Virus record (IMG/VR): IMGVR_UViG_3300017766_003987
Span: 1 to 64,000 of that record
Length of the DNA: 64,000 nucleotides
Origin: a virus
Direction: 5' to 3' (one strand)
Part shown: positions 1 to 64,000 of the stretch, piece after piece
How the letters are laid out: every line of letters begins with the position of its first letter
Numbering within the stretch: position 1 is the stretch's first letter
Program-made: the position numbers and the translations under genes
The notes under the pieces: model-generated
The model's input: the letters and a program-made list of their open reading frames with translations, nothing else
Told to the model about the DNA's origin: nothing
Databases searched by the model: none

Positions 1-55
1 AGGGGAAGTCGCCGATGCCCAAATATCGAGTTTGGATTCTAATGATTGCCCCCCA

Positions 56-360
56 CACCTATTAGGATGCCACCCATTAGGATGCTACCTATTGCCAGAG
101 GCACTTATTAGGATGCTGCTCATTGCCTATGGCACTTATCAGCATGCAACCCTTTCATTTTTCAATGATCGATCTTTCATTCAGTGCTCTGCTACTTATC
201 GGTCAACAGATCGACCGTTAGCTTTGATGCTACTTATCGGTCAGCGTATCGACCGTTACAATGCCATTCTACCTATCGGTCACCCTATTGAATGCTAGCT
301 TCGATGCTACCTATCGGTCGACATTGTGAACGTCCACTGCTCTGCTACTTATCGTTCACC
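56..360. repeat. Left-end repeat array: GCTACYTATCGGTCA-type units at 191, 229, 268, 306, 344 (38-39 bp period), plus ATTAGGATGC and TGCC-N3-GGCA motifs
   Basis: Repeats read directly; no credible CDS. Confidence 0.85.
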
Positions 361-924
361 CTGTTGAACATGGCAGCATTGCTGTCGCATCCTCGGGCCC
401 AGCACCAGCGCAACGACCCGCAGCACATGCCAGCGTTTAGAACAAACGCTGCCCTAATTGCGCCCACGACGTTGCGCCGTACGACGAAATGACCCCACTC
501 AAGTATGCCCCACTACGTTGCCCACCCTGTCCCGTCGTACGGCGCACCCTATCGCCTTTTTATGTAACCTGTCCTGCCCTATCCCAACGCCTCGACCCCC
601 CATCAACCAGCGCAACGTGTCGCCCTGCCGTCGCCCTGTTCCCTGCCCACGCATTCACCCACCCTGCCCTGTTTCCCCTCGCCGTCGCACAATCGCACGC
701 CCAGCAGGGAACGCCCCTGTGACGCCCTGCAACGGGGCGACGTATCCCTACCCATCGAACCGACGATCCGTCACAGGGCGCATCCTGCTCGCCCTGTAAA
801 CGGCCCTGCCCAACCAGCTGGTCCCGTCGACCCTGAGCGCCTCTCCCAACGCCAGATCCCAGATGTCAATCGAATAATACGGCAAGCAGGATATTTCGTA
901 CTTTTCCCAAAAATCGACCAAATA

Positions 925-1095
925 TCGGTTGACACCATTTCGGCCTCCCAAGGCCCGGGCGACCAGCGGGCAATCCTTTCCCATCTGGGTCAACAACCCT
1001 TGCGCTGGGGGTCGAATCTTGACCTGCCCGGTCATGTCAGAAAATGGCGCAGCCTCGGTGTCTCATCCCGTGCCGTTGAGTGCGCGTCGTCATTA
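925..1095 (-). ncRNA. Putative small ncRNA, copy A (homologous to 10055-10175)
   Basis: Directly behind an early-type promoter (1101-1133), no RBS/ORF; about 70 nt align with copy B with a conserved TGAC/GGTCA hairpin; 3' end uncertain. Confidence 0.55.
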
Positions 1096-1182
1096 AAAGA
1101 AATATCCCACGCTTTCGCGCGGGACACAACCCCTTATCGGATTTTATTTTGCCGCTCGCCTTTAGACCGCCAAGGCGGGGGA

Positions 1183-1353
1183 TTATTCCCCCGTTTGGTT
1201 TTCGTAAGTTGCTTCCTGCCCACACCAGTAATAAACGCCGGCGATTGCTGCCTGAAGCGTCTTGAAATGCTTCTTATTGCCCGTGAACGTAAAGGTCACG
1301 GTGAACTTGTTGGTCTTGGACGTTTCGTTCTTGGTGATGATTGCGTTGGTCAT
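1183..1353 (-). CDS. Hypothetical early protein (56 aa, below ORF-track cutoff)
   Basis: GGGAGA RBS + ATG after promoter at 1381; MTNAIITKNETSK...GE*. Confidence 0.7.
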   Translation of the reverse strand: MTNAIITKNETSKTNKFTVTFTFTGNKKHFKTLQAAIAGVYYWCGQEATYENQTGE

Positions 1354-1436
1354 TTGTCGTCTCCCGTTTGCGTTGATTTGTTATCCCATCCTCGAGCAGG
1401 ACGGGCAACCGAAATCGGATGCCCCGTGACGATTTT

Positions 1437-1685
1437 TCAAACATACAAACCGGCGCGAATTGCGGCGATCATGCTGGTGCAGGGGTGATACGTATCGCCC
1501 AGAATCTCGGGCGCGTAAACGAACCATTCCCTTGCCGATCCTCCCGATTGCGTGCCGCCGATGACCTGGAACGTGCGGTCGGGGCCCTGCAACGTCACCG
1601 TGAAGCGCCCATTGCTGACCTGCTCGACCGTCACGGCGTCGCAGTCAAGGAAATATGTGTGCCGACGCAGTTTGAGGATTGCCAT
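1437..1685 (-). CDS. Hypothetical early protein
   Basis: ORF with RBS, coupled to upstream gene. Confidence 0.7.
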   Translation of the reverse strand: MAILKLRRHTYFLDCDAVTVEQVSNGRFTVTLQGPDRTFQVIGGTQSGGSAREWFVYAPEILGDTYHPCTSMIAAIRAGLYV

Positions 1686-1686
1686 T

Positions 1687-1845
1687 TCAATTCCCCTTCT
1701 TGCGGAACACCTCGGCGGTCACGCCAAGGGAGTTGACGAGATAGGCCGCTTCGCGCTTGAGCGTCGCAACGTTAGCGGGGCAATCCAGCAGGGCGTCGCC
1801 GACCTGTTCCCAAGCGCCGTTTTTGAGGATGAACACTGCGATCAT
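1687..1845 (-). CDS. Hypothetical early protein (52 aa)
   Basis: Cassette promoter + AAAGGG RBS; MIAVFILKNGAW... Confidence 0.7.
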   Translation of the reverse strand: MIAVFILKNGAWEQVGDALLDCPANVATLKREAAYLVNSLGVTAEVFRKKGN

Positions 1846-1908
1846 TTTTCAGGCCCTTTCGTTTCAACAGGATTGTTATCCCACGACCTGCCGCAGGAGG
1901 CAACCCCC

Positions 1909-2109
1909 TTAAACGAACCAGCGCCAAGTAATATCGTAACCAATCATGATGGCGACCGGCATCAGGATCGCAAGGGCAGCGACGAAGCCCGCGATCAATT
2001 GCGCCCAAGCGCCCATTTCTTCAAGACGACGAATGCGGTCACGGCGCGCGTGGCACGCGGCCTGCTTGCGGCGAAGGTTGGCGATAGGGGCGTAGGAGGA
2101 GGTGGTCAT
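1909..2109 (-). CDS. Hypothetical early membrane protein
   Basis: Cassette RBS; C-terminal hydrophobic helix. Confidence 0.7.
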   Translation of the reverse strand: MTTSSYAPIANLRRKQAACHARRDRIRRLEEMGAWAQLIAGFVAALAILMPVAIMIGYDITWRWFV

Positions 2110-2175
2110 TTCGGGGGTTCCTTTCGTTTCAACAAATAAAACATCCCACACCGAAGCGTGGGATGCAACCCCTAT

Positions 2176-2448
2176 TCAGACGATATTTTCAAGGGATGCC
2201 GCACGAATGTGCTGCAGGGCGTTAACGACGATGCGCCGTTCCACAATCGAGCGTCGCCCATCGATGAGTGAGGCGAGAACGCGCATGCTGGGCAAATTCG
2301 GGGCGACCCATGCGCCCTCGGTCACGTACGCCGTCACGTTGCGCATGGGGTCGGAATACCAGCGTTGCTGCGTTCCCTGCTGCGACCATTGCGACACGGT
2401 ACGGGTGGCAGCCTTGAGACGCTGAATTTCGGTTTGTGCGAAGTTCAT
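2176..2448 (-). CDS. Hypothetical early protein
   Basis: GAGG RBS, ORF. Confidence 0.7.
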   Translation of the reverse strand: MNFAQTEIQRLKAATRTVSQWSQQGTQQRWYSDPMRNVTAYVTEGAWVAPNLPSMRVLASLIDGRRSIVERRIVVNALQHIRAASLENIV

Positions 2449-2452
2449 TTTG

Positions 2453-2662
2453 TCAACCTCTCGTTTCGGTTTTCACAGAGACGACCATGTCGAACCCCAG
2501 ATCAGGGATACAGGCAAAATCGCCCCGGTTCTCGCTCGACGTGAGCACATATGCGCAATCCTCGGCGGTCAATCCGAAGTCGACCTGCTGCGCCTCGACC
2601 GATCCCGACGGGGAGGTCACAAGGGCGATTAGGATGTAGGCGGTGGCGGAGGTCATCGGCAT
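2453..2662 (-). CDS. Hypothetical early protein
   Basis: Cassette promoter and RBS. Confidence 0.65.
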   Translation of the reverse strand: MPMTSATAYILIALVTSPSGSVEAQQVDFGLTAEDCAYVLTSSENRGDFACIPDLGFDMVVSVKTETRG

Positions 2663-2729
2663 TTCCCTTTCGTTTTTCAACACAAGGAACATCCCATGCT
2701 TTCGCACGGGATGCAACCTGTATTCGGAA

Positions 2730-3053
2730 TTATTTCAGCGCCTCGACCCGGGCAACGTGGTCGAGCATCTCGGCAATGTACCCTTTTGCCTCGGCATATT
2801 CATTGGGGGTCATGTCGAGCGCCCACGGGGCGGCATTGCGCTCGGGATATCCGTCGCGGGGTGCGTCGAGCAGAGCGGTGCACATTTCGCAAATGTCGCG
2901 AATGGTGGGCGCTGCAAGCAACATATACATCCAGGCGAGATCGGACGTGTTGAGCGTGCGAAGCAGCAACAGGGCGTTGCGCTCGGTCATTTCGCGATTA
3001 AGGTCGGCGAGCATGGGCAGGGCGAGAGTCGAGTTTTTTGCGTAGGAGGTCAT
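2730..3053 (-). CDS. Hypothetical early protein
   Basis: Cassette promoter and RBS, start MTSYAKN. Confidence 0.75.
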   Translation of the reverse strand: MTSYAKNSTLALPMLADLNREMTERNALLLLRTLNTSDLAWMYMLLAAPTIRDICEMCTALLDAPRDGYPERNAAPWALDMTPNEYAEAKGYIAEMLDHVARVEALK

Positions 3054-3194
3054 TTGCGTTACCTTTCGTTTCGACACACAATGTATCCCACAACCAGCAC
3101 GCAGATGCAACCTCCCTATCGCAAAATAATAGGGCAGCGAATGTGCCCTATCGCCAGGTCGCTGCTTCCCCTCGACCACAGGGGGATGCCGTTG

Positions 3195-3461
3195 TCAAAC
3201 CCCTTTACCCATCCAATCGCCCATTGCGTCGCCCATGCCCATCCCAGCGTCAAACGCCTCATGCCGGCGACCAGCAGGGAACGGGTTTGCGATGGGTCGA
3301 CGGCGATACATGGCATTGCCCTCGCCCCAGTCGTAAGCGTCGCGCACCGCGTCGCCCTGTGCCTTGCGCCAATGCCGTTTCTCACGGCGAGGGTGCGGAT
3401 ACCCGTATTCAAGGCGAGCCCGCGTGACAGCGGCGCGGTGGCGTTCAGAACGTTTCGTCAT
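3195..3461 (-). CDS. Hypothetical early protein
   Basis: GGAG RBS, ORF. Confidence 0.65.
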   Translation of the reverse strand: MTKRSERHRAAVTRARLEYGYPHPRREKRHWRKAQGDAVRDAYDWGEGNAMYRRRPIANPFPAGRRHEAFDAGMGMGDAMGDWMGKGV

Positions 3462-3464
3462 TTG

Positions 3465-3656
3465 TCAACTCCAAATCCAAACGGTGTAATTATCGCGGGT
3501 GTCGATTTTGGCGTCCTCGCCATATGCCTTGACAAGGTCGGCGCGAACCGTATCGGGCAAATCCCCGTCTTCGTCATCCTCGTCCCATAGGGGCGCTTCA
3601 AAGGCGCATTCGAAGTATCCGTCTTCGCTTCGGTCGTATTCGATCCAATTCGGCAT
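3465..3656 (-). CDS. Small acidic early protein
   Basis: RBS; D/E-rich. Confidence 0.7.
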   Translation of the reverse strand: MPNWIEYDRSEDGYFECAFEAPLWDEDDEDGDLPDTVRADLVKAYGEDAKIDTRDNYTVWIWS

Positions 3657-3668
3657 TGTCAACCCCCT

Positions 3669-3887
3669 TTAGGACAGAATTGCACCATGGAACCACCCAT
3701 GCGGTCCCATGCGCTGATATTGCACCACGACGAACCCACCGGGGTGATCCGCCTCGACCTTGTCACGCTGGGCCCGAGCGTCGTCCATCATTTTGACATA
3801 GGTGGGGTAAACGGCGACGAAGACGGGGTCGCCGTTGACCATTACGTTCAGTTTGCATTCGGGGGAGGTGGAGGTCGGTTCGCACAT
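3669..3887 (-). CDS. Hypothetical early protein
   Basis: Cassette promoter and RBS. Confidence 0.7.
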   Translation of the reverse strand: MCEPTSTSPECKLNVMVNGDPVFVAVYPTYVKMMDDARAQRDKVEADHPGGFVVVQYQRMGPHGWFHGAILS

Positions 3888-3952
3888 TTGGGATGCCTTT
3901 CGTTTCGTTGATTTGTTATCCCATGACCCGACCGAGGATGCAACCCCTCAAA

Positions 3953-4249
3953 TCAATAATTCACCTCCCAAACGCGGATTTTCCCGACCGTATCGTTGCG
4001 CGAGCGCAGCACGCCTTTGGCGACGAGCAGGGACAACGCCTTGCGAATATCGTCCTCCCGCTCAATCGACCAATCGTACCCATCAATGGCACACACCAGC
4101 GTTGCAATGCGCGACAGCGGCAGGGCGGCGCTAGGGAGGGCGAGGAACGTTGCCCGTATCGCATAGGCGAACCGACGGTCGGTCGGCACGAATGCGAAGC
4201 AATTGGCGACCTTTTGGTGCAGGTCGAGATTCGGGGAGAACGTGGTCAT
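3953..4249 (-). CDS. Hypothetical early protein (possible winged helix)
   Basis: RBS; DIRKALSLLVAKGVL resembles a wHTH C-terminus. Confidence 0.7.
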   Translation of the reverse strand: MTTFSPNLDLHQKVANCFAFVPTDRRFAYAIRATFLALPSAALPLSRIATLVCAIDGYDWSIEREDDIRKALSLLVAKGVLRSRNDTVGKIRVWEVNY

Positions 4250-4380
4250 TTGCGGGATTCCTTTGCAAGGGCGCGAAGACGCGCCAGGTCGACGCGAGCG
4301 GCGTCATATTCGGCAACGTTCAAAGGATCGGCGGCAATGAACCTTTTGCGGGCATTTTCGATTTGATCGGCGAGGGTCAT
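4246..4380 (-). CDS. Hypothetical early protein
   Basis: Cassette promoter and RBS; ATGA overlap with next gene. Confidence 0.65.
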   Translation of the reverse strand: MTLADQIENARKRFIAADPLNVAEYDAARVDLARLRALAKESRK

Positions 4381-4440
4381 TTTGCGGGGTTCCTTATTTC
4401 GATGAAAAATCATCCCACGACCGAGCAGGGGATGCAACCC

Positions 4441-4647
4441 CTATTCGGTCATTTCCGCCTGCCGTTCCCACGCCTCGGCGCGGCGGGTCATGTTCGCGAC
4501 ATCCCGGGCGGCGAGCGATCCCGAGCGAGGGGAGCCGCCTGGATACAGGGCGATTGCCTTGCGCATGTGCCCGGCTGCCTCGGCCCATTGCAAGGCGTCG
4601 GCGCATTCCCGGGCGAGGGCGCGATGGAGGGCGGTCGTTTCGGTCAT
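4441..4647 (-). CDS. Hypothetical early protein
   Basis: Cassette promoter, GAGGTG RBS. Confidence 0.7.
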   Translation of the reverse strand: MTETTALHRALARECADALQWAEAAGHMRKAIALYPGGSPRSGSLAARDVANMTRRAEAWERQAEMTE

Positions 4648-4674
4648 TTCGTCACCTCGTTTGTTGACGCCTTG

Positions 4675-4920
4675 TTATCCCATAACCGGGGCGAAGACGC
4701 AACCCTCTTGGTCGGGGTGCAGGCGATGCACGGGGCGGGGTGCGTGCTCATCGATCCCATCTATGCCCAGCGAGGTCATGTATTCGATGTTGCGCACGTT
4801 CGGCGCAGCGTCCTCCCATAACGGGTAGGAAATGCCGACCATGGGCCCGAGATTGCCGATGTAGGCGGTGCGGGGTTCGACAAACACCGTCACACGGGAT
4901 GCTTCGAAGCGATGGGTCAT
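4675..4920 (-). CDS. Hypothetical early protein
   Basis: Cassette promoter and RBS. Confidence 0.7.
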   Translation of the reverse strand: MTHRFEASRVTVFVEPRTAYIGNLGPMVGISYPLWEDAAPNVRNIEYMTSLGIDGIDEHAPRPVHRLHPDQEGCVFAPVMG

Positions 4921-4985
4921 TTGCAGGGGGTTCCTTGTTTCGACAAAAATACAATCCCATAACCGGCAGGGGGATGCAACCCCCA

Positions 4986-5231
4986 TTAAGCGAGATCGGC
5001 ATTTTCCTTGAGCCAGGCGACCGCTTCGTTGAAGCGATTGCGCGATGCCTGGTGGTGCAGGTCGAGTTCGACCGCAGCGTCGGCGAATTCCCTGCTGGTT
5101 GCATCGGGGAAATCGAGCAGGACGGCGCTCGCCGCGCAACGCATGGCGTTGGCAAGGGTTTCGTCGCCCGCCTGATAAAAGCGCAGATCGTTCTCGATCA
5201 AGGCGACGATTGCGTCATGGCGGTCGGTCAT
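4986..5231 (-). CDS. Hypothetical early protein
   Basis: Cassette promoter and RBS. Confidence 0.75.
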   Translation of the reverse strand: MTDRHDAIVALIENDLRFYQAGDETLANAMRCAASAVLLDFPDATSREFADAAVELDLHHQASRNRFNEAVAWLKENADLA

Positions 5232-5301
5232 TTGTGTTCTCCCTTTCAACACAAATGTTATCCCACAAACGGGTCGCGACAGCAACCGAGAATCGGATGT
5301 T

Positions 5302-5622
5302 TCAGCGAAAATATGCCGCTCGTTCGCCCCATTTTCGCTCAATGGCGACCCGGGCGCTGGGGTATGCTTCGTACGCCTCGGCATCCTTGACAAAATCGTG
5401 ATCGGTCGTCTCGCGCACCCAGTGCAGGCGCTCGCCGGGGGTCATCGAAGCAGCATCGCCGAGGGCGACCCGTTCACGGCGGGCAATTTCGTCCTCCATG
5501 GCAACCGCCTTGGCATCGGTCATCGTTTCGGACGTGCCGTCGAGATAGGCAGCGATTTTGCCCAGCATGTCGGCAGTCGTGTAACCGGGGAAGGCGGCGG
5601 TGGGAAATGCGGAGTCGGACAT
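5302..5622 (-). CDS. Hypothetical early protein
   Basis: Cassette promoter and RBS. Confidence 0.75.
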   Translation of the reverse strand: MSDSAFPTAAFPGYTTADMLGKIAAYLDGTSETMTDAKAVAMEDEIARRERVALGDAASMTPGERLHWVRETTDHDFVKDAEAYEAYPSARVAIERKWGERAAYFR

Positions 5623-5707
5623 TTGGGGGTTCCTTTCGTTCAACACAAATGTTATCCCACAAGGGCGAGACAGAGGCAACCGGGAATCGGTCGCCCCTGC
5701 GATGTTT

Positions 5708-6196
5708 TTACGCGCCCTGCTGTGCCTTTCCCCACTTGTAAAACTGGGTGCTGGCAGTCGACTTATCGACGCCAAGGGCGACGCAAGCGGCAATCACGTC
5801 CTTGCGGGCAGCGCCGATCATCTCGCCGGCGATGCGCCAAACGACCTTGACAGGCGATTCCACGGTCGAGCGCGGGCGAACGGGCGACGGGGCGGCAGGG
5901 TCTCGCCATGCGGCGGGATCGAGAGGTTGCACGACCCAACCAGCGGGCACGTCGCCGGGGATGTCGGCGAGGGCGCAGGTCACGACCGCACAAGGGGCGA
6001 GGCGTCCGCCCTCGATAATCGCCCATTCGACGTGGTGCACGCATTCGGCATGACCCCACTCGAGATCCCCGGTGGGCAGGCCAAGGTCGACCTCCCGCGC
6101 GTACCACAGGGACATCTTCAGGTCAAAGTAGGTCGTGAAATTCGACCACTTGGCGGAGGCAGCGGCGACGGCGGAGGCGCGGGTGATGTGGGGCAT
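5708..6196 (-). CDS. Early protein with C-terminal putative HTH (TASTQFYKW family); paralog of 35503-36036
   Basis: Shared HHVEW, PCxVVTC and ESPVKVVWRxAxEM...KSTASTQxYKW motifs. Confidence 0.8.
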   Translation of the reverse strand: MPHITRASAVAAASAKWSNFTTYFDLKMSLWYAREVDLGLPTGDLEWGHAECVHHVEWAIIEGGRLAPCAVVTCALADIPGDVPAGWVVQPLDPAAWRDPAAPSPVRPRSTVESPVKVVWRIAGEMIGAARKDVIAACVALGVDKSTASTQFYKWGKAQQGA

Positions 6197-6276
6197 TTGG
6201 GGTTCCTTTGTTTTCGTCGTTTTCGACAATCAATGTATCCCATGCTTGGGCACGGGATACAACTGAAATCGGATTG

Positions 6277-6456
6277 TTAATCGCCGAAATTCGCTCCCTC
6301 TTCCTTCACCCGTACGGCATGCGCCGTGACCAGCGCAAGCGCCTCCTGCTGCCGGTCATATTCGTCTTCTTGCTCGTTCATTTCAGCATCGCGCTTGTCA
6401 AGCGCGTTTTCCTCGGCAAGGGACAGAACGAGGGCGAGGGCGTCATTAAGGGTCAT
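6277..6456 (-). CDS. Small acidic early protein
   Basis: Cassette promoter and RBS. Confidence 0.7.
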   Translation of the reverse strand: MTLNDALALVLSLAEENALDKRDAEMNEQEDEYDRQQEALALVTAHAVRVKEEGANFGD

Positions 6457-6535
6457 TTTCAGGGGTTCCTTGTGTTTGCGTTTCGATGAATGACCATCCC
6501 ACGATTGACGCGGGATGGCAACCGGCAAGATGCGA

Positions 6536-6742
6536 TTATTTCGCTTTCATGCCCGCTTCGTACGCCATCACCATGAGCACGTGAAGCGTCGAGCGTGACA
6601 CGCTGGCAAAATCAAGAGAATCGCTGCGCTGGTCGATAAAATCGGTCAGCACATCCCCGTTCTCGTTGCGCACCTTGACATCCCGCAGAATGCCGCGAAG
6701 CACGCGATCCCGTTCGTGACGCTGCAGTTCGTTCATTGCCAT
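6536..6742 (-). CDS. Hypothetical early protein
   Basis: Cassette promoter and RBS. Confidence 0.7.
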   Translation of the reverse strand: MAMNELQRHERDRVLRGILRDVKVRNENGDVLTDFIDQRSDSLDFASVSRSTLHVLMVMAYEAGMKAK

Positions 6743-6802
6743 TTGCATTTCCTTTCGTTTCAACACAAATGTTGTCCCATGACTGGCGACGAGATGCAAC
6801 CC

Positions 6803-7045
6803 CTATTCGACCCAATCGGGTTCTTTTTCGTGCAACAAAAACGCCTTGCAGTCGTTCGATAGGGCGACCGCGGCGGGCCCGTCGTCCTGCTCAGGGCAAT
6901 CCATATCGACAAGGTCGCCCGTCACAGGATCGAATTCGAACCAGTAGGCACGCGTCGCCCTGAGCGTCGAGCAAGGGAAAACGCGATTGAACGCGGCGAC
7001 CTCGGCACGTGCAACCAGCACCTTGCGCCCATTGAGAATTTGCAT
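6803..7045 (-). CDS. Hypothetical early protein
   Basis: RBS, ORF. Confidence 0.7.
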   Translation of the reverse strand: MQILNGRKVLVARAEVAAFNRVFPCSTLRATRAYWFEFDPVTGDLVDMDCPEQDDGPAAVALSNDCKAFLLHEKEPDWVE

Positions 7046-7056
7046 TTGTCAATCCC

Positions 7057-7272
7057 TTAGTTGGTACGTACGCAGACGCCGGCATCGATGGCGTTTTGCA
7101 AGAATGTGTCGCACATGCGCGCTTCGGTCGCCTCGGAGGACGTTTGCCCCGTTTGAGCGCACAGTTTGCGATACAGGGTGAAGATCGCCGACCCGCCGCC
7201 CACCGGGGTGGTCACGGCGAGGGCGGACAGAATCAGGTCGAGTTCGCGGGGGTCGAGTTCGGGGAGGGTCAT
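7057..7272 (-). CDS. Hypothetical early protein
   Basis: Cassette promoter and RBS. Confidence 0.7.
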   Translation of the reverse strand: MTLPELDPRELDLILSALAVTTPVGGGSAIFTLYRKLCAQTGQTSSEATEARMCDTFLQNAIDAGVCVRTN

Positions 7273-7357
7273 TTCGTTTCGCCTTTCATTTCGATAACCC
7301 TTTGTCCCATATCTCGAGCAGACACACACTACAAATCGGATGCCTCGCCCAAAATAA

Positions 7358-7531
7358 TTAGGGCAGAGATGCTGCCCCTAAAACGCTATCAACCTCCCGG
7401 TTATGTTTGTCAACAATTTTTTGCACATCCTCGACTTTCGCGGGGTGCAATTCAGCGACCAGCGTCGCCTTGCCGGGCGTGCCATCGTCTTCGATGTAGA
7501 TGGCGCTGCCGCGCCTTTCCCAGTATTCCAT
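7358..7531 (-). CDS. Hypothetical early protein (57 aa)
   Basis: AAGGGG RBS; MEYWERRG...LP*. Confidence 0.6.
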   Translation of the reverse strand: MEYWERRGSAIYIEDDGTPGKATLVAELHPAKVEDVQKIVDKHNREVDSVLGAASLP

Positions 7532-7589
7532 TTGTCAACCCCTTTCAAGGGCGAGATGGGGAGGGGATCATTCCCCTCCCTGTTGCCGG

Positions 7590-7874
7590 TTACATCGAGT
7601 GATAGGTTTCGCTCGACGGGTCGAGGTAGAGCGGGGTGTCGCGGTCGATCCAGAACCAGCCCGATTCCGTGCGATTGAGGAGGTTCTGCTTGCGAACCAT
7701 TTCGACGGCGCGAACCTCAAATGCCGCCTTGACGCGGCGATCCTCGGTCGTGCGGATCGCCTTGAATTTCAGCGCCTCGCCGTCAGCGCCCTTGAGCCCC
7801 GTGCGGGCCGCCTGCTCGTTCAGATGGGCGACGATTGCGGTGGCGACTTCGATGGTCAGGAGGGGGTGGGTCAT
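7590..7874 (-). CDS. Hypothetical early protein
   Basis: Cassette promoter and RBS. Confidence 0.75.
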   Translation of the reverse strand: MTHPLLTIEVATAIVAHLNEQAARTGLKGADGEALKFKAIRTTEDRRVKAAFEVRAVEMVRKQNLLNRTESGWFWIDRDTPLYLDPSSETYHSM

Positions 7875-7964
7875 TTGCGGGGTTCCTTGTGTGTGTTTGT
7901 TTCGACACCCTGTTATCGCAAATCTCGACGGGGGAAGCAACCCCCATCGAGACGATTTTTGATT

Positions 7965-8309
7965 TTATTTCCTCCCTGAAGCGAGCAGCGCCGAACGGGT
8001 CGCCGCTTCGATATCGTCGGCGGGGTTCGCCTTCAACCCCGCGCCCTGATATACATGCCGACGGCAGGCAACGACCTCGGTCAGATCCCACAACATGATA
8101 TCGCAGAATTTGGCAAGGTCGGTCGGGCGGATTGTGAACTCGATGGTCATGGGCACGCCCTGCCCATCGCTGAAGTCGGGGTTCAGGCAAGCGATGCCGT
8201 ACCAGCAGGAAACCTGACCGTTGGTGTCAACATCCACAATCAGATTGACCGTTGACATCTCGAATTCGCGGAAGGCGGCGAGGAATGCTTCGGCGACGGG
8301 GGTGCTCAT
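7965..8309 (-). CDS. Hypothetical early protein
   Basis: Cassette promoter and RBS. Confidence 0.75.
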   Translation of the reverse strand: MSTPVAEAFLAAFREFEMSTVNLIVDVDTNGQVSCWYGIACLNPDFSDGQGVPMTIEFTIRPTDLAKFCDIMLWDLTEVVACRRHVYQGAGLKANPADDIEAATRSALLASGRK

Positions 8310-8442
8310 TTGTGTGTTCCCTTTCGTTTGAACAAAAACACAATCCCACGACCTCGAGCAGGAGGCAACCGACGAGATGCGTTTTTGTTGAAAATAAAGG
8401 GGCAGAAGGGGTGCCCTATTTCGGACACCCCTTGCCGTCGGT

Positions 8443-8940
8443 TCAGGCGACCACAGGGGGAGCGACCTCGACCGGGGCGGCGTTTGCGGGGTTCGACGCC
8501 GCCGCCTTGCGAAGGGCGAACCACTTCTGATACTGGGTGCGCGCCGTCGCGAAATTGACGCCGTGATCTTCGACAAGGGCGAGCATGGCGTCCTTGCGCT
8601 TCATGTCGGCGTTGGCGTTGAGGAACCCATGCACGAACGCCAAGGGGGATTCGACCTTTGACGGCACATATTTCGGCATCTGCTTGTAGAGGTTGCGCTT
8701 CGTCACGGGGGCGACCTCGGCGACGGGGAGATCCTTGCTCGCCTCGGCGAGGGCGGCGGCCTCAGCGGCGATTGCCGCGGCGGCATCGAGATCGGCGAAC
8801 ATGTCGGCGACCGAAGCGGCGTATTCGGATTCGTACGCAGCGAGCGGGGCAGCGTGACGACCGGCGCGCCAATCGGCGAAGGGGGCGAGATTGTTCAGGG
8901 CGCGGAAGGCGTTCAGCGAGACGAGGTTCAGGTTGGTCAT
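8443..8940 (-). CDS. Early protein with C-terminal putative HTH (TARTQYQKW); paralog of 62009-62656
   Basis: Shared N-terminal LNAFR..PFADxR..RHA and C-terminal SKxESP...TARTQYQKWFA. Confidence 0.8.
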   Translation of the reverse strand: MTNLNLVSLNAFRALNNLAPFADWRAGRHAAPLAAYESEYAASVADMFADLDAAAAIAAEAAALAEASKDLPVAEVAPVTKRNLYKQMPKYVPSKVESPLAFVHGFLNANADMKRKDAMLALVEDHGVNFATARTQYQKWFALRKAAASNPANAAPVEVAPPVVA

Positions 8941-9180
8941 TTCAGGGGTTCCTTGTGTGTGTTTTGCGTCGTTTCGTTTCGACAGGTTTGTTATCCGACA
9001 TCCCGCAAAAGCATGCAACTGAAAAAGCGCTGGCGGCGACGATTTTTATAGGGCAAGCATCCTGCCCTAAGTCGCAGTCAATATAATGGGCGAAAAATTC
9101 GCACAAAACGACCAATTCTCGGTTGCCGCCTGAGCGAGGATGTGGGAGGGTGTTTGTGTTGAAACGAAAGGGAAAACGAA

Positions 9181-9405
9181 ATGATGAAACGAATTGAAAA
9201 CGCCGCCGACCTCGACACGCTGGTCGGCGCTGCCGCCGAAACGGGCATCGGGGTCGCCCTGCTGATGATCCTTGTGGGCGACGTTGTGCTGGTCGGCGTG
9301 CCGCTGATCGGCGTGTATCTCGACGGGCGCTTCGACGTTGCCCTACCCACCTCAACCGGCGAGATCGTCACGTTCGACTTCGCCAAGGTCGAGGTGTTCG
9401 CATGA
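9181..9405 (+). CDS. Hypothetical early protein
   Basis: Divergent cassette promoter at 9121 and RBS. Confidence 0.7.
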   Translation: MMKRIENAADLDTLVGAAAETGIGVALLMILVGDVVLVGVPLIGVYLDGRFDVALPTSTGEIVTFDFAKVEVFA

Positions 9406-9710
9406 CCGTCGCTATCCTCACAACATACCTCCCTGTGACCAACCATCGGGGGTCACGCCTCAAGGCAACGACCATGCTGCCTCGCCCCGATGGGCAAAAG
9501 GTGAGCGTAACAGTCGGGCTATATGAGCTCCACGGTAACGACGCTGAAAAGCACGCCCAGGTCGCCAGGATGCTGGTCGAAAAACTCGGGTGGGCGGGTC
9601 GATGGGTCGGCGGCGATGCCGGCGGGGCGTCATATGTATTTGTCAAGGTGTTTTCCGACGTTCAGGCGCTCGGGTTCACAATCGACCCGCCTCCCTCGAC
9701 CAGCGAATAA
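9402..9710 (+). CDS. Hypothetical early protein
   Basis: ATGA overlap; TxYLPxTxxRGSR motif typical of small phage proteins. Confidence 0.7.
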   Translation: MTVAILTTYLPVTNHRGSRLKATTMLPRPDGQKVSVTVGLYELHGNDAEKHAQVARMLVEKLGWAGRWVGGDAGGASYVFVKVFSDVQALGFTIDPPPSTSE

Positions 9711-9792
9711 AAAGCGAGCAGGGCATCCGATTACGGGTGCCCTCTTCGTTTGGGTATGCGATAACAGGATATTGAAACGAAAGGGAAAACAA

Positions 9793-9999
9793 ATGTTCAT
9801 CGCCACCGCAATCGTTAAGGGTCTCAAGGTCGAGGTCAAGGCGACCGCCCGCTTCACGGCCGCTGCAGCCCTCGCTGAAATGTATCCCAAGGCGCAAGGG
9901 ATTATGACCGCCGAATTGGTCGCCGGTAACGGGGCGTACGTCGAAACGAACCGACGGATCACGGTGCGCGCGCCAGGCGGCGAATGGCGAACAATGTAA
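9793..9999 (+). CDS. Hypothetical early protein
   Basis: Cassette promoter and RBS. Confidence 0.7.
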   Translation: MFIATAIVKGLKVEVKATARFTAAAALAEMYPKAQGIMTAELVAGNGAYVETNRRITVRAPGGEWRTM

Positions 10000-10054
10000 A
10001 AATAAAATCTCAAAAGGGGTTGCGTCTCACGCGGGAGCGTGGGACGTTGGGTCA

Positions 10055-10175
10055 TAGGGAACGACGTGCACCGAGCGGCACGGCGGATGTACCAAGGCAG
10101 CCGATTTTTCTGAGATGACTGCTTCGGTCAGGTTCTCCCCGGGCGGCGGGCACGCAAAAACGTGTCAACCGAAAA
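10055..10175 (+). ncRNA. Putative small ncRNA, copy B (homologous to 925-1095)
   Basis: Behind promoter 10017-10048, no RBS/ORF; aligns with copy A. Confidence 0.55.
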
Positions 10176-10365
10176 GATCTCGCTTGCCCTAGGAGGTGCA
10201 AAAATATCTCGCTTGCCGCTCTTTCCCCTTGACATCTGCTCGAGCAGCAATCGGGCGCCAACCGAGCGGGGTGCGCGTGCTGGTCGGGCGTGGGATTGTT
10301 GACCATGGAGGGAGAGAACCCCGATGGGTATTTACCTGGACAGGTTCTTTCCCGGGAGGGTGAAG

Positions 10366-10690
10366 GGTGCCTCGGGCACCGATCAGCATCCCACCTAAGT
10401 TAGGTGCCTCGGGCACTAGTCGAAAAATGAAATGGTGCTCAGGCACCTATCAGCATCCAACTAGTTGCCTCGGGCAATAGGTGCCATTCTACCTATCAGG
10501 ATCGGAATAGGTGCCCCAGGCAATAGGTGCCCCAGGCACCAATTGAAATCGAAACCATTCGGATCCTACCTATCAGAATCCTCATAAGATCAAATTTTGA
10601 AAAACCCCATAAGATCAAAATTTGAAAAACCCCATAAGAGTAAAAATCCCCGTAAGATAAATTTTTGAAAAAGCCCATAAGATTAAATTT
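10366..10690. repeat. Right-boundary repeat array: GTGCC-N3-GGCAC palindromes, CCTATCAG motifs and about 25-bp CATAAGAT...TTGAAAAACC units
   Basis: Palindromes near 10367, 10404, 10435, 10465, 10511, 10527; CATAAGA-type units at 10583, 10608, 10633, 10651, 10676. Confidence 0.85.
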
Positions 10691-11035
10691 TCAATCGTCA
10701 ACCGGCCAACCGTCGAGCCCAATCAAAGGACGAGGCGATCCCTTTTCCGCGGCCTGTTCCGTGCTGTCGTGGTGCAGCTTGCAGAGCCCTTCATGATTGG
10801 ATCGTCGCCAGAAAATCTCCACGTTACCCCGGTGTGGTTGCTTGTGGTGAACAACTGTTGCAGGTTCTGTTAAACTCTGCTGTTCACACATTACGCATAG
10901 TGGATGTTCTTTGAGGAATTGCAGACGATACTTGCGCCACTTGTAATTGTAGAGATGGGCCCAAGGGCGTTGCTTCCCCTTCCATACGCCCCCCTCTCCC
11001 TCCCCCGGGTCCCCTCCCCCCGTCATCGCCCCCAC
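10691..11035 (-). CDS. HNH endonuclease (packaging-associated HK97 gp74-like)
   Basis: W...R..FL..HPLCxxC...ATVVHH..PHRG...FW..SN..GLC..HH...IGLDGWP; start uncertain. Confidence 0.85.
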   Translation of the reverse strand: MGAMTGGGDPGEGEGGVWKGKQRPWAHLYNYKWRKYRLQFLKEHPLCVMCEQQSLTEPATVVHHKQPHRGNVEIFWRRSNHEGLCKLHHDSTEQAAEKGSPRPLIGLDGWPVDD

Positions 11036-11144
11036 CCCCTACCCCCGGGCCCCCGCCCCCATAGGGCCCCCGTCAGCAACGCCCCGCCCCGCATGGGGTT
11101 TCCCCCTACTGACGTGCGACGACAAGGGCTCATGTGCGGAAACG

Positions 11145-11687
11145 TCATCGTGGCCAACGTCCTGAGGTCTTCATTTCGAAGATGTTATGCTGAAGCGTGT
11201 CGGCCCAATCCTCCGCCCAACCGTATTGCCTCGACCACCAGCCAGGCGTGCCGATGCTGCCATATTCGCTCGATAAGACGATCTTGCGTTCCTTTGCATC
11301 CGCCTTTCGAAAGTTAGCAATGAGATCTGCAACCCATTGCGATGCATAGGGCAGCATCCCATCCTTGCTGATAGGTTCCCACTCGTCGCCTGTAAACAAT
11401 CGACTGCCGATCACCAGTGCTCGGAACGAAATATGCGACCACAGGAAGGCAAGGCCCTCAAGGTAGGCCGTGCGCTGGTCCGTATGGCGAATGACTTCTT
11501 TGTGCCAATCAGTCCAATTGCGCCGACTGTCCTCGTCCAGCTCAAAGGTGCCGCTGACCGATATCGTTCCCACGTCGCCGGGAAACGATGCCATCCAACG
11601 GTCAATGACTTCGCCGACGTTTTGAAACTGCCCGTCCTGTGAGAGAACTTCGATTTTATGCGTCTTAAGAATTGGTGCTGTCGCCAT
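11145..11687 (-). CDS. Hypothetical protein
   Basis: ORF in leftward operon, GGAGAG RBS. Confidence 0.7.
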   Translation of the reverse strand: MATAPILKTHKIEVLSQDGQFQNVGEVIDRWMASFPGDVGTISVSGTFELDEDSRRNWTDWHKEVIRHTDQRTAYLEGLAFLWSHISFRALVIGSRLFTGDEWEPISKDGMLPYASQWVADLIANFRKADAKERKIVLSSEYGSIGTPGWWSRQYGWAEDWADTLQHNIFEMKTSGRWPR

Positions 11688-11988
11688 CGGTCTCTCCAAG
11701 ATCCACGTACCTGATCAACGACTTCTTAATCGTTGCATCGAAGTACGAACCATGCGTGTATCCTACGTTCTTCCAATTGTTCCTGGCAACTGTGGCCTGC
11801 CCTCGAGTGTCGAAAACTTCAGGATGAGCATGCCATTTCTTTTGTGTGTCGAGCTTCATCAGCAATACGTAACCGGTATTCGAAGCCAATTCCATCTCCA
11901 ATTCAATTTCAGCTGCTCGAACTGCACTCGACACCAACCCGTCCGCTTGCATGGACTGAGGTGTTCTCCTCCCTCGTCGAGCTGACAT
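11665..11988 (-). CDS. Hypothetical protein
   Basis: ORF in operon; start uncertain. Confidence 0.6.
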   Translation of the reverse strand: MSARRGRRTPQSMQADGLVSSAVRAAEIELEMELASNTGYVLLMKLDTQKKWHAHPEVFDTRGQATVARNNWKNVGYTHGSYFDATIKKSLIRYVDLGETDGDSTNS

Positions 11989-11992
11989 AGTT

Positions 11993-12343
11993 TTATCTGA
12001 TATCGACCGGCAATGCGTCCACGACATCACAAAACCACTTGTACCATTCATCATGGGTGGTCGAGTTTGAGGGGACGATTCCTTCAGGGGCCTTCAGCTC
12101 AAGTGCGGTAAGGCAAAGATCGATCATGTCGTTCGACCAATACGCCGCGATACCCATGAAACGGGCTTCGAACGGCGAGCTAGTAAATTTTTGGGCTGAC
12201 TCTTCACATTCGTACGAATCCGAGCTGCCTGCATCTTTGAGCATACGAAGCATTAGCCGTGCTGTGCGCTTGTCACGCTCACCCACTGCGATGATCGGTT
12301 CTTCAGACGTGTCGATCATAGTCGATTCTTCAGGAGTGCTCAT
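11993..12343 (-). CDS. Hypothetical protein
   Basis: GAGG RBS, overlap with upstream ORF. Confidence 0.7.
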   Translation of the reverse strand: MSTPEESTMIDTSEEPIIAVGERDKRTARLMLRMLKDAGSSDSYECEESAQKFTSSPFEARFMGIAAYWSNDMIDLCLTALELKAPEGIVPSNSTTHDEWYKWFCDVVDALPVDIR

Positions 12344-12591
12344 TCAATGTACCTCGTTTCAGGGAGGGGTTGATGGATGCGCCTGTAATGCTCGATATCG
12401 CGCAAAGCATCGTCTTCGGTGGCGCGCCAATAGGCATCAGGAAGATTCCACCATACATCAAACCACAAGAAGTGGTTGCGAACCTGAGCAATGCAAAGTC
12501 GCTCCCGTCTATCTGCGTTAGGCCCAAGGGTAATCACTATGGCCCATCTAATACGAAACTTCGGTAAATTATTAGATGGGCACTTGGGCAT
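12340..12591 (-). CDS. Hypothetical protein
   Basis: Tiles operon. Confidence 0.6.
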   Translation of the reverse strand: MPKCPSNNLPKFRIRWAIVITLGPNADRRERLCIAQVRNHFLWFDVWWNLPDAYWRATEDDALRDIEHYRRIHQPLPETRYIE

Positions 12592-12864
12592 TCAGATCTC
12601 CAGCGCTTTTCTGATTTCGTTCATCTTTGAGCGTCGCCCAGCATAATACGCTTGCTCGAGCATGGGGATCGCGCGTTCGGCTGCTTCACGGGTGTCGAAG
12701 TACATTTGTACGTCTAACAAAATGCCATGAGGTCCAGGCCCACCGGGACCGTTGCAGTAATAGAGCCACTCGGGTCGCATCCCGTGCGGACCGCCCATCG
12801 AACCCAAGGCATGATAATCGTTATGCACAGTTTGGACATCAAACAACTTCGGTTTGTCAGTCAT
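12592..12864 (-). CDS. Hypothetical protein
   Basis: Tiles operon, GAGG RBS. Confidence 0.65.
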   Translation of the reverse strand: MTDKPKLFDVQTVHNDYHALGSMGGPHGMRPEWLYYCNGPGGPGPHGILLDVQMYFDTREAAERAIPMLEQAYYAGRRSKMNEIRKALEI

Positions 12865-13120
12865 CACAGTCCTCGCAATGCTCATCGTCGTCTTCGTTGT
12901 GCAACTCGTCGGTCGAGCAACACCACCCGCACCGGTCGCACCAAAAGACTTTGTCATCGAGCAGCTGAAGCACGCGCTTATCGTTGATTGCGTCCACAGG
13001 AAGGGAAAGCTCTTCAGCCGCCTCGGTGAGTGCCTGCTCGTTAAACACCGTGCATTGATCTACCAGCCGATCCGCGGCGAGGTCAACGAGCTTTTCTTGT
13101 TCCTGTGGCGTGATAGTCAT
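12857..13120 (-). CDS. Small acidic Zn-finger-like protein
   Basis: CDRCGW...CEDC. Confidence 0.7.
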   Translation of the reverse strand: MTITPQEQEKLVDLAADRLVDQCTVFNEQALTEAAEELSLPVDAINDKRVLQLLDDKVFWCDRCGWCCSTDELHNEDDDEHCEDCDD

Positions 13121-13350
13121 TTGCGAAACATTTGACCTTTCCCGTGCACCTGTCGCATCTCAGCGAGGACTTCAACAACCGTCGCACCCTTGCCGACACC
13201 AAACACCTTGATCGCCCGCTCAGCCTGAGTTTGCGTAGCATAGCGACTGCCTTCCCATTCGACAACAAGCACTTGATCTGAGACCAACGTTGCTTGCACG
13301 TTTATCTTGACGAAGTCGTCGCCCACCATGATCATGAAGGGTTTCTTCAT
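13117..13350 (-). CDS. Hypothetical protein
   Basis: Tiles operon. Confidence 0.65.
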   Translation of the reverse strand: MKKPFMIMVGDDFVKINVQATLVSDQVLVVEWEGSRYATQTQAERAIKVFGVGKGATVVEVLAEMRQVHGKGQMFRK

Positions 13351-13649
13351 TTCTCATATCCCCACTTCTTTGCAGTCATCGTGATTGCGACCAGCTCGAT
13401 TGAGGTGAAGATGTAAAAGTCGAGGGGTCGAGGCTGTCCGCCAAGATAGCGGGCGATCATCCATACGACGCCACCGAAGATAGCTGCAAGCGCTACCTTG
13501 CCGAGGAAATAAATCAGGCTCATTTCAGGGATTCCTTTATTCGATCTTGAGCGATCATAACAGCGTCGAACATACTTGTCTTCGACCGTTTTGACTTCTC
13601 GAATTCTTCAAGCAGAATCTCGTCAGCGCGCGACGGATGAGCGAAGGCA

Positions 13650-13871
13650 TCAAATGGAATCCTCTTCGGGGAACTGCGCGGTCTCAAACCGCATGCCGAT
13701 AAGCTGATGCGCGAAGACGATATTCTTCACGCCGCAATGCTCAGCGAGCCTGATGAACTCCCGAGCACCTTCGTCCGTCGTCATGAGCAGCTTGAGCCAT
13801 CGACCTGTGCTGGTCTTATACTCAATAGTGCCTTTCATGATATCGACACGGTAGTCGACAATGAGTTCCAT
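13650..13871 (-). CDS. Hypothetical protein
   Basis: TAATG overlap. Confidence 0.65.
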   Translation of the reverse strand: MELIVDYRVDIMKGTIEYKTSTGRWLKLLMTTDEGAREFIRLAEHCGVKNIVFAHQLIGMRFETAQFPEEDSI

Positions 13872-14059
13872 TACGTAGCAGCCTTTTCGACCTTCTCAGC
13901 CGCGAGTGCCATCTGAAAGTAATAGTGCTTTTCTTTGACAAAGTATTCATATGCCAGGTCAAAGATTGGGATGTGTTTCAATCGCTCTTCTGCCTCTACA
14001 GCGAGCTGTAACCATTCGTCGGAGGTGATTTCTCGGTTTGTATCAAGAAGGGTCATCAT
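13871..14059 (-). CDS. Hypothetical protein
   Basis: Tiles operon. Confidence 0.6.
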   Translation of the reverse strand: MMTLLDTNREITSDEWLQLAVEAEERLKHIPIFDLAYEYFVKEKHYYFQMALAAEKVEKAAT

Positions 14060-14241
14060 CACACAGGCTCGCTTGTGTTGAGGATTTTCCAGAGCAGAAT
14101 CTCGTCCTCGGTCTCTGCCCAACCTTCAGGCTTCTCGAGATACTTCTTGACCAGCGCAACACGGTTCTTTTTCGTGTCCCGATGACCCTGAGCGATCAAC
14201 AGGCGGGCAACGACCCCATGGAGTTTCTCAGCGACAGTCAT
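14059..14241 (-). CDS. Hypothetical protein
   Basis: ATGA overlap. Confidence 0.65.
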   Translation of the reverse strand: MTVAEKLHGVVARLLIAQGHRDTKKNRVALVKKYLEKPEGWAETEDEILLWKILNTSEPV

Positions 14242-14708
14242 CGCGCCCCCTCGACCATGCGACGAGCCAGGATGTCGCCGAGGCTCTCGCCCGAATCCGA
14301 GTAGGTATCGATCACCGACTCAGTTGCATGATAGAAGCACTCGTCGTTATAGTCATCGTAGTATCCACCATAGTAACTATCATACAGACCGACTTCATCT
14401 TCTTCTTGCTCACGACCCCAGCGAGCACTTTCTTCGTCGTAGATCTCGTGTTGTTCACGCTCATACTCGTCTTCGTAGAGCATTTCGTAGAAGGCTTCGT
14501 TGGCCTCATGCATCTCGAGCGCCTCTTCACGCTCTTCTTCAAGATCCTTGAGTGCCGCAGCGACGACCGCACGTGTCTCACGTCGTGCTTCACGGCGATT
14601 CCACTTCTTTGCGAAACGACGACCGAGCATGCCGCTGACTTCGGCATCACCGATGCCTGCCCACGAACCGACATGACCACCGACCGAATCCTTGCACGAG
14701 TGAGACAC
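14238..14708 (-). CDS. Protein with basic N-terminal half and very acidic Tyr-rich C-terminal half
   Basis: GGAGG RBS, GTG start; composition. Confidence 0.75.
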   Translation of the reverse strand: MSHSCKDSVGGHVGSWAGIGDAEVSGMLGRRFAKKWNRREARRETRAVVAAALKDLEEEREEALEMHEANEAFYEMLYEDEYEREQHEIYDEESARWGREQEEDEVGLYDSYYGGYYDDYNDECFYHATESVIDTYSDSGESLGDILARRMVEGAR

Positions 14709-14742
14709 TTGAAACCTCCGTTGCGTTGATGACCTTACTATC

Positions 14743-15060
14743 TCACGACTTCAGATCTGAAGGCAAGTCGGGAAAGACAAGAGGCCCACAAAAAGCGATA
14801 ACGAATTCGCCCTCTTCATCATGCTCGGTCGTCCAATGAGCATCACACTCTTCGCTTACGGCACGTAACACACCCCAGCCAGGAGGGCCTACTATAACTT
14901 CTTCTCGTTCACGAGCAGGATTCCAATATGCCCATCCTTGGTAGTCATCATAATCATAGATCATGTGCCCTTCAAGGTATTCGCTATCCCCCGAATACAA
15001 CACGCGATACCAACCTTCTTCAGTCGGCGTGTTGCCGAGGACCCATTTAAGTGCAGCCAT
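14743..15060 (-). CDS. Hypothetical protein
   Basis: GAGGA RBS. Confidence 0.7.
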   Translation of the reverse strand: MAALKWVLGNTPTEEGWYRVLYSGDSEYLEGHMIYDYDDYQGWAYWNPAREREEVIVGPPGWGVLRAVSEECDAHWTTEHDEEGEFVIAFCGPLVFPDLPSDLKS

Positions 15061-15063
15061 TGG

Positions 15064-15537
15064 TCATCCTCTCGGTTCATACATTGCGCAATCGTCGCCG
15101 TCCGGCATAACTAATGCCCCCACCCAATAATTAACCAAGGCGGCGACACCGGCTTGCCAGCCGTAGGCGGTGACAACTGCATAGTGTTGGGTGCGCAGAC
15201 GCTTGTGCCAGTCGATTTGTTTATCGGATCGCCCGCCTGCTTTGGTACCAAAATGCTTGGGCACTTTGAGCTCGAGATAGAGCCCAGCGAACTGATGCCG
15301 AGGCACAGGCCAAACGAGATCAGGCACACCAGAGCGAACACCTTCGGCTTTGAGGGAAGCAGCAACACTGGGCCGCCGGTCACCACCATTTGGGACTGCA
15401 AATAGCATGTCGAGATCCGGGATAGGCTGTCCATTCGTCTTGCCTCCGTCAATAACTGTCCATTGAATAATAGCGCATTGATGACCGTGCTCGGTTCCGC
15501 TCGCTGCGAGCTGGGCGGGTGTGATCATCTTGCCCAT
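15064..15537 (-). CDS. VRR-NUC domain nuclease
   Basis: EHGHQ...FAVPNGG.R....LKAEGVRSGVPDL...LYLELK...SDKQ..W. Confidence 0.9.
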   Translation of the reverse strand: MGKMITPAQLAASGTEHGHQCAIIQWTVIDGGKTNGQPIPDLDMLFAVPNGGDRRPSVAASLKAEGVRSGVPDLVWPVPRHQFAGLYLELKVPKHFGTKAGGRSDKQIDWHKRLRTQHYAVVTAYGWQAGVAALVNYWVGALVMPDGDDCAMYEPRG

Positions 15538-15577
15538 CGATGTTGTCCCAGCATCGGGATCAATAGCACCACGAACC

Positions 15578-15988
15578 TTAGCCACCGATAGCATCCTTTT
15601 GATACATTGGGCCCGTTCGAGCCGAACCGCCGTGAGCTTCATGTTGCAATTGTGCGGCAACAATTATCGAATCTTTTAACTTGCCTTTAAGAACGTTGAT
15701 CTGCTGCATCCTTGATCCGGAAAGTTTCTTGTATCGACCCAGCGAGTGTTGCAAAGCCATATTGCTGAGCTCAAGCAATTCAACTTGCTTGACAAGTTGC
15801 TCCCCGGTGCACTGTCGCTTCTTTCCCGTGCGTGGGTCCTCGACCCAGTAGAGTTGTTCGTTATCCTGTAGGATTACATTCTGAAGACGCAATTTCCAAA
15901 TAGTCAACAATAAGTCGTCTTCACTTTTGCCGACAAACTCAAGATGAAGTTCGTCCAAAACATCCTTAATGCTTCTTTCCTCAGTCAT
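15578..15988 (-). CDS. Hypothetical coiled-coil protein
   Basis: AAGGA RBS, ATGA overlap. Confidence 0.65.
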   Translation of the reverse strand: MTEERSIKDVLDELHLEFVGKSEDDLLLTIWKLRLQNVILQDNEQLYWVEDPRTGKKRQCTGEQLVKQVELLELSNMALQHSLGRYKKLSGSRMQQINVLKGKLKDSIIVAAQLQHEAHGGSARTGPMYQKDAIGG

Positions 15989-16425
15989 GGCATAGTCCTT
16001 TCTTCGATGATTGAACCGTCGGGCATGACGATCCAAAGAGGTTTCAACTTCTTACGTGCATACCGAACTGTTGTCCAGGTTCCGCTACGTGCGATCTCAG
16101 GGCAGAAAGGTGTCGCAATCATTCGTCCCGATGCGTCCACAATGTCCCGATCCCGAACCTTATACTCTTTATCCGGATGCATGACGTTGCAATCTGTGAA
16201 AGTCTTCAATTGTCCAACTCCCCCTCGATTGATCGGCGGATGCCCATGGATCAAAATCGAAGGTCCTATGCGAAGAGTACGCAAGAGCCAATGATACTCG
16301 TCATCTGATCCCTTGCATAACCCATGGTGCGCTTCCTTTATCAACCAGCTCGAGCACAAGTCAAATACAGATCGCCACTGGGCTGTTTGCATCCCCATGC
16401 GCGTGCCTGTAAATCCTACTATCAC
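15985..16425 (-). CDS. SLOG-superfamily (DprA/YspA-like) nucleotide-binding protein
   Basis: VGFTGTR, HHG.C.G.D, RDRDIV, SGTWTTVRYA motifs. Confidence 0.8.
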   Translation of the reverse strand: MIVGFTGTRMGMQTAQWRSVFDLCSSWLIKEAHHGLCKGSDDEYHWLLRTLRIGPSILIHGHPPINRGGVGQLKTFTDCNVMHPDKEYKVRDRDIVDASGRMIATPFCPEIARSGTWTTVRYARKKLKPLWIVMPDGSIIEERTMP

Positions 16426-16499
16426 TGTCTCATTCTCCTATCCAAATTCGCCCCAAACAATATAGGGCCTCAACGTTTCTGCGGGTCTCAGCAAGACGC

Positions 16500-16840
16500 T
16501 CCCCTCTAAACATCCCTATAACAACAACAAAAACAACAACAATAACAACAACATAAATATATATAGGGTATTATTATTATAGGGTATATATGAACGCTTT
16601 TGGCTTTCGTGTTACGAGTTTTATGCGTTTATTGTGCTTTTTGTTATCTTAACCCGTGCTCTTTTTTGTGTGTGCGTTACCCCCCTCCCTATAATTAAGC
16701 CCACCCCCGAAATCGAAATCGCCAAATTTGTCAATGAAATCAACATGTTAGGGATTTAATTTAGGGGTAATAAGGGGGTAAAATCCTGCGTTATCATAGG
16801 GTGTTTAAGGGGGTGAGGGGCGATTGGTAATTGCAGATTA
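16500..16840. other. AT-rich non-coding region with (AAC)n and TATA tracts; putative replication origin
   Basis: Strong AT and strand skew immediately downstream of the primase gene. Confidence 0.55.
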
Positions 16841-16843
16841 TTC

Positions 16844-19252
16844 TCATTTGCGCCAAATCGGGTCGGTCATCACCGGTGAGATATACGTCGGTGGGCGACC
16901 AGGCCTACCGTTCATGGGTCCAGCTACCTCTTCGATCATGTTTTCGGCAAGCATGTAGAGCAAAGTATCGCTAACGCGCTTCGATCTGCCGGGTCCGAGG
17001 TCGCGGGAGATACTGAATGGCTTCACGTGCTTAAGCGCGTCACGAAGTTCTTGTCTGGGGATACCCGGTTCGTCGGCCCCCTTAAGTTTCAACATGCGCT
17101 TGATCGTACGCACAACAGTGAGCACTTCGTCCGTCGCCGAGTTACCCAGATCGCCAACATCAACGCTTGTGAGCAACTCGACCAAATTCAGGAGCAGGTA
17201 TCCTACTGCCCATTTGTACTGTTCAAGCGTGATTGATGGTGTATAGGGATTCTCGATAACGGCCATGACCCCAGCGATGCGCAAAGCGGTCAACGGCACT
17301 CGACTGATTGCGCCGTATGTCGGCGGGAGCTCGCCCCGGATCGCAGCGTTGGCAATTCCGTCTACTGTCTTAACGAACGACCAATGTATCTCGGATATTT
17401 GTTCATTCGAAATAACGGTCAGCAACTTGCCTGCTTCGAAAGGCCCAAGCCGATAAGTTTCGTCAAGGTGTTTCGCAGCAGCAAGTCGTTGGATAAGAAT
17501 GTCACGAAGGTGTGGAGGCATGTCCTCAAGATACTGCATAGGCTCGCCACCCGGTGCATGATGCCGGATGACCACAACTCGAGACATGAACCCGTCAAGT
17601 GCGTCTTCATTAAAGAGGTCAAACTTGGAAACAGTCGTCGTCCAGAAGGTCGAGACGCAAAGGTTGTTGATGGGCTCAATTTCCTTCTTGCTATTCGCTA
17701 CCGAGCGCGGACCTGAAAAGAGTTTCCCATGCATACCCGCATCGTAGAGCTGGTTGTATGCATCTCGGAGGTGAGCGTCACTCGGGCTCTTGCCTTCATT
17801 CATCGCATGGAGCTGCGAGTAACATTCCTCTACAAACCAAACAAGAGAAGGCTTGTCCATGAAATCGGGCATAATGCCTTGAATGGATGAGGTGCTCGAG
17901 TTGAGAATGCGGTCTTTCGATTGTCCCGACGGAGTATCCCCTACTGCCTGAGATGCATCGGCCATGAACCTTTGCCAAGCATTCATCGTCATCGTCTTGC
18001 CGGCGTTCGATGGTGCAGCTAGGATGAAGTTCAAATTGAGCCCCGACCCACCCGGCAGTTTGAACCCGCGTGCGACGATACCAGCGAGTGCTGATAACGT
18101 TGCAGGTATCGCAAACTTGGTGAAGGGTTTGAAACTACCCATCTCGGTCGCTCTTACGAACTGACCTACCACCCCCGGCGGACGGGTAAGAATTTTATGC
18201 TCATTGACCAGCTCAGGGAATGCCTCCAGGATCGTCTGTGATCCCTTGCTCATGTTCCCGACTGCTTCTTCAGCACGTGCCAACTCAGCTGCGGCGGCGT
18301 GAGCCCGATCAGCCTTCGCGCGTTCGATATTCTCAACGATCTGACGCCCATGCTCACTGAAGTGCATGAGTCCATCGTTGCCGCGGCGCACCGTGCTCAA
18401 CACATATTGCAGGTTGCGTTGCGCTTTGTTGAGTCTCGTTTCGCCGGCATTGCTCGGAGGAGAAAGTAGCACCATCGGCGAATTGAAAATGAGGCGTTGG
18501 ACTTGTTCTACGCTACCTGTAAATCGGTCGATCATGCCAACAATGGCCATGAACGTATCCGACCACTCGCCGGGGCCGCATCCCGTCTGAGCATTGAACC
18601 GCGGCGCAAAGGTAGGATTGAAGTTGGTCGCCAGTCGAATGACTTCTGAGTCTGTCAGATCCAACCGACGATAGGTCTCGGTATCGTGAACGACTTGCGC
18701 GCCCGTGTCCGGAACAATTGCGCCGAACACCGATAGCAGAAATTCTTGCTGGTCCTTGATCTCGGTTCGATTGTTCAGGACGTCGCCAGTGATGGTGAAA
18801 TACCGAAGCGAGCAATACAGCTCGACTTGCATATCTACGGAGCGTTTCCCGTCCACAGGAAGCTTGCCGCGGCCGATCATATGCAACCCGTTGCCGGAAG
18901 GGGATACCTCGGTGTAGGTATCGACCTGCGACATGATCTGGCTTATGAAACGCTTGCGCGTCTCGAGGAATTGAGGCTTTACCTTGGCTTCATCGTCAAT
19001 GTCCAAACCGAAATAAGGATCATCGTCGGTAAACACAAACCCGATGCCTGAAAACAGTGAGGGATTGTTAGTGTAAACCCGCACCGCGTCTTCGAAGGAA
19101 CCCCAATCGCTAGGGGAGTTCACGTCGGCCATGTACGCCGGGTTATTAGGCTGATATGGAGGCTTGGTAACTGCGCCGTCATTTACGATTGCACGCCAGA
19201 GAACCCACTGCCTAAGAGATTTCAACTCGACAGGAATAGCGTCGAAGTTCAT
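16844..19252 (-). CDS. Primase-polymerase (AEP) fused to a P-loop helicase-like domain
   Basis: IP.EL....QWVLW, GIGFVF...DPYFGLDID, YTEVSPSGNGLH, RYFTITG; C-terminal AAPSNAGKT Walker A. Confidence 0.9.
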   Translation of the reverse strand: MNFDAIPVELKSLRQWVLWRAIVNDGAVTKPPYQPNNPAYMADVNSPSDWGSFEDAVRVYTNNPSLFSGIGFVFTDDDPYFGLDIDDEAKVKPQFLETRKRFISQIMSQVDTYTEVSPSGNGLHMIGRGKLPVDGKRSVDMQVELYCSLRYFTITGDVLNNRTEIKDQQEFLLSVFGAIVPDTGAQVVHDTETYRRLDLTDSEVIRLATNFNPTFAPRFNAQTGCGPGEWSDTFMAIVGMIDRFTGSVEQVQRLIFNSPMVLLSPPSNAGETRLNKAQRNLQYVLSTVRRGNDGLMHFSEHGRQIVENIERAKADRAHAAAAELARAEEAVGNMSKGSQTILEAFPELVNEHKILTRPPGVVGQFVRATEMGSFKPFTKFAIPATLSALAGIVARGFKLPGGSGLNLNFILAAPSNAGKTMTMNAWQRFMADASQAVGDTPSGQSKDRILNSSTSSIQGIMPDFMDKPSLVWFVEECYSQLHAMNEGKSPSDAHLRDAYNQLYDAGMHGKLFSGPRSVANSKKEIEPINNLCVSTFWTTTVSKFDLFNEDALDGFMSRVVVIRHHAPGGEPMQYLEDMPPHLRDILIQRLAAAKHLDETYRLGPFEAGKLLTVISNEQISEIHWSFVKTVDGIANAAIRGELPPTYGAISRVPLTALRIAGVMAVIENPYTPSITLEQYKWAVGYLLLNLVELLTSVDVGDLGNSATDEVLTVVRTIKRMLKLKGADEPGIPRQELRDALKHVKPFSISRDLGPGRSKRVSDTLLYMLAENMIEEVAGPMNGRPGRPPTYISPVMTDPIWRK

Positions 19253-19415
19253 TAACCGAATTCCTATTTATAGGGTGCCGAAAGAACCCTAATATTACCC
19301 CATAATGATGCCGGTGCGCAATGGCATATTTCGACGTCCTCGAGAGCCCTTTCGAGATAGTTACAAACTCAATACGTTATTGCATCATGCCAGACAAAGT
19401 TGAGGTGCAGTTCAA

Positions 19416-19823
19416 ATGCTCATTACATTACACCATCTTGGCAGCAAGCTCGAGCTGGTCGGATATCGTACTCGAGTATGGCTTTCGGACCAAGATAAAT
19501 GGAGTGACTGGTCGCTTGCGACAAAAGAGTTCAATGTCGAATACCCGCATCTTCAAATTCAGGATGTGCCAGTCTATGCTTTCTTGTCAGCCGAACCCAC
19601 CCCTGAACAATCGGCCGAAGCGGTTCACAAACAAAATCTTCGCTTGCAAACTGGCGATATAGTCGCATTCGAAAAGCATGAAGCTGCAATCCTTTGGGAT
19701 GTAATTGGCATATCCGAATTTAGGATTGAGGTGCGAGAACACAATCGCCCTACCCTTTCGACGCGTTGGGCAGATAAAAGTTCAATCACTCGACACTGGC
19801 CCAGAGTTGCCGACTTGACCTGA
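19416..19823 (+). CDS. Hypothetical protein
   Basis: GAGGTG RBS; first gene of rightward block. Confidence 0.7.
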   Translation: MLITLHHLGSKLELVGYRTRVWLSDQDKWSDWSLATKEFNVEYPHLQIQDVPVYAFLSAEPTPEQSAEAVHKQNLRLQTGDIVAFEKHEAAILWDVIGISEFRIEVREHNRPTLSTRWADKSSITRHWPRVADLT

Positions 19824-20000
19824 TCGTGAGATAACAAGTCATCGAACGAAAGGAACTCAAAATGCATCATATCCAAGTCGAATGGGCCTTTGCCGCTGGT
19901 CCTTACATGCGCTCGGCAGCAATTACTACGCCTACTCCTGAGCCGTGTATGCACATGGTTCATTGGTACATCTGGCGTATCGAAAACTTTGGAGGTTGAA

Positions 20001-20213
20001 ATGACTTACAAAACATACTTCGAACGTGACTTGATTCCTCAGACCAAAGTATCGCGGCGGGTCAGCCTTCGGATCGACACCTACGGCATCTACTTTCTCT
20101 TCTGGGAAGAGGATCAATTGCTCGCGGGCGACGTCTTTCAATTTCCTTGGGTCAAAAATCCGAATCTGACCAAGTGGTATACTTGGTTCGTGTGGGAACG
20201 AGACGAGTACTGA
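20001..20213 (+). CDS. Hypothetical protein
   Basis: GGAGG RBS. Confidence 0.65.
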   Translation: MTYKTYFERDLIPQTKVSRRVSLRIDTYGIYFLFWEEDQLLAGDVFQFPWVKNPNLTKWYTWFVWERDEY

Positions 20214-20215
20214 AA

Positions 20216-20587
20216 ATGTCCACCGACGATCACGGCATCGAAGAAGACTACCGTCATGAGCAGGCGTACCACAATTCGCTGAGCGTCATTCCGCGCCCGC
20301 CCGAGGGCATGACGCCGCGGTTCTTCAAGGGCATGGATTGCCCTGACAGCACGACTTGCGACGTGGTCTATATCGACCGTTTGACCGGCCGCGAAGCCCT
20401 GCGCTACGATGGTGCCGACCCAGCTAACACTCGCTTCGACTACGGCGCAACCCCGGACGCGGACATCTTCAAGAACAAGGGTCTCGATCTCAAAGAGATG
20501 ATCGATCCCGCCAAGGCCGTTATCTCGCTCGATGATTGCCGGCGCGCCATGCGGCAGGATTACACCGATTATGGGGACTGGGAATGA
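20216..20587 (+). CDS. Hypothetical protein
   Basis: Tiles operon. Confidence 0.7.
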   Translation: MSTDDHGIEEDYRHEQAYHNSLSVIPRPPEGMTPRFFKGMDCPDSTTCDVVYIDRLTGREALRYDGADPANTRFDYGATPDADIFKNKGLDLKEMIDPAKAVISLDDCRRAMRQDYTDYGDWE

Positions 20588-20765
20588 AACGCTGCGGGTT
20601 GACCGTTCCTCCGCTTCGCAACGATCCTGAAGAGGTTGAAAAACTTCTGCGGTTTGTTGGACCGACGGCGAAGCAGCTTCGTTTCTGTTCCGATCCGCGA
20701 CATTGCATCTGTAAGACGGATGACGAGATGGCTCGCTGCCTTCATTCTACAAGGGACATGGATGA

Positions 20766-20963
20766 ATGAGAGCTAACGAAATTTTCCCGGGCTCGGTGAT
20801 GCCCTCGACGCACGACGGCGAGTGGACATTTACCTATTGGGTCACGAACAAATGGATCACGGATGAGGACCAACAGGGCTCGGTCACCTACGTATCCGCT
20901 TCTCGAGCCAAGGAAGCCATGCGCGAAAAGGTCGAGCTACTTCGCTCGCAGGCAGAAGCATGA
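20766..20963 (+). CDS. Hypothetical protein
   Basis: ATGA overlaps. Confidence 0.65.
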   Translation: MRANEIFPGSVMPSTHDGEWTFTYWVTNKWITDEDQQGSVTYVSASRAKEAMREKVELLRSQAEA

Positions 20964-21328
20964 GCGGATACGCATACGGTGAAAAAGAACCTACTGGACC
21001 TTGCCCCTATTGCAGCGCCGAGTGTCACGCGGACTTCGTAGATATCGGTGTTGGATATGATCAATGCGGACCCTATCATTGTGAGGCATGCGGTGCCAGC
21101 GAGATCGGGCCGTATGATGAACCCCGAGAACTCGGTCCCGATGAAAAGCGTACGGGTTGGTATGCTCCAGGATCTGATCCAGGCTCATCTGCGAACGTGA
21201 TCGGAGGCAAAGTCGTCCCTGCTCACCAAATGATCAACGCCTATTACGGCAAGTTCGCCGGCAATCCCGACTACGAAAAACCCAACCTGGTTGAGGATTG
21301 GTTCAAAGAGATCCGAAAGAAGACGTAA
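20960..21328 (+). CDS. Zn-finger protein
   Basis: CPYC...ADFVDIGVG..QCGPYHCEACGASE. Confidence 0.75.
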   Translation: MSGYAYGEKEPTGPCPYCSAECHADFVDIGVGYDQCGPYHCEACGASEIGPYDEPRELGPDEKRTGWYAPGSDPGSSANVIGGKVVPAHQMINAYYGKFAGNPDYEKPNLVEDWFKEIRKKT

Positions 21329-21389
21329 AGCCCTTTGCAATGCCATCGTAGATAAGGTAGGTGTAAAGGTAACATCGAAAGGTATCTTT

Positions 21390-21542
21390 ATGCGTATCGC
21401 AATCCTCATTCTCTGCCTCACATCGCTTGCCGGTTGCGCAACCAGCCCACCCCTAAACGATTATCAGAAGCAGCTTCGTCGAGAACAAATGGAACGCGCT
21501 GTTGCCAACGGGCCGCTTTATAGTCGTCCACTCAAAAGGTAA
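21390..21542 (+). CDS. Small lipoprotein
   Basis: MRIAILILCLTSLAGC lipobox. Confidence 0.7.
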   Translation: MRIAILILCLTSLAGCATSPPLNDYQKQLRREQMERAVANGPLYSRPLKR

Positions 21543-21551
21543 ACTCTCCCT

Positions 21552-21800
21552 GTGGTCGAGACCAGCAATCAATTCAGTCACCTTGCATGGGTTGATGCCG
21601 ACATTCCCCGTGATCGTCCAGGCACGTATTTAGTTTGGTTGGACCGTCCATCACTAGGAAGTCGCATAGGCACTTGTCGAGTTGCCAAGACTATGAACTC
21701 TTACCTAGTGACAATCAACAATCATTTCGAATTTGACTGCGGAAACCTTAAGATTCTCAAACATGTCCCGACCGAGGGACTCGAGCCTATGGAAGGCTAA
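21552..21800 (+). CDS. Hypothetical protein
   Basis: ORF. Confidence 0.55.
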   Translation: MVETSNQFSHLAWVDADIPRDRPGTYLVWLDRPSLGSRIGTCRVAKTMNSYLVTINNHFEFDCGNLKILKHVPTEGLEPMEG

Positions 21801-21807
21801 ACGGTTA

Positions 21808-22056
21808 ATGCCTGCAAATCTCAATCATCCCGAACCACTCAAGACCATACAACCCGGTGACCCGTGGAGTTTTCTTAACTTGTCAAAAGAGATCATGCAA
21901 AGAATGCATGATCTCGGTATCGGCAACATGCTCGACTGGGTTGCTCCAGATGAGAGTCAACCACGACAATTCAAAATTGTTGCTATCCATGACAACATGC
22001 GCGCAATCGAATGCACTTACGTCGGATGGATTGAAAATGACAAACCTGCTGTATGA
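21808..22056 (+). CDS. Hypothetical protein
   Basis: ORF. Confidence 0.55.
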   Translation: MPANLNHPEPLKTIQPGDPWSFLNLSKEIMQRMHDLGIGNMLDWVAPDESQPRQFKIVAIHDNMRAIECTYVGWIENDKPAV

Positions 22057-22531
22057 CGTAACGACGGGCGACCGCAAGTACCGTTACACAATGGATGAGC
22101 AAGGCGTCGTCCGCACCTATCGCTACGACGAGCCTTGGCACGCGCGGGATCAATCAGCCATCGGCGATAAGTTCCTGCTGACCTTAGTGCAAGATCTCGC
22201 CAACACACGCGAACGAGTTCCCACGCCAGTCAAGATCGCCAAATACTTCAATGCTGATAACAACCAGCTCGAAAACGAATTCAGCGATGAATCCGAAGGC
22301 GACACGTGGGAACGTACTCTCACAGGTCTGATTTACATGCTGCGTAACAACCAGTACAAAGTCGTCGGTTACGAAACTCGTAACGTTGCCTATCACGACC
22401 AGGATGATGAAATCTTCGGTTGGGACATCCATCGTTCTCTTCCTGATTGGGTCAGCGAAGTTGACTTTGATGGCCGACCCCGCTGGGACGTTCGCCCCGT
22501 TTACGCACTCCGTTCAAAGGTCACAACCTGA
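22037..22531 (+). CDS. Hypothetical protein
   Basis: ORF, TGATG coupling. Confidence 0.7.
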   Translation: MTNLLYDVTTGDRKYRYTMDEQGVVRTYRYDEPWHARDQSAIGDKFLLTLVQDLANTRERVPTPVKIAKYFNADNNQLENEFSDESEGDTWERTLTGLIYMLRNNQYKVVGYETRNVAYHDQDDEIFGWDIHRSLPDWVSEVDFDGRPRWDVRPVYALRSKVTT

Positions 22532-22914
22532 TGACTCTTCCTAACAGCCTTGACAAAGATGCCCGTAGATACTGGGATGATCGTGACGAAGATTGGCGCA
22601 ACATCTACCGTGCGCTTCACGAGTATCGCCTTAGCAACATGACGTTTGAAGACGAGGATGAACCCTATCCGTTGGTCGACAACATGACCCGAGAAGGTGA
22701 ATCTGTTGCTGACGGCGAACTTGAGCTTGTTTTCTTGGCAGATGAAATTTCGCAGAGTGTTTTCAGTAACGACGAAATGAAGCGGTTTCGTAGCGAGTTC
22801 AAAAATGCCATTGATAACTCAACAGTTTACGGCGTTGAGCCCACCTCGCTGCATAAGATCCATGTGCAGCATCGATTGCTTTCATTCCTCAAGCGTTTGA
22901 TGAAGATTGACTAA
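22531..22914 (+). CDS. Hypothetical protein (C-terminal domain shared with next gene)
   Basis: NSxVYGVEPxSxHKI motif. Confidence 0.7.
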   Translation: MTLPNSLDKDARRYWDDRDEDWRNIYRALHEYRLSNMTFEDEDEPYPLVDNMTREGESVADGELELVFLADEISQSVFSNDEMKRFRSEFKNAIDNSTVYGVEPTSLHKIHVQHRLLSFLKRLMKID

Positions 22915-23198
22915 TGAAAGCTCGCACCCGGGAAGAATTCATCGTCGTGATAGCCGACGAGCTCATGGCATCGGGACGCTTTGAAGACTATGTTAAAGCG
23001 TCCATTTGGGCGACCCGAGTTTACGGAAAGTGCTTTCCTGAACCCATCGTTGAGCTCAAGCAGTTTGAGAGTGACTTCGGCGAAGCCCTTGAGAACTCAA
23101 GCGTTTACGGGGTTGAGCCCAAGTCAATGCACAAGATTATCATCCATCATGATCTGATGCAGATGTTCAAGTCCTTTCTTACGCTAGGGCATACCTAA
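22914..23198 (+). CDS. Hypothetical protein (C-terminal domain shared with previous gene)
   Basis: NSxVYGVEPxSxHKI motif. Confidence 0.7.
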   Translation: MKARTREEFIVVIADELMASGRFEDYVKASIWATRVYGKCFPEPIVELKQFESDFGEALENSSVYGVEPKSMHKIIIHHDLMQMFKSFLTLGHT

Positions 23199-23200
23199 AA

Positions 23201-23605
23201 ATGTCTGAGATCTTTGTCTTCGGATCAAACCTGGCAGGGCGACACGGCAAAGGTGCTGCCCTTACTGCTAAGCAGGTTCATGGGGCGATCCAAGGGGTGG
23301 GTGCTGGATTTCAAGGGCGAAGTTATGCTATTCCCACAAAGGGTTATACACTCAAGTCCTTATCGTTAATTGCAATTGAAGCAAACGTTAACGATTTCAT
23401 CGCGTATGCAGAACTTCATTCTTATATGACGTTTAAGCTGACTCCTATCGGCTGCGGTCTCGCTGGCTATACCCCCGAACAAATCGCGCCTCTTTTCGCA
23501 CAAGCACCCTCCAACGTGCTTTTGCCCGAAGTGTTTTCACGTATTATTCGTCCACAGGAAAGGCCCGAACGATGGTCGTTTACTCGCCAGGAAACAAACC
23601 CGTAA
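23201..23605 (+). CDS. A1S_2505-family phage protein (macro-domain-like)
   Basis: IFVFGSNLAGRHGKGAA...G.GFQGRSYAIPTK...TPIGCGLAGY. Confidence 0.8.
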   Translation: MSEIFVFGSNLAGRHGKGAALTAKQVHGAIQGVGAGFQGRSYAIPTKGYTLKSLSLIAIEANVNDFIAYAELHSYMTFKLTPIGCGLAGYTPEQIAPLFAQAPSNVLLPEVFSRIIRPQERPERWSFTRQETNP

Positions 23606-23997
23606 ATCAGGCTGAATTTGAAGCCACGGCTCGAGCGGGTCGAGAACTCATGTATCGCTTTCAAGGCGCTGGCATGGATGGGCTCGACGTTGCGCTTGGC
23701 ATGCTCCAGGCTTTGCACGAGTTCGTCCATTGGAATATCGGCGAAGAAGGCGAGGACGATGTCCGTGTCCAGCTCTGCGGGTTTTTCTCGACGGGCATCG
23801 ATAACTCTGACAAACTCGCCCGCTTCATCGAACGGCTCGCCCGTGATTGCGCTGTGACCGCGGTCGACAGCCCCAAAGGCTATACCATAGAGTTCTCTCC
23901 CAGCCCCGCAGCTCACCGCGAAGAATACGATATGGCTGAGCGAGCCATTCGGCGAGAACTCAACACCGCATTCCAAATCCCCAACGGAGAATTCTGA
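23572..23997 (+). CDS. Hypothetical protein
   Basis: ORF; start uncertain. Confidence 0.6.
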   Translation: MVVYSPGNKPVNQAEFEATARAGRELMYRFQGAGMDGLDVALGMLQALHEFVHWNIGEEGEDDVRVQLCGFFSTGIDNSDKLARFIERLARDCAVTAVDSPKGYTIEFSPSPAAHREEYDMAERAIRRELNTAFQIPNGEF

Positions 23998-24194
23998 TGT
24001 CCGAGAAGATCATCAAAACTGAAAGCGATGGCACCCACGTCAAGTATTTCACTGACAAGGGTCGCGAAATGAAGTTCGACCTAAGCACACCGGAAGGCAA
24101 AGCCCAGCTGCAAGGTCTTGTTACCTCGATGGGCGTCGCCAGTATTCAGTTCGCCGAAGAGCTGGTCGGCTTCACGCTCCCCGCAGGGTTGTAG
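23997..24194 (+). CDS. Hypothetical protein
   Basis: GGAG RBS, TGATG coupling. Confidence 0.7.
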   Translation: MSEKIIKTESDGTHVKYFTDKGREMKFDLSTPEGKAQLQGLVTSMGVASIQFAEELVGFTLPAGL

Positions 24195-24364
24195 TCGATG
24201 GATTCTTTTCTCATCTACGCTGGCATCGGTGTCGTGTGTTTTGTCGCTGGAATCTTCAGCGGCATTACCGTCCTTCGCAAAACCTGGCTCGAGCCCGGCT
24301 TCAAAATGGGCTTCATCCAGGACGGTGAAGACGCTTATACTATCACCAAGAAGCGTCGCAATCG

Positions 24365-24547
24365 ATGAACACCAAATCTGAAAAAGATGAACTCATTTGT
24401 TTGGGTTGCGGAAGTACCCGAACTGATGAAGATTGTCTCAAAGAACAAAAAAGTTGTTGCCCGGAACGCAAAATGGTGCATCCCGAGTATCGACGCGGAT
24501 ATGATGCGGGCTTCCAAAGCGCGATTTTGAACCGCGCTGGTTGCTAG
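24365..24547 (+). CDS. Small Cys-rich protein
   Basis: CLGC...SCCPER. Confidence 0.6.
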   Translation: MNTKSEKDELICLGCGSTRTDEDCLKEQKSCCPERKMVHPEYRRGYDAGFQSAILNRAGC

Positions 24548-24556
24548 ACAACGAAT

Positions 24557-24631
24557 TGCCTCTTAGCCAAGTGGTAAGGCATCTGGTTTTGGTCCAGACA
24601 TTCCCGGGTTCGAATCCTGGAGAGGCAGCCA
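24557..24631 (+). tRNA. tRNA-Gln(TTG)
   Basis: Acceptor TGCCTCT/AGAGGCA, anticodon arm TCTGG-TTTTGGT-CCAGA, GGTTCGAATCC, CCA. Confidence 0.95.
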
Positions 24632-24646
24632 CTTTCAAGGAAAAAC

Positions 24647-24895
24647 ATGACCGAAAATCATCCACTCAAAATGCCCTTAGTTCCGGGCGATCCTATGACG
24701 GATGAACAACTCGCGGCGTTCCTTGACTTTGATGATGTGGCCGAGATGATCGCTGCCGCGCAATCGTACGGCAGCGACGATTCTATCGAGACTCTGTTGT
24801 CGATCCAAACGTGCACCGGTCAATGGTTGTCGTCCAATCAGATCGGCGCCCTTTGGCACTTCTACGACAACGAAGCAGGGGAGAATTCGCAATGA
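24647..24895 (+). CDS. Hypothetical protein
   Basis: AAGGA RBS. Confidence 0.7.
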   Translation: MTENHPLKMPLVPGDPMTDEQLAAFLDFDDVAEMIAAAQSYGSDDSIETLLSIQTCTGQWLSSNQIGALWHFYDNEAGENSQ

Positions 24896-25341
24896 GCGAC
24901 GATCTACCGATTACACTGACCCAAGAATACACAGACATGCTTACCGATTGGTTCGAGGTGCAGAAGCAGCTCGCCCCACTGAAAGCACGCGAAATGGCAC
25001 TTCGCAAACAGTTGTTTGAAAATGCGTTCCCTAGCCCAGTCCCGGGCGCGAACAACAAGGCACGTCTCCCTCACGGGATGGGCCTGATAGGTACGTACAA
25101 GCTCAGCTACACTATCGATCAACCGGCAATGTTCGCCACGCGCTCGGACATCGATCCCGTGGTGTTTGATGAAGTCATTTCGTTCACCCCTAGCGTCCGA
25201 GATTCGGCGTTCCGGAAGCTTGCGGATGATATCAGACGTCCGTTTACTGGTTTCATTACCGTCAAACCTGGCGCACCATCGCTTGAAATCAAGCCCGCGG
25301 ACAAGATCCGTTGGAATAGCGCAAGGGAAGATGACGAATGA
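24892..25341 (+). CDS. Conserved phage replication-region protein
   Basis: L..W.......LK..EM.LRK...KPG.PSLEI pattern. Confidence 0.75.
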   Translation: MSDDLPITLTQEYTDMLTDWFEVQKQLAPLKAREMALRKQLFENAFPSPVPGANNKARLPHGMGLIGTYKLSYTIDQPAMFATRSDIDPVVFDEVISFTPSVRDSAFRKLADDIRRPFTGFITVKPGAPSLEIKPADKIRWNSAREDDE

Positions 25342-25526
25342 GTGATATACTGAAATACTTTATTGTCACGGCGGGGATCGTCGCCGTGATCCTTGGGTTC
25401 TTCTATTCCTTCAATCTGAGCAGCGAACGGGATCAGCAGGTCAAGATGGCCTGCATGACCAACGGCGGGATCTATTCGACGGCGGCAGCGAATACTTGCG
25501 TCTGGTCGAAAAAGACAATCGATTAG
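25338..25526 (+). CDS. Small membrane protein
   Basis: N-terminal TM helix. Confidence 0.65.
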   Translation: MSDILKYFIVTAGIVAVILGFFYSFNLSSERDQQVKMACMTNGGIYSTAAANTCVWSKKTID

Positions 25527-25614
25527 GACAAGAACCAGGCGTCGAATATTTCGCTTGCACGGTTCTCGCCTTTTCTGCGACACTGCCTCTACCCAACGAA
25601 TAGGATTTTCTTAA

Positions 25615-25917
25615 GTGATCAGCCCCTCCCCAGATGATATTGTATCCGCAAACGTCAACGGATACGAACTGAAAACGACCGACGACTTCTGGGCGATCTT
25701 GGCGGGCACTGAAGATCATTTCCTGCGAGCTGGTGACCAAGACGGCGTCAACAGTGCTCGTCTCGCATCCGAACGGTTCATCCTGTTATTGGAATCGGTT
25801 CCAGGCGCGCGGTACGTGCTCTGGGAACGTGATGGGTTGTTCCTTGTCGTCTCGCCAACCATCGCCTCGCTTCAATCCGAATACCCGTGGCTCAAGTACA
25901 CGCGAGTGATTAAGTGA
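25615..25917 (+). CDS. Hypothetical protein
   Basis: ORF. Confidence 0.6.
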   Translation: MISPSPDDIVSANVNGYELKTTDDFWAILAGTEDHFLRAGDQDGVNSARLASERFILLLESVPGARYVLWERDGLFLVVSPTIASLQSEYPWLKYTRVIK

Positions 25918-26129
25918 ATGGAAAAGCCAGAATCTACCGTCGGAGCAAATGGGTCCAGGATGAGTTCCACAACTGGATCAAAATCCCCTTCTGGCGTATC
26001 CGGCACGCGTCGGGCGCGTTCGAAGAAGCAAGTGGATCAGGTGACGCTTTCACCAGAGCACATACAAAAACTAAGGAATTCTATCATGACCGAACAGAAG
26101 ACAACTCACTTGGTCGGATCGCTCTCTGA
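25914..26129 (+). CDS. Hypothetical protein
   Basis: GTGA overlap. Confidence 0.55.
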   Translation: MNGKARIYRRSKWVQDEFHNWIKIPFWRIRHASGAFEEASGSGDAFTRAHTKTKEFYHDRTEDNSLGRIAL

Positions 26130-26475
26130 TCCCGTCACGACGTTCCAGCACACCATCGAGACTCAGCGCACGGCTGCGCTTGCTCACGAGCAGTTGCTCA
26201 TGTTCCAGCTCAGCACGTTGCAGACCGATCTAGAAGCTACGCGCCGCATGATCCTCGGCTGCGATTCCGCACTCGCCGCTCTCAGTAGCGGTAAGTTGAC
26301 CAACATGGCCGACACGACCACGGAACAGACCTCGCCTGAAACGCCCCCAGCAACCCCTCCCGCCGACGAGACCCCTCCGGTCACGCCGCCGAGCGTTGAT
26401 CCCCCGGTGATTCCGCCTGCCGACATCCCGCCGTTTCTCACCGCTGTCAGCAATCGTGAACGCCTGACTGCCTGA
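26086..26475 (+). CDS. Coiled-coil protein with Pro-rich tail
   Basis: AAGGA RBS; PP repeats. Confidence 0.7.
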   Translation: MTEQKTTHLVGSLSDPVTTFQHTIETQRTAALAHEQLLMFQLSTLQTDLEATRRMILGCDSALAALSSGKLTNMADTTTEQTSPETPPATPPADETPPVTPPSVDPPVIPPADIPPFLTAVSNRERLTA

Positions 26476-26481
26476 TCTCCC

Positions 26482-27126
26482 ATGTCATATGAGAACCTCC
26501 AGAGGTTCATAGGAAGAGCTGACGCCATTGATCTTCGTGATGGTGTCAACGCCTATCGGATCTACCATCGAGTAATCAAGAATTTCGCTCTTTCGTATGC
26601 CGCGAAGTTCGAACCTACATTGGCCGCGTTCTGCGCACTTTCACCGCAGAACGATTACTACGGGAACTTGCGTTCACTAGCTAGCGTTCTTCACGCCGTT
26701 CAACATTCTTTGCCGCTCGAGGGCGTAACGGTATCAACCTATAAGCATTGCCGTGATCGTGCTTACGCCTATTTGACCGGCAAAGCAGACTTTTTAAGTA
26801 CCGTTAAGGGCTTGAAAATTCGTGCGTTCTATGCGAATATCCTCGACCCTGAAGACCCCAAGCCCGTCACCATCGACGGTCATATGGTCTGTGCCTGGCG
26901 AGGAATCAACGTGCCGATGCAAAGCGCCTCGGTCAAGCCCGCAGAATACGACGAGATCGCTCAGGGGGTTCGTGATCTCGCAGAGGAAATTAACTTGCTG
27001 CCGAACCAAGTTCAAGCAATCATCTGGTTAACGCGCAAGCGTTTGCAACGGATCAAATACGATCCGCAGTTGAACCTCTTTGGTGACGGCATCGAAATCC
27101 CCGCCATCAACGCACCCCCATTCTGA
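26482..27126 (+). CDS. Helix-hairpin-helix glycosylase-like protein with C-terminal clamp-binding motif
   Basis: ALSPQ, KIRAFYANILDP, VTIDGH, VQAIIW; QLNLF near C-terminus. Confidence 0.65.
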   Translation: MSYENLQRFIGRADAIDLRDGVNAYRIYHRVIKNFALSYAAKFEPTLAAFCALSPQNDYYGNLRSLASVLHAVQHSLPLEGVTVSTYKHCRDRAYAYLTGKADFLSTVKGLKIRAFYANILDPEDPKPVTIDGHMVCAWRGINVPMQSASVKPAEYDEIAQGVRDLAEEINLLPNQVQAIIWLTRKRLQRIKYDPQLNLFGDGIEIPAINAPPF

Positions 27127-27138
27127 GGAACCCAAATC

Positions 27139-27405
27139 GTGACCAAAGTTCTCTTTCATGAGATTCCCGACGCTATCGCCATCGTCAAACGCGGTGGTGT
27201 CGAAAAGCAGGTTGCGCTCTTCCACAGGAAGGAACGGGTCTACGCCGCGTTCTCGGGCGGGTACGTTCGTATTGGTACGCAGGGACGCACATCCGTCCCC
27301 AATCTGACAGTCCTCGATATCGACGGACCCAACTTCATGACCGATGGTCTCGGTTGGTACGAATACGCAGAAGGCAAGGTCACGAACCTTCGCGCGGTGA
27401 AATAA
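27139..27405 (+). CDS. Hypothetical protein
   Basis: GAGGA RBS. Confidence 0.7.
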   Translation: MTKVLFHEIPDAIAIVKRGGVEKQVALFHRKERVYAAFSGGYVRIGTQGRTSVPNLTVLDIDGPNFMTDGLGWYEYAEGKVTNLRAVK

Positions 27406-28116
27406 TTGGCACCGACAATCTACAATACGCGGGGTTACGGCGCTCGACAGGGCGTCAAAATCCTGGTTTATGGGCGAGCTGGTAGGGGGAAGACCCGCCT
27501 ATGTTCGACCTGTCCCAACCCAATCATCCTCTCAGCCGAATCCGGCTTGCTCACGTTGGCGCAGTATAACCTGCCCTTCATCTTGATCGAGAACATCGGA
27601 CAGTTGAGAGAAGCCTTTCTGTGGTTGAAGAGCTCGAACGAACCGCGCCAGCAGTTCCAGACGATCTGTTTGGATTCTATAAGCGAAATTGCCGAAAACA
27701 TCCTCGGCACGAAGCTCAATCCGGGTGGCAACAAAGCGGTCGATGGTCGCCAAGCTTACGGACAAATGATCCAAGAAGTGGAAAAGATGATCCGTGAGTT
27801 CCGCGATATCCCGGGCTATCACGTCTACATGAGTGCGAAGCAAGAACGCATGAAAGACGAAGCATCGGGCGTTGTCGTTAACGCGCCGATGATGCCCGGC
27901 AACAAGCTGGGTCAGAACCTCCCCTATTTCCCGGATGAGGTTTTCCAAATCGACGTGAACGATAACCCCTATTACCATTTCCTTCGGTGCCGTCCGGACT
28001 TCTCGAATGACGCCAAGGATCGGTCGGGTGTTCTCGATCCGATTGAGCCGCCCGATCTCGGTCATATCATCAACAAGATCGTCAATGCTCCTGAACTACA
28101 GATGGAGCCCCGATAA
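27406..28116 (+). CDS. Sak4-like AAA_24 ATPase (ssDNA annealing/recombination)
   Basis: YGRAGRGKT, SAESGLL, CLDSISE, DGRQAYG, AKDRSG. Confidence 0.9.
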   Translation: MAPTIYNTRGYGARQGVKILVYGRAGRGKTRLCSTCPNPIILSAESGLLTLAQYNLPFILIENIGQLREAFLWLKSSNEPRQQFQTICLDSISEIAENILGTKLNPGGNKAVDGRQAYGQMIQEVEKMIREFRDIPGYHVYMSAKQERMKDEASGVVVNAPMMPGNKLGQNLPYFPDEVFQIDVNDNPYYHFLRCRPDFSNDAKDRSGVLDPIEPPDLGHIINKIVNAPELQMEPR

Positions 28117-28229
28117 CGTCGATTAAGCGCCCTTTGCTGCTGTTGCATCTCCGCACATGATTGCCGCAGTATCGACGTTCTTCAAACTGTGCACCTTAAC
28201 CGAAACCAACCTAATAGGGGGACCATCCA

Positions 28230-28934
28230 TTGGTCGCGCTCAATTTCAATGCCTCTGGCGTCCAGCCGAACCAGGCGCTCGAAGCCATCCCGTCCGGCCA
28301 GTACCCGGTCGTCATCACGGCTTCGCAGGAGAAGCCCACCAAGTCCGGTAACGGCTCGTATATCGAGCTCGAGATGACCGTTCAGGGCGGTCAGTACAAC
28401 GGTCGCAAGCTGTTCGACCGTCTCAATATTCGCAACCCGAACCAGACCGCGGTGGACATCGCCTACTCGACACTCTCGGCGATCTGTCACGTCACCGGCC
28501 GCATGAACATTGCCGACACTCAGCAGCTCCACGGTGTTCCGTTCGTCGTCGTCGTGACCAAGAAGGAACGCGATGACCAGCCGGGCTCCGGCAACATGTC
28601 CAACGAAGTCAAGGGCTACAAAGACATCAACGGCAACGATCCGGGTCATGGCGGCCAGGCTTCGGCGCAGACCGGCGCAGCCCCCGGTTGGGCAAACGGT
28701 GGTCAGCCGCAGAGTGCTCCTCCGCAGCAGCAGTATGCCCCGCCCCAGCAGCAGCAGTTCCAGGCTCCGCCGCAGCAGCAAATGGCCCCGACCAATGCTC
28801 AGGGGCAGCAGCCGTGGAACAACGGTCAGCAACCCCCGGCTCAGCAGCAGGCTCCGGCCCAGCAGTACGCTCCTCCCCCGCAGCAGGGCGGCCCGGGCAA
28901 CGGTCAGACCCCGCCGCCGTGGGCTACGACCTAA
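28230..28934 (+). CDS. ssb: Single-stranded DNA-binding protein (DUF669-like)
   Basis: IPSGQY...KPTKSG.G.Y..L...GRKLFDRLN; Q/P-rich tail ending PPW; follows Sak4. Confidence 0.85.
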   Translation: MVALNFNASGVQPNQALEAIPSGQYPVVITASQEKPTKSGNGSYIELEMTVQGGQYNGRKLFDRLNIRNPNQTAVDIAYSTLSAICHVTGRMNIADTQQLHGVPFVVVVTKKERDDQPGSGNMSNEVKGYKDINGNDPGHGGQASAQTGAAPGWANGGQPQSAPPQQQYAPPQQQQFQAPPQQQMAPTNAQGQQPWNNGQQPPAQQQAPAQQYAPPPQQGGPGNGQTPPPWATT

Positions 28935-29049
28935 CATCCCAAGTTCGGCGCGGGTGACTGCGCCGCATAGGGACGACGGTCTACATTCCTTGGCGGTCTG
29001 TGTGAACGTCGTCCCGACCATTCTCGTCACCTATCTTTGAGGGTTCAAA

Positions 29050-29595
29050 GTGATCAAACTTCTTTCGTTCTCTGTTATCCTGTATATCGCGTCCGTCGTC
29101 GCCGTGAACTTAGGCTTCTCTTTGGTGCCCATGATCGCGACGCCGATTGGCATGCTCTCCCCCATGGCCGTCGTCGTTGGCGCCGTCTTCGTCATCCGTG
29201 ACTTTGCGCAGCGTCGTGCTGGTCACTGGGTCCTGCTCGCCATGGTCATCGCAACTGCCCTGTCTTTCCTGCTCGCCGATCCGTTCGTCGCTTTTGCCTC
29301 GGCACTGGCGTTCGCTACGTCTGAAATCGCAGACTATCTCCTCTACACGTTCTGGAAGAAGCCGTTCCACCAGCGCATCCTGGTCTCGAGCCTGATCTCG
29401 ACGCCCATCGATACCGCAGTGTTCTTGTTCGGCATCAACGGCTTCACCATCGGTACGTTCATCCTGATGATCCTGTCCAAGATGATCGCCGCGGTCGTGA
29501 TCTGGTTCTACTACAAGTCGAACCCGATCAACGAACCTGTGGTGGACATCAACGGCGAGGCGCTCGACTCTGTGTCGAACCCGCGTGTAGCATAA
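29050..29595 (+). CDS. yhhQ: VUT/YhhQ-family queuosine-precursor (preQ0/preQ1) transporter
   Basis: Multi-TM; FVIRDFAQR, AFASALAF..SE..D, SSLISTPIDT. Confidence 0.85.
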   Translation: MIKLLSFSVILYIASVVAVNLGFSLVPMIATPIGMLSPMAVVVGAVFVIRDFAQRRAGHWVLLAMVIATALSFLLADPFVAFASALAFATSEIADYLLYTFWKKPFHQRILVSSLISTPIDTAVFLFGINGFTIGTFILMILSKMIAAVVIWFYYKSNPINEPVVDINGEALDSVSNPRVA

Positions 29596-29686
29596 ACGCT
29601 GATCGATCCTCGATAGCCGGTCAGCGTAACTCGGCGGGGTGTTTGACGACATCCCGCCGGTTTTGTCTCAACCATAGGAAGAAGCA

Positions 29687-30148
29687 ATGCCCACCGCAAA
29701 AGAAGTAACGTATGCCCATGTCAACCGAGTCTCCGAGTTGCTCGGCGAAGCAGCAATCGAACTGATCAAACGCGGGGCTCGCCATGACCGTTCGAAATTC
29801 GAACCGGTCGAGCTCGATCCCTTGCAGCGAATGCAAGACCTTATCGACAAGGAAGGCCAGGCCCCGTACGGCACTGATGAATACCGGCGAAGGACTGCGT
29901 TGCTGGGCGAAATGCTCGCCCATCACTATGCCCACAACACGCACCATCCCGAGCATTACCGCAACAGTGTTGCCGGCATGGATCTTTTCGATCTGATCGA
30001 GATGTTCTTCGACTGGAAGGCTGCAAGTGAACGCGGCGAAGAGTCGGAAATGAACCTCTCTTACTCGATCAACAAGCTCGAGATGCCCTCGATGCTGGAA
30101 AGCATCCTTCGCAATACTGCTGACAGGTTGGGTTACAAGACCAAATGA
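29687..30148 (+). CDS. DUF5662-like HD-domain protein
   Basis: HDRSKF...HHYAHNTHHPEHY...DLIEMFFDWKAA. Confidence 0.8.
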   Translation: MPTAKEVTYAHVNRVSELLGEAAIELIKRGARHDRSKFEPVELDPLQRMQDLIDKEGQAPYGTDEYRRRTALLGEMLAHHYAHNTHHPEHYRNSVAGMDLFDLIEMFFDWKAASERGEESEMNLSYSINKLEMPSMLESILRNTADRLGYKTK

Positions 30149-31188
30149 ATACCACACCGAAGCCGGTTATTGTCCAATTGATTGATGCTGCTTGGGAGCA
30201 GGATGCCGAAACTGGTTTCCGTCCACACCTCGGCGGCTCGATGATCGGCGAAAAGTGTGAACGGAAGCTTGTCTACAGTTTTCGTTGGGCGAAGAAACCT
30301 ACTCACTCTGGGCGGGTGCTTCGCCTGTTCAATCGCGGCCATCTCGAAGAGTTTCGCTTCGTCGCGTACCTTCGTCGGATCGGTGCTGAGCTTCGCGAAT
30401 TCAGTGAGCGGCTCATGTACCATACAGAGTCGGACAGTTACATCACCGCCCCGTGGCCTACCACCAAAGGCAAAGATTCCCCGTCATGGGAACCTGCTGA
30501 AGAGTTTCAAGAAGATGCTTTGATTGCATCCCCTGAAGCACCTGAGCTCGCAGGCTTGGACGACGTTACCGAGTTTGAGCATCACCGCGCCCGCGCCGAA
30601 AAGGAATTCGGTATCAGGTTAAAGCAGTGGCGTATCCTCGACGTTAACGGGCACTTCGGCGGATCGCTCGACGGCATCGCTTTGCAAGTGCCTGGAATGC
30701 CTGACCTCGATGAAGAAGTTTTAACCGAATTCAAGACGCACAATCGCAAGAGCTTCGAAAAGCTGGTCAAGGAAGGCGTACAACTCAGCAAACCGACCCA
30801 CTACGTCCAAATGCAGATCTACATGTTCAAGAAGAACCTTAAGCGGGCTCTTTACTTGGCGGTCAACAAGGACGATGATGATCTTTACGCGGAGTGGGTC
30901 GAGATAGACCCCATGATGGGCCCGGGACTGATCGACAAGGCGTCGCGCGTCATCAACGCCCGCGTGCTGCCCAAGCGGATCAGCAATCATGCCTCCTGGA
31001 TGGATTGCAAGTGGTGCGATTACAAGGATGTTTGTCACCATGGCGAGCCCATGCTGAAACATTGTCGTACTTGCCGCTTCTCTGTTCCTGTGGAAGAGGG
31101 TCAGTGGCATTGCGGTCGGTGGAATGCGATTATCCCGGTTGACGCAATACTTAAAGGTTGCGATAGTTACGAGCCAATGACAGATTGA
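30145..31188 (+). CDS. Cas4-like PD-(D/E)xK exonuclease
   Basis: RPHLGGS.IG..CER, GSLDG, EFKT, QMQIYM, CKWCDYKDVC. Confidence 0.9.
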   Translation: MNTTPKPVIVQLIDAAWEQDAETGFRPHLGGSMIGEKCERKLVYSFRWAKKPTHSGRVLRLFNRGHLEEFRFVAYLRRIGAELREFSERLMYHTESDSYITAPWPTTKGKDSPSWEPAEEFQEDALIASPEAPELAGLDDVTEFEHHRARAEKEFGIRLKQWRILDVNGHFGGSLDGIALQVPGMPDLDEEVLTEFKTHNRKSFEKLVKEGVQLSKPTHYVQMQIYMFKKNLKRALYLAVNKDDDDLYAEWVEIDPMMGPGLIDKASRVINARVLPKRISNHASWMDCKWCDYKDVCHHGEPMLKHCRTCRFSVPVEEGQWHCGRWNAIIPVDAILKGCDSYEPMTD

Positions 31189-31196
31189 GGAACCCC

Positions 31197-32405
31197 ATGT
31201 CGCGCCATAAGAATGCAATCAAGAAGATGAGCCGGGCTCAAGGATCAGTAGCGAGTGGTTTGGCTGCATTACGTGAGCTAGATGTTAATCTTCGCAATCG
31301 CGTAACTATGGCGGGAGCTCAATTTGATCTCGATCCCTCGATCTTTCCGAACGCACTCGAGGTCAACATGGGACCTGAGATCAAGCTCGCTAAAACTGCC
31401 CAACATGTCAAATTACTTAATAAGAAATCTAATACGAAATTCGATGATCCAGATTATAATCCTTGGGATGCAATCGCCAAAGAGATGATCTCGGGTGATA
31501 TGCGAGCTGTTGAAGATGCCGCTCAGGAAACTGAACGATATCTTCAATGGCGTGAATCTATGGGTCTTGGTAAAGAGACAATCCGTCGAAAGCGTGAACA
31601 AGATGCGCTGCTGATCGCTGCCTCGGACGAGCTAATTGCTTGGCTCGATACCGTTGGCGTGAAGCTCGAAAAGATCGACACATGCTCCTGGCATCGTTTC
31701 ATGGAAGCAGTGAATAAGGACATGATCCTTACTGAGAATGCGAAACCCGCTGAACATATCACGCAGTTTGTTCTTAAGGATGGCGCACCCCAGCACTTCC
31801 TGGTTCAGCATGAATGGGAACGCCTCTTGTCGCATGCTACTGACGAGAAGGGTGGGAGTCTCAAGCTTGAAGATTTTCGTCTGCCGTTTGATCGGTGCAG
31901 TTTTGAAATGAAAATGAGCGGTCGTCGCATCATCCTTATTATGCACGAGAACCCTACTACAAGTCTCAATATAATCATTCTTATCGAGTGCGCGAACGGC
32001 GTCTGGTACGTCGGCAACGAGTATGATTACCGTGAGGTTCTCCGCAAGCAGAAGGAAAAGTACGGGGTCGGTCTCGACTTCATGATCGCTAACATTGCTG
32101 CTATGTGTATCTGCATCGAAGCGAACGTGATCGAAACTGAAGTCATTCGAGCGCCCCACAAGCTGAACGCGTCTCGAGCAAAGCAAAATAAGCCCCCGCT
32201 GCCCGATCATACGGTCGTTTCCTTGTCCCGTCGCTATCGTGTCAGCAACCCTGCGGAGACCGTCGCAAGGGGCGAGCACGCGGGGAAGCGTATGCATTTT
32301 CGGCGTGGGCACTGGCGGCATTACGCCGATCACAAAACCTGGATCAAATGGATGTTGGTCGGCAACCCTGATCTCGGCTTTGTCGAGCATGAGTATCGGG
32401 CATGA
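31197..32405 (+). CDS. Hypothetical protein with C-terminal HxRRGHWR motif
   Basis: GAGGA RBS; long ORF. Confidence 0.75.
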   Translation: MSRHKNAIKKMSRAQGSVASGLAALRELDVNLRNRVTMAGAQFDLDPSIFPNALEVNMGPEIKLAKTAQHVKLLNKKSNTKFDDPDYNPWDAIAKEMISGDMRAVEDAAQETERYLQWRESMGLGKETIRRKREQDALLIAASDELIAWLDTVGVKLEKIDTCSWHRFMEAVNKDMILTENAKPAEHITQFVLKDGAPQHFLVQHEWERLLSHATDEKGGSLKLEDFRLPFDRCSFEMKMSGRRIILIMHENPTTSLNIIILIECANGVWYVGNEYDYREVLRKQKEKYGVGLDFMIANIAAMCICIEANVIETEVIRAPHKLNASRAKQNKPPLPDHTVVSLSRRYRVSNPAETVARGEHAGKRMHFRRGHWRHYADHKTWIKWMLVGNPDLGFVEHEYRA

Positions 32406-32683
32406 TCCGTCGGGGCGATAGGGTCACCAGCAAGGGCAGCAAAGATCGAGGTACGGTCACTGCTACAGATGGGACTATCACTAGGGTAAAGTGGGATTTG
32501 CTCAGAGGCAGTCCTGATTATCTTATCGCCTGCGTTGACCTGGAGATCATCAAGGGAATTCAGATCAACGAAAGTTACCCTACCTGCTCCGCAAATACTT
32601 GCGCCATGCTGCGGATTCCTTTACACTGGGCAGGCGTGCCGATGCACGAGTGTCGGTTCCGAACCATATTGGCGAACAGATGA
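32402..32683 (+). CDS. Hypothetical protein (SH3-like N-terminus)
   Basis: ATGA overlaps on both sides. Confidence 0.6.
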   Translation: MIRRGDRVTSKGSKDRGTVTATDGTITRVKWDLLRGSPDYLIACVDLEIIKGIQINESYPTCSANTCAMLRIPLHWAGVPMHECRFRTILANR

Positions 32684-34368
32684 AGTCGCGATACTATCAG
32701 GACGAGGCTGAGGCTTCGTTATACGCCTATTTCGCAACACATACTAAAGCGGAAGACAATCCCGTCGTGGCTATGCCGACTGGCACAGGCAAGTCAATTG
32801 TTATTGCGAAGTTCATTAAAGGTGTTATGTCTACCTGGCCCTCTCAACGGGTCATTATGACTACGCACGTCAAAGAACTGATCGATCAGAACGCTGACAA
32901 GATGAAGCAGTTCTGGCCGCAGTCGCCTCTTGGAATTTACTCGGCGGGTCTGGGTCAAAAGAACCATACTATGCCCATTACGTTCGCCGGTATTCAATCG
33001 GCGATGAATGATCCCGATCTGTTCGGCTGGCAGGATCTGATGATCATTGATGAGTGTCATCTGGTCAGCCCAAACGCCAATACCGGTTATCAACAGTTCA
33101 TCAAGCGCCTGCGCGAGCGCAACCCTCGCCTTCGTATCATTGGGCTGTCTGCTACTCCCTATCGCCTCGGGCTCGGCATGATTACCGATGGAGGTATCTT
33201 TACTGATATCTCGTACGATATCACAGGTTTACACGCCTTCAACCGATTAATTGACGAAGCATATCTTATGCCGTTGATTCCGATGCCGACGGAAACCGAG
33301 TTCGATACCTCGGGCGTTCACATCCGCGGCGGTGAGTTCATTGCAGCCGAGCTTCAAGACCTCGCCAAATACGAGATCACCCGGGACGCATTGTGGGAGG
33401 CAGCTGAGAAAGCGAAGCTGCGTGCTCATTGGTTGATCTTCGCGTCCGGCGTTGACCACGTTCGCATGATCGTTGACATCCTTCGTAAGATGGGGATCAG
33501 CGCAGCAGGCGTCCATTCGAAGATGGATGCAAGCATCGACGGCAATCGAGACGATAATCTCGAAAATTTCAAGTCTGGCAAAATCAGGGCGCTTGTGAAT
33601 GCTGACATTCTCACCACAGGTTTCGACTTTCCTGCACTCGATTGTATCATTCTTCTTCGGCCGACAAACTCCCCCGGACTCCACGTTCAAATCTTGGGAA
33701 GAGGCACTCGTCCATTTTATGCTCCTGGCTTTGATCTCGATGATCTTGACCAGCGTCTTGCGGCTGTTGCAACCTCGACCAAGCAGAACTGTTTGGTCCT
33801 CGATTTTGCAGGCAATACGCAACGTCTAGGCCCGATCAATGATCCGCGCATCCCGGGGAAGAAGCGGGGCGGTGCAGGGGATATGCCGATCAAGGGGTGC
33901 AACGAATGTGGTTGCCTCAATCACATATCGGCACGCAACTGCATCAACTGCGGTGCGCCTTTCCAGTTCATGGAAAAGATTACGCCAAAGGCTTCGACGC
34001 TCGCCCTGATTCTCAGAGACGAACCTGAAGTGGTAGTGTTTGACGTTGATAGCGTCACCTATGCGCCGAACACGCGGCAACCGATCCCCTCGCTCAAAGT
34101 AAACTACTTCTGTGGAGTTCGTCGCTTTACAGAATGGATTTGCCTCGAGCATGAGGGCAACGCCATTCAGAACAAAGCGTTCGCTTGGTGGAAGAAACGG
34201 ATGCCTGGCAGCGATGAAGATCCGCCTAGAACTATTGAAGCCGCGCTTCCGCATGTAGATAAATTGTTGGTGCCCAAGAAGATCCGCGTGTGGGTCAACA
34301 AGCCGAAGTACCCTGAGATTCTCATGCACCTGTTTGAAGACGATATAAAGGAACCCGCCAATGTCTGA
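32680..34368 (+). CDS. Superfamily-2 DNA helicase (YejH/RadD-like) with Zn ribbon
   Basis: MPTGTGKS, IDECH, GLSATPYR, LTTGFD, QILGRGTR, CxxC..CxxC. Confidence 0.95.
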   Translation: MKSRYYQDEAEASLYAYFATHTKAEDNPVVAMPTGTGKSIVIAKFIKGVMSTWPSQRVIMTTHVKELIDQNADKMKQFWPQSPLGIYSAGLGQKNHTMPITFAGIQSAMNDPDLFGWQDLMIIDECHLVSPNANTGYQQFIKRLRERNPRLRIIGLSATPYRLGLGMITDGGIFTDISYDITGLHAFNRLIDEAYLMPLIPMPTETEFDTSGVHIRGGEFIAAELQDLAKYEITRDALWEAAEKAKLRAHWLIFASGVDHVRMIVDILRKMGISAAGVHSKMDASIDGNRDDNLENFKSGKIRALVNADILTTGFDFPALDCIILLRPTNSPGLHVQILGRGTRPFYAPGFDLDDLDQRLAAVATSTKQNCLVLDFAGNTQRLGPINDPRIPGKKRGGAGDMPIKGCNECGCLNHISARNCINCGAPFQFMEKITPKASTLALILRDEPEVVVFDVDSVTYAPNTRQPIPSLKVNYFCGVRRFTEWICLEHEGNAIQNKAFAWWKKRMPGSDEDPPRTIEAALPHVDKLLVPKKIRVWVNKPKYPEILMHLFEDDIKEPANV

Positions 34369-34618
34369 ACCTCAAGCTAAACCCTATCGCCTTCGTGAGG
34401 GCGGCGCGGCCGACGACGCCAGCATTGCCTTGTCAGTTGCACTTAACAACTGGTTCACGTCTTTTGGACCCTCTGTCATTTTCAGGACTTGCGAGAACTG
34501 CAAGTTTATGATTGAAGCTGGTCCCGCGTTCTGTTCGCTTTGGAACGTGACCCCACCCGCTCAGGTCATTTGCTCGGGTTGCCCATCGCACCAAGACAAG
34601 CAAGAGATTCCGTTCTGA
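34361..34618 (+). CDS. Small Cys-rich protein
   Basis: CENC...C......PP..VI..GC...IPF. Confidence 0.75.
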   Translation: MSEPQAKPYRLREGGAADDASIALSVALNNWFTSFGPSVIFRTCENCKFMIEAGPAFCSLWNVTPPAQVICSGCPSHQDKQEIPF

Positions 34619-34857
34619 TGGGCGACAAGATCTCAGAGGCGATCAGCATTCGAGCGGCAAACGTCGGTCGAAAGCAGCGGCGTAACGAATTGCGTCCACA
34701 GGTAGCAGCCACCATTTACGCGGGTTACATCACCACTCGCCAAGGAATGGAACCGCGCAATAAAGATCTAGCGATGGCTGTTGCAATCGAAGACGCTGAT
34801 CTTTTGCTGTTGAAGCTTTTTCCGATTTTGCCCGAGGTCGATCCCAGCCATGAGTAG
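34618..34857 (+). CDS. Hypothetical protein
   Basis: TGATG coupling. Confidence 0.65.
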   Translation: MGDKISEAISIRAANVGRKQRRNELRPQVAATIYAGYITTRQGMEPRNKDLAMAVAIEDADLLLLKLFPILPEVDPSHE

Positions 34858-35149
34858 CATTCAACTCAATTTCATGCCGCATCCGTTGGCGGGCCAGGTT
34901 CAGCCCTTGAGTGCCCCCGACGGCACCTCCCTCAACGTCATCCTTCCGCCTGATACCCAATACGCAGTGACGCGGAAATACAGCTTTCTGCTGATCCGCG
35001 AACCTGAGCTAGGGGGCTGGTTCACTTCGTGGCAGGATCGGTACGGCGGCGGCTCTGCCTCGAGCACGCGAGAAGGCCCCTTCCGTGATCGCTTCGCAGC
35101 CGAGGCTAATTGCAGGCGTATCTTAAAAGAGCTTGGGCAAAAGAATTAG
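34850..35149 (+). CDS. Hypothetical protein
   Basis: ORF. Confidence 0.65.
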   Translation: MSSIQLNFMPHPLAGQVQPLSAPDGTSLNVILPPDTQYAVTRKYSFLLIREPELGGWFTSWQDRYGGGSASSTREGPFRDRFAAEANCRRILKELGQKN

Positions 35150-35209
35150 GGGTTGCGTCCTTAGTCGAGACATGAGATAACAATCCTGTCGCAAACGAAA
35201 GGACATGAA

Positions 35210-35449
35210 ATGCGTTACACAGTCAGCATGACCACCGTCGCCGGGTTCGTCGTTCACCTTTACGACGGCGATGAAGAAGGCACTGCGAAGGCGGTCGTCT
35301 ATGACGCCATCTTCACTGCATTCCCCGGTGTGGGTCATGTGACGATTGTTGCCGAGGCCGATGTCTCCGCCCCCGGATCTGCAGATTTCCTTGCATACCG
35401 GGGTCTTGAGGCTATCAGCATCGCCTTCAATGCCTTCCCCTCCAATTAA
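35210..35449 (+). CDS. Hypothetical protein behind an early-type promoter
   Basis: Cassette promoter 35150-35182, AAAGGA RBS. Confidence 0.7.
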   Translation: MRYTVSMTTVAGFVVHLYDGDEEGTAKAVVYDAIFTAFPGVGHVTIVAEADVSAPGSADFLAYRGLEAISIAFNAFPSN

Positions 35450-35502
35450 GCGACCGACCTGGGCGAGCAATCGTCCGGGTCACCTTCACAAGGAACTCTG
35501 CA

Positions 35503-36036
35503 ATGTCTTATCTATATCGCGACCATGCAGCCCGAGCCGCGAAAAGTAAAAGCTGGCCCGGTTTCATAACCTTCTTTGATCGTAAGGTCTCGCAGTGGTA
35601 TAATAGAGAGGTCGCAACCCCCTTTCCGCCTGAGCTTTTGGCGTGGGAAAAGACAGACTTCGTCCATCACGTTGAATGGACCACAGAGTCTTACCATCAA
35701 GACTTTACAGGTGAAAAACTTAACGCGGGGAATCTTCACCCTTGCCTTGTTGTGACTTGTCGGCGCGAAGAAATCACCGAGGCGATACCCGAAGGTTATG
35801 TCATTCAGCCAATTACTCGGGAGCTTTGGTACGAAATTAAAGGCAGCGCGCAGTCGCCGGGTCTTCGTGCAAAGTCGGAAATCGAATCCCCTGTTAAGGT
35901 TGTGTGGAGACTTGCCGACGAAATGAAGAGTGCAGACCGCAAGACGGTTATCGCGGCATGCGTTGAAGCAGGTGTGAACAAGTCGACGGCTTCGACGCAG
36001 TATTACAAGTGGCAATTGGCGCAAAAGGGGAGCTAA
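35503..36036 (+). CDS. Paralog of 5708-6196 with C-terminal putative HTH
   Basis: Shared motifs. Confidence 0.8.
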   Translation: MSYLYRDHAARAAKSKSWPGFITFFDRKVSQWYNREVATPFPPELLAWEKTDFVHHVEWTTESYHQDFTGEKLNAGNLHPCLVVTCRREEITEAIPEGYVIQPITRELWYEIKGSAQSPGLRAKSEIESPVKVVWRLADEMKSADRKTVIAACVEAGVNKSTASTQYYKWQLAQKGS

Positions 36037-36149
36037 TCGGATAAAACAGACAAGCGCCCACTTTCGTAGTTGGCAAAGCTACGAGAACGCATAATATACC
36101 AATCGATCAGTCAATTCCGACACCTCGCAACAAACAAGGATTTTTCCAA

Positions 36150-36818
36150 ATGCGTATGATCAATTCTCTCGCGCTTGCCTCGCTGTGCATGGCTGGCATC
36201 GCTTTCGCTCCTGCTGATGGCGCTGCCGGTGCAGCCCCTGATGCAAGCTCGACCGTCGCCGGCAATGCGCCGGTGGTCGAGACCAAGACCGTCCTCAAGC
36301 AGAACGGCATCAAGCGCCCCGACGCCGGCAGCGTCACCGGCAAGCTCTGGGACATCGCCGACGAAGAGTCCAAGAAACTCAACGCCCCGGCCCCTCGCAA
36401 GACGGTCGTTGACCGCTACATGAAAGAACAGCCTGGCGCGAACAACGCCACTGCCAATACGCAGTACGCTCGCTGGGTCACCTACAACGGCGCGTCCGAG
36501 ATTCTGAAGGCAAACCGCGCTGCGACCAAGACCGCCGGCGCTGAGGCCAAGGAAAAGGAAAAGGCCGAGAAGGCTGCTGCCAAGCAGGCTGAGAAGGACG
36601 CCAAGGCGAAGGCCAAGGCTGACGAGAAGGCCGTGAAGGACGCCGAGAAGGCTGCCGCCGCTGCGAAGAAGGCCGAAGAGAAGGCTGCGGCTGAGAAGGC
36701 TGCTGCTGACGCCAAGGCGAAGGCTGAAGCTGACAAGAAGGCTGCTGATGACGCCGCCGCGGCTCAGAAGGCCAAGGACGACAAGGCCGGCAAGAACGGC
36801 AACTCGCCCGCGAAGTAA
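36150..36818 (+). CDS. Putative DNA-binding protein: TAxTQY..W domain plus histone-H1-like Ala/Lys/Glu tail
   Basis: LWDIAD...TANTQYARW then (AKAEK)-rich repeats. Confidence 0.8.
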   Translation: MRMINSLALASLCMAGIAFAPADGAAGAAPDASSTVAGNAPVVETKTVLKQNGIKRPDAGSVTGKLWDIADEESKKLNAPAPRKTVVDRYMKEQPGANNATANTQYARWVTYNGASEILKANRAATKTAGAEAKEKEKAEKAAAKQAEKDAKAKAKADEKAVKDAEKAAAAAKKAEEKAAAEKAAADAKAKAEADKKAADDAAAAQKAKDDKAGKNGNSPAK

Positions 36819-36873
36819 CGAGGCCACAAAGAGATTTGGGTTCGGAAGGGGTTCCTTCCCAAGTCTCCTCCCG

Positions 36874-36910
36874 AGGGGGTCGCTGAGCAATCGGCGGCCC
36901 CCTTTCCTTT
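36874..36910 (+). terminator. Intrinsic terminator
   Basis: GGGGGTCGCTGA-gcaa-TCGGCGGCCCCC followed by T-rich run. Confidence 0.75.
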
Positions 36911-36931
36911 AACCAGCAGAAAGTCAACAAA

Positions 36932-37135
36932 ATGCGCAAGATCGTAGCAATGCAACAGAATGGTGAGGTCGTCGTCCGCAGCACGGGTGCCGACATTAGC
37001 CTGGATGAGCTCATGGCAAATTATCATGAGATGATCGGTCGGGATGAAAAGCGATATGCTTTTGTTAATCTGATGTCCCAAGACCCAGACAGCGGCAACT
37101 GGCACGTCGAAAAGTACAAGCACCAAATCGTCTAG
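36932..37135 (+). CDS. Hypothetical protein
   Basis: ORF. Confidence 0.6.
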   Translation: MRKIVAMQQNGEVVVRSTGADISLDELMANYHEMIGRDEKRYAFVNLMSQDPDSGNWHVEKYKHQIV

Positions 37136-37190
37136 TTGTTTTCTCGTTTGATTGGTGGGACATTGGGTCATCGAAAAAAGGAACCCCTCG

Positions 37191-37451
37191 ATGATCCAAG
37201 CCCCGCACGTCAATCTGAACGGCTCGAGCAAGAGCGATCTGCTTGAGCAGTATCAGAAAGCCTACCTCGCGGCCAGCAAGTCGGTCGACATGCTGCGCCT
37301 TTGCGCCCCGCACGGTCGGGACTATCAGGGCCTTCCTGTGGAAGCATATGAGACGGCCCGGACTCAGCACAAAATGCGAATGGAGTCTGCACACAAGATC
37401 GCAAACGACATTCTCGACATTGTTGAGCAGATCACGGTACAAGGCAGATAA
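37191..37451 (+). CDS. Hypothetical protein
   Basis: Cassette RBS; PHVNLNG...APHGRDY. Confidence 0.75.
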   Translation: MIQAPHVNLNGSSKSDLLEQYQKAYLAASKSVDMLRLCAPHGRDYQGLPVEAYETARTQHKMRMESAHKIANDILDIVEQITVQGR

Positions 37452-37518
37452 CCTTTCAAGTTGCCTATCCAATTGCGACATGGGATAACAATCATGTCGA
37501 AACAAAAGGAACCCCGAC

Positions 37519-37926
37519 ATGAACGCAATCACCCAAGCCGGTCTTCGTGCAGCCAAGGCCGACAAGTTCGAAAAGATTCTCGATGAAGCCCGCGATGCTG
37601 CCCGGTTGGCCGTCGCCGAGGCATCGAAGAAGTTTCCTGAGATGGCTGGTGCGTGCGGCTTCGCATGGGTCAGGATCGACGGCACAGAAGGTCTCGCTCG
37701 TCATTGTCGCAAGATGAGGAACAGTGAAGTTGCCTCCGATCCGCGCTTCCGTAACGAGTATAACCGTCGCTACGGCAACAAGGGCTACCCCAACGGGTGG
37801 CAGTTCTGGAATCCTGGCGATCACATGGGTCAGCGAGTCGATATCAAAGAAGCCGGCGCAGCTGCCTTCCGTGACGTCCTCGCGAACTACGGCATTCGTG
37901 CCGATTCCGGCTCGCGTCTCGACTGA
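37519..37926 (+). CDS. Conserved phage protein (GACGFAWV family)
   Basis: Cassette promoter and RBS; GACGFAWV...KEAGA.AF...SRLD. Confidence 0.8.
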   Translation: MNAITQAGLRAAKADKFEKILDEARDAARLAVAEASKKFPEMAGACGFAWVRIDGTEGLARHCRKMRNSEVASDPRFRNEYNRRYGNKGYPNGWQFWNPGDHMGQRVDIKEAGAAAFRDVLANYGIRADSGSRLD

Positions 37927-37974
37927 TCAACGTGACGGGGGCACAAGCCTCCGTCCTCTCATCCACAGAAAGCA

Positions 37975-38688
37975 ATGCAAATGGCCTATGATGGTCCTGA
38001 AGTCAAAATCGAAGAGGTCTCAGTCCGCAAGGCGAGCCTGAATCTTTCTCACGTCGAACGGTTCCTTTGCATTGCCGTCGGTTTCGATCCGAAGCGCACA
38101 AAAATGCAGCGTGTTGATAATCCGCAGACGTTCGAGCTGGTCGAAGAAACGACCGGCTTCATGAAAATTCTCGACGCGAATTTCAACACCGATCCGGATC
38201 GGGAGCCACCGTTCATCGATACGCTGCTACTACAGCTCAAGGAATGGGACGCGTCGCCCCGTGACGGAAATCTGGTCGCCCGTCGAGCATGGGAGCTGAT
38301 CGAATACTATCAGCGGCAACTCGAAAAGACGCAGAATGACGCGTCCGGCTGGGTCAATACCGGTTGCTTTGACAAGCACGGCAAAGAGATCAAGCTCGGC
38401 GACCGCGTTCGCTACAATCTCGAGGGCCCGGGTACCCAGCGTGAATACTGGAATCCGGAATACATCGTCATCTGGGAAGCACCCATGTTCACGCTCAAGC
38501 ATGTTGGCGGCGGTAAGTCGGGCGACGGTGACTCTCTTTTCAAACTGAAGCACGGTGGCAGAAACGGGCAGCTCGAGATCATTCCGCCTTCTGAAACGGC
38601 TAATGAAATGAGCAAGCGAGCCGAAGCGATCCGTGAAGAGCATCGCTCGCGCGGCGGTGGCAATCCTGAAGATGAGATCCCATCATGA
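37975..38688 (+). CDS. Protein with YopX-like C-terminal domain
   Basis: TG..DK.GKEI..GD motif. Confidence 0.65.
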   Translation: MQMAYDGPEVKIEEVSVRKASLNLSHVERFLCIAVGFDPKRTKMQRVDNPQTFELVEETTGFMKILDANFNTDPDREPPFIDTLLLQLKEWDASPRDGNLVARRAWELIEYYQRQLEKTQNDASGWVNTGCFDKHGKEIKLGDRVRYNLEGPGTQREYWNPEYIVIWEAPMFTLKHVGGGKSGDGDSLFKLKHGGRNGQLEIIPPSETANEMSKRAEAIREEHRSRGGGNPEDEIPS

Positions 38689-38900
38689 AATACTGGACTC
38701 GACGGAATAGATCGCAGCGAGCATCTGCGATCCAAAAAGTCACCGTGCTCGAAACGGTGCCCGATAGCAGTGGTGCAACCCATTATCCCATCCTGTATTT
38801 TCAGGTGGACGGCGTCTGGCATTGCATCGAGTTTGAGAACGAGGGCGAGGCCAAAGTTCTCATGAGTTCCGCAGCACAAATCTTCAGAGGGATCAAATGA
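38685..38900 (+). CDS. Hypothetical protein
   Basis: ATGA overlap. Confidence 0.6.
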   Translation: MKYWTRRNRSQRASAIQKVTVLETVPDSSGATHYPILYFQVDGVWHCIEFENEGEAKVLMSSAAQIFRGIK

Positions 38901-39163
38901 CCATATACATCAATCCAGCCCACATGACCAAAGAAGCATTCCTTCAAGAACACGGGCGACGGATGAATTATCGGCCCGACGTTCATCGCTGGGATGACTA
39001 TCTGGCAGTCTGTCTCGTCAACAATGGGCCATTCACCGCTGCGGCCATTGTGACTACTCCGCATGAGCTGGAGCACCTTCTTCTGCCCGAACCCCGTCCC
39101 AAAACCTGGTACTGGGTATCAATCGAAAAGCTTCGCCCTTACCTTCCCGAGGATTTCAAATGA
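38897..39163 (+). CDS. Hypothetical protein
   Basis: YINP...KE.FL...VCLVNNGPFTAA. Confidence 0.75.
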   Translation: MTIYINPAHMTKEAFLQEHGRRMNYRPDVHRWDDYLAVCLVNNGPFTAAAIVTTPHELEHLLLPEPRPKTWYWVSIEKLRPYLPEDFK

Positions 39164-39615
39164 GCGACATGACACACAACTGGATCGAAGGCGAAAAGCC
39201 GGTCCTTCCCACCATTACCGACGAAGAGCTGCTCAAGCGAGCCAGTCTGTTTCGTCATATCGCCAAGGGCCCGCTTGATAGCTGGTATGCCGTCGCAACG
39301 CCCCTGAGCATGGACTATCTTCGTGGCACCTCTTGCATCTGGGACCCCAAGCTCGGCGGTTTGTTTCAGATTGACGAGCTGCATACTCTGTCCCATCGGC
39401 CCCGAATGCTTCATTTCCCGGTGAGCTGCGGTTACTACGGGTTCTTCAAACCATCGGTCGCCGAAGTCATGGCTGCAATCCCCGACAATAAAACCGACGG
39501 GCTCGAAGCATTGCTTGACGAAGGTTTCAACGCCTATTCGATCCGTTCACATTGCGATATCCACAAATCAGGCGAAGTGCAGATCGGCTATGCGGACTTC
39601 GTGAGGGTGATTTGA
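39160..39615 (+). CDS. Hypothetical protein
   Basis: GYYGFFKPSVAEV motif. Confidence 0.75.
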   Translation: MSDMTHNWIEGEKPVLPTITDEELLKRASLFRHIAKGPLDSWYAVATPLSMDYLRGTSCIWDPKLGGLFQIDELHTLSHRPRMLHFPVSCGYYGFFKPSVAEVMAAIPDNKTDGLEALLDEGFNAYSIRSHCDIHKSGEVQIGYADFVRVI

Positions 39616-39977
39616 TCACGAGGGACCAAATCCTTGATCTGGTCTGTAAAGAATACAGTGTCGAACCTGAGCGAGTTTTGACACCCTATATTCGAAACCA
39701 CGACTACGATATCGTTCCGGTTAGACGCGTATATTGGTACTTGTGCCAGCAATTCTTGCCAGTTATTCGAAAGTTTGGGCCATGCACAAAGCCTAAACTA
39801 GTTCAAGGTGGCACAAACGGCGTAGCTAGGTCTTTGGGGATAAGCCCCTTTGGGTTTCGCAAGGCAACCCGGTGGGTTGAAGACTTACGCGATGACCCTG
39901 AGTTTGATGCGCGACTAGAAAAGTTAGAAAAAAGCCTCTTTGCGCAATCAGGGGTTGCAACTTCGACCGCGGGTTGA
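39612..39977 (+). CDS. DnaA domain-IV-like (Bac_DnaA_C) DNA-binding protein
   Basis: I...VC..Y.V....V...R....V..R.V.WYL...VARSLG...VEDLRDDPEFD. Confidence 0.65.
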   Translation: MITRDQILDLVCKEYSVEPERVLTPYIRNHDYDIVPVRRVYWYLCQQFLPVIRKFGPCTKPKLVQGGTNGVARSLGISPFGFRKATRWVEDLRDDPEFDARLEKLEKSLFAQSGVATSTAG

Positions 39978-40025
39978 GATAACAGGTCATCGAATTGAAC
40001 AACGCCAACGCAAGGAACCCCGCAA

Positions 40026-40715
40026 ATGGCCACTGACATCCGCACCAAGATCGCCGCCCTGCTCGCCAAGGCCGAAAGCACTGATAACGTCTTCGAAGCC
40101 GAAAGCTTCATGGACAAGGTCAACGAACTTCTCGAGACCCACCAGATCGAAATGCATGAGATTCGTGCGTCGATGGGGGCACAGAAGGATTCCGATCCGC
40201 TGGGCAAGGAAAAGGGCACGACCAATCTCTATGCTTCGATCAAGTGGGCCCGTGACGTTGCCGGCGCTCTGGCGAAGTACTACGGTTGCCGGTTCGTTTA
40301 CTGGAAGCGTGGCAATCACTTCACCTATGAGATCATCGGTCGCGAATCTGCGCGTACCACTTTCGAGCTGATGCTGCCTTTCGTTATCTCGCAGGTCAAG
40401 CAGCAGGCAAAGCGGATGCACATGATCCACGGCGTCAATACGTTGGCGGTTTGGGAACGCGAAGTCGGTCAGGCACTCTACGTGCGTATCTGGAACATGA
40501 TCCCCAAGGCCGAAGCCCACCGCGCCGATCTCGGTTCGAAGGCGCTTATTCCTGTGGACGACGTTCAGGCATTCATGGATGCTACCTACGGCGATCTCAA
40601 GAAGAGCCGCCAGTTGAAGATCAGCTACACACTCGAGGCTCAGGAAGCAGCGAAGCGCGTCTCGATCAACGTCCAGGCGACGGGTCGCGGCAAAGTCAAG
40701 TTGTTGGAGAAGTGA
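40026..40715 (+). CDS. DUF2786-domain protein
   Basis: KIAALLAKAEST.N..EAESF..K..ELL..HQI; cassette promoter at 39952. Confidence 0.8.
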   Translation: MATDIRTKIAALLAKAESTDNVFEAESFMDKVNELLETHQIEMHEIRASMGAQKDSDPLGKEKGTTNLYASIKWARDVAGALAKYYGCRFVYWKRGNHFTYEIIGRESARTTFELMLPFVISQVKQQAKRMHMIHGVNTLAVWEREVGQALYVRIWNMIPKAEAHRADLGSKALIPVDDVQAFMDATYGDLKKSRQLKISYTLEAQEAAKRVSINVQATGRGKVKLLEK

Positions 40716-40716
40716 A

Positions 40717-40920
40717 ATGGGTAAGCTCGTTCTTTATTACTTCGCAGTAGCTTTCCTAATACTGGCGTTCTTCATCGCGATCTCCGCTGCGATGAAGACG
40801 ACGGAAAAGGCCGCCTTTGAGTGTGAAGTCATCACAGGAGGTCACTTCGTCAATAGCCGAGGATATGAGTGCTGGTCGCAGGACGGCACGAAACGCCTTT
40901 TTCCTTCTGAAAAGTTCTAA
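40717..40920 (+). CDS. Small membrane protein
   Basis: N-terminal TM helix. Confidence 0.65.
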   Translation: MGKLVLYYFAVAFLILAFFIAISAAMKTTEKAAFECEVITGGHFVNSRGYECWSQDGTKRLFPSEKF

Positions 40921-40926
40921 CGAGCA

Positions 40927-41013
40927 GCGGGCGTGATGGAACTGGTAGACAAACGAGACTTAAAATCTTGTGCTTGTATAAGCGTGCGGGTTCGAATCCC
41001 GCCGCCCGCACCA
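40927..41013 (+). tRNA. tRNA-Leu(TAA)
   Basis: GCGGGCG/CGCCCGC acceptor, CTTAAAA loop, long variable arm, T-arm, ACCA. Confidence 0.95.
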
Positions 41014-41031
41014 ACAATCTGAGAGCTAAAA

Positions 41032-41355
41032 ATGGGCTATAAATATATCATCGTTCGCAAGGGCAATCAAGAGTTGCCTTTCATCTTTCCGGAAAACTGT
41101 GTCCACTCTTTGATGTTCCGAGCGGTCCGTATGATGACAAAGCTCGAGATCAAAACAATTTATCCGAGTGCTTCGGAGAAGATGCTTAAGGACGCAGTCG
41201 ATTCCCTGAAGGTGGTAGGTGCCGGTTCAATCACTTTAGACGTGGGCTCAGCCACAGGGAGCTCTGGGACTCTAAAGGTGCAATCGCGCCCCGGCGACGC
41301 TTCGGCCATTCAATCGTTCCCATACACGCATGGCCTGATATTCGAGGGTGAGTGA
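41032..41355 (+). CDS. Hypothetical protein
   Basis: KYI...PFIFP...H...GAG...SGTL..SRP.D. Confidence 0.7.
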   Translation: MGYKYIIVRKGNQELPFIFPENCVHSLMFRAVRMMTKLEIKTIYPSASEKMLKDAVDSLKVVGAGSITLDVGSATGSSGTLKVQSRPGDASAIQSFPYTHGLIFEGE

Positions 41356-41581
41356 CGTTTCCACATCGCGGGCCCTATCATCGTTTGTCAAACAGGAGAA
41401 ATGTCGTGTCGTTTCAGTTTTATTGGCCAGGCGGGTGGAAAATTTGGCCGCATCACTATCGAATTGCAGATGCAGATTTCGATCCTGTATTGTTCATAAA
41501 CTACTTCTGTTTCGGTCCGTTCCAATGGCGTTGGTATAGCTATGCTAATTGATTTTAGCAGCTCTGTTGTGGCGTAGTCAT

Positions 41582-41881
41582 ATGAAAAAGTGGCTTCTAC
41601 TCTCACCTATTGGCGGGTTATTTATCGGTCATGGTATGGGGATGGCTTTCTTCTCAAAACAAGAAGACGCAGGACAAAGTCGCGTCGTCACCTTTTCGAG
41701 TGAGGAAACGGCAACGGATTTCGCACTAACTTATTTGTCAGCTTGTGGGCCTCTCGAGGCGATGCCTGTCGAAGTCGCAGGCGAGCAATACGCCACAATC
41801 CCTGAGTTGATCGCAAGTGGATACAAAGATCACTTAGGTTTGCTTTTAGCAAACGTTCAAGCTCACCCAACAATACAATGA
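41582..41881 (+). CDS. Hypothetical protein
   Basis: ORF. Confidence 0.6.
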   Translation: MKKWLLLSPIGGLFIGHGMGMAFFSKQEDAGQSRVVTFSSEETATDFALTYLSACGPLEAMPVEVAGEQYATIPELIASGYKDHLGLLLANVQAHPTIQ

Positions 41882-41963
41882 AGACGCCCAAGAGCCCTAT
41901 TGACTCTTAATTGCCGCCCTGTATTGTGGGGACTCTTACATCGTTGGGCAGAGGACACCTGCA

Positions 41964-42695
41964 TTGAATAATCAAAAACCCGAACCGCGCTCCAAAAGCG
42001 ACGGCTCAACTCTTGACTTCCACTCCATGTTCTTCACGCTTCAAGGCGAAGGACCTTTTGCAGGTCATCGCTCGATCTTCGTTCGCCTTGCCGGCTGCAA
42101 TCTGCAATGCCCCGGCTGTGATACCGAGTACACACAAGGGCGTGTTGAGCTCGATATCAACCGGCTCTTCGGTATGGTGATCGAGAAAGCGCGTGAGAAC
42201 GGTGTCATGCGCAACGAAAACTTTTTGATTGTCATTACCGGTGGTGAACCGCTTCGGCAGTCAATCGGGCCATTTGTTGCCATGCTGCTCGACACGGGCT
42301 TTATCGTTCAGATCGAATCCAATGGAGTCTTCGAACCTGATCCCCAGCTGAGCAATATGCTCCATAACCGGGTGCAGAGCTTGCATCTCGTTGTTAGCCC
42401 AAAGACCAAGAAGATCAACCCAATGACCGCGAATTTCGCAACGTGCTTCAAGTACGTTATCGATCATCGCAGCATCGACTACGCCGACGGGTTGCCCATC
42501 AAGGCGCTTGAACACCCCGCGTCCACAGGAGTAGCCCGGCCTCCGTTCGGGTATCGAAAGTCAATCTACGTCAATCCCTATGACGTCCAGAACGATCACG
42601 AAAACCAGCTTAATCTCAAAGCCGCGGCAGTCTCCGCTCAACGCTTCGGTTACATTGCCGGCGTGCAACTGCATAAGCTGATCGGGCTCGAGTGA
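41964..42695 (+). CDS. queE: 7-carboxy-7-deazaguanine synthase (radical SAM)
   Basis: FFTLQGEG, FVRLAGCNLQCPGCDT, ITGGEP, IESNG, VSPK, QLHK. Confidence 0.95.
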   Translation: MNNQKPEPRSKSDGSTLDFHSMFFTLQGEGPFAGHRSIFVRLAGCNLQCPGCDTEYTQGRVELDINRLFGMVIEKARENGVMRNENFLIVITGGEPLRQSIGPFVAMLLDTGFIVQIESNGVFEPDPQLSNMLHNRVQSLHLVVSPKTKKINPMTANFATCFKYVIDHRSIDYADGLPIKALEHPASTGVARPPFGYRKSIYVNPYDVQNDHENQLNLKAAAVSAQRFGYIAGVQLHKLIGLE

Positions 42696-42885
42696 TGAAG
42701 TCTTTCAGGGCGGACGGCTTTCCTCGAGATCGCAAGATCAAACACGCAAGCAATCGCCCTGAAAAATCAGGTGCATTCTTTGCCAAGCGTTTTGCGTTGA
42801 CCCAAGAACGCATGGTCGAGATCGGAATCATCCTTCGCAGAATTCGCGAATATCTTGGGTAAACAATCCTAAAGAGGAAACTCAA

Positions 42886-43677
42886 ATGACACAACTTAGC
42901 CCCCTTCACGCCTTGGTCGTTTTCAGCGGTGGCCAGGACAGCACGACTTGCCTCGGCTGGGCACTCGATCGTTTCGAAACAGTCAGCGCAGTGACGTTCG
43001 ATTACAACCAGAAGCACAGGATCGAGCTCGACGCCTCTATCCAGGTCATCCAGCACTTCGAAGAATACACGGGTCGGAAGATCTCGCACGATATCGTGCC
43101 GATCCAGGACATCTTCCTGAGCGCGTCACCGCTCACCAATCCGGACGAACAGCTCGAGATGTATTCCAATCACGACGAGATGGAAGGCATCATCGGGGAT
43201 CGTGTGGAGAAGACCTTCGTTCCCATGCGCAATGCTGTCTTCCTCATGATCGCCGCAAACCGTGCCGTCGCAGCTGGGGCTGGCGTTCTGGTGACCGGTG
43301 TCTGTGAAGCTGACAACGCCAACTATCCAGATTGTCGCAAGGTCTTCATAGACTCTGCTTCTCAGACGATCAACATGGCGCTTGGCATCGACGCTTTCAG
43401 TATCGAGACCCCGCTCATGCGCCTGAGCAAGGCTGATACCGCCAAACTCGCATATGCGACGCCGGGCACCTACGCGGCACTGAAATACTCGCATACCGCC
43501 TATGACGGCAAATATCCGCCGAACGGGCATGACCATGCGTCGATTCTTCGCGCACATGGGTTTGAGCAGGCCGGCATGCCCGATCCTTTGGTCGTTCGTG
43601 CATGGCGTGAGGGCTTGATGGACTTGCCCACAACGTCGAACTACGACACGACCGCAAAGGGTTGGGAACTTCTCTGA
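42886..43677 (+). CDS. queC: 7-cyano-7-deazaguanine (preQ0) synthase
   Basis: FSGGQDSTTCL, FDYNQKH, TFVPMRN, YPDCR. Confidence 0.95.
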   Translation: MTQLSPLHALVVFSGGQDSTTCLGWALDRFETVSAVTFDYNQKHRIELDASIQVIQHFEEYTGRKISHDIVPIQDIFLSASPLTNPDEQLEMYSNHDEMEGIIGDRVEKTFVPMRNAVFLMIAANRAVAAGAGVLVTGVCEADNANYPDCRKVFIDSASQTINMALGIDAFSIETPLMRLSKADTAKLAYATPGTYAALKYSHTAYDGKYPPNGHDHASILRAHGFEQAGMPDPLVVRAWREGLMDLPTTSNYDTTAKGWELL

Positions 43678-44126
43678 TGACCTACCATTCCAGCAAAATG
43701 TATGGGCACGAGATCGGCTTATCTTGTGCCTTCCGGCAGTGGCGAGCGGTCGAGAGCCACTGTTCGAAGCTTCACGGCTATGCCATCGCCGTCAAACTCG
43801 AGTTTGAGGCAGAAGCTCTCGATCATCGGAACTGGGTGATGGATTTCGGCGGCCTCAAGGCTGTCAAGCAGTATCTCACCGATACTTTCGATCACAAGGT
43901 TCTGGTCGCCCACGACGATCCGGATCATGCTCTTTTCAATGACATGGAAGCAATAGGTATTGCCGACCTAACCCGGGTCGAGCATGTCGGCTGCGAAGCA
44001 TTCGCCGAAATGATCTATCACTGGATCATTAATTGGATGTTTGTCAATAGTCTTGACAGCAGGGTGCGTCTCACCCGTGTCACTGTCAGCGAACACGGCG
44101 CTAATTCCGCCGCTTATTCGGAGTAA
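43677..44126 (+). CDS. queD: 6-carboxytetrahydropterin synthase
   Basis: SHCSKLHGY, NWVMDFGGLK, FDHK, CE.FAE, EHGANSA. Confidence 0.95.
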   Translation: MTYHSSKMYGHEIGLSCAFRQWRAVESHCSKLHGYAIAVKLEFEAEALDHRNWVMDFGGLKAVKQYLTDTFDHKVLVAHDDPDHALFNDMEAIGIADLTRVEHVGCEAFAEMIYHWIINWMFVNSLDSRVRLTRVTVSEHGANSAAYSE

Positions 44127-44132
44127 CATCCT

Positions 44133-44990
44133 GTGGATGAGAAAACAATCACTGCGCTCGCCGCTAAAGCGGACGCGCGAGTAAAAGCCATGTCGCCCGA
44201 AGATCTGGCCAAACTATGGGAAGAGCAGAAGCAAAGCGGGGTGAAGGGCGAAGCTGGTATAGGCAACGACCGAGATGAAGTAGAAGTTCGGCAGCCGGTG
44301 AGCGAACGAGTTGATAGCAACGGAAGAAAGATTGCTTTCTTCAACGATGGGACGTTTATCAGGGAAGCTGATCAGACTCAACCCGAAAGAGTCGTTCCTG
44401 CGGTAACGCGGCGTCGTGTGGCATCTTCGTTTGAAACGACCATGTCGGACGGTTCTATTCGGCATGGTGACTGGCTTCAGACTTACACGGGCAAGGCATT
44501 CTTCCCGTTCGATCCTCGGCCCGAAGATATCGACATTGAGGATATTGCACATGCCCTCTCCCACCAATGTCGCTATGGCGGGCATACCAGCCGTTTCTAC
44601 TCGGTCGCTGAGCATTGCGTGATCCTCTCAACGAAAGTCGAACCGCAGTATGCCTTGGCGGCACTGATGCACGATTGCGCCGAAGCGTACCTGGTCGACA
44701 TTCCTCGCCCTGTGAAATACTCGCTTGTCGGGTATAAAGAACTCGAAGTTCTGGTCGAAAAAGCAATCGCTGCGAAATTCAATTTGCAGTATCCTTGGCC
44801 TGAACAAGTCATGGCTTTCGATACCCGGATGATCCGCGACGAAGGTAACGAGCTCATGGGCGGCGGGGTCAACGACTGGAACAAATACGGCGAGACGCTC
44901 GACGCTCGCCCGTTTGGGGTGACCCCTATCGTCGCCAAGCAGGCATTCCTGCGCCGCTTTCACGAACTACATCAAGAGGGAGCCATTTAA
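44133..44990 (+). CDS. HD-domain 5'-deoxynucleotidase (YfbR/YfdR-like) with N-terminal extension
   Basis: IEDIAHALS..CRYGGH...YSVAEH...LMHDCAEAY..DIPRPVK. Confidence 0.85.
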   Translation: MDEKTITALAAKADARVKAMSPEDLAKLWEEQKQSGVKGEAGIGNDRDEVEVRQPVSERVDSNGRKIAFFNDGTFIREADQTQPERVVPAVTRRRVASSFETTMSDGSIRHGDWLQTYTGKAFFPFDPRPEDIDIEDIAHALSHQCRYGGHTSRFYSVAEHCVILSTKVEPQYALAALMHDCAEAYLVDIPRPVKYSLVGYKELEVLVEKAIAAKFNLQYPWPEQVMAFDTRMIRDEGNELMGGGVNDWNKYGETLDARPFGVTPIVAKQAFLRRFHELHQEGAI

Positions 44991-45559
44991 TGGCCATGTT
45001 GCGCGATTACCCCGTAGGCATCGAACAGGCCACTCGGCTTCTGCTTGACGAGATCGGCGAAGATATTGATCGCCCCGGCTTGCTCGAGACGCCTGAGCGC
45101 GTCGCCAAAGCGTGGGCCGAATGGACTTCCGGTTACGACATGGACCCCAAAGAGGTCATCAAGATCTTCGAAGAGGGCGACTACAATGAGATGGTGATTG
45201 TCAAGAACATTCCCATCTATTCGAAGTGTGAACATCACCTTGCCGATATCTTCGGCACAGCTACAATTGCCTACATTCCGCAGGGTAAGGTTCTCGGCTT
45301 ATCAAAGCTTTCCCGTCTCGCCAACGTCTTCGCTCGCCGCCTCCAGGTTCAGGAACGCATGACAGTGCAGATTGCAGACGCTCTTTTCAAGAGTGACCTG
45401 GACCCGAAAGGCGTTGGCGTTCAGCTGCGTTGCCGACACATGTGCATGGAATCTCGAGGCACCAACCAGCAGGGTCATCATACGGTGACAACTGCATTGC
45501 GTGGTGTTTTGTTTGCCGGCGAACCCCGCGCCGAATTCCTCGCCGCGGTTGGAGGGTAA
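44990..45559 (+). CDS. folE: GTP cyclohydrolase I
   Basis: GLLETPERV, SKCEHH, GLSKLSR, RRLQVQER, HMCMESRG. Confidence 0.95.
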   Translation: MAMLRDYPVGIEQATRLLLDEIGEDIDRPGLLETPERVAKAWAEWTSGYDMDPKEVIKIFEEGDYNEMVIVKNIPIYSKCEHHLADIFGTATIAYIPQGKVLGLSKLSRLANVFARRLQVQERMTVQIADALFKSDLDPKGVGVQLRCRHMCMESRGTNQQGHHTVTTALRGVLFAGEPRAEFLAAVGG

Positions 45560-45560
45560 A

Positions 45561-45980
45561 ATGAACCTAGCAATTCGCATTCTCGTCATTATGGCGCTTG
45601 GCGCCTGGACCATCTGGCCTGAGCCGTGGGGCTTCGGCATGTTCACGCTCGGCATGATCAGCGTTAACCCCGTAGTAGGCCTGACAATGGCCATCCTGTG
45701 GACGATTGTCGTCTTCACTGTGCTGCCGCTCAAGCTTCGGCACTACAAGCTCGGAACTCAGATCGCACTTGTCGCGATGATACTGGTCATGCACTATCAG
45801 GCATATGCGATGGGTTTCATTTCGCTAGCGAACTACGCGCCTTGGCTGATCTCGTTCGCCATGTCGGGAATTTTCGTTCTGGTGGCCTGGCCTATGATCG
45901 CCAATAGGCTCTGGCAGTGGACCCATTACCAGCGTGCCGTCGATCCGCAGACCGCGGATGTTAACGAGCACTCGCACTGA
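45561..45980 (+). CDS. Membrane protein
   Basis: About four TM segments, GGAGG RBS. Confidence 0.7.
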   Translation: MNLAIRILVIMALGAWTIWPEPWGFGMFTLGMISVNPVVGLTMAILWTIVVFTVLPLKLRHYKLGTQIALVAMILVMHYQAYAMGFISLANYAPWLISFAMSGIFVLVAWPMIANRLWQWTHYQRAVDPQTADVNEHSH

Positions 45981-46017
45981 TCTGTAAAGATCGAGACGGC
46001 CCCCGGCGCGGAGTGAG

Positions 46018-47202
46018 ATGACGATGAAAGATTTTCTGATTTACGGCAAGCATGACGAAAACACGCTTGCGCAAATGACGACTTGCATGGCGTTTGACGA
46101 CGCTGCGGCAGGCGTACTCTGTGCGGATGGGCATCTTGGTTATGCCCATCCCATCGGGGGTGTGGTCGGTTATACTGACCACATTAGCATTAGCGGTGTT
46201 GGTTTTGATATTGCTTGCGGCAACATGGCTGTGCGTCTTGACGCTCGCGCCGATGACATTCGTCCACAGGTAGGGAAAATCTTGGCTGATATCGCAGCTG
46301 TTGTGAGCTTCGGCGTCGGTCGATCCAACGACGAGAAGGTCGATCACGATTTGTTCGATAGCCGGCTCTGGGAAGATGCCGGGGTGCCTGAACTGAAGAC
46401 GATGGCTCGCAATCAGCTTGGGACCGTCGGATCAGGAAACCATTACGTCGATCTTTTCGAAGATGATGCAGGGTTTGTCTGGATTGGCAACCATTTCGGA
46501 TCGCGTGGCCTCGGACATAAAATCACGACCAAGTACCTGGAGCTTGCTGGGGCCAAAGACGGGATGCTCGTTCCTCCTGCGTTGGTTCCGGCAGACGACG
46601 ATCTCGGACGCGGCTATATGGCGGGCGTTGAGCTGGGAGGTCTGTATGCTTACGCTGGTCGTGAGTGGGTGATTGAGCGCGTGCGCAAGATCATCGGCGG
46701 CAACGTCACGTTCTCGGTTCACAATCACCATAACTGGTGTTGGCGTGAAACCCATAACGGGATTGACATGTGGGTTGTTCGAAAGGGTGCTACGCCGGCA
46801 TTCCCCGGGCAATACGGCTTCGTCGGCGGATCGATGGGCGATGACGCGGTGATCCTTCGCGGTATTGATAGTCCGCTTTCGAAAGCTTCGCTCTATTCCA
46901 CGGTTCACGGGGCGGGGCGTATCATGTCACGCACCGAGGCACGCGGTCGTTTCGTTCGAGATCCTATTACCAAAAAGAAAGAGCGTCAACCCGGTCGAGT
47001 TCGTCATGACGAATGGCAGAACTGGATACGTGACAAGGGCGTTACGTTGATTGGAGCGGACTTGGACGAGGCGCCCCAGGCATATCGTCGTCTTCCTGAG
47101 GTCCTTGCAGCTCATGCCGGCACGGTAGAGATCATGCATACTTTGCATCCGTTTGGGGTCATCATGGCCGGCGCAAACGAATTCGATCCTTACAAAGATT
47201 AA
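46018..47202 (+). CDS. rtcB: RtcB RNA ligase
   Basis: DGHLGY, VGFDIACG, GTVGSGNHY, HFGSRG, HNHHN, RKGATP, HGAGR, DEAPQAY. Confidence 0.95.
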   Translation: MTMKDFLIYGKHDENTLAQMTTCMAFDDAAAGVLCADGHLGYAHPIGGVVGYTDHISISGVGFDIACGNMAVRLDARADDIRPQVGKILADIAAVVSFGVGRSNDEKVDHDLFDSRLWEDAGVPELKTMARNQLGTVGSGNHYVDLFEDDAGFVWIGNHFGSRGLGHKITTKYLELAGAKDGMLVPPALVPADDDLGRGYMAGVELGGLYAYAGREWVIERVRKIIGGNVTFSVHNHHNWCWRETHNGIDMWVVRKGATPAFPGQYGFVGGSMGDDAVILRGIDSPLSKASLYSTVHGAGRIMSRTEARGRFVRDPITKKKERQPGRVRHDEWQNWIRDKGVTLIGADLDEAPQAYRRLPEVLAAHAGTVEIMHTLHPFGVIMAGANEFDPYKD

Positions 47203-47525
47203 TGAGCCGTAAACCGGGTCTTATCAAACTGAGACTCCGCTTGCACCCGCACGCGGAGTTTCTTTTTGCTGAAATGGCCAACCAGCAATGCACCGCGCAA
47301 CAGATGGCAGAGCGTTCAGGTGTCTCGAAAGCAACAATATTCAACTGGTCGCAGGGTAGATCCAATCCCGGGATGATCGATCTGGAAGCTTGCCTCAACG
47401 TTTTAGGCTTTTCGCTTGTGATCCGCAAGCAGTTAACACAGCCCAGCAAACACCTTGCCACCCATCCACAGGGATGCGATTGTCGGCATTGCAAAACGCA
47501 GACAAAAGGAACTCCTGATGCGTGA
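47202..47525 (+). CDS. XRE-family HTH protein
   Basis: QQMAERSGVSKATIFNWSQGRSNP. Confidence 0.85.
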   Translation: MSRKPGLIKLRLRLHPHAEFLFAEMANQQCTAQQMAERSGVSKATIFNWSQGRSNPGMIDLEACLNVLGFSLVIRKQLTQPSKHLATHPQGCDCRHCKTQTKGTPDA

Positions 47526-47796
47526 TCCCAACGACGAACCGCACTTTTATCAGACGGGTGCACTTTCCGAAAAGAACATCGTCCTGCTCGCTGAGGCGTG
47601 CCGCGCCTATTCGCAGGTCGATGGCGTCGATCTCCAGAAGACAGACGACCTGATTGCTCTCGCCGAGCACTTCGAAGACGCAGAGGGCAACCTCATTCCT
47701 GTGGACGGGCCCGACACGGTCAATGCCGAGGAAGAAGGGCTCGAGATCGAAGACGAAGATGGCGACGACGATCTCACCGAGGGTGACGACGACTAG
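47518..47796 (+). CDS. Highly acidic small protein
   Basis: AAAGGA RBS; D/E tail. Confidence 0.7.
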   Translation: MRDPNDEPHFYQTGALSEKNIVLLAEACRAYSQVDGVDLQKTDDLIALAEHFEDAEGNLIPVDGPDTVNAEEEGLEIEDEDGDDDLTEGDDD

Positions 47797-47819
47797 GCAA
47801 TCGTCAAAGTCGCTTCTTC

Positions 47820-47858
47820 AGTTGTCCCACACTGCAAGGTGTGGGACAACTTGTTTTC
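47820..47858 (+). terminator. Intrinsic terminator-like hairpin
   Basis: AGTTGTCCCACAC-tgcaag-GTGTGGGACAACT then T-rich. Confidence 0.7.
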
Positions 47859-47875
47859 AATAGGAGCCCCATCGC

Positions 47876-48118
47876 ATGTCTGCTGATCATGACGCCGAAA
47901 AAGAACTAATCGCTTTGTCCAAGGATCAGCGCTTGTTCTTTGAAAAGCTGATGCCTGGGATGAAGCTTTACCCGTATCAGGAAGAGTTAATTTCTGCAAT
48001 TCTGAACGGCAAAGTTACTCGGAAGCTTATAATGCATCGTCGGCCCATTGGCAAAACCCCGATGATGCGAGCTGTTGAAAAATATCTCGAAGAGCATCCT
48101 AATGCCGACAAACAATAG
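47876..48118 (+). CDS. Hypothetical protein
   Basis: AGGAG RBS. Confidence 0.65.
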   Translation: MSADHDAEKELIALSKDQRLFFEKLMPGMKLYPYQEELISAILNGKVTRKLIMHRRPIGKTPMMRAVEKYLEEHPNADKQ

Positions 48119-48281
48119 CTCCGAAGATGATTGGGAATTCGAAGAGGTCGTTCCTGACCAGTGGCGCTGCGAAGACTGCGGCCATGAGTTCACGAAGAAA
48201 TGGCCTCCGAAGGGCGTCGAAGCGAAGCCTTGCAAATGCCCGAAATGTAAGTCATATTCAGCAGCGCCTGTGGGGAGATAG
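48102..48281 (+). CDS. Small Zn-ribbon protein
   Basis: CEDCG...CPKC. Confidence 0.65.
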   Translation: MPTNNSSEDDWEFEEVVPDQWRCEDCGHEFTKKWPPKGVEAKPCKCPKCKSYSAAPVGR

Positions 48282-48283
48282 AC

Positions 48284-48583
48284 ATGTCGGGATACCGTAA
48301 GAGTTGGGGTCAGGTAATGAACCGCCTTATTGAGATTCGGGGCAAGGAAAAGAACGAAGACTTCTTCCTTATCGAATGCAAGGGCGACCAAGTCACGTTT
48401 GAATACGTCCTTGAGTGCGAGATCAATACGTTGCCGACGGCTGAATTTGTCGACTTGCTTGAGCAGGCTGAAATTCTCTATTTGCCATCCCCTGAGCTTG
48501 CGCAGAAGATTACTTCGGATGGGATTACCGAGCTTTCGAAGCTGAAAGAAAAACTTGCCGCTCAAGGGATCATTGTTGAATGA
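48284..48583 (+). CDS. Hypothetical protein
   Basis: GGAG RBS. Confidence 0.65.
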   Translation: MSGYRKSWGQVMNRLIEIRGKEKNEDFFLIECKGDQVTFEYVLECEINTLPTAEFVDLLEQAEILYLPSPELAQKITSDGITELSKLKEKLAAQGIIVE

Positions 48584-48912
48584 GGATGTGGGATGTTCCG
48601 CCTGCGACAATGTGTCGGCAACATTTGCTCGGTGAGCATCTCGAGATGCACATGTTTGTAGGTGCTATCGCCAAGGGCACGAGCATGTATGGCTATATCG
48701 AGAATGGACTTCTCGACGTGTCAAAGCTTCAATCTCGGCACGACGAGCTGGTCACCGAAATGACCAATCGCGGCATGAAACACAAATCCCCGTTGCCTGA
48801 GATCCCCGAGCATCCGTGGCGTGCCGAAGCGATTGACGTTAATGTCAGTCTGCTCGAGCTCGCGCATAGGTGCGCTGAGTGTCAGAAGCTACAGGACGCA
48901 TATTACAAGTGA
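48580..48912 (+). CDS. denV: Pyrimidine-dimer DNA glycosylase (T4 endonuclease V-like)
   Basis: MRMW..PP..MCRQHLLGEH.E.HM...RHDELV.EM..RG..HKSP. Confidence 0.85.
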   Translation: MRMWDVPPATMCRQHLLGEHLEMHMFVGAIAKGTSMYGYIENGLLDVSKLQSRHDELVTEMTNRGMKHKSPLPEIPEHPWRAEAIDVNVSLLELAHRCAECQKLQDAYYK

Positions 48913-49081
48913 AGTTTGTATATACGCCTACCGAGTTTTGTGAATATATAATCCGCAGTCGTCTTGAACCTGGAATCCCCTTAATAGTCGACCGGAGACC
49001 TCTCCCTTACACGACAGGGGAACCTAGCTGGGTTTACAGCAAGTGTCGAGAACGAAACCTAGAAAAGACGGTTGAGATAGA

Positions 49082-49984
49082 ATGAGGCTCTTTAACGCCG
49101 GTATCTATACGTCGAATTTTGACAAGCTGGGCACCGTGTATGCTAGACTCACGGACAGTGAGCGTGCAATGCGCGATAGCTGCGCCAACTTCCTCGAGTC
49201 TTATCATTACGTGCATTCGCAGCGATACGTTGACAAGATGCGCCGTGACGGTATCAAAGTTTTTCTCGATTCCGGGGCGTTCTCGGCTTTCTCACAGGGC
49301 ATCTCGGTCGATATAAATGCATACTGCGATTACATCCACAGGAATGATGATATCATCGAATTTCCATCTGTGCTTGACGCCATCGGTGATCCTGATGGAA
49401 CCTGGCGCAACCAAGAAGAGATGGAACGACAAGGCACGCACCCCCTCCCCTGCTATCACTATGGCGAGCCGGTTGAAGTTTTGCAGTATTACATCTCAAA
49501 GTACGAATACATAACCATCGGTGGCATGGTGCCAATTTCGACTCCTCAGCTCAAGATTTGGCTTGACCGAATTTGGGCGGAGTTCTTGACGCATGAAGAC
49601 GGCACCCCAAAAGTTAAAGTGCATGGGTTTGGTTTGACTTCGCTCCCTCTTATGTTCAGGTACCCGTGGTATAGCGTGGATTCGTCAACATGGGTGCAGT
49701 GGGCGGCAAATGGCATGATCCTGATCCCCGGCAAGGCTGGGCAGGTTGACGTTTCGAACAAGTCGAGTCGTCGTAAACAGCGCGGCCAGCACATGGATAG
49801 CGTGGCGCCCCTCGAAACAGCCGCAATCGAGAACGAGATCCAAAGTTTCGGTGGTGACCCCGAACGCCTTCGCGATCTATACTATTCTCGTTGGGCCTGG
49901 AACGCATGGGCCTTCCCGACTTATGCTAAGGACAAGCACTGGGAGGGAGATAAATTTGAAACCATCGAACAACGCTTGTTTTGA
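49082..49984 (+). CDS. dpdA: DNA-guanine transglycosylase (TGT-fold) inserting 7-deazaguanine into DNA
   Basis: FLDSGAFS, LDAIGD, IGGMV, VHGFGLT, YPWYSVDSSTW; genomic context with que genes. Confidence 0.85.
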   Translation: MRLFNAGIYTSNFDKLGTVYARLTDSERAMRDSCANFLESYHYVHSQRYVDKMRRDGIKVFLDSGAFSAFSQGISVDINAYCDYIHRNDDIIEFPSVLDAIGDPDGTWRNQEEMERQGTHPLPCYHYGEPVEVLQYYISKYEYITIGGMVPISTPQLKIWLDRIWAEFLTHEDGTPKVKVHGFGLTSLPLMFRYPWYSVDSSTWVQWAANGMILIPGKAGQVDVSNKSSRRKQRGQHMDSVAPLETAAIENEIQSFGGDPERLRDLYYSRWAWNAWAFPTYAKDKHWEGDKFETIEQRLF

Positions 49985-49996
49985 AAGGACAAACGT

Positions 49997-51073
49997 ATGA
50001 ACTTCCGCAACTCCCTGATGGCAATTGCACTTGCAGTCGCTGCATTCTCGGCTCCGGTATTTGCGCAGACCGCGCCGCCCGCCGCCGACGTAACCCTGAG
50101 CCTCACAGCGAACATGCCGAACCTCAAGGATGCCAAGGCACTCAACACTTTCTCCGGCAAGATCATCGATGCGCAGCTTCGCGAGACGTCGATTCTGAAG
50201 TGCACGGCGGGTCGTTCGAAGTGGGCAGTGTTCCACGAGAACAAAACCTGCGCTTCTCAGCCGGGTTCGGGCACTGAATTGTTCATCGCCAAGACGAATA
50301 CATGGGTCCCGCGCGTGCTTCTCGGTGGCTTCTACGAAGTTCAGGAGGATGGCACGACTGAAGGGTCCACCCTCGTCTATGACTATCAGGCGGTCGGTGC
50401 AGTTGCCCCGAGCAAGGGCGCGTTCGGCGGTTCGCTTCTGCTGAAGCCTGAGCTCGCTTCGACAGGTGCCAAGGGTCTGGTGGACGACGTCCTCGGCGGT
50501 CTGACAAAGCAGGCTGGTTCGGCGGTGATCAACAAGGAAACGGACACCATCACGTTCGCCAACTTTTGCCTGCCGTCGGCGGGTTACCCCTCCGATAAAG
50601 GGACTTGCTTCAACGGTGACGCGGTATATAGCTACCAGAATTATGCCTGGTTCTTCCGCGTCAATGCGAAGTTCAAGGATCAGGACATCCGTCTGGAAGG
50701 CAACATGCCCTTCACCACGCCAGCCATCCCCGAGAATGTCGACCCGAACAAGCCTGCTGTTACTGAATACAATGTCAGTCTTCAGATCCCCGGCCAGGTT
50801 GCCGCCTCCACCACCACCGACGATGACGCTGCCCTCTTCGCAGAGTTCGATCCCGACGCCGGTCTGTCTGCCCTGCCGAACGGTATTTCCGGCAAGCTCA
50901 CGATGAAGAACTCGGCTTACACCGAAGTCGCAATCGGTCAGGAAACCATCCTCGCAGCGACCGCGGTTCAGCTTGATGGCACGCTTCACGGTACGGGAAT
51001 CCCTCTCGAGGTCGTTCGTGCCTTCGGCAAGCTGATTGTCGAGATTCTGCCTGAGACCTTCGTCGGTCCGTAA
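49997..51073 (+). CDS. Exported protein of unknown function
   Basis: Sec signal peptide (..APVFA-Q); 358 aa. Confidence 0.8.
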   Translation: MNFRNSLMAIALAVAAFSAPVFAQTAPPAADVTLSLTANMPNLKDAKALNTFSGKIIDAQLRETSILKCTAGRSKWAVFHENKTCASQPGSGTELFIAKTNTWVPRVLLGGFYEVQEDGTTEGSTLVYDYQAVGAVAPSKGAFGGSLLLKPELASTGAKGLVDDVLGGLTKQAGSAVINKETDTITFANFCLPSAGYPSDKGTCFNGDAVYSYQNYAWFFRVNAKFKDQDIRLEGNMPFTTPAIPENVDPNKPAVTEYNVSLQIPGQVAASTTTDDDAALFAEFDPDAGLSALPNGISGKLTMKNSAYTEVAIGQETILAATAVQLDGTLHGTGIPLEVVRAFGKLIVEILPETFVGP

Positions 51074-51118
51074 TCCTATCAATACACCCCGGCAATCGTG
51101 TCGGGGTGCAACTTCCAG

Positions 51119-51253
51119 AATTGCTTTATGGCTTAGTCGATACGGGGCAGGACCGTAGCCGTGACCGAAGAGGGAAACCTCCAAGTTAGGCATGTGGTGT
51201 AACACTTCGACTAAGCTTTATGGCAATTACGGTAATCAAAAGGAACCCCGTAA
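51119..51253 (+). promoter_or_regulatory. Candidate riboswitch / structured 5' UTR of pnuC
   Basis: Perfect 10-bp closing stem 51131-40/51207-16 enclosing three sub-helices; helix overlapping the RBS region. Confidence 0.5.
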
Positions 51254-51255
51254 AA

Positions 51256-52113
51256 ATGAACTATATCAAGCAGTTTCGCACGTTCTACTTTCCCGACCCC
51301 GGCACGATTACCTGGCGAGACTATCTCTGGCGCTCGTTCATAGTCGGCCTCTTTTTCACGAGCATTTCGTGGCTTGCAGTCAAGCTTTTCGGGGTCGATG
51401 CGTCGATGACGCCGCTCGAGATCGCCGCAGTGAGCACGAGTTTCGCTTGCACGTACCTGTGCAACATCCAATCGCGCATGAACTACCCGCTGGGTATGAT
51501 CACTACCGCGCTTTATGCTTGGCTCACGTTTGACGCCGGCCTGCTGGGTTCTGCCGCGCTGAACATCTACCTTGTTCCTGTTCTCGCGTACGGTTGGTTC
51601 CGATGGGGCAAGGACAAATCGACCCGTCCTGTTGCCCATCTCAATGCGTGGTACATTCCGATCTATCTCATCCTCACTGTCATTGTGTGGATCTTTTGCT
51701 CGGTAATTGTCACATCGCTTGGCGGACAACTCGGTCCGTGGGATACTGCTATTCTCGTTCTCAGCGTGCTAGCGCAGCTCCTGCTTGACAACAAGAAGCT
51801 GGAAACCTGGATCATCTGGGTTTTAGTCAATCTGGTTGCCCTTTACGTTTACTCGACGCAAGGCCTTTGGCTGGTTACCGCGCAGTACGTGTTCTTCTTG
51901 ATCAACACCAGCATCGGCTGGATGGAATGGCGACGCATCTATGCGAAGAATAAAGCCAACGAGATCATGCAACGAACCTTGCATGAAGGCACAACGCCCG
52001 AGTATGTGAAGGGCGATCTTTACTACCCTCAGACAACGGGTCGAGGGCTTCGCCGCACTCCCAAGGGTCCCCCGGACATTCGCGAGTGGGACGATAGCGA
52101 TTACAGGGGCTGA
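51256..52113 (+). CDS. pnuC: Nicotinamide riboside transporter PnuC
   Basis: CTYLC..QSR.NYP.G, YGWFRW, LAQLLLDNKKLETW.IW..VN. Confidence 0.9.
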   Translation: MNYIKQFRTFYFPDPGTITWRDYLWRSFIVGLFFTSISWLAVKLFGVDASMTPLEIAAVSTSFACTYLCNIQSRMNYPLGMITTALYAWLTFDAGLLGSAALNIYLVPVLAYGWFRWGKDKSTRPVAHLNAWYIPIYLILTVIVWIFCSVIVTSLGGQLGPWDTAILVLSVLAQLLLDNKKLETWIIWVLVNLVALYVYSTQGLWLVTAQYVFFLINTSIGWMEWRRIYAKNKANEIMQRTLHEGTTPEYVKGDLYYPQTTGRGLRRTPKGPPDIREWDDSDYRG

Positions 52114-52114
52114 A

Positions 52115-52798
52115 ATGCGTATCATCGGCGGGCACGATTACTACGACGGCGTGATTCCTTTCGACAGCGATAGGGAACGCGTATTCGTCCGAGACCACAA
52201 GACTATCGAGCTCGTGCCCGTCGATAACAGCAGATTGCAGATCAAATCTACAGCAAGACCTGTGCTGCGTGGGATCGAGAAACTTGAGGTGATCTTCTGC
52301 GGAAAGCGTTATCGCGGAATCAGGATCAAAGAGACGACACGCCAATACCAACCGCTGATTGATGTCTTCGCTTGGACGGCGGAGCGAGCCCTTCAGCATC
52401 TCGAGTTTGATGATCGCCCCGCTTGGCGAACGCCGGATGGCGAGCAGATTTACTCGCAGGACGTAGGCCGATACTTCGCCCCTACCCCTGTGGACGAGAA
52501 AACGTTCGCCCTGCTTCGCCAGCAGAAAATCCTGATTGCTATTGCGCAGCACGAAGGATTCTCAAATAAATCTACTTGGCGCGTTAACTCGGCTGAGTTG
52601 AAGTATTTGCATTTTGGCTCGATCATGCCGGCGTGGGAAGCGTATCAGGAGCTTGAAATGTTCCTCGGTACAATTCTGGTGAACGATGACGACCAAATGG
52701 TTAAGGTCAGCGAGCAATCGAAACTTGTCAAGCACGGGTTTGACAAGTGGAGTTTCAAGAATCCCATCCACAGGAATAAACCGAGAGGTGCAAAGTGA
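52115..52798 (+). CDS. Conserved phage protein
   Basis: MRIIGGHDYYD...EAYQELEMFL...KHGFDKWSFK. Confidence 0.8.
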   Translation: MRIIGGHDYYDGVIPFDSDRERVFVRDHKTIELVPVDNSRLQIKSTARPVLRGIEKLEVIFCGKRYRGIRIKETTRQYQPLIDVFAWTAERALQHLEFDDRPAWRTPDGEQIYSQDVGRYFAPTPVDEKTFALLRQQKILIAIAQHEGFSNKSTWRVNSAELKYLHFGSIMPAWEAYQELEMFLGTILVNDDDQMVKVSEQSKLVKHGFDKWSFKNPIHRNKPRGAK

Positions 52799-53049
52799 AA
52801 GTTATCCGTTTCAAGGGTTCGTGGGGAGCAAGTAATCAAGGCTTTCTATCGATTGAGCAAGCGGTTCGGCATATGGTTGCCCCGATACCTTACGGAAGTG
52901 ACGGGCAGCTAGAGAAAGAAATAGAACGCTTGAACAATACGGTTGAACTGATCGGAAGATTAGTCGATGGCCTTGTTTCCAAGGGCCTACTAAGCCACGA
53001 AGAAGTGGCATTGATTCTCGGATTGTCTTACGAGGTAGTTGAAGAATGA
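52795..53049 (+). CDS. Hypothetical protein
   Basis: GTGA overlap. Confidence 0.65.
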   Translation: MKVIRFKGSWGASNQGFLSIEQAVRHMVAPIPYGSDGQLEKEIERLNNTVELIGRLVDGLVSKGLLSHEEVALILGLSYEVVEE

Positions 53050-54170
53050 TCAAATTCAAAGATGTTCGCAGCGGGCCTGTAGGGGCTATCCTGATGACAG
53101 CCCTACCACCGAGCATAGGGCACGAGGCGCTTGTTCGCTTCGGCGCGGAATATATGTCGCATCTCGACGGCCATTTGGTCGTTATTATGGGCGTTCTCCC
53201 TAATGAACCTGGCCGGCGTGCGGATCATTTCGAGGCGCTTCGTTCGTGTTTCGGAAGTTACCGAAACGTGCACTTTAGCCTTCAGTTCTCGAACGATCCG
53301 CAAGGCCCGAGCGGCCCGGACGATGACGCGTTCTGGGCGCACTGGGTCAAGGTGATCATGGGCCACATTGGCAAGACCCCGGATTACCTCTTCTCGTCGG
53401 AACAATACGGCTTTCGAATGGCTCAGGCACTCGATTGCCAGCACATCCCGTTTGATCCGGGCCGTTGGATCGCCAACGGCGTAAAGGCGACTGATATCCG
53501 CAACGATATCACAGGTCAGTTCTTTAACATAATCAAGCCGCTTCGAGACGAATTGCGGATGCGCGTGACGATCTTCGGACCTGAGAGCACCGGTAAGACG
53601 ACGCTGACGAAGAACCTCGGTGAGCACTACAATTCGCCAGTTTCTCCGGAGTGGGCCCGGCCCTACCTCGAGATGCTTCCTGATGGTCGCGTGAACCAAG
53701 AACGTGAACGAATGCTGACCATCGTCCGCGGTCAAGCGGCACAGGAAGCTGTGACGGATCGCATGGCAGAAGACAAGGGTTCGCCGTTTGCGTTCTTCGA
53801 CACAGACCTGCTTACTACGATGGGTTTCGAACAGCGTCGGCGTCCGCGGTTTGGACGAAATAAGTTAGTTAGCTGGGAACATGACGAGCGTGCGAAATGG
53901 TGGGACGAGATCGAAGGGCTCTACCGCCCTGCCGACCTTTATCTGGTGACCAGCGACGCGATCCCCTTCGAAGTCGATCCGTTGCGCTACGGCGGTGACA
54001 AACGCGAAACCGATGCTGCTTACTGGATCGGTATTCTCGAAGCCCGTCAATTGCCTTATTATGTGATCCCGACAGGCGACGCACTCGAGACCCTCGGATG
54101 GGCTATTCAGCAGCTCGAAAATGCAATGGAAGCACGCGCCGGTTTCGCCTACTATGAAAGGACCACGTAA
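53046..54170 (+). CDS. nadR: NadR-like bifunctional NMN adenylyltransferase / nicotinamide riboside kinase
   Basis: PPSIGH (HxGH-like), FSSEQYG, ATDIR, GPESTGKTT, EWARPYL, DTD, DPLRYG. Confidence 0.9.
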   Translation: MIKFKDVRSGPVGAILMTALPPSIGHEALVRFGAEYMSHLDGHLVVIMGVLPNEPGRRADHFEALRSCFGSYRNVHFSLQFSNDPQGPSGPDDDAFWAHWVKVIMGHIGKTPDYLFSSEQYGFRMAQALDCQHIPFDPGRWIANGVKATDIRNDITGQFFNIIKPLRDELRMRVTIFGPESTGKTTLTKNLGEHYNSPVSPEWARPYLEMLPDGRVNQERERMLTIVRGQAAQEAVTDRMAEDKGSPFAFFDTDLLTTMGFEQRRRPRFGRNKLVSWEHDERAKWWDEIEGLYRPADLYLVTSDAIPFEVDPLRYGGDKRETDAAYWIGILEARQLPYYVIPTGDALETLGWAIQQLENAMEARAGFAYYERTT

Positions 54171-54184
54171 GGCGAGGAACACGC

Positions 54185-54430
54185 ATGCCTAAGATCCTTT
54201 TGCGCAATCAAGAGAATCGATACTTCATCACTGAAGTTGAATTCTGGCCCGCCGCGTGGAGTAGGGAAACCCCTCCCGTCGTGCGGGCCAATGTCTTTGG
54301 TAGGGTAGAATCCGTTTATTATCTTCGGACGGATGATTGGCTCGACGGAAAGCGTCTTTATGTTGAGGCGCCTGAACTAGGGGTAGCAATCCCTTACGAG
54401 TTGACAACCAAAGAAAGTCACGCAAAATGA
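54185..54430 (+). CDS. Hypothetical protein
   Basis: GAGGA RBS. Confidence 0.65.
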   Translation: MPKILLRNQENRYFITEVEFWPAAWSRETPPVVRANVFGRVESVYYLRTDDWLDGKRLYVEAPELGVAIPYELTTKESHAK

Positions 54431-54888
54431 AGCAGATCAACACTCTGTCCCGAGAAGATCTCGCAAGGCTCAAAGACGAAGTCATGTTCGCAGGTCCGAA
54501 TAATTCAATCGACCTGTATCAGTCCGTTGCGACGAAGTCGGCAATATACCCCGGGCATGGAACGCCGTTTGGGCTCGCCTATGTCGCCCTCAAGGGGGCT
54601 GGTGAAGCCGGGGAATTCGCCGAGCACGTCGGCAAGGCAATGCGTGACGATGATCTGGTCACAATCGGAACAGAACGGGGCGACGGTTTGCACGACGTTT
54701 TGTTCCAGGAGATTACTCCCGAGCGCAAAGCTCTATTGATCAAGGAAATTGGCGATCAGCTTTGGTATCTAGCCGCCAAGTGCAACGAGCTTGGGGTTCT
54801 GCTCAGCGACGTAGCAGTCATCAATATCGAAAAGTTACTCGACAGAACCGAACGAAACGCCTTGCAAGGCTCAGGCGATACGCGTTAA
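54427..54888 (+). CDS. MazG-like NTP pyrophosphohydrolase
   Basis: GEAGEFAE..K..RD...KEIGDQLWY...NIEKL.DR......GSGD.R. Confidence 0.9.
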   Translation: MKQINTLSREDLARLKDEVMFAGPNNSIDLYQSVATKSAIYPGHGTPFGLAYVALKGAGEAGEFAEHVGKAMRDDDLVTIGTERGDGLHDVLFQEITPERKALLIKEIGDQLWYLAAKCNELGVLLSDVAVINIEKLLDRTERNALQGSGDTR

Positions 54889-55025
54889 TGTAATGTCGTT
54901 CTGAGCAAGGGTCTTTCGTTTCGACTCGGTTGTGTTGTGCTTTGCTTAGCGTTGATGGGTATTTCCGCGATCAACTCCAGTCCCGTCGCCGGATCAATTC
55001 CCCCGAATGTTCGGCGACGGGATAA

Positions 55026-55110
55026 CTTAAAGTGTCACTGAAGAGTCCTGATGGGACGAAATCACAAGGGAGAGCTTTGTGATCTGGCACGTACAAGAGG
55101 AACGTTTAAG
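55026..55110 (+). ncRNA. Type I hammerhead ribozyme, predicted cleavage after C55084
   Basis: Stem I GTGTCA/TGGCAC, core CTGAAGA, stem II GTCC-tgatg-GGAC, GAAA, stem III TCACAAGG/CTTTGTGA, ATC triplet. Confidence 0.9.
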
Positions 55111-55296
55111 AGCGATATGGGCTTGACCGGCAATAGCTTACCGGTGACAACATAATGACCCAAAAGGATCTTGAGTAGGTATCGCTAGCCTCATTTGGGA
55201 GCTGATGATCCGGCTTAACAGCTCGATTTGACTTCTCAGGCGGGATGGTTGCAAACGCCCGCAAGTCCTCACTCCTATCTTCCACAGGAAGTTATC

Positions 55297-55530
55297 ATGG
55301 CTATCAAGCAAGCGCCTCCGTCTGCACTCATCGGGGTTGAAGCGGTCAACGCTGAAACGGGGCGAGAAGTGACTCCTTTGACTTTGACATTCACGTTACG
55401 ACAGTGGCGTCTGCTTGCGGTTGCGGCAGGCCGCGTTAGCGCGTCAGTTTTCATCGAATCCAAAGATGCGGCTGAAGTCAAGGCAATCGCCAAGCTGATT
55501 GCTGAACAAACCGGCAAAGAACCCGCATGA
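55297..55530 (+). CDS. Hypothetical protein
   Basis: AGGA RBS. Confidence 0.7.
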   Translation: MAIKQAPPSALIGVEAVNAETGREVTPLTLTFTLRQWRLLAVAAGRVSASVFIESKDAAEVKAIAKLIAEQTGKEPA

Positions 55531-55787
55531 AATTCGATAACTTCCAAGTCGTAAATCCGCAAATTGTTCCCGCGGATCGCAAGCGTGAGCTTGATCGTCG
55601 GTACCTGGCGTTCGTTTATCCCAATCGAGACGCTCGCGGCGGCCTTGAAGATCTTGTTGCAACCAGCGATAGTTACGACGATATCTTAGCTGCCGTTAAC
55701 GAAGCCCGCAAGACAGAATTTCAAGCGATTTGGCACGTGTACGATAGCGCAACCGGCCAGATTGTGCTCAAGGGATCTGATCCATGA
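55527..55787 (+). CDS. Hypothetical protein
   Basis: ATGA overlap. Confidence 0.7.
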   Translation: MKFDNFQVVNPQIVPADRKRELDRRYLAFVYPNRDARGGLEDLVATSDSYDDILAAVNEARKTEFQAIWHVYDSATGQIVLKGSDP

Positions 55788-55938
55788 TCGAACGCGAGAA
55801 AGAATTTCTTCTTGAGCTCGCCGAAAAGATCGAACGTCTCCCTACCATTTTCGGGGAGGATGAGGTAAAGCGGCTGCGCGAGATTGCTGACATGTTCACG
55901 ATCCGCGGTAAGCGACAGCAGGAAAAAGGCCTTCTTTG

Positions 55939-56913
55939 ATGCTTGACGCACTTCGTTTCGTTGCATCCGCCGTTGCGAAGAAAGACTACGTCCCAGCTCT
56001 CACACACTACAAGATCACTAACGGTAAGGTGATGGGCTTTAATGGGATCATCGCCCTGTCATCTGAGATTGACGTTGATCTGGAGGTGATGCCGAGCGCA
56101 GCGAAATTCCTCGCCGCAATCAAGGCGTGCCCTGACACCATTGCGCTCAACGTAACCCCATCTGGGAAGCTCGCTGTCAAGTCCGGCAAATTTAAATCGT
56201 TCGTTGATTGCCTTCCCATGGACACAGCGGTCACTTTCCTTGAACCTGAAGGCGAGGAAGTTGACTTGGGACCGAGCTTTCTCAAGGGCATCAAGCTGCT
56301 TGAGCCTGCGATGGGCATCGACGCATCCCGCCAATGGGCAATGGGGATTAAGCTTCGCGGCAAGTCAATGTTCGCGACTAACAACATCATGTTAGTCGAA
56401 TACTATCACGGGACGCACATTCCAATGGACGTGGTGATACCTGACCTGGCCATTAGGGAGTTGGTTCGTATCAACGAAGTTCCTACGCGTGTCCAAGTTT
56501 CTGAAAAGTCGATCTCATTCTGGTTCGGTGAGAAGCGTTGGTTGCGCACGAACCTGCTTGAAGGTGGAAAGTGGCCGACGGACAAACTCACGCAGATTCT
56601 GTCAGCGTCAACCGGTGAGCAGGTGCCTTTCCCTGATGGGTTCGCAGAGAACCTTGAAATTATCAAACCGTTCTTGGGCGATAACGGCACTATCTTTCTT
56701 ACGCCTAAGGCGATGATGACCTCTCAGTACGACGGCGAGGGAACGACGCTCGAGATTGAAATGCCGCAGATCACCGAGATGCAGGCATATCATCATAAAC
56801 AGCTTGTGCTGCTGGCCGAGATGGCAGCGACTATCGATTGGACAGGCTATCCGCGTCCGTGCATGTTTCAAGGGAAGATGCTTCGCGGCGCACTTGTTGG
56901 ACAGAGGGTGTAA
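55939..56913 (+). CDS. DNA polymerase sliding clamp (Pol III beta-like)
   Basis: L.AL.FV..AV.KKD..P.LTH, FATNN; about 325 aa, directly upstream of the polymerase. Confidence 0.8.
   Translation: MLDALRFVASAVAKKDYVPALTHYKITNGKVMGFNGIIALSSEIDVDLEVMPSAAKFLAAIKACPDTIALNVTPSGKLAVKSGKFKSFVDCLPMDTAVTFLEPEGEEVDLGPSFLKGIKLLEPAMGIDASRQWAMGIKLRGKSMFATNNIMLVEYYHGTHIPMDVVIPDLAIRELVRINEVPTRVQVSEKSISFWFGEKRWLRTNLLEGGKWPTDKLTQILSASTGEQVPFPDGFAENLEIIKPFLGDNGTIFLTPKAMMTSQYDGEGTTLEIEMPQITEMQAYHHKQLVLLAEMAATIDWTGYPRPCMFQGKMLRGALVGQRV

Positions 56914-64000: not shown

Follow-up and report, generated by a model that had tools for sequence, protein, structure and literature searches.

Results

Two homologous, outward-facing units bound a block of small early genes

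The window analysed here is a stretch of 64,000 nucleotides (positions 1 to 64,000) from the 107-kb phage record IMGVR_UViG_3300017766_003987. It contains ~9 kb of small early genes flanked by inverted repeats, and none of the early ORFs matches a PHROG or Pfam family. Some 20 early cassettes are preceded by promoters of a single class, an A-rich upstream element followed by GGTTGC-N16-TGGGAT, which can also be read as TTGCAT-N17-(TG)nGATAAC. This class is restricted to positions 1131-10018, and its outermost members head two homologous units (henceforth twins) on opposite strands: the left twin at 1153-1020 on the minus strand and the right twin at 9996-10130 on the plus strand. BLAST found these to be the only two copies in the whole record.

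By sequence, each twin starts with a complete early-class promoter that is still near consensus. The left promoter (1104-1153, minus strand) consists of the A-rich upstream element and GGTTGT-N16-TGGGAT; within its spacer, 11 bp can pair around a GAAA loop, a T-rich tail comes next, and a terminator scan flagged this hairpin (1127-1102) as terminator-like. The right promoter (9996-10045, plus strand) consists of the A-rich upstream element and GGTTGC-N16-TGGGAC, with a 9-bp hairpin and a GGGA loop in the spacer. The distance from GGGAY to the conserved ACGACG is 13 nt in the left twin and 15 nt in the right, and both promoters are the outermost of their class. Thus, an earlier note on this DNA was right to place each unit at a similar distance behind an early promoter and to describe it as the outermost unit facing a repeat array. 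Elsewhere in the block, an inverted duplication of a promoter with its leader is seen at 8314-8372 and 9119-9177 (83% identity over 59 nt).

Downstream of the promoters lies a conserved core, which in the left twin (1020-1090, minus strand) reads ACGACG ... CGGCACGG ... TTTTCTGAcATGAC ... TGACC-N5-GGTCA and which has its homologue at 10061-10130 on the plus strand. From ACGACG to GGTCA the two cores align over 71 columns with 70% identity and one gap, and none of 2000 shuffles reached the local alignment score of 30 (shuffles, 8.6 +/- 1.6). Both sequences quoted in the earlier note lie where it had placed them, and the homology that it proposed between them holds. It had also suggested comparing the twins with arbitrary cassette leaders: the twins are indeed the top pair, but by raw score the margin is slim (30 vs 29 and 26 for the best ordinary cassette pairs, which have the ribosome-binding leader and ATGACC in common). 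Beyond +38 the twin pair ranks first, with 19 vs 15 for other cassette pairs. The core is unlike any cassette leader or gene elsewhere in the genome, and TTCTGAnATGAC and the palindrome TGACY-N5-RGTCA are confined to the twins. Also retained in both copies are a -10-like GGATG at about +27, TGAnATGAC (a short-ORF stop followed by ATG), and the palindromes TGACY-N5-GGTCA and GYGCAC-N4-CGGCAC.

The twin units are very probably non-coding

The ribosome-binding leader GAAACGAAAGG is absent from both units, and no Shine-Dalgarno sequence lies within 5-12 nt of the conserved ATG. The ORFs that follow this ATG, of 95 codons on the left and 25 on the right, have codon scores of 0.13 and -0.56, and log-likelihoods in the twins lie between -0.56 and +0.13, as opposed to 0.58-1.04 for real early genes. 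The short ORFs upstream score below zero, twin mismatches show no 3-periodicity (10/4/7), and a search of 1.8 billion representatives turned up no true homologue of the 95-codon ORF. These results agree with the earlier claim that neither unit carries a ribosome-binding site or an ORF. A short upstream ORF that ends at the conserved TGA and is coupled to an ATG-initiated peptide (MTxxV[KR][IF]xP...) would account for the retention of TGAnATGAC in both copies and for two synonymous-looking third-position changes within the first nine codons (ACC/ACT, CCC/CCG). Yet the two downstream ORFs diverge beyond codon 9 and every aligned difference in the upstream ORF alters the residue, which, with the initiation signals, codon scores and homology searches above, makes a coding function highly improbable.

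Neither a conserved RNA fold nor a terminator is evident

Fold energies of the twins resemble those of shuffles (z = 0.57, -0.45, 0.26, -0.10, 0.48 and -0.96), and the minimum-energy folds of the left and right twin are unlike each other. An RNAalifold consensus of the two copies contains just two hairpins, whose stems have 4-5 bp and are separated by 35 nt; there are no compensatory pairs, and there is one G-C to G-U change. The single stem changes disagree on strand: the one in hairpin 1 favours pairing on the antisense strand, that in hairpin 2 on the sense strand. The stems are conserved around fully variable centres of 4-5 nt, a pattern equally compatible with two half-sites. Of the hairpins described earlier, the kept stems and variable loops were recovered, but CGYGC..GCACG in the left copy has a C.A mismatch. 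A cmscan search of positions 1-12500 on both strands gave no Rfam match at E <= 1, and no intrinsic terminator was found on the left or right outward strand. Near +50, each copy has weak helices and then a U-rich tract (AUUUUCU or UUUUUCU, 4-5 U), and the conservation extends past this tract into the flank. Complementarity to 202 phage start regions showed no excess, the best duplexes reaching -47 to -48 vs -48 +/- 3-4 for shuffled twins. The proposal that the twins are discrete, structured ncRNA genes is supported neither by the fold, Rfam and terminator results nor by the outward continuation of the homology; calling them ncRNA genes is not justified by the present evidence.

The homology continues outward as inverted repeats that reach into iteron arrays

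The twins form the inner ends of long, gapped and diverged inverted repeats, which run from 1153 to 56 on the left and from 9996 to 10513 on the right and reach into iteron arrays. The chained alignment scores 124 (shuffles, 47 +/- 8), its blocks being collinear with conserved spacing; conservation is patchy, with blocks at exact spacing and no even decay. Since the homology runs on outward in this manner, the twins are part of a larger mirrored border region. A second conserved segment on the left (861-942, minus strand) contains GTGTCAACCGA, AAATATCCTGCTTGCCG and TTGACATCT at a spacing that matches the right copy (10155-10237, plus strand), which contains GTGTCAACCGA, AAATATCTCGCTTGCCG and TTGACATCT and an additional degenerate copy of AAATATCTCGCTTGCCG at 10173-10189. 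GTGTCAACCGA, already noticed as a later common sequence, occurs exactly at 935 (minus strand) and 10162 (plus strand) only.

The two flanks differ further out. The left carries a G-run-rich tract (400-811) on the outward-transcribed minus strand, which is missing from the right flank in this orientation. GC skew reaches its genome-wide extreme at 301-900 (31 GGG vs 3 CCC runs on the outward strand), an interval that also qualifies as R-loop-forming on that strand. Beyond it, the left iteron array (56-400) is built of 15-, 31- and 38-bp units with the core [CG]YACYTATYRG on the plus strand; positions 78-118, in the outer part of this array, make up the outer end of the inverted repeat. The right flank contains a degenerate outward cassette (10269-10398, plus strand) with GGGTGC-N16-TGGGAT, GGAGGGAGAG and a 24-codon ORF that runs into the array; 689-702 on the left is a homologue of the -10 block of this cassette. 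The right array (10367-10690) comprises palindromic GTGCCnCnGGCA units and plus-strand iterons, then five AT-rich 25-mers. The iterons hold TTATC-like cores such as CTTATCAGCA, which by eye matches TTWTNCACA at 7/9 positions, a motif that may not be the host's DnaA box. Because the iterons of both arrays are in direct orientation (both on the plus strand) and not mirrored, the mirrored part may be unrelated to array function. Likewise, a G-run tract near the right array (11036-11144) lies on the opposite strand, so that G-tract plus array constitute a direct repeat. Cumulative GC skew follows gene orientation and is therefore uninformative as an origin marker.

The early block probably lies at a cohesive genome end

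An HNH gene occupies 10691-11035, terS lies 109 nt from the opposite end of the record, and the record ends have 12 nt in common, a sequence with no second copy near 10.7 kb. Located between the HNH gene and the terS record end, the early block is probably at a cohesive genome end. TerL is of the Terminase_1 type; together, the HNH gene, the terminal terS and the 12 nt common to both ends suggest cohesive ends rather than a long direct terminal repeat. Once the ends are joined, the left unit points the same way as terS, as every large ORF called from 107 to ~90 kb and as most large ORFs down to about 81.5 kb; plus-strand short ORFs are called at 88.1-89.4 kb. The right unit faces a convergent operon and would be read antisense into HNH and the primase operon. 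Late genes have a motif of their own, TTCCTGTGGA, which recurs close to their starts. Upstream of terS, a sigma-70-like TTGCGA-N16-TATAAA is visible by eye that the scanner did not call. An invertible DNA segment of the Hin/Gin type was rejected, as the 107-kb record contains no Resolvase or Phage_integrase match.

Orthologues of the twins were not found

No collection searched contained orthologues of the twin units. The core and segment-2 patterns against IMG/VR and a second core pattern against metagenomes each returned 11 matches, all by chance, those of the core pattern lying in coding sequence. The promoter pattern recovered one true cassette only from IMG/VR, in Rhizobium phage RHEph04, and a cassette-leader pattern gave nothing beyond chance matches in 185,579 genomes. 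Searching 50,697 phage records with both flanks (blastn 'distant') yielded no match, while megablast of 1-12000 yielded a single 45-nt match inside an early ORF. Searches with DNA polymerase, TerL, capsid and primase found relatives of 44-65% identity at best (65% for DNA polymerase only); most of these are ~50-kb phages, and they lack the early block. The early protein encoded at 9402-9710 has one homologue (87% identity), on a 3.6-kb contig, and no relative in IMG/VR.

Discussion

The reading that we tentatively favour, at somewhat below even odds, is that the twins are cis-acting, mirror-image border elements, namely orphan promoters that carry operator-like palindromes and direct transcription into putative protein-binding arrays. 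They are the inner, best-kept ends of the diverged inverted repeats around the early block, and each has a complete promoter of the early class, sigma-70-type, that leads into no gene. Transcription would proceed outward across the ~70-nt conserved leader and then the ~80-nt conserved segment into the iteron array, with TGACY-N5-GGTCA and GYGCAC-N4-CGGCAC as putative DNA sites or operators. We infer that the output of a unit is RNA polymerase moving into a protein-binding array, not a folded trans-acting RNA, and that its passage may open, clear or activate the array, in parallel with transcription-activated origins or with transcription-assisted DNA entry and end processing. Against the border-element reading, the direct iterons suggest that the mirrored part is perhaps separate from what the arrays do, the bias of the outward strand towards G is markedly lopsided (left only), and an RNA hairpin would likewise give a conserved stem with a variable loop.

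With one or more decayed cassettes in the flanks (10269-10398), the twins could also be mere relics: a border segment with promoter cassettes would have been duplicated in inverted orientation, the genes decayed and the promoters persisted by descent, with no function of their own save perhaps ending each arm. The second inverted promoter-leader duplication in the block, the left homologue of the decayed cassette's -10 block, the retention of ATGAC(C/T) as in the usual start context of cassettes, and the resemblance of the left promoter hairpin and T-tail to a terminator for the leftward arm all fit such an origin. Decay would not readily leave blocks at exact spacing and both promoters near consensus, nor a core without a counterpart among the cassette leaders and genes of this phage, and we regard it as rather unlikely. 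To much the same degree we doubt that the twins encode two paralogous trans-acting sRNAs, made early from both block ends for host takeover or as protein decoys. Strong early-class promoters ahead of ~70 nt of conserved non-coding sequence, two retained short stems with variable loops (including the G-C to G-U change) and the U-rich tract after weak helices would suit sRNAs; energies at shuffle level, dissimilar left and right folds, conservation beyond the U-tract, antisense scores like those of shuffled twins, and no compensatory pair, Rfam family or proper terminator argue otherwise, and no positive evidence for a decoy or sRNA role emerged.

In transcription-activated origins, such as T7 phi1.1A/B with its AT-rich region, the R-loops of T4 ori(uvsY) and ori(34), and ColE1 RNA II, a gene-less promoter directs transcription into a repeat-bearing region that is rich in G or in AT, as the promoters of the twins might. 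Outward transcripts hybridised in the G-rich tract could prime or open an iteron origin, in line with the extreme skew and R-loop-forming sequence on the left and the origin-like layout of iterons and five AT-rich 25-mers on the right. But here the G-richness is one-sided, the two units are 9 kb apart and the origin is only putative; the right outward strand has no R-loop-forming sequence, the G-run tract near the right array (11036-11144) being on the opposite strand, so that the primer or R-loop role proposed in the earlier note fails on symmetry. As early host-type promoters would also act ahead of phage replication proteins, we consider this role very unlikely. A shade less probable again are antitermination leaders, either put-like or PR'-qut-like, with the left unit reading across the cohesive end into terS and a 26-kb minus-strand structural operon. 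HK022 putL and putR are two homologous, non-coding elements of ~70 nt downstream of divergent early promoters, transcribed outward as the twins would be, and their RNAs form two stable stem-loops heading long operons. The twins show no fold signal beyond two 4-5 bp stems, on which the suggested put-like role founders, and they sit at the tail of each arm, the right one antisense to the convergent HNH and primase operon. The left unit by itself resembles the lambda PR' leader (6S RNA/qut), a gene-less leader behind a strong promoter with a late operon across cos; it is co-directional with terS and the large ORFs beyond the joined end, and GGATG stands at about +27 in both copies. Here, by contrast, no terminator or Q-like gene was identified, the late genes appear to have a motif of their own, and the second copy is left unexplained.

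The T5 first-step-transfer region has distant inverted repeats, IRC-spacer-IRD and IRD'-spacer-IRC', in untranslated repeat regions (Davison, bioRxiv 10.1101/866236). In both phages homologous segments of ~130 bp lie inverted and kilobases apart, small early genes fill a terminal block of ~10 kb that is enclosed by untranslated, repeat-laden regions with tandem arrays, and the repeats are presumed to act in cis; as far as these features go, the T5-type architecture is present here. T5, however, has a 10-kb direct terminal repeat and another terminase type, compared with a Terminase_1-type TerL, HNH gene and 12-nt end overlap, and its repeats, which contain DnaA boxes in pairs, have not been described as promoters and have no sequence similarity to the twins. 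That a cos-type, HNH-associated siphophage independently evolved a T5-like, first-entering early block, in which outward transcription from the mirror-image orphan promoters into the border arrays controls a physical step (resumed DNA entry, origin firing, or end protection or processing), strikes us as distinctly unlikely, less so than the two roles just weighed; in that case, gene-less promoters would be put to a new use in cis.

Untranslated repeat regions of a puzzling nature often border the early host-takeover blocks that lie at the ends of phage genomes. The SPO1 host-takeover module, a ~10-kb terminal block within a 13-kb terminal redundancy, resembles the present block in its many small genes with strong early promoters (each also with a ribosome-binding site) and its divergent arms, but we know of no paired orphan promoter-leader units at its ends. 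To our knowledge, the T5 border regions are still unexplained after decades. The phage described here, unrelated to T5 and of another packaging type, has the same layout and, in addition, a consensus early promoter at both borders that no gene follows. Should these promoters prove to act on the arrays in cis, the phage would offer a simple genetic handle on the role of such border regions; if they are relics, the twins show how promoter cassettes duplicate and decay.

The outermost early promoters head a homologous pair of gene-less units

A single promoter type recurs about 20 times within 1131-10018 and is essentially absent from the rest of the genome. This promoter combines an A-rich upstream element with GGTTGC-N16-TGGGAT, also readable as TTGCAT-N17-(TG)nGATAAC, and every ordinary copy has a ribosome-binding leader of the GAAACGAAAGG type within ~25 nt downstream, usually with ATGACC after it. 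The early block divides into two arms, the long one running leftward (9018 to 1183) and the short one rightward (9121 to 9999), and no Pfam or PHROG family was found for any early ORF tested. In each arm the outermost promoter (1131, minus strand; 10018, plus strand) lacks the ribosome-binding leader of ordinary cassettes and opens one of two units, 1153-1020 (minus) and 9996-10130 (plus), henceforth the twins.

Sequence common to both twins begins 13 or 15 nt past GGGAY. Their non-coding core, running from ACGACG to GGTCA (1020-1090, minus; 10061-10130, plus), aligns over 71 columns with 70% identity and one gap, and the local alignment score of 30 compares with 8.6 +/- 1.6 in shuffles. The core occurs only twice in the whole genome, and several of its motifs are found nowhere else in it. 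Thus, the description in an earlier note of two homologous, promoter-led units without a ribosome-binding leader, outermost in each arm, is confirmed by the sequence. The reservation that they might be no more similar than arbitrary cassette leaders was a near miss: ordinary cassette pairs average 14 +/- 5.4 over all 171 pairs, but the best two reach 29 and 26, because the ribosome-binding leader is common to them. The twins are therefore special by the content they share, not by its amount.

Other early promoters have features of their own. The innermost divergent promoter-leader pair (8314-8372, minus; 9119-9177, plus) is an inverted duplicate with 83% identity over 59 nt, so inverted cassette copying recurs in the early block. 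In several early promoters (1102-1127, 2140-2170, 2690-2718, 6235-6262 and 10022-10045) the spacer is a palindrome, ATCCCAC-N7-GTGGGAT, and folds into a hairpin of 9-11 bp with a GNRA-like loop; a T-rich tail follows some of them. Such promoters could double as terminators, or the palindrome could be the operator of a dimeric regulator. A degenerate outward cassette at 10269-10398 (plus) comprises GGGTGC-N16-TGGGAT, GGAGGGAGAG and a 24-codon ORF of ambiguous codon score (0.38) that enters the right iteron array.

Diverged inverted repeats extend outward from the twins

Reading outward, collinear blocks common to both sides extend well past the core. A second segment of conserved spacing carries GTGTCAACCGA, then AAATATCYYGCTTGCCG, then TTGACATCT (942-861 on the left, 10155-10237 on the right), and the outermost shared block, 41 nt at 80% identity, lies within the arrays (118-78 versus 10451-10491). 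The chained score of the blocks outside the core is 124, against 47 +/- 8 in shuffles. Each twin is thus the innermost part of one copy of a diverged inverted repeat, running from 1153 to 56 on the left and from 9996 to 10513 on the right. The iteron core [CG]YACYTATYRG, by contrast, is on the plus strand in both arrays (56-400, with 8-10 copies; 10367-10590, with four copies plus two reversed), making the arrays direct repeats whereas the twins and blocks are inverted. A reading of the region as an invertible segment was rejected, as the 107-kb record gave no resolvase or integrase match.

The twins resemble neither genes nor structured RNAs

TGAnATGAC is kept in both copies, and no Shine-Dalgarno sequence precedes the conserved ATG in either. 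The ORFs that follow, of 95 and 25 codons, diverge after nine codons and have codon scores of 0.13 and -0.56, compared with 0.58-1.04 in real early genes. No 3-periodicity was seen in the twin mismatches, and the 95-codon ORF drew four marginal matches only, all to long repetitive proteins.

The earlier note had called the twins ncRNA genes. This label finds no support: fold z-scores are shuffle-like (-0.96 to +0.57) for six pieces, four of them core or extended and two ~250 nt long, the two copies adopt different folds, and the RNAalifold consensus retains two 4-5-bp stems that show no compensatory changes, the one-sided changes having opposite strand preference in the two stems. A search of both strands of 1-12500 against Rfam gave no match at E <= 1. 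Intrinsic terminators are missing from both outward strands; the short U-tract near +50 has only weak helices before it, and conservation extends past it. Duplex energies of the twin RNAs with 202 phage start regions were no better than those of shuffled twins. We consider it unlikely that the twins are sRNAs, and similarly doubtful that they are relics.

An R-loop role was also proposed. On the left, the outward strand at 301-900 shows the genome's most extreme GC skew and qualifies as R-loop-forming, but the right outward strand does not. A GGGCAGGG-like tract of G3 runs with this extreme skew lies at 400-811 (minus). Its G-rich strand reads 5' to 3' toward position 1, the genome end; speculatively, Chi-like sites opposing an incoming exonuclease would have this orientation. 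Near the right array, an intergenic G-run tract of ~110 nt (11036-11144, minus), upstream of an HNH gene, has dense G5 runs and two G-quadruplex-type motifs in the genome's most G-rich 200-nt window; it lies opposite to the right outward strand. G-tract and array thus form a direct repeat, which leaves the mirrored twins unexplained by R-loops. The left unit might instead be a late-operon leader, being co-directional with terS (small terminase subunit) and the structural genes once the ends are joined; however, a recurrent motif of their own, TTCCTGTGGA, is found close to the starts of these genes, and transcription from the right copy would be antisense. TTCCTGTGGA occurs at ~104.4 kb and ~105.9 kb of the record (minus strand), where it is preceded by TGAGCCCC and lies 8-20 nt ahead of the RBS or ATG in late-operon genes. 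The early block lacks this motif, which probably serves as a promoter (middle or late) or as a signal in the RNA.

The early block lies at a probable cohesive end

The window covers bases 1-64,000 of an IMG/VR virus record that is 107,266 bp long and complete by CheckV; the record's terminal 12 nt (107255-107266), GGGAAGTCGCCG, are identical to positions 3-14. The start of terS (phrog_5601, E = 2e-46) is 109 nt from the right end; downstream of it, in the same orientation, come genes for a Terminase_1-type large subunit (TerL) and a protease-capsid fusion. With the HNH endonuclease gene at 10691-11035 (minus), the first 10.7 kb are flanked by HNH on one side and by the record end with terS on the other, a position that holds the cohesive end in HK97-like HNH phages. 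At least 20 TerL-related IMG/VR contigs end 0.35-0.6 kb upstream of TerL, compatible with fixed ends there. This suggests a cohesive-end phage with a 10.7-kb early block between HNH and cos, and we infer that the record terminates at genuine cohesive ends.

No twin orthologues were found in IMG/VR, JGI metagenomes, GTDB genomes or GenBank phage records; a neighbouring early protein has one homologue, at 87% identity and encoded on a 3.6-kb contig. Rhizobium phage RHEph04 (record 40063-40090, minus) contains the early promoter with its leader and ATGACC once, and a 45-nt stretch of RHEph04/05/06/26 is 95.6% identical to 8518-8562, inside early ORF 8443-8940. These matches hint that the host belongs to the Rhizobiales and that early cassettes are exchanged. 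Among described architectures, the closest is the first-step-transfer region of T5, where 131-bp inverted repeats, separated by kilobases, are located in untranslated repeat regions next to a tandem array (bioRxiv 10.1101/866236). Unlike T5, to which it is not related, this phage probably packages from cohesive ends.

The twins are a real, unusual and well-delimited feature. Their most economical reading, which we hold tentatively, is that they may be cis-acting, mirror-image border elements of the early block at the genome end, each of which would comprise an orphan early promoter and operator-like palindromes.
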